A stretch of DNA of 64,000 bases. Source: Octopus sinensis (lineage: Eukaryota). This document shows, one piece after another, positions 1 to 64,000 of this stretch. Below the pieces are notes generated by a model. That model was not told the origin of the DNA. It ran no database searches and saw nothing but the letters and a program-made list of their open reading frames with translations. The translations under genes and the position numbers were made by a program. Location: assembly GCF_006345805.1 (NCBI RefSeq), contig NC_043012.1, positions 46,686,001-46,750,000 of the forward strand, written 5' to 3'. Position 1 is the stretch's first letter. The number at the start of each line of letters is the position of its first letter.

Positions 1-19
1 TTCGAATTTTCCCCAATAT

Positions 20-110
20 ACCTCATGAAGACTGGAGGGTGTATCAGCCGAAACAAGATGAGGGCAAATATCCGTCTAATGTAAATAGTGTAAATAATGT
101 ACAATTAATT
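20..110 (+). mobile_element. Fragment of a PLE terminal repeat with a degenerate hammerhead-like core
   Basis: catgaagactggagggtgtatcagccgaaac...gagggcaaatatcc matches the reverse complement of 22630-22700, which adjoins a GIY-YIG remnant. Confidence 0.45.
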
Positions 111-386
111 GTTTCACTACACGAATTGTGCTCGTGCTCGCATTAATATTATTTTGTTATCTATTCGGTATCCCAGTAATACATACACACACACATACAT
201 GCATACATACATAAACACATACATACAATCATACAAACATGCATACATACATACGTATCCTCATTGTTAACGATAGATAGATAGACCTTTAGTTAAATAT
301 ATTCAATGAGAATAATATATACTGAATTTATTTTGAGTGCTCTATTGTATCAACGTATTAATACTATTAAAGTATTTATATATTTA

Positions 387-388
<2 letters not shown>

Positions 389-421
<33 letters not shown>

Positions 422-552
422 TATAGATAGATACAAACATACATACATACATATATATACATACATACATAAATACATACATGCATACATGCATACATAC
501 ATACATACATACATACATACATACATACATACATACATACATACATACATAC
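389..552. repeat. (GATA)n plus (CATA)n compound microsatellite
   Basis: Read directly; it explains ORFs 350..550 and 376..591. Confidence 0.95.
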
Positions 553-1339
553 ATTGTTAACGATATCTTTCATATACAGTGAAATGTGCATTTTGAAATT
601 TTCTGATGTGAAATCAGCATCGAAGTCACTTTAAATGTGACACTGAATAAACAACTTGTAAACACTTTTTAAAATTAGTTATTTGCTGAGACACAACCTG
701 GAGATGAAGAGATGTATTTGGAGGCTGAAAAAGGATGCGATAGATTCAAAAGTCTGCAAGATGATTAGTCGATGTGGCCAGGCGGGCATGCTTCGGCATT
801 TTGCACGAAAAGAAGAGATATCAAAAGCACTTTTTGAGGTAATGGATAGTTTCTGGTAAACTTAGACGCTCAAGTTGCGAGCCCAGTTGACTTATATTTT
901 GAGAGCTATCAGATTTTCTTAATTACTCACTAAAAAGAGCTTCACCTTCAAATCCCTGGTGGAGTTCTTTTTGCAGAATATAAGATTAGCCTCATATCAA
1001 AGCAATCTGGCCTCAGTCTGTATGATGTTTTTTCCTTTTAGATGTATTTCAAAACAAATCAACACTAGTTTTATTGCAATGTAAAGCCAGTTAAAAAATT
1101 AACGTTCTTCAAAATCTAATAAGAATTAGTGCACTATATTTTTTACTCTATTTTTCTGCAGTGAATTTGCTAGGTTTCTTAATCAGAATGTTATTTGTTT
1201 ATTTATTTATTTAGTTTTGTAAATCCATGCTGGTTTGAATTTCTTCTGGCTTTGCTCTACTTTCAAAACTGCAAATAAGTGCAGCTGCATCAAGCTGTTT
1301 CTAAAGAGAGTTTCCATTCTTACAAATGAATATTTATAA

Positions 1340-1790
1340 ATGAATACAAAAAAAATATACGAGATAGACGAAAGATGGAAGGGATGCTGGGAGCTGGCCA
1401 CGGATTTGGAAAGCCTAGTAATATTTCTATTAATAAAAACGACAAAAAGACCAGATTCAGTCATATAGGACAGAAAACGGAGAATAGTAATTTTGCTAGA
1501 ACAGACAGTGCCATGGGAAGAGAACATCGGCACTGCAGAGAAACGAAAGGAGAAGAGGTACAAAAAACTAATTGAAGAGTGCAGAGAACAGGGATGGTAT
1601 GTTGAGTATTACCACCTGGCAGTGGGCTTCATTGAAAAAAAAGGAGAAGGCTATTCAAAAGAAGATTTGTTTTTTCTAGCACGGAGCTGAGAAAACTAAT
1701 AAGAAGAGTACAGGAGGCGGTCGAAAAAGCCAGCTTCTATATATGGCTAAAGCGGGAAGACCAAAAATGGCTTGAAAGTCTTAATATGCT
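1340..1790 (+). mobile_element. Decayed C-terminal restriction-like endonuclease (RLE) domain of an R2-group non-LTR retrotransposon (HERO/NeSL-like)
   Basis: Translation across lesions gives WELATDLESLVIF..TTKRPDSVI*DRKRRIVILLEQTVPWEENIGTAEKRKEKRYKKLIEEC..GW...VGF...VQEAVEKASFYIWLKRE. This is the RPD...IELTVPWEE...K..KY pattern of RLE domains. Confidence 0.8.
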
Positions 1791-3039
1791 GGCGGAAAAT
1801 AACATCACTAGATGAGATAAGCTGACATTGAATTAGCTTCGATGATTGACAGGCGACGGTCTCGTTTAGAGAATGCGTGGGCTAAGACTACGCGCCTTCA
1901 TTGGTCAGTTAAAGTGGAGACAGTGTCACGTGACAGCTTGCTGGGGCTGCCTTCTGGAGCCTATCAGCAGGTATTTAAAGGGAAATTTGACAAGACAATC
2001 AGTCGCACGCTGACACTCGTTGACGCTACATTGAAGAGGCCAGGGAACAGAAGAAAGAAGAAGAAAGAAGACATGCACCCACCACCAGAGCTGAAGATAC
2101 CTCCGAAAGTAGGGGGCCCGCCACATTAAAACGATAGAGGAGTAGGGGCCGCAACCGGACGTTGTTCCTCCTGATGATGACTTGAGCTAACTGGATCCTA
2201 TAAAGGAGCTGTTGTGGTAGCAGACCACGAAACACGGTTGAAATTCCTCATTGAATCTCCAGCTAATTGTTATTATTTGATGCTCAGTTGGAAATGATTT
2301 ACCTTCTAAGCAGTAACAGAGATATGAATATCATTAAATCAGCATATAGATTTGGCCAGTGGCTCATTAAAACATATAACATATTTGGGTAGAGAGTGTA
2401 AGTCTGTTCAATTCATTATCCACACGCAAACTGATGTCACTTCCTCTCTTAAAAATAATAGCATTCATTATGTACATAGCGATGTTCTTTGGTACAGCTT
2501 TGCTCTCATCTGGATGAATATTTTTCCAACATGTTTTACAACAATCATTTTCATTAAAAAGCCATATGTTTTAACGAAATCAGTCTCACTGATTCTATTT
2601 CAAATGAGCTAACGATAACTCTTTAGGTAATACTTTAAGGAACACATTTAGAAGATTAGTTGTTTTCATTTGCAAAAACTACCTGGTTTTATAAATTGCT
2701 ATATGTATGTGATATATATTGCTTCTTTACTTCGGAGTTGCACATTATTAGAATATTAATACGCAGAAAATTAAATAGATTAACATGAATATAAACTTCC
2801 CATGTGAAAACACGCATTCTCCTCCTTAGGTTTCATTTATCATTTTGTATGGACCTTGTCTGCATTCTTACAATTTTCGTTGCTAAATCAATATAAAATG
2901 TTCGTTACTATGATTTTCGTAGCCACAGATGTTTGAAGCAAAAATGTCCACGGTGCTTATGCAAGTATAAATTTTTATTAGGAAAAAGTTAAATTTTCCT
3001 TGTAAAATAATATTATCCATACCAAAAGTTATTGAGTAA

Positions 3040-3235
3040 TTTCAAACTTTGGTACAAGGCCTGCAATTTCGGTGGAGATGGCAAGTCGACTTGATCGATG
3101 CCAATAATTAACTGGTACTTAATTTAGAGACTCGGAAATGATGAAAGGCAAAGACAATTTCAACGAGATCTAAACTCAGAATATGAAGACGGAGGAGGTA
3201 CTGCTGTCCAGCGTGGTAACAATTCTGCCAGCTAC
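3040..3235 (-). mobile_element. Decayed tRNA-derived SINE (same family as 49956)
   Basis: The reverse complement contains agctggcagaattgtta...ttctgagtttagatct...aagtaccagt, similar to the intact copy at 49956-50149. Confidence 0.55.
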
Positions 3236-3311
3236 CCGATTTACTTCAGTTTAACATTAAATAATTCACACATACACACATACTCTTACACACACACACA
3301 CACAACAAACA

Positions 3312-3359
<48 letters not shown>

Positions 3360-3423
3360 AAAACGGTAAGATAACAAAAGAAAGAAAGAGACCTCAATAT
3401 TATGTAACTAGAGGAAATTTATC

Positions 3424-4375
3424 TATACAATATGTTACATTACTCGGTAGTCAAGATAAAATCTGAGTTTCAGATGCCGAAGTGGAAATCCACAACACCA
3501 TCTCTTCAGTTATCTGGCTATTTGAAAACGTTATGAAAAAATACCGTTAAATAAAGGGAAATTACTCTGTTATAACTCTGCTTGCCTGCGTACTTATACA
3601 TCGCTCGCATTTTTCGTCATAAAAATTATATAAAAATACATAAAAAATATATAAAAAATATATAAAAATATATAAATTCTTCTTGGGACATAACATAGAA
3701 AGTATGTTCTATCTGTTTTCTTTAGGGGACCAAAAACGTAACAGAAACTTAGTCACACGTGGGCATGATCCGAAAAGCTCTGTCCTTGTATTTAGACATG
3801 TAGTACGGTCTAAGCTGCTTTTCCAGATAAGCCATCTCTCCATGTCGCATAGACCGCACCTTCCGCTGCCGTTAGTATAGGGCTTACATCTGGCCAATTA
3901 TAACATACAATGGAAGATTTTGGCCAGATGTAAGCCCTATACTAACGGCAGCGGAAGGTGCGGTCTATGCGACATGGAGAGATGACTTATCTGGAAAAGC
4001 AGCTACATGTCTAAATACAAGGACAGAGCTTTTCGGATCATGCCCACATGTGACTAAGTTTCTGTTACGTTTTTGGTCCCCTGAAGAAAACAGATAGAAC
4101 ATGCTTTCTATGTTATGTCCCAAGAAGAATTTATATATTTTTATATATTTTTTATATATTTTTTATGTATTTTTATATAATTTTTATGACGAAAAATGCG
4201 AGCGATGTATAAGTACGCAGGCAAGCAGAGTTATAACAGAGTAATTTCCCTTTATTTAACGGTATTTTTTCATAACGTTTTCAAATAGCCAGATAACCGA
4301 AGAGATGGTGTTGTGGATTTCCACTTCGGCATCTGAAACTCAGAGTTTTATCTTGACTACCGAGTAATGTAACAT

Positions 4376-4383
<8 letters not shown>
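3424..4383. mobile_element. Inverted pair (~470-bp arms) of PLE 3' end / pseudo-LTR
   Basis: 3424-3897 is the reverse complement of 3919-4383. The arms encode the PLE endonuclease C-terminus YNIQWKILARCKPYTNGSGRCGLCDMERWLIW...LNTRTELFGSCPRVTKFLL, followed by a hammerhead-like motif. Confidence 0.8.
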
Positions 4384-4415
<32 letters not shown>

Positions 4416-4699
4416 CAGGGTGGTCCCAAAGACAAAGGTATCTAAAAGTTTTATAAGTTTGCTGGGATTACATTTTTGTTATTACTAAGTCACAAAATAT
4501 AACTCTTCACTCCTAAAGTACATATATAATATTTCCTGTACATATATATGAGTATATATATTGTATGTAGTACAGAGTTATCGTAAATTTAAAACAAACA
4601 TCATAAATGAATAATTGACACCTTTATGATTTTGGCCCCATTCTGTATGTATATGTGTGTGTGTAACTCTGTGTGTGTGTGTGTGTTTTAAAATATAAT

Positions 4700-4782
4700 T
4701 TTTAATATATCTTACATTGTGTTTGTCGACCGGTTTCGCTTTCGCTAATCATGACGTTAAGATATATTTAAATACGTATTTT
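4700..4782 (-). mobile_element. Inverted copy of the pseudo-LTR of the adjacent PLE
   Basis: Reverse complement of ~6155-6235 (catgattagcgaaag(c/t)gaaaccggtcgacaaacacaat). Confidence 0.8.
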
Positions 4783-5411
4783 GTTAAGGAATAATTGTTT
4801 GCCCATGTTGCGTGTGGAGTTTATGAATGAATGATTCAACAAATAGAAGAATCTAAGGGTAGGTAATTGGTTATCGTTATTATTGGGGACAAAGGAAACA
4901 ATTGTTCATCTTTCTGTAGTGGGGGATATATACACAAGCAAAATTCAAAGACTAGTGTGATGGGGAAAATATGTACAGTGTTGGGTATATTATCGTGTAT
5001 TAAAACATGGCAGAAGGGAAAAACTGAAATGTTTAAAAGTCAACAACCAAGTTATAACTGACATCTATCATATACCAACGAACTCGAAGCGATATCTCCT
5101 TTTTAGCTAATGCCACCCGAAACACATCAAAATATATATCCCCTTTATTTTGACAAAAAGGATGTGCACCATAGTGTCTAATAGAACTATGTGGGACGTT
5201 CATATTCAAGACATCAGAACAAGACTAATTGAAAGACAATATCCACCATCACTTATAGATGATGGAATTAAGCGTGCCAGGAAGTTAGACATAAAAACAT
5301 TAAGACAACAAAACATAACAAATACTGTATACATCAAGTCACAACCCTAGAATCAATGAGGCATACAACAATATTGTTCAAAATCTTCCTTTACTAACTA
5401 GAAACCCCAAA

Positions 5412-5927
5412 ATGAACGGCATCCTGAAAGCACATAAATTCATCAAATGCAAAAAGCAACACAGATCCCTTAAGAAACTTTTAACAAATGAAAAGTTTTA
5501 TGCAACAACCACGAAACCAGCATTTAAACTATGTGGACGTCCAAGTTTTCATACAAGCCACAACCTACTTGAAGGCTCGGATTTCCTTTTCAAACGAGAG
5601 AGGTTCACAGTTAAAACCAACTTCACTTGTGCCTCGGAGAATCTAATTTATGTAATAATCTGCTTCGTATGTGGGCATCACTATATAGGACAGACTAGTA
5701 TGACACTGAGACGGAGAACGACTCTACATAAAGAGCAGATCCGATTCCCGCAATACAGACAGATTCCTTTAAGTGCACACCTAGAAAGATGTGCACGTAA
5801 CATCAAAACAAATTTCACAGTTTTCCCCTTCTACCAGTGCAAAGATACAATTTCTTTACAAGAACTTTTGAATAAAGAAAATTTATACATCGAAAAATAC
5901 AGAAAACGTCTAAATATTCATGCATAA
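5412..5927 (+). pseudogene. PLE GIY-YIG endonuclease domain (remnant ORF)
   Basis: NFTCASENLIYVIICFVCGHHYIGQTSMTLRRRTTLHKEQI...HL...KENLYIEKY...LN carries the NLIY/YIGQT/R/E/N motif set. Confidence 0.85.
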
Positions 5928-6182
5928 CCAACTTTGATCTCTATACATATGCTATCACTGTACATACTTCTCGCCACCACTGTAGTGTTTGAATTTTATT
6001 GTGTATATGTATATTCCTCCCCTACCGAAAGATGATCAATTATCTCCCCTATCCACAGTAATAACAATTACCAATTACCTCCCCTTAGATTTTTCTGCTT
6101 GTTTCATCATTCATTTATATGCTCCACACAAAACATGGACAAAAATTTGTCTTAAGGAAATACGTATTTAAAGAAATTTTAA

Positions 6183-6215
6183 TGTCATGATTAGCGAAAG
6201 TGAAACCGGTCGACA
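6183..6215 (+). ncRNA. Minimal type I hammerhead ribozyme motif with A3:U8 core variant
   Basis: tgtc-ATGATTA-gc gaaa gt-GAAA-c cg g-TC-gaca. Stem I is tgtc/gaca, stem III is palindromic ACCGGT, and the GUC site ends at 6211. An inverted copy lies at 4724-4756. Confidence 0.6.
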
Positions 6216-7940
6216 AACACAATATAAGATATGTAAAAAAATATATGAAAATTATGTAAAATGTGTCCATACATACATGCAATACATGTAAAGTGTGTAC
6301 ATACATGCATGGAAACTTGCACATAAACAAACATACATACATAAATTTATATGTTCATAATACATTGATGCATATATGCATATAAATATCTATGCTTGTA
6401 TACTTATACATTTATGAAAGTTTGTATTATATGTTTATTCACCCAGACATAAATATATACACATACACATATTATATATTTCTGTGTTCACACACACACA
6501 CACACACACACAATTAATTAACGAGAACATGGATTTAGTATTAAACTTTATTCTGTACAACGTTCGTTTCGACCCATCTGCTATTGTCCTAACTGGCACT
6601 GCGGAGTTCCTGAAGTAGATCCAACGGAAATATACCACAACTGCTGATGACAGCAGGTACTTAAACTGTGTCGTTGCTCTCCTCACCATTTAAATATCGA
6701 CTTATACCCATTAGTCCCACATATTAATTATATATATACATATACACGTATAAATATATATTCATATACAAACGCACATATATGTGTGTATGTATGTATG
6801 TACATATGCATGCATGTATGTATGTATGTATGTATGTATGTATCTATGTATGTACGCGCTATGTGTCTATAAATGTTACAGTTTTCTAGAAACATACTTT
6901 TGAAGCATCATCATAACAAATTATCTTCGAGACTCACAATCATTATTCAAATAATCTAAGTGAGAAAACACTTGACAAATTCAGCTACTTTCAATTATCT
7001 ATATGTCAATGCTAGGTGTTTTCCCTTATTAAGTTTCTGTATTCTTATTAATACGAAAGCAGTCTTATATACTTATATCTATTTACAAAGTACACCAAAT
7101 ACATGCAATGACATATGTAAGTGTATGTAAATATAGAGGTGTATTTCACACACATTACAGTTCACTGAATATATATATATTTATATATTCTTATATGTTC
7201 ATAAAGATAGCGAGTGAGACACACATAAAAATACAACATAGTGAACGGCACATAATGAGTCGACGTATATGAATGATGTATGCAATTATTTACGGAACTC
7301 GTTATAACACATATTGCCTTTGTAAAATTTGTTTAGTATGACTGTAAAAATATGATGCCAATATTATTGTCTGCTTTCTTTTGATTAATGATTCAAAGAT
7401 TGACTTTCATCACGTAAACTAGGTTTCAATAGATGCTTCTGCAAGAAGCCCTAGTTATACTCCATCTGTTCCTATATGTGACTCTCTTTTCCTCCACATT
7501 TCCTTTGCATCTCTCTCCCTCTACCTACTTATCATTGATTCGCTCTATGTCTGTTTCTCTTTTACTCACTCGTTACTCACACATATACACGTACACACAC
7601 ACTTACTTATACATTCCACATGCTGCCCAGCAACCACTGCCGTTCAACATCAAAAACATGAGAATAAATAAAAGTTGATGAATCTCTTCTACAATGAATT
7701 GTTAATCTACTTTCAGTCATTTACAAAGCACATTATCTGAAACTACACTTCTTTTATTTTCTTTTTCACTAAAATCTTATCTACAATAGTCAGTGATTAG
7801 CATTGTTATTTTTGTTGTTGTTGCTGCTATTATTGTTGATGATGAGCTGTTTTCATTTTTTTTCCATTTCATATTACTCACTTTTATAATAATAATTCAG
7901 TGAACTACTTTCTGATTTTTTTCCTCTCTCTCTTTCTCTC

Positions 7941-7984
<44 letters not shown>

Positions 7985-8005
7985 TATATATGTGTGTGTG
8001 TGTGT

Positions 8006-8039
<34 letters not shown>

Positions 8040-8058
8040 CATATATACATATACATAC

Positions 8059-8119
<61 letters not shown>

Positions 8120-9200
8120 TCATACATATACACTCAAACTTGCAAACACACACGCACATACACACACACACATCTATATATATTATTTTGGCTACTTTTA
8201 TTTCTTTTTCTCATTTTATTTCATATCATTGTTATTTTTCGCTCTTCTTTACTTGTTTTTGTTCTATATTTACCGTTATTTAGACTTCACATCTTATTTG
8301 TGTAAAATATTTTAAAACACTAGGGAGATAATAGGGATGCTTTTGAAGAAATGTTTGCGATATTATTGTTGGGGAATAAATATAGCCGATCAACAAAAGC
8401 AAAAATGATGATGCTGCTGCTGCTGCTGATGATGATGATAATGATGACGATGACGATGATGATGATGGTGATGATGATGGTGATGATGATGATGACAATG
8501 ATGATGATAATGATGATGATAGTGGTGGAGGTGATGGTGTTATTGATGGTTTGGGTGGTTTCTTATTTCGACACAAGACCAGATATTCTTAAAACGATTG
8601 GATTTAGCCAGGGGTATAAACACCAGTACTTGATCAGTTCTATATTTTATCGAACCCACAATGTTTTTTGAAATAAATTTTGTTTCTCACCAGCATATCG
8701 ACCGCAGTCAGTTCATCTGTTAAACATTATATTAAGTCTCAGCATGAACAGGTATATAGAGCACTTATAAAAATATAAAGTCGTTTTAAGTACTACGGAT
8801 ATTATTGCGGATTTCATTACTAGATACATCTTAGGTTACAGAGGTATTATGCAGCTTATTGGTGGACAACTTAGGCAGATTGTAAAACTTTGTTCATGGC
8901 AAGTTCTTCAAAATAGTTCTTGAGAAAAGAATATCTTTTTGGTGAAAGTGTATTATGTGAAATGTTTGATACGCCATTGTTTAATAACTCATTCATTTTT
9001 CAAATGCTTTGGATAAAACTGTGGTTGTTGCCAGTTTGAAGCAAGTTGTATTTCTGAGGAATGAGTTTTAATCCTCGTATTACTACAGTCTTGGATAGAT
9101 ATCTTGAAAGACAGATTGAAGTGTTTGCGGAAAAAACAAACTCTGAAGTGTATTATCTTAGAAGACATCAAAGTACACAGACAGACATACACACGAATAT

Positions 9201-9233
<33 letters not shown>

Positions 9234-9236
9234 ATA

Positions 9237-9591
9237 ATAAATATTAGGGAATAAATCCAAATTTACAGGGAAAAAATCAGATTTAGGATTAAATCGATTT
9301 TATAGTAAAATATTATAAAATATTATTCGAGACAAAACCACTATTTTGCAAAACAAACAAGGAAAGACTTAATTAATACATAAAATTTTAATAAATAGTC
9401 AAAAAAACCGTGGACTTCCAATAATTCAGTGTCAAATTTTTGACACTGAATTATTGGAAGTCCACCTGAAGATTGTCGATCAAGACAAGAAACGATTGTA
9501 GTGGCGGTTTTTTTGACTATTTATTAAAATTTTATGTATTAATTAAGTCTTTCCTTGTTTGTTTTGCAAAATAGTGGTTTTGTCTCGAATA

Positions 9592-9601
<10 letters not shown>
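9237..9601. mobile_element. PLE-type terminal-repeat fold-back cassette
   Basis: Inverted arms 9314-9410 and 9505-9601 enclose a 27-bp perfect hairpin and a hammerhead motif. Related sequence lies at 42676-43145. Confidence 0.65.
9462..9504 (+). ncRNA. Minimal type I hammerhead ribozyme motif
   Basis: ccac-CTGAAGA-ttgtc gatcaa gacaa-GAAA-c gatt g-TA-gtgg. All core nucleotides are canonical and the GUA site ends at 9500. Confidence 0.7.
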
Positions 9602-9651
<50 letters not shown>

Positions 9652-9689
9652 CATTGATATATATATACATATGTGTATATGTATATATG

Positions 9690-9747
<58 letters not shown>

Positions 9748-9841
9748 TAAGGGCTCCTAAATAAAGATGCCGAGTGCTGGGAACACAAAAAGGGGATGAA
9801 TTTATCGAGAGTGAAAATCAAAAACGTTTACCGATAACTTT

Positions 9842-9923
9842 AACAACTCGTACCGCGGTTTCTGCTTCTTTCTAGCAAAACACAGAATATGTTTGCTAAG
9901 GCCAGCTTCATCAGCGAGTTGCC
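9842..9923 (-). ncRNA. Type I hammerhead motif, array copy 1
   Basis: Reverse complement: ggcaactcg-CTGATGA-agct...agca-GAAA-c cgcg g-TA-cgagttgtt. Confidence 0.75.
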
Positions 9924-10285
9924 TGAATTTAATCGAGGTCTGCAGCGATGTGGGGCTATACGTTAAACCCGACTACTAGCAGATCTTAACTTTTCAAATC
10001 TCTGCGCAGACGCAAAATTTACGCGGGCATGCCGGGAAGAATTTTACGAATAAATTCATCATGTAGTATGCGAATATAAACAAGAAGGGTAGTAATATTA
10101 TTTACTACCAGGTGCCCAGCACAAAAGACGAATTAGTCATAAGACAAAAATATTATTCATATAGAAAAATATTATTCATGTAGTTATACAATTAAGGGCT
10201 CCTAAATAAAGATGCCGAGTGCTGGGAACACAAAAAGGGGATGAATTATCGAGAGTGAAAATCAAAAACGTTTACCGATAACTTT

Positions 10286-10367
10286 AACAACTCGTACCGC
10301 GGTTTCTGCTTCTTTCTAGCAAAACACAGAATATGTTTGCTAAGGCCAGCTTCATCAGCGAGTTGCC
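10286..10367 (-). ncRNA. Type I hammerhead motif, array copy 2
   Basis: Same motif as copy 1. Confidence 0.75.
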
Positions 10368-10730
10368 TGAATTTAATCGAGGTCTGCAGCGATGTGGGGC
10401 TATACGTTAAACCCGACTACTAGCAGATCTTAACTTTTCAAATCTCTGCGCAGACGCAAAATTTACGCGGGCATGCCGGGAAGAATTTTACGAATAAATT
10501 CATCATGTAGTATGCGAATATAAACAAGAAGGGTAGTAATATTATTTACTACCAGGTGCCCAGCACAAAAGACGAATTAGTCATAAGACAAAAATATTAT
10601 TCATATAGAAAAATATTATTCATGTAGTTATACAATTAAGGGCTCCTAAATAAAGATGCCGAGTGCTGGGAACACAAAAAGGGGATGAATTTATCGAGAG
10701 TGAAAATCAAAAACGTTTACCGATAACTTT

Positions 10731-10812
10731 AACAACTCGTACCGCGGTTTCTGCTTCTTTCTAGCAAAACACAGAATATGTTTGCTAAGGCCAGCTTCAT
10801 CAGCGAGTTGCC
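10731..10812 (-). ncRNA. Type I hammerhead motif, array copy 3
   Basis: Same motif as copy 1. Confidence 0.75.
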
Positions 10813-11311
10813 TGAATTTAATCGAGGTCTGCAGCGATGTGGGGCTATACGTTAAACCCGACTACTAGCAGATCTTAACTTTTCAAATCTCTGCGCAGAC
10901 GCAAAATTTACGCGGGCATGCCGGGAAGAATTTTACGAATAAATTCATCATGTAGTATGCGAATATAAACAAGAAGGGTAGTAATATTATTTACTACCCT
11001 TTTTGTGTTCCCAGCACTCGGCATCTTTATTTAGGAGCCCTTAATTGTATAACTACATGAATAATATTTTTCTATATGAATAATATTTTTGTCTTATGAC
11101 TAATTCGTCTTTTGTGCTGGGCACCTGGTAGTAAATAATATTACTACCCTTCTTGTTTATATTCGCATACTACATGATGAATTTATTCGTAAAATTCTTC
11201 CGGCATGCCCGCGTAAATTTTGCGTCTGCGCAGAGATTTGAAAAGTTAAGATCTGCTAGTAGTCGGGTTTAACGTATAGCCCCACATCGCTGCAGACCTC
11301 GATTAAATTCA

Positions 11312-11393
11312 GGCAACTCGCTGATGAAGCTGGCCTTAGCAAACATATTCTGTGTTTTGCTAGAAAGAAGCAGAAACCGCGGTACGAGTTGTT
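11312..11393 (+). ncRNA. Type I hammerhead motif, array copy 4
   Basis: Stem I is 11312-11320/11385-11393, CTGATGA is 11321-11327, GAAA is 11373-11376, and stem III is the ACCGCGGT palindrome. Predicted cleavage is after A11384. Confidence 0.75.
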
Positions 11394-11756
11394 AAAGTTA
11401 TCGATAAACGTTTTTGATTTTCACTCTCGATAAATTCATCCCCTTTTTGTGTTCCCAGCACTCGGCATCTTTATTTAGGAGCCCTTAATTGTATAACTAC
11501 ATGAATAATATTTTTCTATATGAATAATATTTTTGTCTTATGACTAATTCGTCTTTTGTGCTGGGCACCTGGTAGTAAATAATATTACTACCCTTCTTGT
11601 TTATATTCGCATACTACATGATGAATTTATTCGTAAAATTCTTCCCGGCATGCCCGCGTAAATTTTGCGTCTGCGCAGAGATTTGAAAAGTTAAGATCTG
11701 CTAGTAGTCGGGTTTAACGTATAGCCCCACATCGCTGCAGACCTCGATTAAATTCA

Positions 11757-11838
11757 GGCAACTCGCTGATGAAGCTGGCCTTAGCAAACATATTCTGTGT
11801 TTTGCTAGAAAGAAGCAGAAACCGCGGTACGAGTTGTT
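11757..11838 (+). ncRNA. Type I hammerhead motif, array copy 5
   Basis: Same motif; predicted cleavage after A11829. Confidence 0.75.
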
Positions 11839-12200
11839 AAAGTTATCGGTAAACGTTTTTGATTTTCACTCTCGATAAATTCATCCCCTTTTTGTGTTCC
11901 CAGCACTCGGCATCTTTATTTAGGAGCCCTTAATTGTATAACTACATGAATAATATTTTTCTATATGAATAATATTTTTGTCTTATGACTAATTCGTCTT
12001 TTGTGCTGGGCACCTGGTAGTAATAATATTACTACCCTTCTTGTTTATATTCGCATACTACATGATGAATTTATTCGTAAAATTCTTCCCGGCATGCCCG
12101 CGTAAATTTTGCGTCTGCGCAGAGATTTGAAAAGTTAAGATCTGCTAGTAGTCGGGTTTAACGTATAGCCCCACATCGCTGCAGACCTCGATTAAATTCA

Positions 12201-12282
12201 GGCAACTCGCTGATGAAGCTGGCCTTAGCAAACATATTCTGTGTTTTGCTAGAAAGAAGCAGAAACCGCGGTACGAGTTGTT
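12201..12282 (+). ncRNA. Type I hammerhead motif, array copy 6
   Basis: Same motif; predicted cleavage after A12273. Confidence 0.75.
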
Positions 12283-12644
12283 AAAGTTATCGATAAACGT
12301 TTTTGATTTTCACTCTCGATAAATTCATCCCCTTTTTGTGTTCCCAGCACTCGGCATCTTTATTTAGGAGCCCTTAATTGTATAACTACATGAATAATAT
12401 TTTTCTATATGAATAATATTTTTGTCTTATGACTAATTCGTCTTTTGTGCTGGGCACCTGGTAGTAAATAATATTACTACCCTTCTTGTTTATATTCGCA
12501 TACTACATGATGAATTTATTCGTAAAATTCTTCCGGCATGCCCGCGTAAATTTTGCGTCTGCGCAGAGATTTGAAAAGTTAAGATCTGCTAGTAGTCGGG
12601 TTTAACGTATAGCCCCACATCGCTGCAGACCTCGATTAAATTCA

Positions 12645-12728
12645 GGCAACTCGCTGATGAAGCTGGCCTTAGCAAACATATTCTGTGTTTTGCTAGAAAG
12701 AAGCAGAGAAACCGCGGTACGAGTTGTT
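12645..12728 (+). ncRNA. Type I hammerhead motif, array copy 7 (extra GA before GAAA)
   Basis: Reads aagcagaGAAAccgcggta; predicted cleavage after A12719. Confidence 0.6.
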
Positions 12729-13091
12729 AAAGTTATCGGTAAACGTTTTTGATTTTCACTCTCGATAAATTCATCCCCTTTTTGTGTTCCCAGCACTCGG
12801 CATCTTTATTTAGGAGCCCTTAATTGTATAACTACATGAATAATATTTTTCTATATGAATAATATTTTTGTCTTATGACTAATTCGTCTTTTGTGCTGGG
12901 CACCTGGTAGTAAATAATATTACTACCCTTCTTGTTTATATTCGCATACTACATGATGAATTTATTCGTAAAATTCTTCCCGGCATGCCCGCGTAAATTT
13001 TGCGTCTGCGCAGAGATTTGAAAAGTTAAGATCTGCTAGTAGTCGGGTTTAACGTATAGCCCCACATCGCTGCAGACCTCGATTAAATTCA

Positions 13092-13173
13092 GGCAACTCG
13101 CTGATGAAGCTGGCCTTAGCAAACATATTCTGTGTTTTGCTAGAAAGAAGCAGAAACCGCGGTACGAGTTGTT
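13092..13173 (+). ncRNA. Type I hammerhead motif, array copy 8
   Basis: Same motif; predicted cleavage after A13164. Confidence 0.75.
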
Positions 13174-13567
13174 AAAGTTATCGGTAAACGTTTTTGATTT
13201 TCACTCTCGATAAATTCATCCCCTTTTTGTGTTCCCAGCACTCGGCATCTTTATTTAGGAGCCCTTAATTGTATAACTACATGAATAATATTTTTCTATA
13301 TGAATAATATTTTTGTCTTATGACTAATTCGTCTTTTGTGCTGGGCACCTGGTAGTAAATAATATTACTACCCTTCTTGTTTATATATATATATATATAT
13401 ATATACCCATATATGTGTATGCATGTATATATTATATATATGCATATATATATATATATATATATATCCGTAATAATGAAGGGTGAAATTAATTAATTTG
13501 GAATAATTATCAATTACACCAAGTAGTCTTCGGCATGTAAAAGCCTTGTTCGAGGAAAATTTAAGTA

Positions 13568-13958
13568 ATACTAAGCAATAAAGGGTTTAGCAACGAATTG
13601 CCTTACCACAGACCGAATTTAGAAATAGCAGTCAAAGAGTTATAGCTATTTCTTCTACTAAAAAGGGAGATCTGAAGAGAAAAGAAGTTTGGGTAAGGTA
13701 GAATTATTTAATATTTAATTCTTATGCTTTCCTAAAAACTTGATTTCGAAACGTGCGTCCGTAGATAACTTAAAATTGTATGATAGATTGCCGTCAATTC
13801 ATTCTCTCTTACCTGTTTGTGTCTGCCTTCCAATTGATGTGTTTTTTTACTGAGATCTCCCTTTTTAGTAGAAGAAATAGCTATAACTCTTTGACTGCTA
13901 GTTCTAAATTCGGTCTGTGGTAAGGCAATTCGTTGCTAAACCCTTTATTGCTTAGTAT
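13568..13958. repeat. ~106-bp inverted repeat around a degenerate hammerhead-like core (probable PLE pseudo-LTR)
   Basis: Arms are 13568-13673 and 13853-13958. The spacer has CTGAAGA-gaaa...tttc-GAAAC-gtgc-GTC, but stem I does not pair. Confidence 0.55.
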
Positions 13959-14063
13959 ATATATATATATATATATATACATATGTATATGTATAATATA
14001 TATATATATACTTTGATACTTTGATAGGTTTCGGCCATTATTGGCCCAGGCCATGTCTAACTT

Positions 14064-14185
14064 AATAGCACCACATACATGTATATACATGTATATACAT
14101 ACATGTATATAATAGCACCACATACATGTATAATAGCACCACATAATAGCACCACATACATGTATATACATGTATATACATACAT
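14064..14185. repeat. Short minisatellite built on aatagcaccacata(catgtat)
   Basis: Four copies of aatagcaccacata interspersed with catgtata units. Confidence 0.8.
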
Positions 14186-15307
14186 ATGTATATATGCGTG
14201 TGTTTGTATGTGTGCGTCTGTGTTTATGTGTGTGTGTATTCAATTATCTAAAAAAAAATAAACCGCAATGTAGTAGATTCTTTAATGTTTGTTGATTGCC
14301 GGCTTGTATTGAGGTTACAGCTAACAATTTCAAGTTCACCTGATTGAATGTTAACGTTTTTCTAAGCAACTCAATGAGAAAACTTACGGGGTAGATAGTA
14401 CGGAAGTTTGACGAAATACATTTCATCACAAAGAATTGGAACTCACAACACTTAAATAAACTTGTCGGAAGCTATATTCTTTTTTTTGTAGAGGCATAAA
14501 TTGTTAATACAGGATATCTATTACATATGAATTCAATTAGAAAATGATTTGCAAGAAATTTCAAGCTTGCCTTTAGTTTCCTAAATTTATTCTCGATATA
14601 ATCAACATGTTTTTGAGTTCTACATGTCTATCGTTTACTCTTTAGGGGAAAATATTAATGAAACGTAATGTTATCAGAGACGTAAAACTTCGAGTTAAAC
14701 ATAGCAAGTCCAGCTGTTGCATGCACCTTGCGAGCCAAAGTTTGGCAACCGTTAGGTTATAAGTGAAGAAGCGAATCCTCATTTAAATTTTTTTTTTATT
14801 TTTCACGATGTTTCCTGTCAAGAATAATCCGGAAAGTATTCCAAAATTCGGAACTAATCAAAGAAAAAAAAAATTATAAGCGACACCCTTGATAAAAGAA
14901 AATAAGTTTTAAGGAATAGCAAAATGGCTATCATTTCAGAAGCTTCACAATGCCACAGAAAACTTGACATATTCCAAGCATTTTCATTTTAAATAAGATA
15001 TAACTATAGCGGTGTATCAAGATGATAATGAATCACTGAGAGAATTTGAAAAATGATCAAAATGCGTAGCACTAAATATATAGATATTAAGTTTGCAAAA
15101 CCATGAAATTCCTCAGCAACGACCATATCATTTCTAAGCACAAACTCTTGGTAAACTATGCAATGACTCGTGTGCTTACATAGTCACTTACACATACTAT
15201 TAGTAGGATATCTATTTCTTTTTCTGTTTGTCTAGCACTTAGTTTGGGCTTGTTTATATACATACGCACAACCAGAAACATACTCATTCAGATACACACA
15301 CTATATG

Positions 15308-15363
<56 letters not shown>

Positions 15364-15429
15364 ATAAAATCAATATTTATTATTCAAAATACAACAAAGA
15401 AATATGAATAATAGGGGAAAAGTGATATA

Positions 15430-16365
15430 GCCAGTCATTGGCAGGCATAGTTTATTAAGGCTTTCCATCAATTTCCATCTACTTTGAGCGACATCCCGCA
15501 GTAAGCACGAATCATACGGTGATAAGACGTTCTTGGTCGTTCCCTCTCGCGTTTTCCACCTTGTAGGGTGTGAAGCAGCAGGCACTGTTGATAGCATCCA
15601 TTGGCTGTGTGTCGCAGTTGATGGACAATCCATCTCAGCTGAGGTTCTTTTATCCGTGTGCTCATTTGCATTTAGTCGGCCAGTTGGTACAATATATCAC
15701 TGGAAACGTGGTTACTATAGGATATCTGATATATTCTCCCCAGGTTCCTTATGGGAAAAGTGTTCACCGTGGCCTTTTACCAATTTGTATTAATTACATG
15801 TCTCGCATCCATATGTAAAAGTCGGAAGACATGGAGTTTTGTACATCTTTATCTTCGTTGTTGGCTTCATGTCAGACCACCAGAGGTGTTGAAGCTGCGA
15901 CATTGCTCCACATGCCGCTCTCTTTCTGTCTATGATGTCACTACTTGAGTTGTAAGAGAAATCAGTCAGTTGATCCAACGAAACTGGATTTATCATCCCT
16001 AGATAACTGCTTTCCACTTGCCAGGACGTCTGCTTTTTGTGTGTTCATATTAATAGTGATGTAGTCTGTCTTCAATTCGTTTATTTCTAGCCCGACAGTT
16101 TCTGCTGCTCGCATGACACGATTTAGTGCTTCTATGAGGCTAGGAGCAAAGAGAACAATGTCATCTGCAAATGAAAGACAGGTCAATATAAGAATTCCCT
16201 CTTGCATACGGGTTGCAGCTTTCATCACATGATCATACACACCAAAAACAGATGAGGTGCTTAAGGCATCAACTTGCAAAATCCCACACCGAGGTGTGAA
16301 GTCAGTGTTTGCCATTAACAAGGACATATGCTCAAGTATGGAGGAGAAGCACCTCAATCAGCTTT
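15430..16365 (-). mobile_element. Decayed RTE-clade LINE reverse transcriptase, 3' part
   Basis: RCGILQVDALSTSSVFGVYDHVMK...LSFADDIVLFA...AETVGLEINELKT...PTFTYGCET. Confidence 0.8.
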
Positions 16366-16369
16366 CATT

Positions 16370-16750
16370 GATATATGCAATAAGATTCTTCCGACAAGTG
16401 TGCCACCTAGTGAATTGAGGTCATCAAACATAGCATCACTTATGAAAGAAACTTGATCTGCGACAAATGTCTAGCTATCGGGGAATAAGTCTCATGAATC
16501 ATGGCACAAAGCTCTTCTGTTAAATCACATACGCGCAGAGATAGATAAGGATGTAAGTCTACCAGTGTGACTTTAGAAAGAACTGTAGTTGAATTGAAAA
16601 AATCACAGTAAAGAGGGTACTGAAGACCTGCTTTGAGTGCTATCTCCCAATAGTTGCGTTGTCCATAGACTTTCGTAAAGCAATTGACAGCGTCAACGGA
16701 ACAGCTATGTTTACGATTTTTGGAAGAAGAATACGTAAAGTTGTGCACGC
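16370..16750 (+). mobile_element. Inverted upstream part of the same RTE reverse transcriptase
   Basis: The plus strand reads YRGISLMN...K, then DFRKNCS*IEKI...YLPIVALSIDFRKAIDSV. These are the RT motifs that precede the Q and YADD motifs. Confidence 0.7.
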
Positions 16751-19360
16751 TACACATTTAGGCCTAAAGATCTAGAAAATAAAGTAGTTGGTCTTGGAAC
16801 AACCTATGTATACAGAATGGAAGACACTACAACTATGTATGGAAATATTCCTAGCATTTGTTTGGGAGTAAACAGTTGTAATCTTCACCCCGTAAAATAC
16901 TCTGAGCTCTACCATTCTAGGACAGAGGGAATTCACAAGGAGGGTTATCAAGAGTCAATGGCTAACCAGAACTGGCATAGTTCAGAATGTCTATACTTGG
17001 CAAACTATTGAGAAGTGATATCCGATGTCGGATATGATTTGAATGACGTATAATATGTTAGAAGATATCAGGAAAAACGGAAGTGTCACTGGAACAGTGA
17101 TATTCGATGAAAATCTATGGAAAAATATATATCAATTATACAACAGATATGTGTGAAACTGAAACAAAAATGTCATCCAGGTTGGATCAAAAGATTCAAC
17201 CTCAATATGACAAAATAAGTAGCAAAATTCGTTAGGCAGTTGTATGCTTTCACATACCAAAGTAGGTTGGAATGGTTAATCGTAATTCCTGCAATACCTG
17301 TGTGGTGTATTTTCTGAAAGAATGTTCTCAATGACATCATATCTACAATAAGTCGTTTTGCTATCGCTCACAGGAATCGAAGATATTCTACTATATTAGT
17401 AGGACATGAAACAGAAAATATTTTCTTAGAAAATGTTGACAATATTGTACTCATGCGCACCGTACAAATTACAATGGCTATAACCCTGTGCAGAATCAAT
17501 CAGAAAAGCTAAAGTATCGGATGGATACAGGTATGAAATTACAAAACATAATGGCGGTTAATTTTTCTAAAATCATAATTTAGACCCTACAATGGAAATT
17601 TAAACTTACTGAAATATTATATCTTAGGATAGTTACTGATATTCCTGGAAATAAAATCTGTAAACATTGTTAGGGCATGCACTATTTTTAACATTGTACG
17701 AGATGTACCTAATTATTGGAAAATTTCAGTTAATTTGTCAAAGCATGGATGATAAAGATAGTAATGCATTTATATAAAAAAGAGTATAACAATAATCTAT
17801 ATACAACAGAATAATCACTTTTCTAAAAATCATTTTAATAACTCGTTTTAAACAAAATTTCTGTTAACAATTGCTATTAAAAATTCATTACATTATTAAT
17901 GTTGAAGAGTCTTTGATGTGTCATTCGACATATTTAAAGGAGATTTATAATCGATACTTTTATTTGTTTGAAATCTAAATAGGTTAATATGTGGAAACTA
18001 CATTCAACTACTTCCTCTTCTCGTTTGTTGAGGAAATGGCCAATGTAAAGAATCTCACTATACATATATACATACATACTTATATAAATATATTCATTCA
18101 TTCATTCAGTCATCCATCCATACATATATGCATACATGCATGCATACATACTTACATACATAGATACATGCATACATACATACATACATACATACATACA
18201 TACATACATACATACATACATCTATGCATACATACATACAGCCCAAATATATATTTTTTTCTTGTAATTTTTTTCAGCACATTTTGCGAATATATTCCTA
18301 CAATAGCTAAAAGCTTAGCATGCTAAAAATAGATGCCAAGTCTTGATCAAATCACCTCCATTGTCATTCGACATGGCGGATACAAAGATTAATGTCGTCA
18401 TACAGAGAAAAGACATTGAAACTACAACACAGCTACATAGGTCTGCTCAGTAAAGTTTCACGGGAGCTACGAAACGAAAAGTGTAACGACAGCAACTGAA
18501 GCAAAACAGCAACAGCTGGGGATGAGTATAGTGCAAGTTTATTCATAATGCAATACCTAACCGAATGTAATTCATCTAACATAACTGGTTAACTGAATCA
18601 TGAATATTTGCACTGATTAGATTATTACTTAAGTTTCTCCGATGATGTAACATTGGGGAATGATTTTAAGAGAATGTTTTGTATGAGGCATTGAGGAAAT
18701 CAGAGTAAGATTACATGGTGCATTGCGTCTATATATATTTGATCTATCAGACATATTGATAATTAAGAGTAATGAGACTGGTTAATAGGAGATTGAGTAT
18801 ACGTAGCAACGTTGATATCGTGTGATATATCTACAGCAGAGGATGTTTTTATAGCTGTGGAGCAGAAGAAAGTAAAAGCGATGGCCATATTCCTCGGAGG
18901 TGTTCCCATTTTCAGATCGTTTAGCTGTCGATCACCATTTCCTTCGAAAATTTATTATAGCGGATTCCCGCTATATTATTAAAATTACAAGGCAACTGTT
19001 TCGAGCTTATATCTATTTTATTTTATTTTAGGACTGAAATAAACTTTTCTTGTATAAGCAATAATATAGAAATCTGGTCTCGAGCAATTTACCAGGGATT
19101 ACCGGATTATATAGCATTAAATCTAGTCGTTGTTGGGTTAAACCCATAGAGACATGTTATCTGATATGACTACGTATATTTAGAAGCTCTTCCTGCATAT
19201 CTCACCTTATAGATGCATAATTAACTGAACCGCTAAGAATAACGTTCAGTCATATCAAAAATCATTAGCAAAGACTAATTACATAAACAATGAATAAATT
19301 AAATAAAATTCAAATAATTAAAATTCAAATTGATAATCACATGGCAGTACGGATCGGTTG

Positions 19361-19433
<73 letters not shown>

Positions 19434-19460
19434 CTATCTATCTATCTATCTATCTATCTA

Positions 19461-19550
<90 letters not shown>
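19361..19550. repeat. (TATC)n microsatellite
   Basis: Read directly; further tracts at 19982-20096 and from 21055 onward. Confidence 0.95.
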
Positions 19551-20096
<546 letters not shown>

Positions 20097-21054
20097 GAGT
20101 ACCTGACCCGCCTGTTCGGGACGACTTTCGGGCCAGGGCCCATGGACAACTTCCAGAGATCCCTGGCCTGACAGTGCTACCGAGAAGCGCTACCCGTTCG
20201 GGATAAGCTCTACAGACACGGCTCGAGAAACACGGGGCCGACCTGCCCGAGATGCGGTCAGAGCGACGAAACCGTTCTGCACGCATTCGTTCAGTGTCCA
20301 ACAATTTCCGACCTGTGGGCTTATGTCGAACAACTGCTGTCACGTGTGGGACGAGTCGGTTTATCAGCTGAGTCTATCGTCAATATTGTCACGCCTCCTT
20401 CCTTCAAACGGAAGGAAGAGCTATTTTCATCATCCTTGTGGCTATGGCGAAAGAATGTATCTGGTGGACGCGTCTGAAAGGATTGGAGACAAACACTTTC
20501 CTCTCTGGTCAATCTCTCATCAACTTCTTCAAGTACCACTTGAAAAGGAAAGTGAGAGTAGAGAGGCAAGTTTTGTCTAGCGAATGTTTTAAAAAAAGAT
20601 GGGTGAATGTAGCAAGAATGGCACGTATGAATGACGAAGCCACCTTGAGCATAGTCCTATGAACCCAGAAATCGAAAACAGAGAGTTGCTTATTTGCAAA
20701 AAAAAAAAAAAAAAAAAAGAAATATAAAATGTGACTTCATTGACCGAGGTTACCGTGGTCTTTTCCGTAGGCTTTTCTTTCCACGGGTAAACCTCACCTG
20801 TCCTCCCCTTTACACTTCATATTGACATTTCTGTGATAACGATCCCTATTGATCAATTTTTTTTCCTCTCCCCCTTTTTTTTTTTTTTTTTTTTAACCCC
20901 CCCTTTTTTTGTCCTCTTTCTCTCCTTTTACGATCCCTTTTGATCGAAACTCCCCCTTCCCTTTTTTTTTTTTTTTTTTAAACCTTCAAAAGAAAAGCTC
21001 TACCTTGTAATTTGTTCTATCTGTGTGCAGCCCTGTGTGGCTAATAAAGAAACA
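20097..21054 (+). mobile_element. 5'-truncated Tx1/L1-like LINE, copy 2 (ORF2 zinc knuckle and 3' UTR)
   Basis: REALPVRDKLYRHGSRNTGPTCPRCGQSDETVLHAFVQCPTISDLW (CX2CX7HX4C zinc knuckle) ...AKECIWWTR...KKRW. Stop codon at 20662 and AATAAA at 21043. Confidence 0.8.
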
Positions 21055-21103
<49 letters not shown>

Positions 21104-22619
21104 GTCTGTATGTCTATCTATTTATCGATCTATCTATTTATATATCTATCTATCTATCTGTCTGTCTGTCTGTCTATCTATCTATCGATCTGTCTATCTA
21201 TATATCTATCTGTCTGTCTGTCTGTCTATCTGTCTGCCTGTCTGTCTTTTCGTCCGTCTATCTATCTATCTGTCTGTCTTTCCGTCGATCTGTCTGCCTG
21301 TCTAACTCACTGTATATGTGCGTATATTTCTACCTATATGTGTCTGTATGTGTGTATGCGTGTACGTGCTGAAAGCATGTATAATTATGACTGTGGCACA
21401 CACGCATACATAGACACATACACACAATCTCTCTCACGCTCACACACGCTCACACACGCTCCCATACACATAGACACACGCATAGACACACGCACACACA
21501 CACTTATATATATATATATATATACACACACACAAATGTGCCTATCTATATGTATGTGAGCGTGTATTTATGTGTGTGTATTGAATATGTGTAGGTAGGA
21601 TAAAAGGTAAAATTTGAAAGAAATCTTAGCGTTTCATTACGCAACTCCTGCACTTCTTATTCATAAACCTCTCCGCATCTCTATATTTAAATAAAGATGT
21701 TTGCACTTCATTTGGGAAATTCATTTTATATGAAAATTAAATGCATCTCTTCTTCCTTTTCTTTTCTCTTATTTTCCTTCGCTTCAGTCCTCTACACTAG
21801 ATAAATTCAAAGTGGAAGACGTTTTCTGTTATCTTTGCGTAATGAATAATGAATGATCTATTTCCTACAGTCTCTTGGGTATGACGGCGACTTGCTGTAG
21901 CGACATGACTTCCATTTTTGTCATGTGTCATGCAAGTTTATTATTCAGGTGACATTCCCGCCGGCTCTTTTCCACTGAATATAGAATTGTATATCAATAG
22001 ACCATTTAACAAATTTGTTTCTCTTTGTTTTTCCTTTCTTGTTAGCGTACGTAGAACCAATAAGTTCTGTACAATAGAACGCAATATAAAGAGAATAATT
22101 CACATCTATAGCATTCGTTTCTTTTAAATTAAGTGTAGGCTATGTCTTAAACTTGTAGACGCATACAAACACCGCAAACGCACACAAATACTTACACATG
22201 CACGCACAAAAACGCACATATGAATGTGTGTGCTTGTGTGTATATATGTATATATATATATATATATATATAGGGAGAGAGAGACAGAGAGACAGAGAGA
22301 CAGAGAGAAAGGGAGAGAGAGTGCTGTGTTTGTGTGTGTGTATGTGTGTAAGAGTGTTACTTTGTATATACTTTGAATGAAAATTTGTAGTCCGACATTA
22401 TAAGTTTCATTGGAATATATTTTGAGTTATTTAATCGGTGTAATGTTTAAATGATGGATGTCAACTCAAGTATTTAATTGACAAGAGTTTGACATGAAAT
22501 TTCCTGGGACTAGCGATGGCGCGAGACCTTATTGATCATGACCTATAAAATAAATGTGGAAAATATGTATAAAATGATACAGTTCTATATTTAAGGGATG
22601 AGGAATTATGTACATTATT

Positions 22620-22900
22620 TAAAATATAAGGATATTTGTCCTCATATTGTTTGTTGTTAACACAACGTTTCGGCTGATACACCCTCCAGCCTTCATCATG
22701 CGCTCTCATTTTCGATGTTATTATTATTACTATTATTATTATTCAAGTCATTGCCTGCTCATATCTGCTTAGGAGGTTGTTTTGTTCTAGCATATGTGCT
22801 GCTTCTTTTAGTTTTCGTATTTTCCAGTGGTGTTCTCTGTCAATTATTTTAATTTCATCCCACAGAAGGAGTGCAGATATGAGCAGCATATGGGAACCGG
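22620..22900 (-). mobile_element. PLE 3' fragment (GIY-YIG C-terminus and terminal repeat with degenerate hammerhead)
   Basis: WDEIKIIDREHHWKIRKLKEAAHM...LLSR, then aTGATGA-aggctg...cagcc-GAAAC on the minus strand. Confidence 0.7.
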
Positions 22901-22964
22901 TATTAAGGAAGGATAGGAGATTATTAGATTTATATACCCTATAATCCACTCCATAATTGCCCAC

Positions 22965-23056
22965 GGACACATGGCGTAGTGCTTAAGAGCGCGGGCTACT
23001 AATCCCAAGATTCTGAGTTCGATTCCAGGCAGTGACCTGAATAATAGTAATAATAA
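22965..23056 (+). mobile_element. Short tRNA-derived SINE
   Basis: A box tggcgtagtg, B box gagttcgattcc and an (AAT)n tail; no acceptor stem. Confidence 0.7.
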
Positions 23057-24343
23057 ATGTGTATGTGTGTGCTTCTTTTGTTTTGTTTTAGCTGAGCAGA
23101 TCCTTATAGAAATACTTTTGTATCATTATTCTACTACTTAAAGTGTTCTGCTGAATTTTAGGTCTCTTAGTATGAACTATAAGTTGGGTAATTATCTTCA
23201 AACATACAAGAACAGCAATGTGATTGCATTGACACCATACAATACTTTTTCTTTGTACTTCTCTTCCAGTAGGAACAAAAGCCATTTGTATTGCTTGTTG
23301 AATATAATATGAATAAAATCTCGATACACACAATAGTTTTCCATATAAAATTTTTTAACGCATTTTTACATTGTCAATAAACAAGAAATGAACCTGGATG
23401 CGATGTCAGGCTGGCTTTTCCTCCACCACTACTCGGTGCAGTTAAATCATCCCTATAGTACAACATACTGTCTACTCTGTTTGCAAATATTCATCACCTA
23501 GTTTGCAGTAACGCTGTCCCTTTGGTGATCATCGTTTCGGGATAACTAGTGCCCTTTCCTTGCCAGTAGATCATCCCGTCCTTCTTTAGTGCAAACGTGT
23601 CTCCCAACAGCTATTCAATAGAATGGTTTTAGCTACGCTGAGCCTCACCTGAGATATTTATTTACGACAGATATTTTGCAATCGTCGCATATGGCCAAAA
23701 GAAAAAAAAAACATCTGGTGGGATTATTATCATTATCAATGGTTTTTAGTTTTCAATAATTTTGATAACTAGTATTGTTGACTGGTGCGATGGTTTCTAT
23801 TCTGTCTTTCAGACTGCTCATAATCTCCATGTCACCAAGGCGTATATATTGACTACAAATTACAAGTTAGATAATACCCAGCTGAAGGTAGATGCTAGTT
23901 GCTCAGTGGGAATCGAAAAGCTTTCTCACTCTTGTAAGTAAAACCGTTGCGTTAAATACCAATCCATTGATAACTTACAAATGCTGAATACTGTTGATCC
24001 TGTTACTTTGCAGATTATTCTGCTGGTTGATTACATAGAGATACGTGAGTCAAGCGAATGTGGAGATTGAATGAACGTCTAGAAAATGTAGCATAACACG
24101 TGGTTTTCATAATGCAGATTATCACCATCTACTAGTAAAATGTGATTTGATATCATTACGTCACAGTTACTATGGAAACATTATTGTGGGTAACAGTGAG
24201 CTGCATTCTAAAACGTGAATCTCATGTACACGACATCTGCTAATGAGTTTCTTTTCTTGCTTTTTCAATAAAATAACAAAATCCAACTTTGAAAAACGGT
24301 CCCGCGGTCTTACGGTCTTGACATGAACGCCCTAAACAGATGT

Positions 24344-24379
<36 letters not shown>

Positions 24380-24556
24380 TGCATATATATATATGTGTGT
24401 GTGTGTGTGTTTGAGTGTGAGTGTATGTGTGTCTGAGTGTGGCTGTGTGCGTGCGTGTTTGTGTATGCACATACACACACTCAACCACTCACATGTTTAT
24501 TAAGATATAATTTTGTATTCGGTAATTCAAAATCACATCATTCAGAGTAGTGTCCA

Positions 24557-24598
<42 letters not shown>

Positions 24599-24615
24599 AT
24601 ACATACATACATATG

Positions 24616-24692
<77 letters not shown>

Positions 24693-25159
24693 GTATATAT
24701 ATATATATATTTGATATGCAAACGTAATACCTAAGGATCCAGGTGTAGGAAGTCAGTAGGATTCGAGCAGTCGGCAGAGTGTATAATAAACCACTTTCAG
24801 GAACAATATTGCTTTAATTACGTAGAAGGTTGTAAGTTTTTTCCCATTTCGCATCTTGATAAGCAGAACAACGTAATTTTATAGTTCACAGTTAGCAACT
24901 AGGGTCACTATGTATGGAATAAAAATGAAAATTTTGGGAATGGAGCAGGAAAAGTCCAGGAATTAACTTAGAGTCCCTTGACAACAATCTAACCATCCTT
25001 TAACTAAGGTATATTCGGCCTGATGAGCAGATAGTAGAGTACCCTTCATTGAGTAATTACTACTTCCGAAGTTTTTCCTAGCTAGTAAACACATGTAGGT
25101 TGGATTTTACTTACTCCATTCCCTACATTTAGATACACACACACACACACACACGTATG

Positions 25160-25215
<56 letters not shown>

Positions 25216-25234
25216 TACATACACACACACACAT

Positions 25235-25265
<31 letters not shown>

Positions 25266-25318
25266 GAGAGATAGATAGATAGAAGATAGATAGATAGGTA
25301 AATAGATAGATAGAAGAC

Positions 25319-25378
<60 letters not shown>

Positions 25379-25791
25379 GGATGAACGACCTGAATTTCTT
25401 GGAATTGTTGGAAATATGTCCATATTGAATATAAAACGGTGTAGATGATCAAGTGGAATAAATATTGGAGTCTGCTATTTACATTCACTTCAAAGTGAAT
25501 TGATAGTAGAAAAGAACTGAAATATTAATAAGCCAGTGTCTCTCATCAGTGATACTATGAGCTAAGAAAATTCGATTATCTAAGATTATCTAGGAAATTA
25601 AATAGTAGGCATAAAGTATTCACGGAGCCGCCGTAGTTGTAATGGAGTTAACTCCAATGAATTGGATCCAGTAAAATTTCATCTTATTGAGGAAGACATG
25701 TAAGTGCAGCGTGTATGATTGTATAATTTTCCAGCGTGAAAAATATTCTACTGAAGGGTAATGTCTGTGTATGTATGAGTGTATGTATGTA

Positions 25792-26301
25792 CCATAAATC
25801 CTGGAGTATAATCCGCATTTTTTTCCAAAAATTTAAAGGTTAATATCCCTAGTGTGTACTATATACGAGGTTGAAAATGAAAAATATTTTCTAAACAATG
25901 TCCGTGTCTCTATTTGCTGTCCAACAATGCTTATTCAGACGCATTTTGTGATGTCGAGCGCGAAAATACCTTAAACTAAACCTGGAAGCAATGAAGTCTT
26001 AAAATAATCATCCAAAACTTGCAGTAAGCAACATTTATTAAAATAAAAGTATTGAGAACACTGAATAACATATAACAAAAATAATTTGTAAACATATTTA
26101 CATTCCCATATAACAGTTAAGAACATCACCATTATTGTATTAAGCATGCGAGGAAGTGTTTGTTCGACTAGGTGCTGCTGGCTTAATTACACATGACTCA
26201 GGTAAGAGAAGGAGTGCGTATTATACACAAGGCTTAGGTACAGCACCCTAAAAATCCCCTGCGTATTATACTCAGGGCGGACTATACTCGACGATTTACG
26301 G
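25792..26301. mobile_element. Non-autonomous Tc1/mariner-superfamily element (Tc2/pogo-type MITE), ~510 bp
   Basis: Imperfect TIRs ccataaatcctggagtataatccgc / gcggactatactcgacgatttacgg, flanked by TA on both sides within (TATG)n. Confidence 0.75.
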
Positions 26302-26409
26302 TATGTATGTTTGTTTGTATGTATGTATGTGTATATGATGTATGTATGTATGTATGTATGTATGTAGGTATGTATGTATGTATGTATGTATGTATGTATG
26401 TATGTGCAG

Positions 26410-27420
26410 ATTTGTATGTTTTATGTTTGTATTTTCCTGCATATAATTACATATCTAGACATGCTCATATACATTTAAATAATAAACTTCTGGAAAGTTT
26501 TATAGATTTTTACAGTTCCAGTGTTGGATTGGAACTGCAGTCTTCGAATTAGCTTTCTGCTTCCTAGTTTTGAAAAGCCTAATTTCTCAAGATTGGTATT
26601 AAGGCAGTGTGTTACATATCCCAGGAACCCAATAATTACAGGTATAAACCTGAACTTGTAATCTGGATTGAGTAACTTCAGATTTCTCAATTGTTCAGTA
26701 TAAGTGTTTTCCTTTTCACTGATCTCTATCTTTATGTTAACATCTTCTGGGCAGCTAATTTCCACAAATGTGCACAGTTTCTCTTCTCTATCACAAATTA
26801 TTATATGATGTCTGTTGTGCTTACATTTTATTGAGGTCTTCACTGGTACATTCCACCACTATTCTTTTTCATTATGAGTGGCCATGACTTCTACCATATT
26901 GTGGATTTTGTTTCTTTGTCGTCGGGATTATCCTACCGACGGATTTCATTATAGAATGTCCTAGTTACAACGTGATGTCTCATCGGTAGATAATACCATG
27001 ATGACACTTTCAGACAACTGCTTATGATGTGGGTGATATCTTCAGTGTTAAATCCACAAAGTCTGCATCAGTTGTCACATTTTACGGTTTTTCCTGCGTC
27101 TCTATCCCTTTTGTGCATCAGGTACTTCGTTGATATTTCGTGTTCCTGGATTGCAAATGCATACCCTTCAAAGTGGGAGGTAGTAATCCGGCTGTTCGTC
27201 CATGCTTTGATCATCGATGTTACTTTCATGGCGGAGCTTTCTATCCATGCATAGTCTTCTAACATCTAGGCTCATTCTTTCATCTGATAATGTTTCTTTA
27301 ACAGCTTTTAATACCGTATCTAGTGGGTTTCTTTTACTCACTTTGGTAGAGAATACTCTCTCCTCGAAAGAGCTCTTCAAAACCAAAGTTTCTTTTTCTC
27401 GGAAAATTTCCATAAGGGCA
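26410..27420 (-). mobile_element. 5'-truncated R4/Dong-like non-LTR retrotransposon (CCHC finger and RLE)
   Basis: FEGYAFAIQEHEISTKYL...CRLCGFNTEDITHIISSC...CKHNRHHIIICDREEKLCTFVEISCP...IPVIIGFLGYV; the 3' end runs into (CATA)n. Confidence 0.8.
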
Positions 27421-28519
27421 CATATATAATGAAATATACGCTAAATCGTCTAACTACATAAAATGTTTTCACTATTGTTATTACAAACGTGTCGGATCGA
27501 GGAAGAAATTCGTAAAAATTCATTTTCCCCGTATAGGCCGATTTCCGGATTAATCCTTCATCACCGAGGAACACGGAAAATGAAAATAAGTGGAATACTT
27601 ACACATACCCGAGGAAAAGCAGACGCAAAGACATGTATACATATATGTACCCCAAATATATCCAAATAGAAATAATTCCGTAGCAAGCCTCGACACGCCT
27701 GCAACCAGTCAGGAATTGCACTTAAGTGGTTAACCTGTTCCGAAGTGAATGGGAATTAATTCACTTCAAATATAAGGATAATTTTTTTCAAGAAATACTT
27801 TATCAGTGGCCAGTTTCTGAAAAAATACCTTTAAAGGTGAAATTATAAATATGGGCAAAAGAAAAAATTTCTTTGTCAGCATATTGAAATAGATGCTTAA
27901 TTGTCTTAACCGCATTAGCCATTTTCTCCATTATTACAGCACACGTGTCGAAAGGAGGAAGCAAGCCAACAGAAATTCTTAAAAATTTAGTTATCTCTGT
28001 ATCGGTCCGATTTCTGAATTAATCTAAAAGGATATTTCTTTCATTGTTCCTCGCTGATGAAGGAAAAATGCTTTTGGATTAATCCAGAAATCGGGCCGAA
28101 ACGGAGATAACTAAATTTTACGAATTTCTGTCGACTTGCTTCCACGTTTCGAAATGTGTGTAATAATACAGACACACATGCACAAATGCATGCACATATA
28201 TGTATAAAAGTTCGGGCTAAATCTAACGATCTTTATCTCTTTTTTTTTTTACGGGAACAGCTTGAAATATTCCCCAATAAGAGGAGTCTTAACTCTTTCA
28301 TCATTTCCCAGTAGCTGATGCGTTGCATTGAGACAATTTCCTTGGTGTAGCGTAGCTTTGTTGTGTTGCTTCGAGTTCCGCTGTAAGATTTATATTGTGT
28401 GCTGGGAGCTGTAGTCGAAGCGGCTAATTTCCTTTTATCTCCTTCTGAATGTTAGGAGGTTCCATACAGCTAGCCGTCTACATTATATTACTAAATTAAT
28501 AATATCTACATAAAATAAT

Positions 28520-28910
28520 GCATCAATACACATGTCAATGCACAAGGTCACTCACTGATTTTGATCCGGGGATTGCAATTCGTCCCAGGTCAATGTATCT
28601 TGTCTGCATGTCGTTCAGATTAGTGTGCTGGTACAGCACGGCTTCGAATTTTCCTGCATTAAACTGTGTTTTGCTGTCCTCAGCCCACCTGTATATTGTG
28701 TCCAATCCCCCTTGCATATATGCAATATTTCCAGGCCTTTGAATAATCAGAGAGATTTTTGTGTCGTCTTCATAGGTCGGGCGTGTCTGACAGAGCCACT
28801 ACAAGTGGCTCTAAGACAGTGCCCTGTGGAATACCACTTACTATTTGTATTTCCTTTCAGGTGGTTCCTTGGGCAACCAATGACTGACTTCTCTGTTTTA
28901 ACGTTCTAGC
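28520..28910 (-). mobile_element. Decayed CR1/L2-group LINE RT fragment
   Basis: IVSGIPQGTVLEPL...LDTIYRWAEDSKTQFNAGKFE. Confidence 0.7.
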
Positions 28911-28969
28911 TAACTTCCTTTGTTTACAGCATTGCCTGGAAGGAAGGGGTGTAGCGTGTTATCGTTGTA

Positions 28970-29593
28970 TTAAACATGAGAAAGCTGAGCAGAGAATTTG
29001 CATCAAATTTACCAAAAGCTTGGTGATACCTGCTCAGAGGCCTACGCAAAGTCTTGAAAAAGTTTTCATCATTCTCGACACAATCAAGGAGAGCCTGTGC
29101 AACGGAAACCCGAGTGTCGTTTTGGTCAGCTGAAAGCAGTTTCGGCACAAACTTGGCAGACACTCATATCCATAACTGATAACTCACGGATGGTCATTCG
29201 ACGATTTCCCCTCAGAGCTTCACGTACATCTGTGATATTTTTCTCAGTTCTACTAGTTGCGGGTATCCCAGAACATTCGTGAAGTTCGTCCTTTTTTCGG
29301 CCATTTTGGAAACATCTGAACCACTCGTACACTTGTGTGCGGCTCATAGACTTCTCTCCATACACTTTCAACAAATTAGTGCAAGCCTCTGAGCAGGTAT
29401 CAGCATGAAACTTGCACTGTCATGGTCAGTACGATGATAATACTCTACACACGTTCCTTCCAAGCTATGTTGGAAATAGTGGAAGTAAGTAAGCCAGAGC
29501 GTTAAACATTCGTGCGCATGCACAGCGGCCTCACATGCCTGCTTAACATTTGTTACTATGGCAACAGTCAGGATGGTTATTGATGATACCTCG
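28970..29593 (-). mobile_element. Mariner transposase remnant with left TIR
   Basis: The minus-strand end reads TA-CGAGGTATC. The remnant gives MLKVYGEKSMSRTQVYEWFRCFQNGR...R...RRMTIREL...SAKFVPKLL. An N-terminal piece is duplicated in inverted orientation at ~28975-29055. Confidence 0.8.
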
Positions 29594-30499
29594 TATATCT
29601 ATCTGTCAAGCAAGCAGTGACCGACTGCAGAATGTTATAGACGAGTCTACTTTGTGACTAAGAGTATATTCCTAGGTTGCAAAAGAAAGTGTAAGTGGCT
29701 GTTTGCGTGGTGATCGCGTTTTATTGGTTAATTTGCAAACATCATCAATCACATCAGTAACACACTTTCAGTTGATCAGCGCCTGAGTGTCTGTTTATTA
29801 GAGGCTGCCACACCATTGGGGGTAATACGGTACATATACAAAATATCACAAGCGTTGCCTCAAAAAGTACGAAACTAGAATTGTAAACTGTACACGCCCA
29901 AAAGGATTACAAAATGCCATAATAAACCTTAAAGATGCGACACTCGCATTGTTGCTTTAAAATGTTGGAATCACTATATGTTGTACATTTAGTGGCATCC
30001 TTTTATCACAAGAAATTTGTTTAGTTCATGGAAATTAAGTAACATTAAAAATTGATTAAGTTAAATTACCCTATACTCAATTTTAACAAAACAGTCGTGT
30101 ACGAATGCTAATGTCATCTTTACGTAAATAATTAAATCTATGATAATTCTTAGGAATTTACAAGTATTCAATCAAATATTATTCAGTAATAATTTGTTTA
30201 ATTCGCATAACTTCCATTAATATGTGTATCATAATGCGAATTATCTGTGCTTATAATTATTTCGTTTTCGTACTTTTGCTGTTAACTAGATTCGACTTCA
30301 TCATAAATCCAGTTTTTTTTAAATTATTGTACTGTGAACTATGGTTTTTATATACGTTGGTATGAAGAGTATTATAATGAATTTACTCTTTCGAAGTCAA
30401 AGATCATATTTTGTACATTTTCAAATTTTTATATTAAAAATTCGGTTTAATAATTATCGTGACAACGTAATTCACACATGAGTCTCTTTTCATTTGAAG

Positions 30500-30725
30500 G
30501 TTTGTTATGATATTCTGTAAACCTTTTGAGCGTGCGCATTCTTCAAAATTAGTATATATATATATATATATATATAGGCAAGAAGTTGAACATTTTTTTG
30601 CTGATGACACTCCCCGGACCCTAAGTAAGACATGTGTAAAATTTGAATGAAATTGGTTGTGTAGTTCTTAAGTTTTAGGGAAACAGACAGACAGACACAC
30701 ACACACATTCTCAGTTTATATATAT
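30500..30725 (+). mobile_element. Possible end of a non-autonomous Helentron-associated (DINE-1/HINE-like) element
   Basis: aaaatttgaatgaaattggttgtgtagtt...(CAGA)n(CA)n-ttctcagtttatatatat layout; pattern recognition only. Confidence 0.35.
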
Positions 30726-31390
30726 ATATTATATATATAATATATATATATAATATTATATATATTATATATATATATAAAGGGAGAGAGAGAGAGAGTT
30801 TGTCTGTGGTATGTGTATATATATATAGGGATGTATAAACATATGACTCGGCGTTCCCGGGTTACTGCTGTTCTTGTTCAGATTATTAAATAATAAATAT
30901 AAGGTTTTATCCTCATAAATATTTCAAAATATCTATATTTTACTTTAAAATATCCAAATTGTAATGATAAAAGAATATTCGAACTGAAAATCTGTCAATG
31001 CTGTAGTAGCTCAGGGTAAACAATATTCATTGTGTAAATTTTTCTTGGTTTCGAAATGAATAAATCGTTGTTGTTTCCAACTCGCGAGTTGGTCATGGGA
31101 GAAGCATGTAGAAGAAAGATCACGTCCAACTACAAATGGAACGTCTGTAGATATGAGAGGATTTGGAGGATAAAGACATTTTCTCCTTTGTAAGTATCTT
31201 CTATGATTGTTGCTTGTAGTACATGGGGCTTCATGGAAGTAACAATTAAGTGATTTCATTTGCACAGGTGATATGGTCATGATTCCTGAGCAACAGAATG
31301 GGAACACCCAATTAAATATGTTCAGAAAATCAACAGTGTGGTCTCGATCGACTGCTATCATTTGATCGAAAAGTCATTTTTGATGTATCT

Positions 31391-31790
31391 CTTTACTCTT
31401 TTACTCTTTTACTTTTTTGACTGCGGCCATGCTGGAGCAAACCTTTAATCGAGCAACTCGACCCCGGGACTTATTCTTTTGTAAGCCCAGTACTTATTCT
31501 ATCGGTCTCTTTTGCCGAACCGCTAAGTAACGGGGACATAAACACACCAGCATCGGTTATCAAGCAATGCTAGGGGGACAAACACAGACACACAAACACA
31601 CACACGCATATATATATACATATATACGACGGGCTTCTTTCAGTTTCCGTCTACCAAATCCACTCACAAGGCTTTGTTCGGCCCGAGGCTATAGTAGAAG
31701 ACACTTGCCCAAGGTGCCACGCAGTGGGACTGAACCCGGAATCATGTGGTTGGTAAACAAGCTACTTACCACACAGCCACTCCTGCGCCT
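31391..31790 (-). mobile_element. tRNA-derived SINE (major family in this window)
   Basis: Head aggcgcaggagtggctgtgtggtaag...ccgggttcagtcccactgcgtggcacc and a (AGAGTAAA)-like tail. Confidence 0.85.
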
Positions 31791-32039
31791 ATATCTGTAT
31801 CTGTTAACTTTTGAAGAAGTTCAAGTTTGAGTGGAATTTTTGGAGGTTACGGTCAAGTACCTCTAGAGTTCCGTGATATGACAGTGGGCTCATCCCAAAC
31901 AATGAGGCATATTAGTTGGAAAACTGTTGCTATTGCAGTGTTTTTAGAAATCTTGCACGTTTGAGATTATTTCATTGCAGGGTTTAGAGGTAGCTTGAAC
32001 TTGGAATGAGCAGTTCTTCACCCATTGAGCAGCGAAGTT

Positions 32040-32490
32040 GCAATACCAGATGAAGGTTACATTTTATTTCCTCCCATTTAAGATTGCAGGTGAAATTGAC
32101 AAAGATCTGGTTTTCCATGTCTTGATATATGTCATAGTAACCTTGTGTTCGTTGGTGCATATATCGAGGACCACCTGTGAAAGATTGTGGGAGGATTATG
32201 AATTGCCTCGTGTTTTGAATACCACCATCTGTCCTCAGAGCATCTTGGACATGAACATAATATTTAGCACTTAGCTCGTTTTGATTTCTACGAATGTAGA
32301 GACGCTGCTGACTCACAACTTTAGCATATACCTTAACCAGGTATTGCTGAAATAGATCCCGATACATGTTTAATTGTTTTGATTGTTCTTCTCTTAACAT
32401 CGTTTGGTAAAAATAGAAGTCCTTTGACGACAACTTTTTGTTTGTGATTGGCTATCCTGTTGCAGGTTCAATCTGTGGATTACTGAAATA
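32040..32490 (-). mobile_element. Helitron Rep (Helitron_like_N) remnant
   Basis: KKLSSKDFYFYQTMLR...DLFQQYLVKVYAKV...LYIRRNQNEL...IILPQSFTGGPRYMHQR...FVNFTCNLKWEEI. Confidence 0.85.
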
Positions 32491-32689
32491 TTTACTTCAA
32501 AGTAAACATTAACGATAATTTTTGCTAAACTGGTGAATTTCTGACCCTGGAATATTTAATATTTCTTTCCGAAATATACCCGCACCCAACCATCATCACG
32601 AACTTTTTATACCATATATTTTGCAACTGTTTTGACTACATTTCGTTTCTCCTGAACTTCCTGTGTGTACGTTTTGCTGTTTTCAATAT

Positions 32690-32985
32690 TCACAATTCTA
32701 TGAGTGTGTGTGCGTATTTCCACATTCGCTACATCTATAGTAAACTACAATTAATGTAATTTTACGCCGTTTTAATGAGCCCACAACTAATGAGGTAGCC
32801 ATCCTTATGGTAGGTGATGCCCATGAAAATCCTGATATTCTCATTCGTGCTCGAGATAACAAACTTAAACTTATTTCAGGGGCTCGTCCCTCTTATCATG
32901 CTCTCCGGTATACTTTTATTCTGTGGAATGGACAAGGTGGGTATCATTTCAATATTCCACAGATTGAACCTGCGACAGGATATTA
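32690..32985 (+). mobile_element. Helitron Rep upstream segment in the opposite orientation
   Basis: FNEPTTNEVAILMVG...DILIRARDNKLKLIS...SYHALRYTFILWNGQGGYHFNIPQIEPATG matches the NAP...EVA...YDALQYPL...DGY region of Helitron Rep. Confidence 0.75.
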
Positions 32986-35755
32986 CGAACAAATATGTTT
33001 ACTGTAAAGTAAACATTATTTAAACGGTTAGTGTTTATTCTAACAGCCGGCTCCCAGAAAAAAAGGCAATGTATTAGGTGTAAAAATGTGTATGAAACAA
33101 ATATTTAAACAAAAATTTGCGCCTACCAACTGGGGGGAGAAGACTTTCGAAAAATTCACAAGACCCGATTTTTTTTTACCTCGTAACTTGTAGGAAAATG
33201 GATATTTTTTAAAGAAATATCATATAAATCCTCTGCATTGATTATGATTATAAAGAAATTTGTGGGGAAAATTTTCTCTGGCACAAGAATTTCGAAGAGA
33301 ACGAAATTCATAAATTATTTTTAATTGGAAAAAAGTTTTACAAAAAAAAATTTAGATTCATTTATTTTTCGTTTGAGTAATAGAAAAAGATTTTTATAAA
33401 TATCTCAAGAGTGGAGATGTGCTAAAACAGATACACACACACACACACACCACACACACACACACAAACACGCACACACACACATACAGATACACGCACT
33501 TTTTTCTATAGTGAAACTATATTCAACACCGTATTTATGAATTTGTTTCTCTCACCAAGATGCATGGGATCTTTTTCAAAACCATTTTTTGTTGCTCAAA
33601 TAAAAAATAACTGAATCTTCCAAAATTACTATGCAGCCCCGATGTAACAAACTCCAGGCTGCAACTAAACTAAACTCTTTCAATATCGGCGTGCTTCATA
33701 AAAAATTATCACACATCCACCCGCGCACACATAGACTGTGACATGCAGTGTCATAGTTATAGTAAGATATGAGTGTGTCGTCACAAAAATGTATGTATTC
33801 TTGCACACACATGCATCATCAAACATATATACTTGTCAGTCACACACACACATACACACACACACTCACAGACACATACACACATATAGTAAATATGACG
33901 TCGCCATCGTCGTCGTTGTGGTATAAAATGTTGATGATTGATGACTTACAAAGATTATAATGATAAAATGTTGGAATGGAAATATGTAAATAAAAATAAA
34001 GTTTAGTTGGTAGCCGAAAGATTACTGAATCTTTTGACGCCCCATACGTCAAAAACCAGCAACTCAGTTTTCGAATCATAAGGAAATTACGCACACACAT
34101 ACAGATTCGCTTTTATACATATAGATACACACACACAAATACATAAACACATATACATATTTACTCATACATATATACTGTATTTGCTATACGCCCACCG
34201 AAGGACAACCGGTGTTGGTTTGATGACGTTCCACTAACAGATCGTTTTTTTCCAAAGTAATCAGACATATGATGGATGTACACATCTAATACCCTTCAAG
34301 TCAGTGCCCCAGCATAACATACACACACATACACACACATATGTATAGATATATATACGCACACACTCGTGTTTATATATATGCATCTACGCAGACGCAC
34401 TCGCACACGTATCTATATATGTTTATATAAATGTGTGTGGATGTGTGCTCACACATATACATACATGAACATACTCATATATGTAGATAGATAGATGAAT
34501 AGATACATAGATACATAGATATTTAAGGACACACTAAGAAGTACCTTTCACATGAATATAGTGTTCTCTATTGCTAAGCAGATATTCTGCAATATATATA
34601 TATATATATTATATGCATGCGGAAACGAAATACGTCTATCCGTGTCTGCCATGTTGTGTTTCTGTGTCTGTGTGTATGAATCTTTCATTTTTGTGTTTTC
34701 TTTTTTTAATACTTCTTACTTGCATGCTAATCCCGGCGCAGGAAATTGCACCTTATGCCTAGGCGGAGCGTCAGGCGTTGTGTTTTATGATTCAAGGTTA
34801 CCTGATAAACGTATTCGAAAATAGGTCTGCAGTTTTGATTTGTGAGTGCTAAAACCTGTGACAGCATAAACTAGTGCAGTTGCGGTAGCTGTACAGCCAA
34901 CAGGTTATTCAGCGATGTTCTCTACTGTTCTGCTGTATATGCTTGTATATACATGCACGCACGCACACACACACACACACATACACATTCGCACACACAC
35001 ACATACATACACACACACATACACACACACATACACACACCTGTGTATGTGTGTTTGATAGCACGTTCCAAATATTCTACGTGAGTGTATCACACTGTGT
35101 GAATGAATGAATGAGTCTGTGCCCGTGAATGTGGTGTCTGTGCGTTTGTGCGTGTGTGCGAGTATGTCTGAGTATGTGTGTGTATTTGTGTGTGTTTGTG
35201 TGTGTGTGGGCGTATGTCTGAGTATGTGCGTGCGTGCGTGTGTGTGTGTGTGTGTTGGTACTGTTGCATATTTTGAACTGAAGTGAAGTGAATACTAGAT
35301 TTGTTTCGCGAACGAGGCAGTACTGTTGATAGTAGATCGATATTACACTCATTTGACCTTTGGCATACATCGATTGCGTTGCAAGAATGGTGCTGCTTTA
35401 TTTTCTGACGTCAGACACAGATAGGAAAGCAGACCACTTAAATAGTAAGAGAGCGAAACGAGGGAGACTGATGCAAAGAATGGAAGTGGATGCTTGAGAA
35501 TATAAAAAAAAACCCCAAAAAAACTTGAGATAAAGTTTAAAAAAAAAAAATCTGGAGAATATCAGGATGCATGAAGAAGAATATCGGTCTGTAGGCGTGC
35601 GTGTCTGGAGACGTGTCTGTAGAATCAGACAACATAATATATTTCTCTCGTGTGTAGATATTAGGCATTATTTTAGAGATACAAGTAAGTACGTACAATT
35701 ATATACACAAAGAAAAGATACATAGATATAAGTATTTTGTGCGTGTGTGTGTATG

Positions 35756-35788
<33 letters not shown>

Positions 35789-35792
35789 ATAC

Positions 35793-35825
<33 letters not shown>

Positions 35826-37202
35826 TGTATGTATGTATGTATGTATGTATGTATGTATGTATGTATGTATGCATGTGTATGTAGATATATATGTGTGTGT
35901 TCTGTAACAATTATAGATACATGAAATGAGGGATAAAATATACAAATACTCCATAAAACAAAGAGAATGAAATTATATCACCGATCACTATATACATGCT
36001 GTGTGTATGCGATTGAATTTGAAAAGATAAGCACACCTTTAAACAGAATTTATCTGTCTGACTGTCCATTTCTTTCCCTCGCCTCTCCCACACACTCACA
36101 CACGCGCGAGCGCTAGTACACATGCAAGCACACAAACACACGCATACACACACATACACACACGCACACATTAACACACACATGTTTGTAAATGTTTAAT
36201 ATTCTCAGTAAATTTTAACAATGTTCATGAAATACGTGCAAGAGAATATTTAAATACACGCGCCGTATACATTGTCACTATTTATTATCTCATTTGTTTT
36301 TATATGTGTGTATATATGTATATATATAAAAATATGTATATATGTGTGTGTGTGATTTTTTAGTGTGCGTGTGCGTACGTGTGTATATGTTTGGGTGTGT
36401 GTGTATATATATAAAGATATATACATATAATTATATATATGTATACACACATTTATATGTGTGTGCATATTATATATATATATGTATATATGAATATATA
36501 TGTGTGCATATATATGTGTGTGTGCGAATGTGTATGTGTGTGTGTGTGTGTGCGCGCGTTATTCACCAAAGCAAATTTTGGCGTGTGCGAAAAGTGACTA
36601 ATCGATAAGTAGATCAGTCAAATAATCTATCATTCTCTCTCTCACTCTTCCTCTCTCTCCCTGTCTCTCTCTGTATCTACCTAGCCATCTACATCTGTAT
36701 ATAAATCCATCAGGATATGTTTGCGTGTGTATGCGTGTGCGTATGTACGCTGACACACAAACATACTCACACACATTCACATACACATACACCCACATAC
36801 TTATAAGTACGTATATGTATATATATATACACATACATTTATATATACATGCATATACATACATATATACATGTATGTATAAATATGAATATATATGTAT
36901 ATATATATATATATAATATACACACCTATATACAGTATATATAAATGTATGTGTATATATATATATGTATATATATATAGTGTATATATATATATATTTA
37001 TATATATAATACATATACACTATATACAATACATACATACGTACACACCACAAGTACATACAAACATATAAATACAATTATATTGTATAATGCACGCCCA
37101 CACATCACATATATATATGTGTGTATGTGCATACATATACATAAATATATATAGATAGATATAGATACAACACACACATATATGTATGTATATATATATA
37201 TA

Positions 37203-37235
<33 letters not shown>

Positions 37236-37239
37236 ATAT

Positions 37240-37325
<86 letters not shown>

Positions 37326-37853
37326 TATATATACATTTATACACACACACATATAGATATATATACAGTACTATATCACATACACATATGTTCATAAGAT
37401 GCGTTGCTGTATCTCAGGCAACATGGTTAGAGTATAGTCACTTTATTATCTAACTATATATGTATGTATTTGTGTGTGAGTGAGTGTGTGTGTGTGTGAG
37501 TGTGTGTGTGCGTGTGTGCGTGTGTGCGTTTGTGCGCGGGCGCACGCATGTATTATACACACGCATAAATTTCAATATAAGGAATAGGTATGCTTGTTGG
37601 AACCGTTAAATGAAAAACTAGAATATTTTTTTCCGAACCAGGAATTGCCAACATTAAATAGAACGGTCCGCTAACTTTATCATGGATGTATAATAATTTC
37701 TAAGTTATAACAAACAGTCCAACGTGTGTAGAATGTACAGTTTCCCTCTATATCTCCCTCTTTCTCCTCGTATATACATAACCACAACCTCACGCATACA
37801 CTCACACACACAAGCATATATATATATCGCACACGTCTATATGCGTCTGTATA

Positions 37854-37900
<47 letters not shown>

Positions 37901-38957
37901 CTATTCAAGGATGTATCATATACAGATGATACATCTATGTAGATAGATAAATAGATAGAATGATAGATAGACATCTGTGTTTGGATTTGCGTGTGCGTGT
38001 GTGCGTATGTGTGTGTGTGTGTGTATATGTGTGGGCGCGTGTGTAATCGTATTATTCATATTATGCTGGATATTAGTAAATAAATCTACAAGAAAACAAC
38101 CGAATTCCAGATGATAGTTGCCACATTCATTTTGTATCTGCACAGACCTTGCTGAGTAGACGTCCTTGACACAGGTTTTCGTGTCAGAAAATTCTTCAAC
38201 CTGTTGTTAGTGAATGAGGTAGGCTTGTGTGGCCTAATTTCAACACTCTTTTCTCCGACAACATCGTGTGACCGAAAGAAGTTGTCGTCAATTTCAAGGT
38301 TATGTTGATGCACGTAAGGGTATTAGCCGAAAACCTAAATGTAACGTAGTCAGCAGACTGCTAGAAATAGAAGCTAAAACCTTGTATAAACATGATAAGA
38401 GCGTATTCTCACGTGAATACTGGCTGAAAAGACGGAATGATCACGGAATGAATAAATTTGATTACCGATGAATACTATCATTCATTGTATTGTCCTTAGA
38501 GTTAACGATGGAAAAGTGTGGAGTGTAGTAAGTTAAGCAAAGTGATGGCACTGGTAGACGGATATGATGAAAGCAATAAATATATCTCCCAGTAGTTTGG
38601 TAATTTCAGTGTTTAATATCACCATCCGAGACACGAGGACACGATATATAACCTTAGGTTTTTATTATTGGTTTAAAATTTTGGCACAAGACCAGGAATA
38701 ACTGGAAAGGGGCTAAGTCCATTACATCGACCCCAGAATTCGACTGGAGTTCATTTTATTGAATCTGAAAAAAAAAGGGTGCCTTACTTCAGTCTCGCTG
38801 ACCTGTCACTCAACATACGCGCACATGTGCATACTCTCACGTATTTACGCTCGTACACACTCTCGCATATACGCACACACTCACATATAGGCGTACACAC
38901 GCGAAAACCTTCAATCAGCATGTTACACATATATACACATATATACATACAATACAG

Positions 38958-39125
38958 AGACGCAGGCGTGGCTATCAGTTAAGAAGTTTGCTTTCCAACC
39001 TTATGGTTCCAGGTTCAGTCCTAACTGAGTAGCACATTCGACAAATGCTTTCTACTACAGCCTCACGTCGACCAAATCACTACGAATGGATTTGGTTGAC
39101 GGAAACTAAAACACAACCGTTGTAT
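38958..39125 (+). mobile_element. tRNA-derived SINE, partial
   Basis: Head cgcaggcgtggct...ccaggttcagtcc...gacggaaactaaa. Confidence 0.65.
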
Positions 39126-39190
39126 ATGTATAAATGTATGCGCGTGTATATATATATATATACGTAAACACACATACATACATGCATGTG

Positions 39191-39528
39191 GGTGTGTGCT
39201 AAGTAGCTTGCTTAGCAACCACATGGTTCTGGGTTCAGTCCCACTGCATGGCACCTTGGGAAAGTGTCTTCTACTAAAGCCTGACTCCGACCAAAGCCAT
39301 GTGAGTAGATTTTGTAGACGGATACTGAATGAAGCCTGTCATATCTATATGTATGCGTCTGTGTCTTTTCCCCACCACCTTCGCTTGACAACCGATGCTG
39401 GTATGTTTATGTCCCCATAACTTAGCAGTTTGGCAAATGATAACAATAGAATAAGTCCTGCGGGTGATTTGTTTGACTAAAGGTGGTGCTCCAGCATGGC
39501 TGCAGCCAAATGACTGAAACAACTGAAA
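39191..39528 (+). mobile_element. tRNA-derived SINE
   Basis: Homologous to 53299-53745. Confidence 0.75.
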
Positions 39529-39603
<75 letters not shown>

Positions 39604-40550
39604 TATATTTGTATGTATTATAATATGCAAATATATATATAATATATATATATATCTATATATATATATATATATATAAAATGTATATAATACATGTATG
39701 CATTATATGTATATACATAATATGTGTGTGTGTGTTAACTATGTATTTATATGGTTGTATGTATATGCATGGTGTATATGAATGTACTTATGTATGTATG
39801 TGTGTGTGAATCTACCTGTGTGTGCGGAAGTAAGCGTATAAGCGGGAGGGAAAGAATGAGTTTACAAAAAGAGATTCATATAAATAAGGGTAGATAATAT
39901 GTAAATTTATGCCTATATTTCTGTGTGGGTGCGTGTGCACCTTTATGTTCATGTGTTTGCCTGTGTGTGTGTGTGTGTTGTGTGTGTGTGTGTCTTGTGT
40001 GTGTATATGTGAGTAAGTGTGTTTGTGTGTGAATTTGTGTATGTGCTTCGTACACATTCCTCCTATAACAGTGTGTTGTAATCTGCACGTGATCCATAGA
40101 TATACACATCAAACTAAATATTCTACAAAGCGAATTTACATGAAAACAACAACACCACCAACAACAACAACAACTACTACTACTACTACTACAACGACGA
40201 CGACAACAACAACAACAGTAATACTGCAAGCTCCATTAACGTAGTTGTCATGGAAACTATGAAGAAATTAAGAGCGAATGTATATGTATTTATGTATATT
40301 GAATGAATAAGGAATAAAACATAACAGTTAAAATTTGTAAACACTCATATTTAACATTTATGTACAAAAATATACAAGTACGCACACAAGCACATACACA
40401 CGCACGCACACACACACACACACACACCACACACGCACGCACGCACACACACACATTCAGAATATGAATGTGAGACATTTAGATAGAAATGCATCTGTAT
40501 ATAGAACCGAATTATTATCGATAACAGTATGTACACTATACAGACAACGA

Positions 40551-40584
<34 letters not shown>

Positions 40585-40718
40585 ATCTATCTACTTTGAT
40601 ACTCACTCGCGCATACAGACACACTCACATACACACGTACACACGCATGCACAAACACACAAATGCGCATATATTGTAAATATATATATATATATATATA
40701 TGTATGTCTGTATGTATG

Positions 40719-40754
<36 letters not shown>

Positions 40755-40793
40755 ATATATTATATATATATATATATATATATTTACATATAC

Positions 40794-40840
<47 letters not shown>

Positions 40841-40890
40841 TATATACATACACACAATATATTTACATATATGTCATATATGTATTATAT

Positions 40891-40922
<32 letters not shown>

Positions 40923-41433
40923 GATATTCTATATATATTGTGAGTATTTATATATAAATCATGATGAGGTTTATAAGTGCGTTTTCACGAACCTATGTGG
41001 CCTTTAACCATATAACTACATCATTATTTGCTGTAAACTGTTAATAACAAATATAAGTATTTGCTTCGCTTATGTGTTGAGTAATTCCCTCTCTCACTTT
41101 CACCCCCTGTCCCCCCTCTCCCTGTATATATTATGAAACTCTGTATGTATATATATATATATATACTATATATACATATATGCATACACACACACGCACT
41201 CACGCGCACACACACACACACACCACACACACACACATATATATATACTGTTTTATGTTCAGCTATAATAAAAACAATTTACATTAATTTGATAGGTTAC
41301 TCTATACTATTGTAGAGTACAAATTTATTCCTGTTATAAAGTTTCTAACAGTGACTTCGACGTTTCAACCAGCACAACTTTGCTGGCTGAAGCTTCGAAG
41401 TTACTGTCACTATCACTCTTTGTTAAGAATAAT

Positions 41434-41755
41434 AGGCGCAGAAGCGGCTATGTATTAGGAAGCTCGCTTCCCAATCACATGGGATTTTGAAAACGAAACT
41501 GAAAGAAGCCCGTCGTACATATGTGTGTGCATTTGTGCTCGTGTGTGTGAGTGTTTGTTTGTCTGTATCTGTCCCCCTCACCATCGCGTGACAACAGAAG
41601 ATGGTATGATTACCTCCCTCTAAATGAGGGGGCGGCAAAAGACACCGCTAAAATAAATACTAGGCTTACAAAGAATAAGTCTCAGGGTCGATTTCTTCGA
41701 CTAAAGGCGTTTTTTCAGGATAGCCGCATTTAGATGAGTGAAACAAGTAATATAA
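41434..41755 (+). mobile_element. tRNA-derived SINE, internally deleted
   Basis: aggcgcagaagcggct...gaaactgaaagaagcccgtcg...acaaagaataagtc. Confidence 0.7.
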
Positions 41756-42292
41756 TATAATATAATATAAATTATATATAGTTACAGGACGTCACAAAAC
41801 GTAAAGAACATGAAATACGAAGACACATTTTTTGTGAAAAACTTGAGAAACAAATAGAAAGCAAGATAAGCAACATAAAGAACGATCCTTCATCAGTTGT
41901 CGGCTGTTTATCTACTCCACATTTTGAGCAAATCACGACAATATGTGTCTTCGAGAAAATAGTTGCTCCTGCAAACCAAACTAAAAGTTGGGATTTTGCG
42001 GAGGGTCAAAGTTGGTAACAAAAACAGGACAGTGAAACAAATAGTGAGGGCTGCTAAGCCAGACCTGGGGAAGGTGGCGAACGCTGAGGAACATTCTTTG
42101 ACAGGAGAAAAGATAGGAGAGGAGACAGACATAAATACGTCTGGTCTGTGCAACAGACCGGAAGAAAAGAAAAATCAAAACGTGTGGGAAAAATATGGAC
42201 GATGGTACACGTGTGAGCAACGAAAGAGTAAAGGAGGAAGAAGGAGAAAGAGGGACAGATTGAAAATATTGAAGAGGAGAAAATAATTATGG

Positions 42293-42334
<42 letters not shown>

Positions 42335-42675
42335 GCAACTTAGAAACAAGGGCAAAAGAAAAATTCTAATGCCAAATATGCCGAAAATAGACATAATCGT
42401 CAATAACCATACAATTTATCGCTATAAGCACGCGTCTCGAAACAAGTCAACAGAAATTTCTAAAAAATTCCGTTATTATCGCGTGGGTCCCAATTTCAGA
42501 ATTAATTCATATGAATTTTCTCCTCGTCAGCGATAAATACGTTAAAAAATAAATTAAATACTTACTTATACCCATGGATAATAACGGAATTTTTTAGAAA
42601 TTTCTCTTGGCTTGCTTCGAGACGCATGCTTATTAGATATAAATTATATATATATATAATATTATATATATATAT

Positions 42676-43145
42676 ATTATATTAGATTAGGATAAAACCA
42701 CTATTAGGCAAATCAAACAATGAAAAACTTAAGCCAATACATAAAATTATTAATTTATATTATTTTAAATATATATCAAAAGTATAAAAGTTTAATAAGA
42801 TAATGAGTAAACACTACGATCGTTTCATGGCTAAACCTCGCCAAGATAAATATTTCAATTACCTGAAGATTGACTGTAACCATAACTCGAATTACTACAA
42901 ATTGGACAGCCATGAAACGATCGTAGTGTTTTATTCATTATCTTTTATTAAACTTTTAATACTTTTGATATATATTTAAAATAATATAAATTAATAAATT
43001 TTATGTATTGGCTTAAGTTTTTCATTGTTTGATTTGCCTAATAGTGGTTTTATCTCTAATTTAATATAATATAATACTTTACTATAAAATTGGATTCAAT
43101 CCTAAATCTGATTTTTCCCTGTAAGTTTGGATTTATTCCCTAATA
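42676..43145. mobile_element. PLE-type terminal-repeat fold-back with a degenerate hammerhead
   Basis: Arms are ~42676-42832 and 42908-43070. CTGAAGA at 42863 is followed by GAAAC-GATC-GTA at 42914-42925. The tail is related to 9237-9400. Confidence 0.65.
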
Positions 43146-43153
43146 TTTTATTA

Positions 43154-43189
<36 letters not shown>

Positions 43190-43899
43190 TTTGTGTATAA
43201 ATATCGTATGCCAAAATCCAGTTTGATGACTCCATGAAAAAAAAGCACAACGGTTGTCATACCGAGGAATGCGATACAATTCACGCCCTCTCTCGCTCGC
43301 GCGCGCGCGAACGCATACATACACACACACACAAACACAAACGCAGACATACACATATATTCTATACCCTTCCACACAGTTTTAGTCTATATATATGCCT
43401 AATGTGATTTACTTCCACCGTTTCATACGCATTAATTGCATTGCCATGGGATTTTATAACATAGAGAGAAAAAAAAAGAATAACGGATCAAGAAAGGAAT
43501 TGATTGTGAGAGACACGTCATTGGATCCAAATGATAAAGTCTTGTGCAACTTTGATGCCCCTCTGTACTACGTTCCAGTGACAAGCATTGCAAGTTGACT
43601 GTTACTATTATGATTGCAAGTTTTATGTCAGAGCATCCTTATCCGAGAAGTTCTGCATTCCCTACGTCTGTCGTACATAATGGGAGGCTCCTCTGTCCCT
43701 GGTAAATGTATTGAATCCATAGAGTGAACATTGACAGTCTATAGGTTAATCATAATTAATTGGTGACCCAACGTTTCTCACGACTCCAGAATTCCCGAAT
43801 TGGAGCCGCACCAAACGATGCAGTTTAATATCATAAAATACGTACATACGCGCACGCACACACTCACACAAGTATGCACGCATGCACACACACACACAC

Positions 43900-43942
43900 A
43901 CGCGCATACATTGATACATACATTCATACATACATACATTCA

Positions 43943-43976
<34 letters not shown>

Positions 43977-44300
43977 CATTCATACATACATACATACATA
44001 CATATATACATACATACATGTATACATACATACATACATACATTCATACATACATACATACATTCATACATATAACATACATAACATACATACATACATA
44101 CAATACATACATTTATACATACGTACATACATACATACATACATACACCATACATACATACATACATACATACATACATACATACTACATACATACATAC
44201 ATTTATACATACGTACATACATACATACATACATACATACATACATACATACATACATACATACATACATACATACATACATACATACATGCATGCATAC
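43900..44300. repeat. Long (CATA)n microsatellite
   Basis: Read directly. Confidence 0.95.
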
Positions 44301-44382
44301 ATAGTAATTTGGGATAGAGAAAGGAAATCAGCCACCTTACGGATTTTAACATCAAGTATTGAGGAATCTACAGTTACTCAAT

Positions 44383-44482
44383 NNNNNNNNNNNNNNNNNN
44401 NNNNNNNNNNNNNNNNNNNNNNNNNNNNNNNNNNNNNNNNNNNNNNNNNNNNNNNNNNNNNNNNNNNNNNNNNNNNNNNNNN
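44383..44482. other. Assembly gap (100 N)
   Basis: A run of exactly 100 N, typical of a placeholder scaffolding gap. Confidence 0.99.
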
Positions 44483-44529
44483 GTTAATAGATAGATAGAT
44501 AGAAGATAGATCGATATATATAGATAGAT

Positions 44530-44564
<35 letters not shown>

Positions 44565-45723
44565 GATAGATAGATAGATAATGTATTTATTGTAGCTAAA
44601 GCGACATGTACCTATGTATGTATGTACGTATGTGTATGCATGTGTATGAATGTACGTATATATGTATGTGTGTACATACGCATAGGTGTGTGTGTGTATT
44701 TATGCGCATCCAGTTTCCGTTGAATTTTTCTTATTCCCCTCCCTCTACATCTCCTTATTTACGCGTGTGAGATATTATGAGTGTTCGTGTGTGTATGTGT
44801 GTGTGTACGTGTGTGTGTGTGTGTGCGTGTGCGTATGTGTATGTGGTGGTGAGGGGGAGGACTGTACGTGCGTATCTGAGATGTAACCTACTTTTATGTA
44901 GAACATCAAATGGAATCTCGCAACTCTGACATAACAAAGAACATTACATTGTGATTTTATTTCCTTTGTCCGTTGGTCACTTGATAATACCGTATTTTTC
45001 TCCTTCTACCTCTCTATCTCTTCCTCTCCCGTTCCTTCTGTCACTCACCTCCAGCCCGGCTCCCCGCTTCCACTTCTTCTCTGTCTCTGTGTATCACTGT
45101 ATCATTCCAGCTGACCTTGACACACTCGTTTTCTATTCTTCTTCTCTTCCGGTTTGGTTTTTGAATAGAACACTAAAACACAAACACACACCTTCCTAAA
45201 TACACACACTCACAAACTCATTCACACACACGCAAACACATACAGGCGACATGTCATCGAAGCATACATGGACAAAATACACACGTTGTTACGTTCATAA
45301 CTACCAGCTCCGTTAGCTCGACTTGCAACAGAGTGTATAGAACGACGAATACACTCTACTTGAACCTCAACCACTCATTGAAATGTAAACACAAATACGT
45401 ATAAGGACTTTAAGAGCTAAACGCACATACACACACACAAAAGCACATACACAAAACACGCCCACTCAAATCACACACACCGACATTTTCACATCTATGA
45501 GACGAACGTTTCCTCCCACGCATCAAAAACAATCTACACACACTTCGATACACTTTATGTAGCTATATAAACAGATACAAGTGTGTCTAAGTTATATCCA
45601 ACGCTAAAAACTTAATTTCGCCTTCATGTTGGGTTACCTATCTATCTATCCATCTATCCATCCATCCATCCATCCATCCATCCATCCATCCATCCATCCA
45701 TCCATCCATCCATCCATCTATCC

Positions 45724-45789
<66 letters not shown>

Positions 45790-46014
45790 ATATCTATCTA
45801 TCTGTCTGTGTGCCTGTCTGTCTGTCTCTCTCTCTCTTTGTCTCTCTTCCTTCTCTCTCCCCTTTCTCTCCCTCCCTATCTATGTGTTTATCTGTCTGTC
45901 TAACCATATATCTATCACGTATAACGTTTTTTCGCATTTATTAAAGCGTATGCTTATGTGTATATATATATATAAATATACCTACAATATAAAAACATTT
46001 ATATTATAACATAC

Positions 46015-46069
<55 letters not shown>

Positions 46070-46543
46070 ATATATATACACTTCCATACATATATATAGA
46101 TATATATATATATATATATACATATATCACATATATATATCTATAGAGAGAGAATGAGAAAGTGAGCGAGAGAGATGGATGCATGCATACTGGATGGATG
46201 CACATAATTACATATACGTGTAGCCATATATCCAGAAAGTATACATACGTACATGATTAGATACCACACACAAACATATAGTGTGTGTGTAATTATATAT
46301 ATATATTATAATATATATATATATATATATATCTATATATAATTACAGAGGAAGTGAGAGGAAAGACAGAGAAACCAAAAGATAGACAGCCAGATATATA
46401 TTCACACACACGTGTATGTGTGTGTGTGTTTGTGTGTGTCGACGTGATTAAAGATACATAAAAATTTCATAATTTTCATGAATTATGCAATCTCCGTATA
46501 ATCACTCTTTCATTCATACCATTACGTTCATATAAAACCATGC

Positions 46544-46575
<32 letters not shown>

Positions 46576-47618
46576 TCAACACACATGCACACAAACACAC
46601 ACGCACATACACACGAACATTCACAGACGAATATATATCCATACTTACGTCCGCACATATATATATATATATATACACACACAATACACACCACACACAC
46701 ACACACACACATATAAATATATATATATATATATATATTATATAGATATATATATATATATATATAACACACACATATATTCACATATATACACACAAAG
46801 AACTGTATTTGTTCGGAATTTCGGAATTATCCATTCTTTTTTTTTTTCTTTCTGTTTTTATTCAATTTTCGCTGCTGCAAACTCATTCATGGGTCTCCAT
46901 CGTGCGTTCTCCACGTCTTATTCTTTTTCTGGTTTTTTTTTTCTTTTACCTCAACCCCACCACGCCACACACACAAACTCTTTCTCTCTCACCGTCTCAA
47001 TCTCTCTCTCTCTCTTCTTTCGCTCTCGCTCACTCTCATTTCTTTCCTTCTTCCTTATAAACTCTCTCCTTCACTTCTTTGCGTTGCATCACGTTCTCTT
47101 CTCGACTTGCTAGAAATAGCAGTCGAGTTGTCGAAATACACATCGCCTATTGTTTCGCTCCACCTTTTCCATTTTTAAGTCAAGAACACATTAGAGACTG
47201 TGACAAGGCCGCAATGCTTTTCATAATCACTCGTCTGAATGAGTCATGGCCTGTGGTTAAACAACAACAACAGCTATCTTAAGCTTACACACAAGGCCGC
47301 ACACACGCATATACTAGAAACCTTATCACATTCAAAATTTCTTCCTTCCCACAGTCCCTCGTATGCTTTTCCTCTCTAACCTCGCCTCATTCTTCTCTCA
47401 CTCATCTTTGTGTCGTATACAATAGCTGTCTAGTCCACTTACTGACACACATAAAAAGCATTGACACACACATATATTTTCACATACATCCAAATACACA
47501 AATACCTCTCCTCGCTGCATGCCTTTTTTCTCTGTGTCTCTCAATCGCTGTCTCTTTATTTCTTGGTGTGTGTATGTTTGGCTCTCTCCCCTCCATCTCC
47601 TTCTCAGTCTCTCTCCCC

Positions 47619-47691
<73 letters not shown>

Positions 47692-47833
47692 TTTCCATTT
47701 CTATATATCTCCTCCTGCCTCTCTGCCCTTGTATCTCTCATTTCTTACGTTCAAACCACTTCCCTCTTTACCTAGACGTCTCGTAAAGATTATTCCTTTT
47801 ACTTCAACTTTCTCTCTCTCCTTCTCCCTCCTT

Positions 47834-47868
<35 letters not shown>

Positions 47869-47975
47869 CTCTTCTATCCTATCTCCATCCATCTATCCAT
47901 CCATCCATCATCCATCCATCCATCTATCATTCTATCCATCCATCCATCTATCTTATCCATCCATCCATCCATCCC

Positions 47976-48053
<78 letters not shown>

Positions 48054-48919
48054 CTATCTATCTATCTATCTATCTGTCTATCTATCTGTCTGTCTCTCTC
48101 TCTATCTCGCTCTCTCTTTCTCTTTCTATACCTATCTATCCTGGAAATCTTCGCCGTTTTTTTTTCCCGTCTTATGTTCTTTCTTCTCACTACCTTCCAC
48201 ACACCTTCACACCTTTCAACATCTTTGGCTATTCTTCCTTATCAACACGTACACACTCACTATCTTTCTCTCCCTCCCTCTCTCTCTCCCTCTCTCCCTC
48301 CCTCTCTCTCTCTCTCCCTCTCTCCCTCCCTCTCTCTCTCTCTCTGGCTCCCTCTTACACCCACACATAATTATCTTCACCATTTATCTATTTTCCAGTG
48401 ACAACAATCTCACCCATCCTCTTTTCACTATGTTTATATCATTCAGGCACTCTCTCACCCTCTCTTCAAAATGCGTTTTATTTCACACAAACCGCTGTCC
48501 AGCCCCCCCCCTCTTTCACTCGCCGTCTTTTATTCACCGAACACCTGCTCACTTCTTCAATTACCTTCATATTACTACAGTGTTTCATTTGGACCCTACA
48601 GCTTCTGCTCACAGTCATGTTACATTTAGGTTTGATGTGTGGGTGTACAGGTGCGCGAGTGTGCGTTTATCCGTGTTTGTGTGTGTGTGTCTGTTTATTT
48701 GAAGAGTTTAAAGCGTTGTTGTCATTATACACATCGTCATTAACATTAATATTGACCACGTCATTAATTATCGTTAGCCATAATGGTAATCAGAGTATCA
48801 TCAAAACATTTCTCTCATTACCATCAGATTTGACATCACTACAGATACTATCACGCATCCTCCTTCTTCTCTTCCACCTTCGCTTCCTCTCCCTCCTCTT
48901 CCTCCTAGTTCTTCTCCTT

Positions 48920-48967
48920 ACCCTCAACATCATCATCATCTTCATCATCACCACCACCACCACCACC

Positions 48968-49018
<51 letters not shown>

Positions 49019-49388
49019 GCCATCACCGCCTCCGTCACAGACTGCTCATGATCACCATTATAGTTGTCATTTTCATTGTCACTCTTTTCGTCGTTGTCAT
49101 CGTTATCATCATCATCATCATCATTATGAGTGTCGTCGTGCATCATCAGTTTGGCTATGATGAAATCCTGTTTCTAGTTAGTTTCATTCCGATGGTGATG
49201 GCAACGGTCATTATTATAATATACATCATCATCGCTTTCGTCATCGTTGTTTTCGCCAACAATTTTGTTGCGGTCAATGTCATCGCCGTTGTTTTCATCG
49301 TGACTTCCATCATCAGTGCTGTCGTGGTAATCATCATCACCATCACGTTCATCATCATCATCATTACCATCATCATCATCACTATCAC

Positions 49389-49466
<78 letters not shown>

Positions 49467-49560
49467 CTTCATCATCATCATCATCGTCATCATCATCGTC
49501 ATCATCATCATCATCACCATCATCATCATCATCGTCATCATTATCATCATCAACAACAAC
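48920..49560. repeat. Degenerate (CAT)n/(CAC)n/(CGT)n trinucleotide repeat field
   Basis: Read directly; it generates poly-I, poly-M and poly-H pseudo-ORFs. Confidence 0.9.
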
Positions 49561-49955
49561 AATACCGAAAACAACAACAGCAAGGATAACAGAATGTTGA
49601 CGGTATCGTCACTATGTCCGTGGTGGGTCTCATCCCTCCTCATCGTCAGGATATGAAAGCCGTGTTTATTCTCCCTTCAATCCTGAAGATGATAATCATC
49701 ATTGGTTTCGTCTTTGTCCTCATTGTCGTTGTCCTCCTCCTCTTCCTCGTCGTCGTCGCCGTTATCGCATTTTTAAACGCAACAATTTGAAACCCTAAAA
49801 CCATAAAGGACTGAGTTTCATAATTTTGGGCCACTGGTGTCATATATTTTCTGTTATACAAATCTTGCCCCTTTTATAAAATTCCAAGCAGTTTCGATGC
49901 CATTCAGTAGTAAGTACCAAAGTACTCTCTTAATGTTAGCGGTAATCCACTAAAG

Positions 49956-50149
49956 AAGGCGGCGAGCTGGCAGAAACGTTAGCACGCCGGGCGAAATGCT
50001 AAGCGGTATTTCGTCTGCCGTTACGTTCTGAGTTCGAATTTCGCCGGGGTCGACTTTGTCTTTCATCATTTCGGGGTCGATAAATTAAGTACCAGTTACG
50101 CACTGGGGTTGCTCTCTGTGTTTAGCCCCTTGTGGGTAGTAAAGAAATA
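49956..50149 (+). mobile_element. tRNA-derived SINE with a perfect 15-bp target-site duplication
   Basis: A box agctggcagaa and B box gagttcgaattt; GGTAATCCACTAAAG occurs at 49941-49955 and 50150-50164. Confidence 0.9.
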
Positions 50150-50957
50150 GGTAATCCACTAAAGCCAATGGCATGCGCTTGTTTGCTCTCAATGCTTACA
50201 ACAAGAGGAACAATATGACTCAATGTGCTGACTTCTCATGAAAATGATTAATTGTCGTTAAATTAGCAAAATATATTATTCAATAAACGCTGGCTGAAAG
50301 AACGACCGTGACAGAAACCTTTGAGAACGAATCATTAGGTTTTATAATTTAAAAAGAAATATTCTAGTAGATCAGTTAAATACTGTTTTCCCTTGTATTC
50401 TTTAAGCGAACTGCTTAACTATACAATCTATACAAACTATACAATCACAATCAGAATCTACAGTAATTATGATTGTAAGCATTTTGATCATTTATTTTAA
50501 TTAATATTGATTGACACAATTAAGTCAAAACATCAATGTCCCGAAGTGGTACAGATTCACTGATTCTGTGTATTGTCAATATGTTTCGACGGGAGGGAGG
50601 GGTAGTTCTGCGAAGACGAAATACAAAGGCAAACATATTCATGCTTAAATCAGCCGGAAAATACTAAGAATGTATATATTCATCAGTATTCATTGTATTT
50701 CATCATATGATTTTCCCTCATGAAATGAATGATGACTTGTCTATAACATATATATATATATATATGTCGCCATGTTGGACCATTGCATTGTGCACGTATT
50801 TCTCTCTCCATTTTTTTCCCTCTTAATCCTTTCTGTCGAAGAGCGTTGACTCGAGACGTGAAAGACTTTTCACTTATCCATTTAACACGTGCGTTTAACT
50901 GATGCACCTTGTTGTTGTCCCTACACCTGTTTTTGTCTTTTGTTTTCTGTAAATTTG

Positions 50958-51060
<103 letters not shown>

Positions 51061-52699
51061 CATAAATCCAGGATATAAATTCAAGATTCAAGTGGATCAA
51101 ATCATTAAATAGTAAAGCACCAAGGTGGGGTCAGTGAAATAACTATTGGGTACACTGGGTACAAACACTATTTGAGGAACAAATACGCACTTACTAAAGT
51201 AAACACGGATTCATATTCCAGCTCTATGCACAATCGTATGCCGCAGACTGAATATACCATGTGTTTTTTCAAATGGGTACAAACACTGAACCAATTGTAC
51301 TGCACTCAATAGACTCCAGATCCACGCGAATTCCAGGATGCAAGTAAGGTGGATAATAAATAAATAACAACATGGGTTGTGATTCCCTCAATGCAGTTGC
51401 TTGCGACGTGTTTTTTTATTGATGGATAGAATTATTACATCATGCGAAAAAAGAAAACGTTTCATCAGGCGAATATACGTACGAATTAAACATATCAAAA
51501 TATCTGACATTCAAAAGCAAGACTTTCTACAAAATTTCGGTTAGAGCTTGATTAAACTACCCAGATTTGTAGTTTAATAAAGAGGATGGCGTTACGTCAT
51601 TGAAACGGGGAGGGAAGCGAAAGTTGATTATAGTGGAACAATGATTCCGGAAGTGGGATTGAAAACTGTACATCACGTTCTACCGCATAAAAAGTTACAA
51701 TTAAGATAAGGCTATTTCATTTTATTTATTTTAATCTATATATAGTTTGACGACGGAATTCTGACACAAAACACATTCAAAAGTAATAAAAATCGAAAGG
51801 TGGAGAGACAGATACCCATATACACTCATAAGTCTATTTGAATACAAAGATAAATGTAAGAAAGCATGATAGTAGATCTACTTTCACGCACTCAGACACA
51901 TCCATTTATCATGAAGGAGTGGATGTGTGGTAAGAAGCACCAGCAGCGAAGTTATCCCAAAATCTGTCTTACGAACGGGAATGTGAAACTTTCAGTAACA
52001 GTTTTAGCGATATTTTTGCTGCTTTTTTCCACCTTGCTTCGCATTTATGTGATTACTCTTATATATATATATGTATTCTTGGAATATTACAATATTCATG
52101 TTACTGGCGTCCAAATTCATGCCGCTGGACACGTGTATGTTGTGTTACTCCAATACTTCCTTTAGTTTGCGTCAACTGATTCACATACATGCAAGGATAT
52201 GTGCATGTATGTATGGGTAACTGGCGTGGTACATAAGTACTTGTTGATTTTAAAATGATCCCAGTAACTCAGGTAAATACATCGGAGGCTATAGACACTT
52301 ATGTGTCTTCCGAATCAGTCAGGATTGTCATTGATTTGAGAGGATGTAAACAAACATGAATTTTCCAGTTTGAACATAGAACGGAAGAAAAGAGAAAAAT
52401 ATTTGTTTGTGACAGAAAACACACCTGTTTCTGCCTCGTTAGGCATCTTCAGCACAGTAGGCGGTGTAATTGACTCCAATAGGCATGAAGTTCTAATATA
52501 TAAATAAAAGTGGAGAACATTTAGAGTACAAAGAAACTGGAATAATTGAAAAGGAAATGAACCCAGATAAACAACTTTGAAAAGCCATTTGCATGAACTT
52601 GGTTAACTAAAGACGGAGAGATGTATATTAAATAGTATGTAAGATATATATTTGAATTATTTAAATTACCTAATAAAAATATATCTTTTATCTTTATCT

Positions 52700-53115
52700 T
52701 TTACTTGTCATTACCTTTTCAATCATTAGATTACGGCCATACTGGGGCACCGCATTGACTAGATTTTATTTGAATGAATGAACCACTGTACTTATTTTTT
52801 AAAGCCTGGTACGTTTTCTATCGGCAACTTTTGTCGAACTTTTAGGTTACGGGAACGTAAACACGCCTGCACCTGATTGCCAAGCATTTGTGGTGAGAGG
52901 ACAAAGACAGACAAAAAGATGCCCAAACGTACAGACACACACACACACGCACGCAAATTTACACAGGTGCTTCTTTCCGTGTCCGTCTACCAAATCCACT
53001 CACAAACCTTTGGTCGGCCCAAGGCCAAAGTTGAAGACATTTGCCCAAAGTGCCGTGCTGTGGGACGGAACCCGGATCCATTTGGTTGGGAAGTAAGCTT
53101 CTTACCATACAGCCT
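52700..53115 (-). mobile_element. tRNA-derived SINE, decayed
   Basis: Reverse-complement homology to 53299-53745. Confidence 0.7.
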
Positions 53116-53298
53116 ATATTTGAACTATTGAAATTACGTAATTTCTAGAGAATATAAGTAATCATTTGGTGGTGATAGCATCTGACTCCAAATGATACTC
53201 ATGATATTGCATTGACTGCTAATTCATCCTTTGTTTTCTTGACCCCTGGTCGATTCTAACATTTTCTATCTAGCATCAACTAAATAAATATTCGACAC

Positions 53299-53471
53299 AG
53301 GCGCAGGAGTGGCTGTGTGATAAGTAGCTTGCTTACCAACCACAGGGTTCCGGGTTCAGTCCCACTGCGTGATACCTTAGGCAAGTGTCTTTTACTATAG
53401 CCTCGTGGCGACCGAAAGCCTTGTGAGTGGATTTGGTAGACGGAAACTGAAAGACGCCCGCCATATATAGG

Positions 53472-53523
<52 letters not shown>

Positions 53524-53745
53524 ATATGTTTGTGTGTCTGTGTTTGTCCCCGCAACATCACTTGATAACCGATGCTGGTGTGTTTACGTCCCCGTAACCT
53601 AGCGGTTCGGCAAAAGAGACCGATGGAATAAGTACTAAGATTACAAAGAATAAGTCCTGGGGTCGGTTTGCTCGCCTAAAGGCGGTGCTCCAGCATGGCC
53701 GCAGTCAAATGACTGAAACAAGTAAAAGATAAAGAGTAAGAGAGA
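53299..53745 (+). mobile_element. tRNA-derived SINE, near full length
   Basis: Head aggcgcaggagtggctgtgtgataagtagcttg...ccgggttcagtcccactgcg and tail gtaaaagataaagagtaagag. Confidence 0.85.
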
Positions 53746-54977
53746 GACTGAGGACAACAGCAGCTCGTAAATCAGCTGCCTCTGTGCGACCTCAACCAAA
53801 TGGATGAAAATATTAAATCTCTCAATTTTGTGATCAGTAAATGAAAACAAAGAGAATCGTGATAATCCTGCTGACAAATATCAAAGCGAATCAATTTAAA
53901 AAGTAAATTAACAAGGGATCGGTAGAACCGTTGCACCAAGGTACAATTTATAGTTCATGCAAATTGTGGGGATTGCTAATGACATTTCATTGTTATATTT
54001 CACTGAAGAAGACTTGACTACGATCTTAGAATATTTAAGATGAAAGTTAATCCTTTATAACTGCTGTAATGTTACACTTCACAAATCAACATAAATACAT
54101 ACATACATGCATACATTCACACACATATACATACAGATATACGTACGGATATGCATGTATACATATAAGTGTATGTATTTATGTATACACACACAAAACA
54201 ACCACGCACGCACACATACACAAATATTCTATATGGTCGTATGTTAATGAACAGATAGGAGAAACAGTTCACAATACCAGAGGTGGAATTCAAATAATAA
54301 TTTAGTGTCAATCAGAATAACGTGTTGAATCCCAAAGTTTACCGTCTCTAGAGAAAATATGTACCGTGTACTCGTTAAAACGACGAAAATCTGACGCCAC
54401 CTTTCAATACAAATTGAATACATAGAGGTCTTCTCTGCTGCCGGGAATATTTGCGAATCCCAATGAATGCAATGAGTGTAAGCATAATAAGATTTCTACA
54501 ATAATTATAGAAAACGAAAGGCTAGAACACAACCGATAAGTTACACTAGACATCGAAGCGGAGAAGAAACAATGTTATGTAATAAACAGTGTATACCCAT
54601 TAGTCAACCACGAAAAAAGATAGGGAAAACGAAATGCAGATTATTGCACAGACTCTTGAAGTATGAAATCATCAAGTGCCGGAGTTGAATGACTAGAAAG
54701 GTCGTAAGAGTGTTTATTATGATTTAAGCCTTTGGAAACAAATCTTGGAAGATGTGATTTTAACTTGGGAGTTGGTGTACTGCAGATAACGCATCTATTA
54801 TTCTCAGTAAGAGATGCATTGTAAGTCCTTGAAAGTAAGTATGTACATATATATCAAGAAAAGAAAGAATTCCATACTAGATCCACGAATGGCTCCTCAT
54901 CCTACACTACGCAAACCGGACGTAAACAGCACTACATATTAATAACTCAAACATACATACATACATACATACATACA

Positions 54978-55011
<34 letters not shown>

Positions 55012-55099
55012 CATACATATTTACATACATACATATATACATACATACATACATACATACATACATACATACATACATACATACATGCAACATGTAATT

Positions 55100-55258
55100 A
55101 TTGTGACATTGAGTTATGTAACACACTGCCTAAGTACCAATCTTGAAAAATTAGGCTTCTCAAAAGCAAAAAGAAGAAAGCGCATTCGAAGATTACAGAT
55201 TCTAGTCATCACTGGGTCTGTAAAAGTCTATAAATCTTTCCAGAAATTTATCCCTTAA
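55100..55258 (+). mobile_element. Short 3' fragment of the same R4/Dong-like family as 26410-27420
   Basis: YVTHCLSTNLEKLGFSKAKRRKRIRRLQIL..TGSVKVYKSFQKFI; preceded by (CATA)n. Confidence 0.75.
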
Positions 55259-55261
55259 GTA

Positions 55262-56107
55262 CAGGTGGAGAGACCAAAAGAAACCGGAATTGTGCAATAT
55301 TCATTTAGTTTTATGTATTTGCGTTTTTACCGCCTTCAAAAATCAACTGTTAGAATCAGTCCTGGAGCTCTTGCGAAGTGAGGCATTTTAACGCCTCTGT
55401 CGTTTTTGTTCTTTACCATTCCACATCTGCAAATTCCGTAGCACCAGCTTTCTTCACCAGTGATGGCCTTCGAAAACAGGTCTAGATCCACTTCCAATTG
55501 TTCTTTCAGTTCACGATACGCATTCAGTCCTGACTGTTCTTGATCTTCTGTCAGCAAGCGAGGCACAATTTTTGCTGTAACTCTTTTCATTCACAATCCC
55601 CGCCCAGAATCCCTTGGCAGGAGCCCTAGGTCACACCAGCCATATCAACAAGTTCGTCAATTTTTCGGCGACAGATCAATTTATGAATTTATATGATGTT
55701 TTCATTCGTTCGGGAGGTCGATGGTTGCTCTGAACGAGATTGGTCCTCAAGCGAGAAGTGACTATTCTTACCACGTGAAAACCACTCGTAAACTTTTGTT
55801 TTGCTCATGGCAGCATCCTTGTTAGTTGTTTGAATTCTGACATGTTTTTAGGCCGCCGTTCTCCCTAGCGGAAAACAGAATTTCACGGAAGCACGCTGTC
55901 GTTTTAACCATCGTTTCAGACATCACAAAAATCGACGAGCAGAGGAGAAGAACTGCAAAACAAATACGCACCACGTGGCAGTGTGACCGCCACCGGACAA
56001 CGCTGGTTGGTAGAATAATGCCTGAGGTTGGCACCAAATGCTTTCTAGTAGCGGAAGCCTCAACTACAACGGGCTTGTCTGACAGGTTACTCTTGGGTAT
56101 CCCTTCG
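55262..56107 (-). mobile_element. Internally deleted mariner element
   Basis: TA flanks at 55260-61 and 56108-09 with degenerate TIRs. The remnant reads MSKTKVYEWFSR...KIVPRLLTEDQ...FSKAITGEESWCYG. Confidence 0.75.
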
Positions 56108-56584
56108 TATATGCACATGTTAAACATCCAAATATATGTTCGGGATGACGTACATAAAACAAAATATACAAATCTGCATATGCACTGACACCAAATACAG
56201 CAAACACACAACCACACACACATTCACAAACACACATACACACACGTACACACACGTACACACACGTGCACACACATGCAATAATACCGTTTCTATGTTG
56301 AAATTCCAATGAAGGAGACTTAGATCTTGGTTAGAAACCGGCTCTTTCTATATTGACAAGAAACCTTGAAATAAAACTCTATAATGATGTACATACATAC
56401 ATACATACATACATACATACATACATACATACATACATACATACATACATACATACATGCATACGTACATACAGACAGACATAAATTAGTGCGTGGGCGC
56501 ACACATGACTCTGGAGAACGATTCTCTGAATGAGCATGCGTATGGATGTAGATTTCACTTATGTAATTTTGCGCATATAAATGC
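55952..56584. repeat. Left arm of a local inverted duplication
   Basis: Reverse complement of 60068-60663. Confidence 0.9.
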
Positions 56585-57344
56585 GTACATCTGAATATAT
56601 ATATACACATCGAAATCTAGCATGATATAAAAATAACTGCATATATATTAGATTTTATGCAAACTTTCCTAATGCATTGATCTATGCATGTCTCCAACTA
56701 GTTTCAAACTTCGTTTCCTTTCTTCTCAATTTCACATTCGCATTCCCAATATGCCTATACACATTACCGGACGCCTACATACGTAGGCACATTCAAACAA
56801 TAAAACTATGGGAGCATGAGTGGTCGGGTATGCATGCGTATAATATTTCATCCTTTCTCAAAAACATTATGGTTCACGTACCGCAATAGTAACCTCTGTA
56901 ATGTTATTCACTGATCTAATTAAGTAAATTTTATTAAACATACAATTACAATGGATATACACAGACTTTCTTTTGGAATCTATACATATAAATCAATGTT
57001 TCATTTTAATGTGTGTTTCTATTAATACTTGCTGGATTGCATAAAAAATATATGACTAATAATGCATAAAAATATTAGTTGAATTCATTGTTGCTTTGAT
57101 GCGTCTACATCGTTTCTGTTTGTCGCTAAGTCTGTGTATACAACTAACAATTACTAAATCCGAATTTATATGAATATATATACGAAGGTACTTACATATA
57201 CGTATATTACGAATGCGTATATTTATATATGCATATCCTTATATATATATAAGCTTATATGAACACACACAGACACACACACACACACAAACACAAACGC
57301 ACACACACATATATATAGATAGATGGATATATAGATATATAGAA

Positions 57345-57375
<31 letters not shown>

Positions 57376-57450
57376 CAATGTACACATACATATATTTTAA
57401 AGAGTGACATGTACATAAATTGATTTCTGTGTATATATTTACATACATAC

Positions 57451-57505
<55 letters not shown>

Positions 57506-58043
57506 CATATATATACATACAAATATATATAAAACACACACACACACACATATAATTAGCACTAGATGTTTTTCAATTATATCAATCAATGTATCTATTA
57601 TCCAATGAAAAAAGCTTTCAGTGAATTCATTTCCATTTGTATATCTGTATGAGTACAGATGTATATATGCATGTATGTATGCATGCATGTACACACACGC
57701 GCGCCCGAGCACACACACACACTGACATACACAGACACATACACTCACAAACATATATGTATATATATATATATATATTCAATTTTATTTGGTTATCTCC
57801 ATCTGAGAAGATTTTATAGCTGGTGAATATCTAACATTTAATCTATCTCTTTAGTGCCGTGCCTAACAATGCGAAAAATATAGAGAAGGAAAGAAAAAAA
57901 TACATTAGTCTGGTAAAAAAAAAAAAATTAAAAAATCATTCATTTTTACATCTAACTCTTTATCCTTACGTCTCAATAGTAATAATCCATATTTCCATAT
58001 GACATACTATTTAGGTTATTTACGTATTTCTATTTATGTCATT

Positions 58044-58086
<43 letters not shown>

Positions 58087-58652
58087 ACATATATGTGAAT
58101 GTGTGTGATAGTGTGTTTGTGAGTTTGTGTGTGTCAATAATTCTACAAACACAGACATACGCTCGTACCTTTGTATATATGAATTTCTCAATATGCTCAT
58201 GCACACATATCACTATGTATGAAGATATACATATACATCTGTACATATATACACACCAAAATCTACATGTATATATATGTGTATCTATGAATATTTACAT
58301 TTATGCTTATATATATATAGATATATGTATACATATATATATATATATATACACACACAAACATATATATATATATATATATATACAATCTGCTAACATT
58401 TATTTATCTAACCTCGCTCCCACTTCACAAATAAAACTAATGAATTGCATTTGCAGATAAATCGATATTGTGTGCAGCATTTGTTAGCCTACATCAACAG
58501 AAATGTCATTACATGCATTTCAAGCAGAAATTATAAGTGCATTACAAATCTTCAGACACAACCGCACAGACGCATGCATACGATAGATAACGACCTCATA
58601 ACTATGTTTGCAAAATTACATTCTTACAATACTTATATATGTGTGTGTGCAT

Positions 58653-58728
<76 letters not shown>

Positions 58729-60067
58729 ATGTATTCCTATATAAATATATTGGTGTATGTGCGTTCATGTACAGGCGCGTACGTTTGTGTCTATCTATAT
58801 GTTTGTCACAATCCAATCCAGCTCTCCCATTCTCTTTCTCTCTCGTTCTCGCCCTCTATACACATATACATATATGCATTTACATACATTTATTCTATGT
58901 ATATACATATACACACGCACACACACACACACAAAACACAAGATATGTATCTATGTTTGTATGTAGTTACACACTGGCGTCGATCATAGGAACAACACAT
59001 CTTTATAGATATGTGTGTGAAAGAGTTGGTTAGTGTGTCTTCCCATTTCCTGTGAAAACCCAAATTCCGAATTTGTGTTCTTATATGTCAATTAAGTAAT
59101 TTTAAAGATTTATATAATACATACAATTTGATGAATTATGTAATGTGCTTGCTTTGGTGCTTTAAGCTGTTTGAATTCCTTCGTCCAACATGGTTGAAGA
59201 AGCAAAATATGAAAGAATTTAGCATATGTCAGGATAAATATTTATGTGTGTATATGGGCAATTCTGTATGTCTTGTTTTATGTCTGTATTCTCGTGCAAA
59301 TTGCTGCACATATGTATATATGCATACATATATACATATGTGCAGCAATATTATATATATAAATATTATTATATATATTTTATATATATACATATGTTTA
59401 CATGCCTACACACATACATGCACATACACATATATAAGTATTGTAAGAATGTAAATAATTTGTATCCGTATGTGGCCTTATATCATGTATTTACGTGTTA
59501 ATCGGAATCTTCGTTTCCGACGTGCAACTAATGGTTGCCTTTATATGTAAGTCACCCATCACCATAGCATAATGCTGTCCAAGGCAAAGAGAACTGCCAT
59601 CAGCTTTGCCCCGATGTTCTCGCAGCCAGAACACATACAACAAGTTATCATCCCGAGCATGGTAACAATTCTTCCTATTCTACGCCCAGAAATGCTACAT
59701 ATGTTTATCGATCCCGTTAGAATAAAAAGGAAAATTTAGCTGGCAGTATTTGAACTCAGAAGCCTAAAACCCAGGTTAAATCTATCAAGTGATTCTGTTA
59801 AACGATGCAGTAATTCTGCAAATAGAGCGTTCACCAAATGAAAGCCTCATAATGCATTATTCGTACAGCAAATTGTCCCAAAATTGTGACAGAAACAATT
59901 GTGGCTAATTCGTCTGCCGTAACTGTTATCTAGGGTAGCTTTAGAAAGGAGTTATAATGAATATCAATATATTTACTCTCCAGCAGAAACTTCACATTTG
60001 ATACTGGTGAGATGATAATGGCAAAAATCACAACACCCTCACGTAAAGACGTGTACGCTTTTATATT

Positions 60068-60663
60068 GCATCTATGCGCAAAATTACATAAGTAGGAACC
60101 TACATTCATACGCATGCTCATTCAGAGAATCGTTCTCTGTGTGCGCCCACGCACTAATTTATATCTGTCTGTATGTACGTATGCATGTATGTATGTATGT
60201 ACGTATGTATGTATGTATGTATGTATGTATGTATGTATGTATGTATGTATGTATGTACATCATTATAGAGTTTTATTTCAAGGTTTCTTGTCAATATAGA
60301 AAGAGCCGGTTTCTAACCAAGATCTAAGTCTCCTTCATTGGAATTTCAGCATAGGAACGGTATTATTGCGTGTGTGTGTATGTGTGTTTGTGAATGTGTG
60401 TGTGTGTGTGTTTACAGTATTTGGTGTCAGTGCATATGCAGATTTGTATATTTTGTTTTATATACGTAATCCCGAACATATATTTGGTTGTTTAACATGT
60501 GCATATACGAAGGGATACCCAAAAGTGACCTGTCAGATAAGCCCGTTGTATTTCAGGCTTCCGCTACTAGAAAGCATTTGGTGTCAACCACGGGCATTAT
60601 TCTGCCAGCCAGCGTTGTCCGGTGGGGGTCACACTGCCACGTGGTGTGTATTTGTTTTGCAGT
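60068..60663. repeat. Right arm of a local inverted duplication
   Basis: Reverse complement of 55952-56584. Confidence 0.9.
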
Positions 60664-61363
60664 GCTCCCCTGGTTAACCTTGAACAACGAAAGTGTACTC
60701 AAAATCCCTTTCACGTGTCAGACTGCAAGGTTTTATAAGATTACCTTCCGTAATGTGTCAGCTATAGTGGCTTTTGCTTGTGGGCCATTTGGCAGCGATT
60801 TACTTTAGCTCAGCAAGTGATCATGTGCATTTTACTTTCTTTGTTGCTCGAAAGACGCTAGTATCTCCTGACGTACAGTTTGGAATATGTGGACAAGATT
60901 GCGGTGTGTACATTTGTTTTTATCAGAAACATCGCAGGAGAGACACATAACATATTGATTGTTCTGCTCTCAATATGCAATTTCAATTTATAACTGCAAA
61001 AATATATCTTCGGTATATCCTGTGAAATTATTTGGACAAAGATTCAAAATTATGTAATATCAAGTATAAGTTACTCTTAACGAGAGGAGCTTAAGACGCC
61101 AATGACATCTTCATTTTTTTTAATCGTTTCTTGATATTTTATAATGCTCAGAGAGAACTACATGGTCATATTGTGCATCTAAATGATTTGTCATAGAGTT
61201 CCTTCCCTGTGTTGGTGTTTTGCTATGCAACTTTTTAGCAAAACTTATGTAGAAACATTTTAACGTGGGATTCGTCTAAGATATTGTAATTTATGCTACA
61301 ATAACTTGTAGTATTAAAGATACTTCGATATTATGTAAATAGAGGAATTTATCTGTAAATATA

Positions 61364-61560
61364 ATATGTTTCAGTTATTCGGCAGCCATGATTAAACTCC
61401 GAGTTTCGTATGTCGGGGCTGAAACCGACGCCGGCATCTCTTCAGTTATCTGGCGATCAAACTATAATGGCCCGATAACTGAAGAGATGCCGGCGTGGGT
61501 TTCCGCCCTGATATCCGAAATTCAGAGTTTTATCATGGATGTCGAATAATTGTCACATAT
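61364..61560. repeat. ~87-bp inverted repeat in which each arm carries a hammerhead-like motif (PLE pseudo-LTR type)
   Basis: gataa-CTGAAGA-gatg...-GAAA-(c/t)tc(g/a)ga-GTT-t(t/a)atc on both strands; related to the motif in 3424-4383. Confidence 0.6.
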
Positions 61561-61845
61561 TATATATATATACATACATACATGTGTGTGTCTGTATGTC
61601 TGTGTGTGGTTAGACACCAATAAAGGATACGAATATATATGTGAATACTAGTGGTAACAGGGTCCTATCAAGACGATATCTAATTAGCTGCACATTTTAC
61701 TTGTCTGACTCCCGCTAACTGTAATTACGTGTTTGAAATTCGCACTACTCTGGAATGAATCAATAATTATATTCCCGTATGTATAACTTATATATATATA
61801 TATGTATGTATGTATGTATGTGTGTGTGTAAGTATGTAATATACC

Positions 61846-61896
<51 letters not shown>

Positions 61897-62319
61897 GAGG
61901 GAGAGAGAGAGAAAAAAAGAGATAGATAGATAGACAGATAGATCGACATACCTACCTCACGTCAGCCATAGTTCAAGAATCAGGATAGTTTTAGCGCGAA
62001 TAATATCTAGACACTTAATTACATTGTACTACTGCTCATGATGCACAAGTAAAAATTAGTGCGGCAGTAGATCTCGCATAGCAAAAGACTTAGAAAATGA
62101 TGGATAACAATATAATGGTCATAGAAATACAGAGAGGCATACATACACACATAACCTTAAGAAACTATTGTAGTGAAATTGATGGATATATAACCACCTT
62201 CACCAGTACTAATAAATACAGGAATGGTTAATTATAAAACTAAGTAGCCAGCAACAAAGCCACTATACTATATAATAGATTGCATATATATACATATATA
62301 TGTGTGTGTGTGTGTGTGT

Positions 62320-62375
<56 letters not shown>

Positions 62376-62649
62376 TGTGTATAGGGATTATGTCTGAGGT
62401 TAAAGTTCTTTGTGTAATGTTCATTTTAGGGTTAGCTTTGTGTCAGAGTGACATCGGACACGTAATTACATATATAAACACACAAACATATTTGTTGTTG
62501 TAATCAATATCGACAAACATGATTATGAATGTGTAATACTCTTCTATGCGTTACTGAACTGGATTTAATATGAACGATTTATCGGATTGTATCCGTTCGC
62601 TTATGTATTACAGATTACAATTTCTTTTGTGATATATTATTATATTAAT

Positions 62650-63560
62650 TTGGCAAAATATAGGTTTATGTTTATTTACTTATTTTCTCCTGGCTTTTAT
62701 CTTCATCTGCTGTAATGTACCATCCATATGGATACATTCCGAAGAACGTTTCCCTCTGGAATCCAGATATGCGACAACCATCCTCATCGTAATAATCTGC
62801 GCTAGTCAGAGTTTTTAAAAGCTAGGAATAGTAATGTTCCAAGAATGATGGCGCTGGTAATAATCTTTCTAGATATATACAATTTTTTAAGTTGGTGATA
62901 TTGTGAGGCTTTTAGAATTCCATAGATATTTTTAACATGCTGGTTGCTCATTCTGCTTCATAATTCTTTTCCGAACTTCAAATCAATCCAGTTATTACGT
63001 ACAACCACACTACTCAAATAGTTAAAATCTACAATGGTATCTATTATCTCTCCATCACTACAGCCAATATGATGATTGGTTTAATCTGTAGACATTATTT
63101 TTATGTTTTATCAAGAAATAACTGGTGCTGTTTTGCTTTCATATTTTAATATTAGTTGCATTTGCAATCGTTAGCAAGTCGGGCAAAATGCATGGCGGTA
63201 TTTCATCCGTCTTTACGTCTTGCGTTCAAATACCACAGAGGTCGACGCCGGTTCTCAGTCTTTTGGGGGTCAAGAGTCGAGATAATCGACTTAGTCCCTT
63301 CCCCAAAACTCCTGGCCTTGTACCAAAGTTTGAAATCTATAATAGTATAATTTCTTACGTTGTTCCTGAAGTCAACCGCTGGTACCCAACATGATCAGCT
63401 AACATCTTGTTATCCGACCAGTGTATTTCACAATCACTTTTCTGCAAAATCTTCTCCAACATAATCAATCACTATTGGTGATAGTTGCCTTTCAGATCTT
63501 CCCTTAGAGTATTATCAACCGTAGGTTCAATGCTATTTAAAAATAATCTGTTGAACATTA
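62650..63560 (-). mobile_element. Heavily decayed RTE-clade LINE remnant, interrupted by a SINE
   Basis: The minus strand gives IVDFNYLSSVV...EVRKRIM...IYGILK...RRLLR*GWLSHIW, resembling the F.YLGS/E...RI/RRLRWLGH motifs. Confidence 0.5.
63160..63335 (+). mobile_element. Decayed tRNA-derived SINE (family of 49956)
   Basis: cgttagcaagtcgggcaaaatgc...gcgttcaaata...ggccttgtaccaaagtttgaa. Confidence 0.6.
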
Positions 63561-64000
63561 TTTCATTATGAATAATATCCTTCCTTCTTCTTGCCATATT
63601 CACGCATCTCTCTTAATCATTATTTCATTATTTCATTATGAATAGTACTCTTCCTTTTCTTGTCCATTCACGCATCTCGCCTAACCATCAATTAAATAAA
63701 TTAATGGTAAGTCCAAGAAGAGATTACTCAATTAGAGATAAACAATTATGCTAGGGAATAATGATAAACAAATAAGTAAGAGATGGTAGGAACAATGAAA
63801 TATTGTTTAGCAATAAAATTTCATATTCATATATGACTTCAGTAGAAAGAATGTGGAAATTAAAACATCCTTTGTAACGTCGAATATCACGACTCAGCAC
63901 AATGGTGGTTGTGATTACACAGCTAAGTGGTTGTTAGAATGGTTTAAAATTTGGAAACAAGGTCAGATATTTTGGAGGAGGGGATAAATCGATTAGATCG

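What the first reader, a model, noticed from the sequence alone, without database searches (positions are those of the whole stretch)
9740..13386. Retrozyme-like tandem array: eight ~445-nt non-coding monomers, each with a type I hammerhead ribozyme
Seen in the sequence: near-identical 444-447-bp units with no ORF. Each contains ggcaactcg-CUGAUGA-[long stem II with a tagcaaa/tttgcta arm]-GAAA-C CGCG G-UA-cgagttgtt. That gives a 9-bp stem I (two G-U pairs), a canonical core, a short stem III with the palindrome ACCGCGGU, and a GUA cleavage triplet. Predicted cuts at 11384, 11829, 12273, 12719 and 13164 would release unit-length ~445-nt RNAs. Established knowledge: non-LTR retrozymes (newt satellite 2, Schistosoma Sm-alpha, cnidarian and mussel families) are tandem repeats with minimal type I hammerheads. 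Their palindromic stem III allows dimeric cleavage, they yield linear and circular monomer RNAs, and they are thought to be mobilised by Penelope-like elements. Inference: this is a young cephalopod retrozyme family with a long monomer, and I do not know of a description of it. Caveat: the pair closing stem II is A-A, with GCU/AGC pairing just inside, so activity is not guaranteed.
Basis: partly seen in the sequence, partly recalled or inferred. Interest (0 to 1): 0.92.

Follow-up and report, generated by a model that had tools for sequence, protein, structure and literature searches.

The report
Self-cleaving RNA repeat (retrozyme) array
A 3.6-kb block of near-identical 445-bp non-coding repeats, each carrying a hammerhead self-cleaving RNA motif, sits inside a (TA)n microsatellite in octopus-like DNA; it looks like a new family of a known class of small mobile elements (retrozymes) rather than a new kind of system.

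Summary
The repeats and the hammerhead (HHR) motif are real. TRF finds period 444 at 99% identity. The full motif occurs 8 times; 0 of 20,000 shuffled units reproduce its quality. One correction: this is not a single head-to-tail array. Block 9740-10998 (2.8 units, 3 HHRs) is on the minus strand and block 10997-13386 (5.4 units, 5 HHRs) is on the plus strand. Their 5' ends meet at a 2-nt overlap, and their 3' ends run into (TA)n at TATA microhomologies.

Alone, a monomer does not form helix III. A two-unit transcript folds, unconstrained, into the classic double hammerhead, with trans helix III ACCGCGGU at pair probability 0.92 or higher. The units are non-coding and 38% GC.

The head-to-head layout, 5' truncation and (TA)n target match published Penelope-like-element insertion footprints. 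A PLE endonuclease remnant lies 4 kb away and is 77% identical to Octopus bimaculoides DNA.

Against: no Rfam hammerhead model matches, even at E<=10. The base of helix II is non-canonical. No related copy was found anywhere, so there is no covariation, copy-number or expression evidence.

Verdict: probable non-LTR retrozyme, a new member of a known kind, of moderate interest.

The parts
9598..9743 (.). Left (TA)n microsatellite abutting the array (presumed half of the target site)
   Evidence: TRF period 2, 73 copies; sequence
9740..10998 (-). Left block: 2.8 units with sense on the minus strand. It starts at unit position ~187 at the centre and ends at unit position 111 (...TTGTATA) in (TA)n
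   Evidence: TRF period 444, 99%; unit parsing 259+445+444+111 nt; end mapping
9842..9923 (-). HHR copy (stem I 5' strand to stem I 3' strand); A17 at 9851
10286..10367 (-). HHR copy; A17 at 10295
10731..10812 (-). HHR copy; A17 at 10740
10997..10998 (.). Head-to-head junction: a 2-nt CC/GG overlap shared by the 5' ends of both blocks. It is not mirror-symmetric (unit position 187 against 58)
   Evidence: TRF boundaries
10997..13386 (+). Right block: 5.4 units with sense on the plus strand. It starts at unit position 58 and ends at unit position 222 (...GTTTATAT) in (TA)n
   Evidence: TRF period 444, 99%; units 388+445+444+446+445+222 nt; end mapping
11312..11393 (+). HHR copy; cut predicted after 11384
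11757..11838 (+). HHR copy; cut predicted after 11829
12201..12282 (+). HHR copy; cut predicted after 12273
12645..12728 (+). Variant HHR copy with an AG insertion between helix II and G12 (probably impaired); cut site after 12719
13092..13173 (+). HHR copy; cut predicted after 13164
13382..13467 (.). Right (TA)n microsatellite abutting the array
   Evidence: TRF; sequence
5105..6068 (+). Context, not part of the array: a degenerate Penelope-like element remnant. The ORF 5412-5927 encodes a GIY-YIG endonuclease, the class of enzyme proposed to mobilise such arrays. It has no sequence similarity to the unit
   Evidence: Pfam PF01541, E 6.9e-6; homologues include an O. bimaculoides protein; 76.6% nt identity to O. 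bimaculoides CM046603.1; monomer blastn negative

Best explanation
This is one insertion of a non-autonomous, non-LTR (Penelope-like-element-dependent) retrozyme in an octopod-like genome.

Shown by sequence or computation:
- The unit is 445 nt, non-coding and 38% GC, with one plus-polarity type I hammerhead.
- Helix III is too weak to form in a monomer.
- In any transcript holding two units, the two ACCGCGGU palindromes pair in trans. The stem I strands swap partners, giving a double hammerhead with both catalytic cores left open.

Inferred steps:
- A host RtcB-type tRNA ligase circularises them.
- The circle, holding a single HHR, is protected from re-cleavage.
- A PLE reverse transcriptase/GIY-YIG endonuclease breaks a (TA)n tract. 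Both exposed 3'-OH ends anneal to UAUA stretches in circular or multimeric retrozyme RNA (unit positions 111 and 222).
- Both ends are extended over several unit lengths. The two cDNAs meet and are joined at a 2-nt microhomology.
- The result is the observed layout: (TA)n, then 2.8 units pointing left, then 5.4 units pointing right, then (TA)n.
For: - Array and motif. Chance is excluded (0/20,000).
- Non-coding. GC 38%. No tRNA-like part. HHR on one polarity only.
- Double hammerhead: it is both the unconstrained MFE and the centroid of the 540-nt two-HHR transcript (-144.7 kcal/mol, z -3.84). Pair probabilities are trans helix III 0.92-1.0, outer stem I 0.81-1.0, inner stem I 0.72-0.84 and cis helix III 0.0. 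Two 82-nt minimal HHRs cofold the same way.
- In the monomer, stem I closes the other ~370 nt.
- All four operational criteria of Li et al. 2026 are met: TRF repeat, HHR descriptor, HHR MFE below -5 kcal/mol, and at least 2 consecutive units.
[quoted passage not shown] A mismatch at the base of helix II is tolerated in the axolotl HHR_Amex2, which cleaves efficiently as a dimer.
- Insertion footprint: both 3' ends lie in (TA)n at TATA microhomology, the 5' ends are truncated at different unit positions, and there is a 2-nt junction. PLEs are described as making tandem plus inverted 5'-truncated insertions, with a bias for microsatellites including (TA)n. Cervera and de la Pena 2020 proposed DNA-target-primed copying of circRNA into tandem cDNA.
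- PLE presence: a PLE endonuclease remnant lies in the window. O. vulgaris has 336 recently active PLE insertions.
Against: - No Rfam hammerhead model reports the motif, at gathering threshold or at E<=10, even on a 116-nt slice.
- The base of helix II is non-canonical. It reads either as an A-A mismatch, or as G-C flanked by an extra A on each side. Only 3 Watson-Crick pairs follow before a 5x6 internal loop. Their predicted probability is only 0.55-0.66.
- Stem I is 9 bp without the loop 1 of canonical type I HHRs, so no canonical loop-loop contact is evident.
- The isolated 82-nt HHR fold is 3 kcal/mol above the MFE.
- The eight copies are ~99% identical, so there is no covariation.
- No other copy exists in the window, in 34 kb of O. 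bimaculoides, or in metagenome, viral or protein collections. Dispersal, meaning mobility, is therefore unproven.
- The nearby PLE remnant is degenerate and unrelated in sequence to the unit.
- There are no expression or cleavage data.
Confidence: 0.68

Rival explanations
1. An ordinary local satellite or tandem duplication whose hammerhead-like motif is catalytically dead: a relic or a near-miss. It would expand by unequal exchange or replication slippage, not through RNA.
For: No Rfam HHR hit. Non-canonical 10.1/11.1 and a weak proximal helix II. Only one locus seen. No relatives found. PLE min-HHRs themselves cleave poorly in vitro.
Against: The complete core, a 9-bp stem I and a palindromic helix III are not obtained in 20,000 shuffles. 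The double-hammerhead fold is the MFE and the centroid. Unequal exchange does not explain the head-to-head inverted blocks, the non-mirrored 5' truncations, or both 3' ends sitting in (TA)n at TATA microhomology.
Confidence: 0.17
2. Not an independent retrozyme, but a multimerised pseudo-LTR (terminal repeat) of an autonomous Penelope-like element that lost or never carried its ORF at this site.
For: PLE pLTRs carry type I HHRs with palindromic helix III and form partial tandems plus inverted 5'-truncated copies. Xenopus retrozymes are sister to PLE pLTRs, so the boundary between the two is gradual.
Against: There is no RT/EN ORF between or beside the units. Eight consecutive units with no coding insert fit the retrozyme definition. 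The unit has no similarity to the PLE remnant in the window or to the PLE-bearing loci L011 and L012. Stem I of 9 bp is unlike the 4-5 bp of PLE min-HHRs.
Confidence: 0.1
3. The inverted arrangement, and perhaps the copy number, is an assembly artefact such as a chimeric or fold-back long read. The real locus would then be a simple head-to-tail array.
For: Three of the six differences between units are 1-nt homopolymer-length changes typical of long-read consensus errors. Other perfect palindromes occur nearby, for example 9314-9410/9505-9601 at 100%.
Against: The junction is not mirror-symmetric: unit position 187 meets position 58, and the arms are 1259 and 2390 bp. A fold-back read artefact would be symmetric. 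Both outer ends independently terminate in (TA)n.
Confidence: 0.05

Closest known systems
Non-LTR retrozymes of invertebrates (Mytilus galloprovincialis ~350-390 bp repeats; Acropora 220-240 bp), Cervera & de la Pena 2020, PMC7229834
   Same: Short tandem, non-coding, low-GC repeats with one type I HHR per unit. The mussel HHRs also lack the archetypal loop1-loop2 nucleotides. Both are proposed to act as circRNA intermediates mobilised by PLE-type machinery.
   Different: Invertebrate HHRs were reported to cleave efficiently as single motifs, with a 2-bp or longer helix III. Here helix III forms only in trans. The unit (445 nt) is at the upper edge of the range. Helix II is 45 nt and bipartite. 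No expression data exist here.
Amphibian satellite 2 / axolotl retrozymes (HHR_Amex1, HHR_Amex2; 330-350 bp)
   Same: A very weak helix III capped by a palindromic loop, so that dimeric (double-hammerhead) cleavage is required. Amex2 has a U-U mismatch at the base of helix II, analogous to the A-A here, and still cleaves well as a dimer.
   Different: The amphibian HHRs keep short helices I and II with conserved loop-loop contacts (Amex1). Copy number is ~10^5 per genome there and unknown here. The sequences are unrelated.
Minimal hammerheads of Penelope-like element pseudo-LTRs (Cervera & de la Pena 2014, PMC4209133)
   Same: Palindromic 15.2-16.2/loop 3, an extra nucleotide between A9 and 10.1, G10.1-C11.1 (under one reading), a larger-than-usual helix II, and dimer-dependent, often weak, cleavage. 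They escape standard descriptors. The insertion style is the same: tandem plus an inverted 5'-truncated copy in microsatellites.
   Different: PLE HHRs flank an RT-EN ORF and have a 4-5 bp stem I. Here there is no ORF, stem I is 9 bp, and there is an additional unpaired A between 11.1 and G12.
Plant LTR retrozymes (PMC4918200)
   Same: Non-autonomous retroelements whose HHRs release a circRNA intermediate.
   Different: They have type III HHRs inside LTRs, PBS/PPT, 4-bp TSDs, GC above 55%, and Gypsy-dependent mobilisation. None of these applies here.

Membership tests
Hammerhead ribozyme, type I | Conserved core: C3 U4 G5 A6 N7 G8 A9 ... G12 A13 A14, A15.1-U16.1, and H17 not G | tested here: met
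   CUGAUGA ... GAAA-CCGCGG-UA in all 8 copies
Hammerhead ribozyme, type I | Three helices around the core, with helices II and III closed and helix I open (type I topology) | tested here: met
   Stem I is 9 bp. Helix II is GCU/AGC plus a distal 7-11 bp arm. Helix III is 2 bp in cis or 8 bp in trans
Hammerhead ribozyme, type I | G10.1-C11.1 pair directly adjoining A9 and G12 | tested here: inconclusive
   It reads either as A10.1-A11.1 or as G-C flanked by one extra A on each side. The 5' extra nucleotide is documented and the 3' one is not. A U-U precedent exists in Amex2
Hammerhead ribozyme, type I | Loop 1 / loop 2 tertiary contact (helix I ~6 bp, helix II ~4 bp) | tested here: not met
   Stem I is 9 continuous bp. 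Helix II opens into a 5x6 internal loop. There are no canonical loop nucleotides. This is the same situation as in mussel retrozyme and PLE min-HHRs
Hammerhead ribozyme, type I | Match to Rfam hammerhead covariance models (the Rfam 15 library was scanned) | tested here: not met
   No hit at gathering threshold on the window, at E<=10 on 9500-13700, or on the 116-nt slice 11295-11410
Hammerhead ribozyme, type I | Mg2+-dependent self-cleavage 3' of H17 | not testable with these tools
   Needs in vitro transcription of monomer and dimer constructs
Non-LTR retrozyme | Tandem repeats of ~150-450 bp, from dimers to large multimers | tested here: met
   Period 444-446, in 2.8 + 5.4 copies; published range
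Non-LTR retrozyme | A type I HHR in every unit, with at least 2 consecutive complete HHRs | tested here: met
   5 consecutive on the plus strand and 3 on the minus strand; criterion
Non-LTR retrozyme | Non-coding, low GC (<45-50%), no LTR/PBS/PPT | tested here: met
   Longest ORF is 39 aa in normal units. GC is 38%. The array abuts (TA)n directly with no terminal repeats. PBS and PPT were not searched for specifically
Non-LTR retrozyme | Dispersed at multiple genomic loci (evidence of mobility) | not testable with these tools
   There is only one locus in the 64-kb window. No cephalopod genome is searchable by DNA. Indirect routes gave nothing
Non-LTR retrozyme | Expressed as unit-length linear and circular RNA | not testable with these tools
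   No transcriptome access
Non-LTR retrozyme | Co-occurrence with Penelope-like elements in the genome | tested here: met
   GIY-YIG PLE remnant at 5105-6068; PLEs recently active in O. vulgaris; co-occurrence rule
PLE pseudo-LTR hammerhead | HHR-bearing repeats flank an RT-GIY-YIG ORF | tested here: not met
   No ORF within or between units. No similarity to the PLE sequences in hand

The most novel reading that the evidence does not exclude
The locus preserves the footprint of a single retrozyme integration, and that footprint shows how animal retrozymes move. Both 3'-OH ends of a break in a (TA)n tract would have primed reverse transcription on circular or multimeric retrozyme RNA at internal UAUA microhomologies (twin-primed, rolling-circle target-primed reverse transcription). 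In addition, its hammerhead would be a functional structural variant: a bipartite 45-nt helix II, an unpaired A on each side of G10.1-C11.1, and obligate dimer action. Rfam models do not see this variant, so cephalopod retrozymes would have been systematically missed.
Probability: 0.3. Interest if true: 0.6.

Novelty: new member of a known kind. Interest (0 to 1): 0.42.

Why it matters
Animal retrozymes are a recently recognised source of abundant small circular RNAs. How they are copied back into DNA is still a hypothesis. If this family is real, it extends retrozymes to cephalopods, whose genomes are TE-rich and have recently active Penelope-like elements.

It would also supply a very young insertion, with units ~99% identical. 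Its ends and its internal head-to-head junction can be read base by base. They fit target-primed copying of a circular or multimeric RNA at a (TA)n break.

Finally, it shows that covariance-model annotation (Rfam) can miss dimer-dependent hammerheads with long helix II insertions. If the motif turns out to be inactive, the locus is just a small satellite of little consequence.

Tried and rejected
1. Rfam scans, run three ways: whole window at gathering threshold; 4.2 kb at E<=10; 116 nt at E<=10. None gave a hammerhead hit. The hits that did appear (mir-297 and similar) are (TA)n hairpin noise.

2. Finding relatives:
- I translated the longest stop-free frame of the unit (56 aa, spanning the HHR) and searched the 5.8-billion-protein index. 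No candidate was found.
- The same frame against 1.84 billion representatives gave one spurious 26-residue match, E 4e-5.
- Two exact-pattern scans of metagenome contigs gave 0 hits.
- The viral-contig scan gave 10 hits. All have stem I 0-3 bp and helix II 0-2 bp, so they are chance matches.

3. A search with the Helitron ORF, to name the organism, found nothing.

4. The monomer against the rest of the window, against 34 kb of O. bimaculoides and against a 21-kb ENA locus gave no similarity.

5. Covariation analysis is impossible. The eight copies differ by 1 substitution, 3 homopolymer indels and 1 AG insertion.

6. Fold z-scores of the monomer do not distinguish the strands: -2.9 for plus and -3.2 for minus. 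They are not evidence for a functional RNA on their own.

7. Chance origin of the motif is rejected.

8. A tRNA or SINE origin is rejected, since ARAGORN finds nothing.

9. The HHR-like hits at 3460-3509(-) and 61479-61529(+) are probably not hammerheads, because the GAAA would be sequestered in an AUCUGA/UCAGAU hairpin.
Full report
OBSERVATION

Tandem Repeats Finder reports two adjoining arrays with period 444 and 99% matches: 9740-10998 (2.8 copies) and 10997-13386 (5.4 copies). Their consensus units are reverse complements of each other. (TA)n tracts lie at 9598-9743 and 13382-13467. The repeat finder confirms that the two blocks are inverted relative to each other, with arms up to 702 nt at 98% and 513 nt at 100% complementarity.

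None is expected in 100 shuffles of the window. On the minus strand they are 10740, 10295 and 9851. Cut-to-cut units are 444-446 nt.

The copies differ by one substitution, three single-base homopolymer indels, and one AG insertion in the HHR at 12654-12719. No normal unit has an ORF above 39 aa. GC is 38%.

It is two blocks placed head to head.

IS THE HAMMERHEAD MORE THAN CHANCE?

I wrote a descriptor for the motif. It requires CUGANGA; a helix II of at least 3 bp, allowing a 1x1 mismatch or a 5' bulge at its base; GAAA; A15.1...U16.1; H17; and a stem I of at least 5 bp. The real unit scores stem I = 9, helix II = 3 and a palindromic loop 3, on one polarity only.

Of 20,000 dinucleotide shuffles of the unit, scanned as circular units on both strands, one had any relaxed hit. 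None had stem I of 7 or more, or a palindromic loop 3. The motif is not a coincidence.

ANATOMY

- Stem I: GGCAACUCG/CGAGUUGUU, 9 bp, two of them G-U.
- Core: CUGAUGA.
- Helix II: 45 nt. It consists of an A, then GCU/AGC, then a 5x6 internal loop (GGCCU/GAAAGA), then UAGCAAA/UUUGCUA extended by four more pairs, then an A.
- GAAA.
- Helix III: A-U and C-G over a CGCG loop, within the palindrome ACCGCGGU.
- Cleavage triplet: GUA.

The base of helix II can be read in two ways.
Axolotl HHR_Amex2 has a U-U mismatch at the same place and cleaves efficiently as a dimer.
[quoted passage not shown] This reading adds an unpaired A before G12 that I did not find described in the papers I read.

No loop1-loop2 contact of the canonical kind is apparent.

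FOLDING

The isolated 82-nt HHR drawn by hand has -19.3 kcal/mol, against an MFE of -22.3. In the 445-nt monomer, stem I forms and closes the other ~370 nt, but helix III does not form. Monomer fold z-scores are -2.9 for the plus strand and -3.2 for the minus strand, so they are uninformative about strand.

The decisive result comes from a 540-nt transcript containing two HHRs (window 11307-11846). Folded without constraints, it gives the classic double hammerhead as both MFE and centroid.
- The 5' stem I strand of HHR1 pairs with the 3' stem I strand of HHR2.
- The two ACCGCGGU palindromes form an 8-bp helix III in trans.
- The inner stem I strands pair with each other.
- Both helices II form, and both cores stay open.

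The energy is -144.7 kcal/mol with z -3.84. Pair probabilities are 0.92-1.0 for trans helix III, 0.81-1.0 for outer stem I, 0.72-0.84 for inner stem I, 0.55-0.66 for the proximal GCU/AGC, and 0.0 for cis helix III. Two minimal HHRs cofold the same way.

This is the behaviour described for newt, axolotl and PLE hammerheads. Cleavage occurs in multimers, and the monomeric circle is protected.

NEGATIVE TEST

No Rfam 15 hammerhead model reports the motif. This holds at gathering threshold on the whole window, at E<=10 on 4.2 kb, and at E<=10 on a 116-nt slice. I attribute this to the ~37-nt insertion in helix II, the non-canonical 10.1/11.1 and the minimal helix III. That is an inference and I could not test it. 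PLE-type minimal HHRs are known to escape standard descriptors.

INSERTION ARCHITECTURE

- The right block starts at unit position 58 and ends at position 222. Its last bases, ...GTTTATAT, merge into (AT)n where the unit would continue TCGC.
- The left block, read in sense on the minus strand, starts at position ~187. It ends at position 111, ...TTGTATA, merging into (TA)n where the unit would continue ACTAC.
- The two 5' ends meet at 10997-10998 with a 2-nt CC/GG overlap.

Both 3' ends are therefore attached to the microsatellite through 4-5 nt TATA microhomologies at different unit positions. Both 5' ends are truncated at different positions in the centre.

This is what twin priming from the two 3'-OH ends of a broken (TA)n tract would produce on a template without a fixed 3' end, meaning a circular or multimeric RNA. 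It matches the published description of PLE insertions: partial tandems, an adjacent inverted 5'-truncated copy, and a bias for microsatellites, with (TA)n named for Naiads. Cervera and de la Pena proposed exactly such DNA-target-primed copying of circRNA into tandem cDNA.

The junction is not mirror-symmetric, which argues against a fold-back read artefact.

CONTEXT AND ORGANISM

An ORF at 5412-5927 is a GIY-YIG endonuclease (Pfam, E 6.9e-6). Its homologues are PLE-like, carrying HTH_animal plus GIY-YIG downstream of an RT in locus L012.

The only named homologue is from Octopus bimaculoides. At DNA level, window 5105-6068 is 76.6% identical to O. bimaculoides chromosome CM046603.1, and another repeat (31416-31779) is 83.8% identical. 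An octopod, or at least cephalopod, origin is thus supported but the species is not determined.

O. vulgaris is reported to have 336 recently active PLE insertions from 31 families. The PLE remnant in the window is unrelated in sequence to the unit.

WHAT COULD NOT BE DONE

No cephalopod genome or transcriptome can be searched by DNA with these tools. Every indirect route gave nothing: translated frames of the unit against protein collections, exact-pattern scans of metagenome and viral contigs, and sampling of O. bimaculoides loci. Copy number, dispersal, conservation of the HHR relative to the rest of the unit, transcription, circularity and catalysis are therefore untested.

COMPARISON AND NOVELTY

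The locus meets all sequence-level criteria for a non-LTR retrozyme.
- Cervera and de la Pena 2020: 150-450 bp tandem units, a type I HHR, non-coding, low GC, no LTRs.
- Li et al. 2026: TRF repeat, HHR descriptor, MFE below -5 kcal/mol, at least 2 consecutive units.

In mechanism it is closest to the dimer-dependent amphibian retrozymes. In HHR detail and insertion style it is closest to PLE min-HHRs.

The 445-nt unit is at the top of the published range, not beyond it. I found no paper describing retrozymes in cephalopods. However, 235 Rfam hammerhead hits were already listed for the giant squid genome. I therefore rate it a new member of a known kind.

VERDICT

This is a probable young retrozyme insertion (confidence ~0.68). 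The main rival is an inert satellite with a dead hammerhead (~0.17). Interest is moderate. Its most useful aspect is the cleanly readable integration footprint.

Noticed in passing
window 9314-9601 (centre 9462-9504), and window 42668-43087: A fold-back element with 97-nt, 100% complementary arms (9314-9410/9505-9601) lies directly left of the same (TA)n tract. Its centre holds a second, different minimal hammerhead-like motif: CCAC-CUGAAGA-UUGUC GAUCAA GACAA-GAAA-CGAUUG-UA-GUGG. A relative ~80-84% identical sits at 42668-43087, between (AT)n tracts 42637-42684 and 43157-43186. It keeps the CUGAAGAUUG and GAAACGAU(C/U)GUAGU boxes while the helix II region differs in length (13 vs 41 nt). This looks like a PLE-derived, (TA)n-targeting non-autonomous family. 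Rfam does not see it.
   Followed up: partly
window 13568-13958: Another fold-back (116-nt arms, 96% complementary, 159 nt between them) lies between the right (TA)n (13382-13467) and a further (TA)n (13956-14010). The (TA)n region from 9.3 to 14.0 kb therefore appears to have been hit repeatedly by different inverted-repeat insertions. No convincing hammerhead was found in this one.
   Followed up: partly
window 3400-4390, and 61331-61570: A ~1-kb palindrome (3400-3560 against 4246-4390, 97%) contains duplicated inverted ORFs at 3683-3880(+) and 3965-4123(-). A related palindromic copy lies at 61331-61570. Both carry a hammerhead-like string, GAUAA-CUGAAGA-...-GAAAC-, at 3460-3509(-) and 61479-61529(+). 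It is probably not a ribozyme, because the GAAA would be sequestered in an AUCUGA/UCAGAU hairpin.
   Followed up: partly
window 5105-6068: A degenerate Penelope-like element remnant. The ORF 5412-5927 has a GIY-YIG domain. The segment is 76.6% identical at nucleotide level to O. bimaculoides chromosome CM046603.1, in a gene annotated there as 'myb-like protein D', which looks like a TE-derived mis-annotation.
   Followed up: partly
window 31984-32433 (-), 15962-16357 (-), 26475-26843 (-): Other transposon debris is present: a Helitron_like_N fragment (Pfam, E 1.2e-17), a reverse-transcriptase fragment (RVT_1, below the Pfam cut-off), and an unassigned 122-aa ORF resembling retrotransposon C-termini.
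   Followed up: no
window 31416-31779, 39189-39511, 41544-41708, 52931-53114, 53310-53710: A ~350-bp interspersed repeat is present at least five times in the window, in both orientations. It is 75-84% identical to O. bimaculoides locus L011 3593-3940. It is probably a SINE-like family shared among octopods.
   Followed up: no
window 9740-13386: A transcript reading through both blocks would fold back into ~1.26 kb of near-perfect double-stranded RNA. That could be a trigger for small-RNA silencing of the family.
   Followed up: no
whole window: Microsatellite density is extreme: TRF returned 153 rows in 64 kb, mostly TA, CA and ATAC/ATCT-type tetranucleotides. GC is ~30-41%.
   Followed up: no
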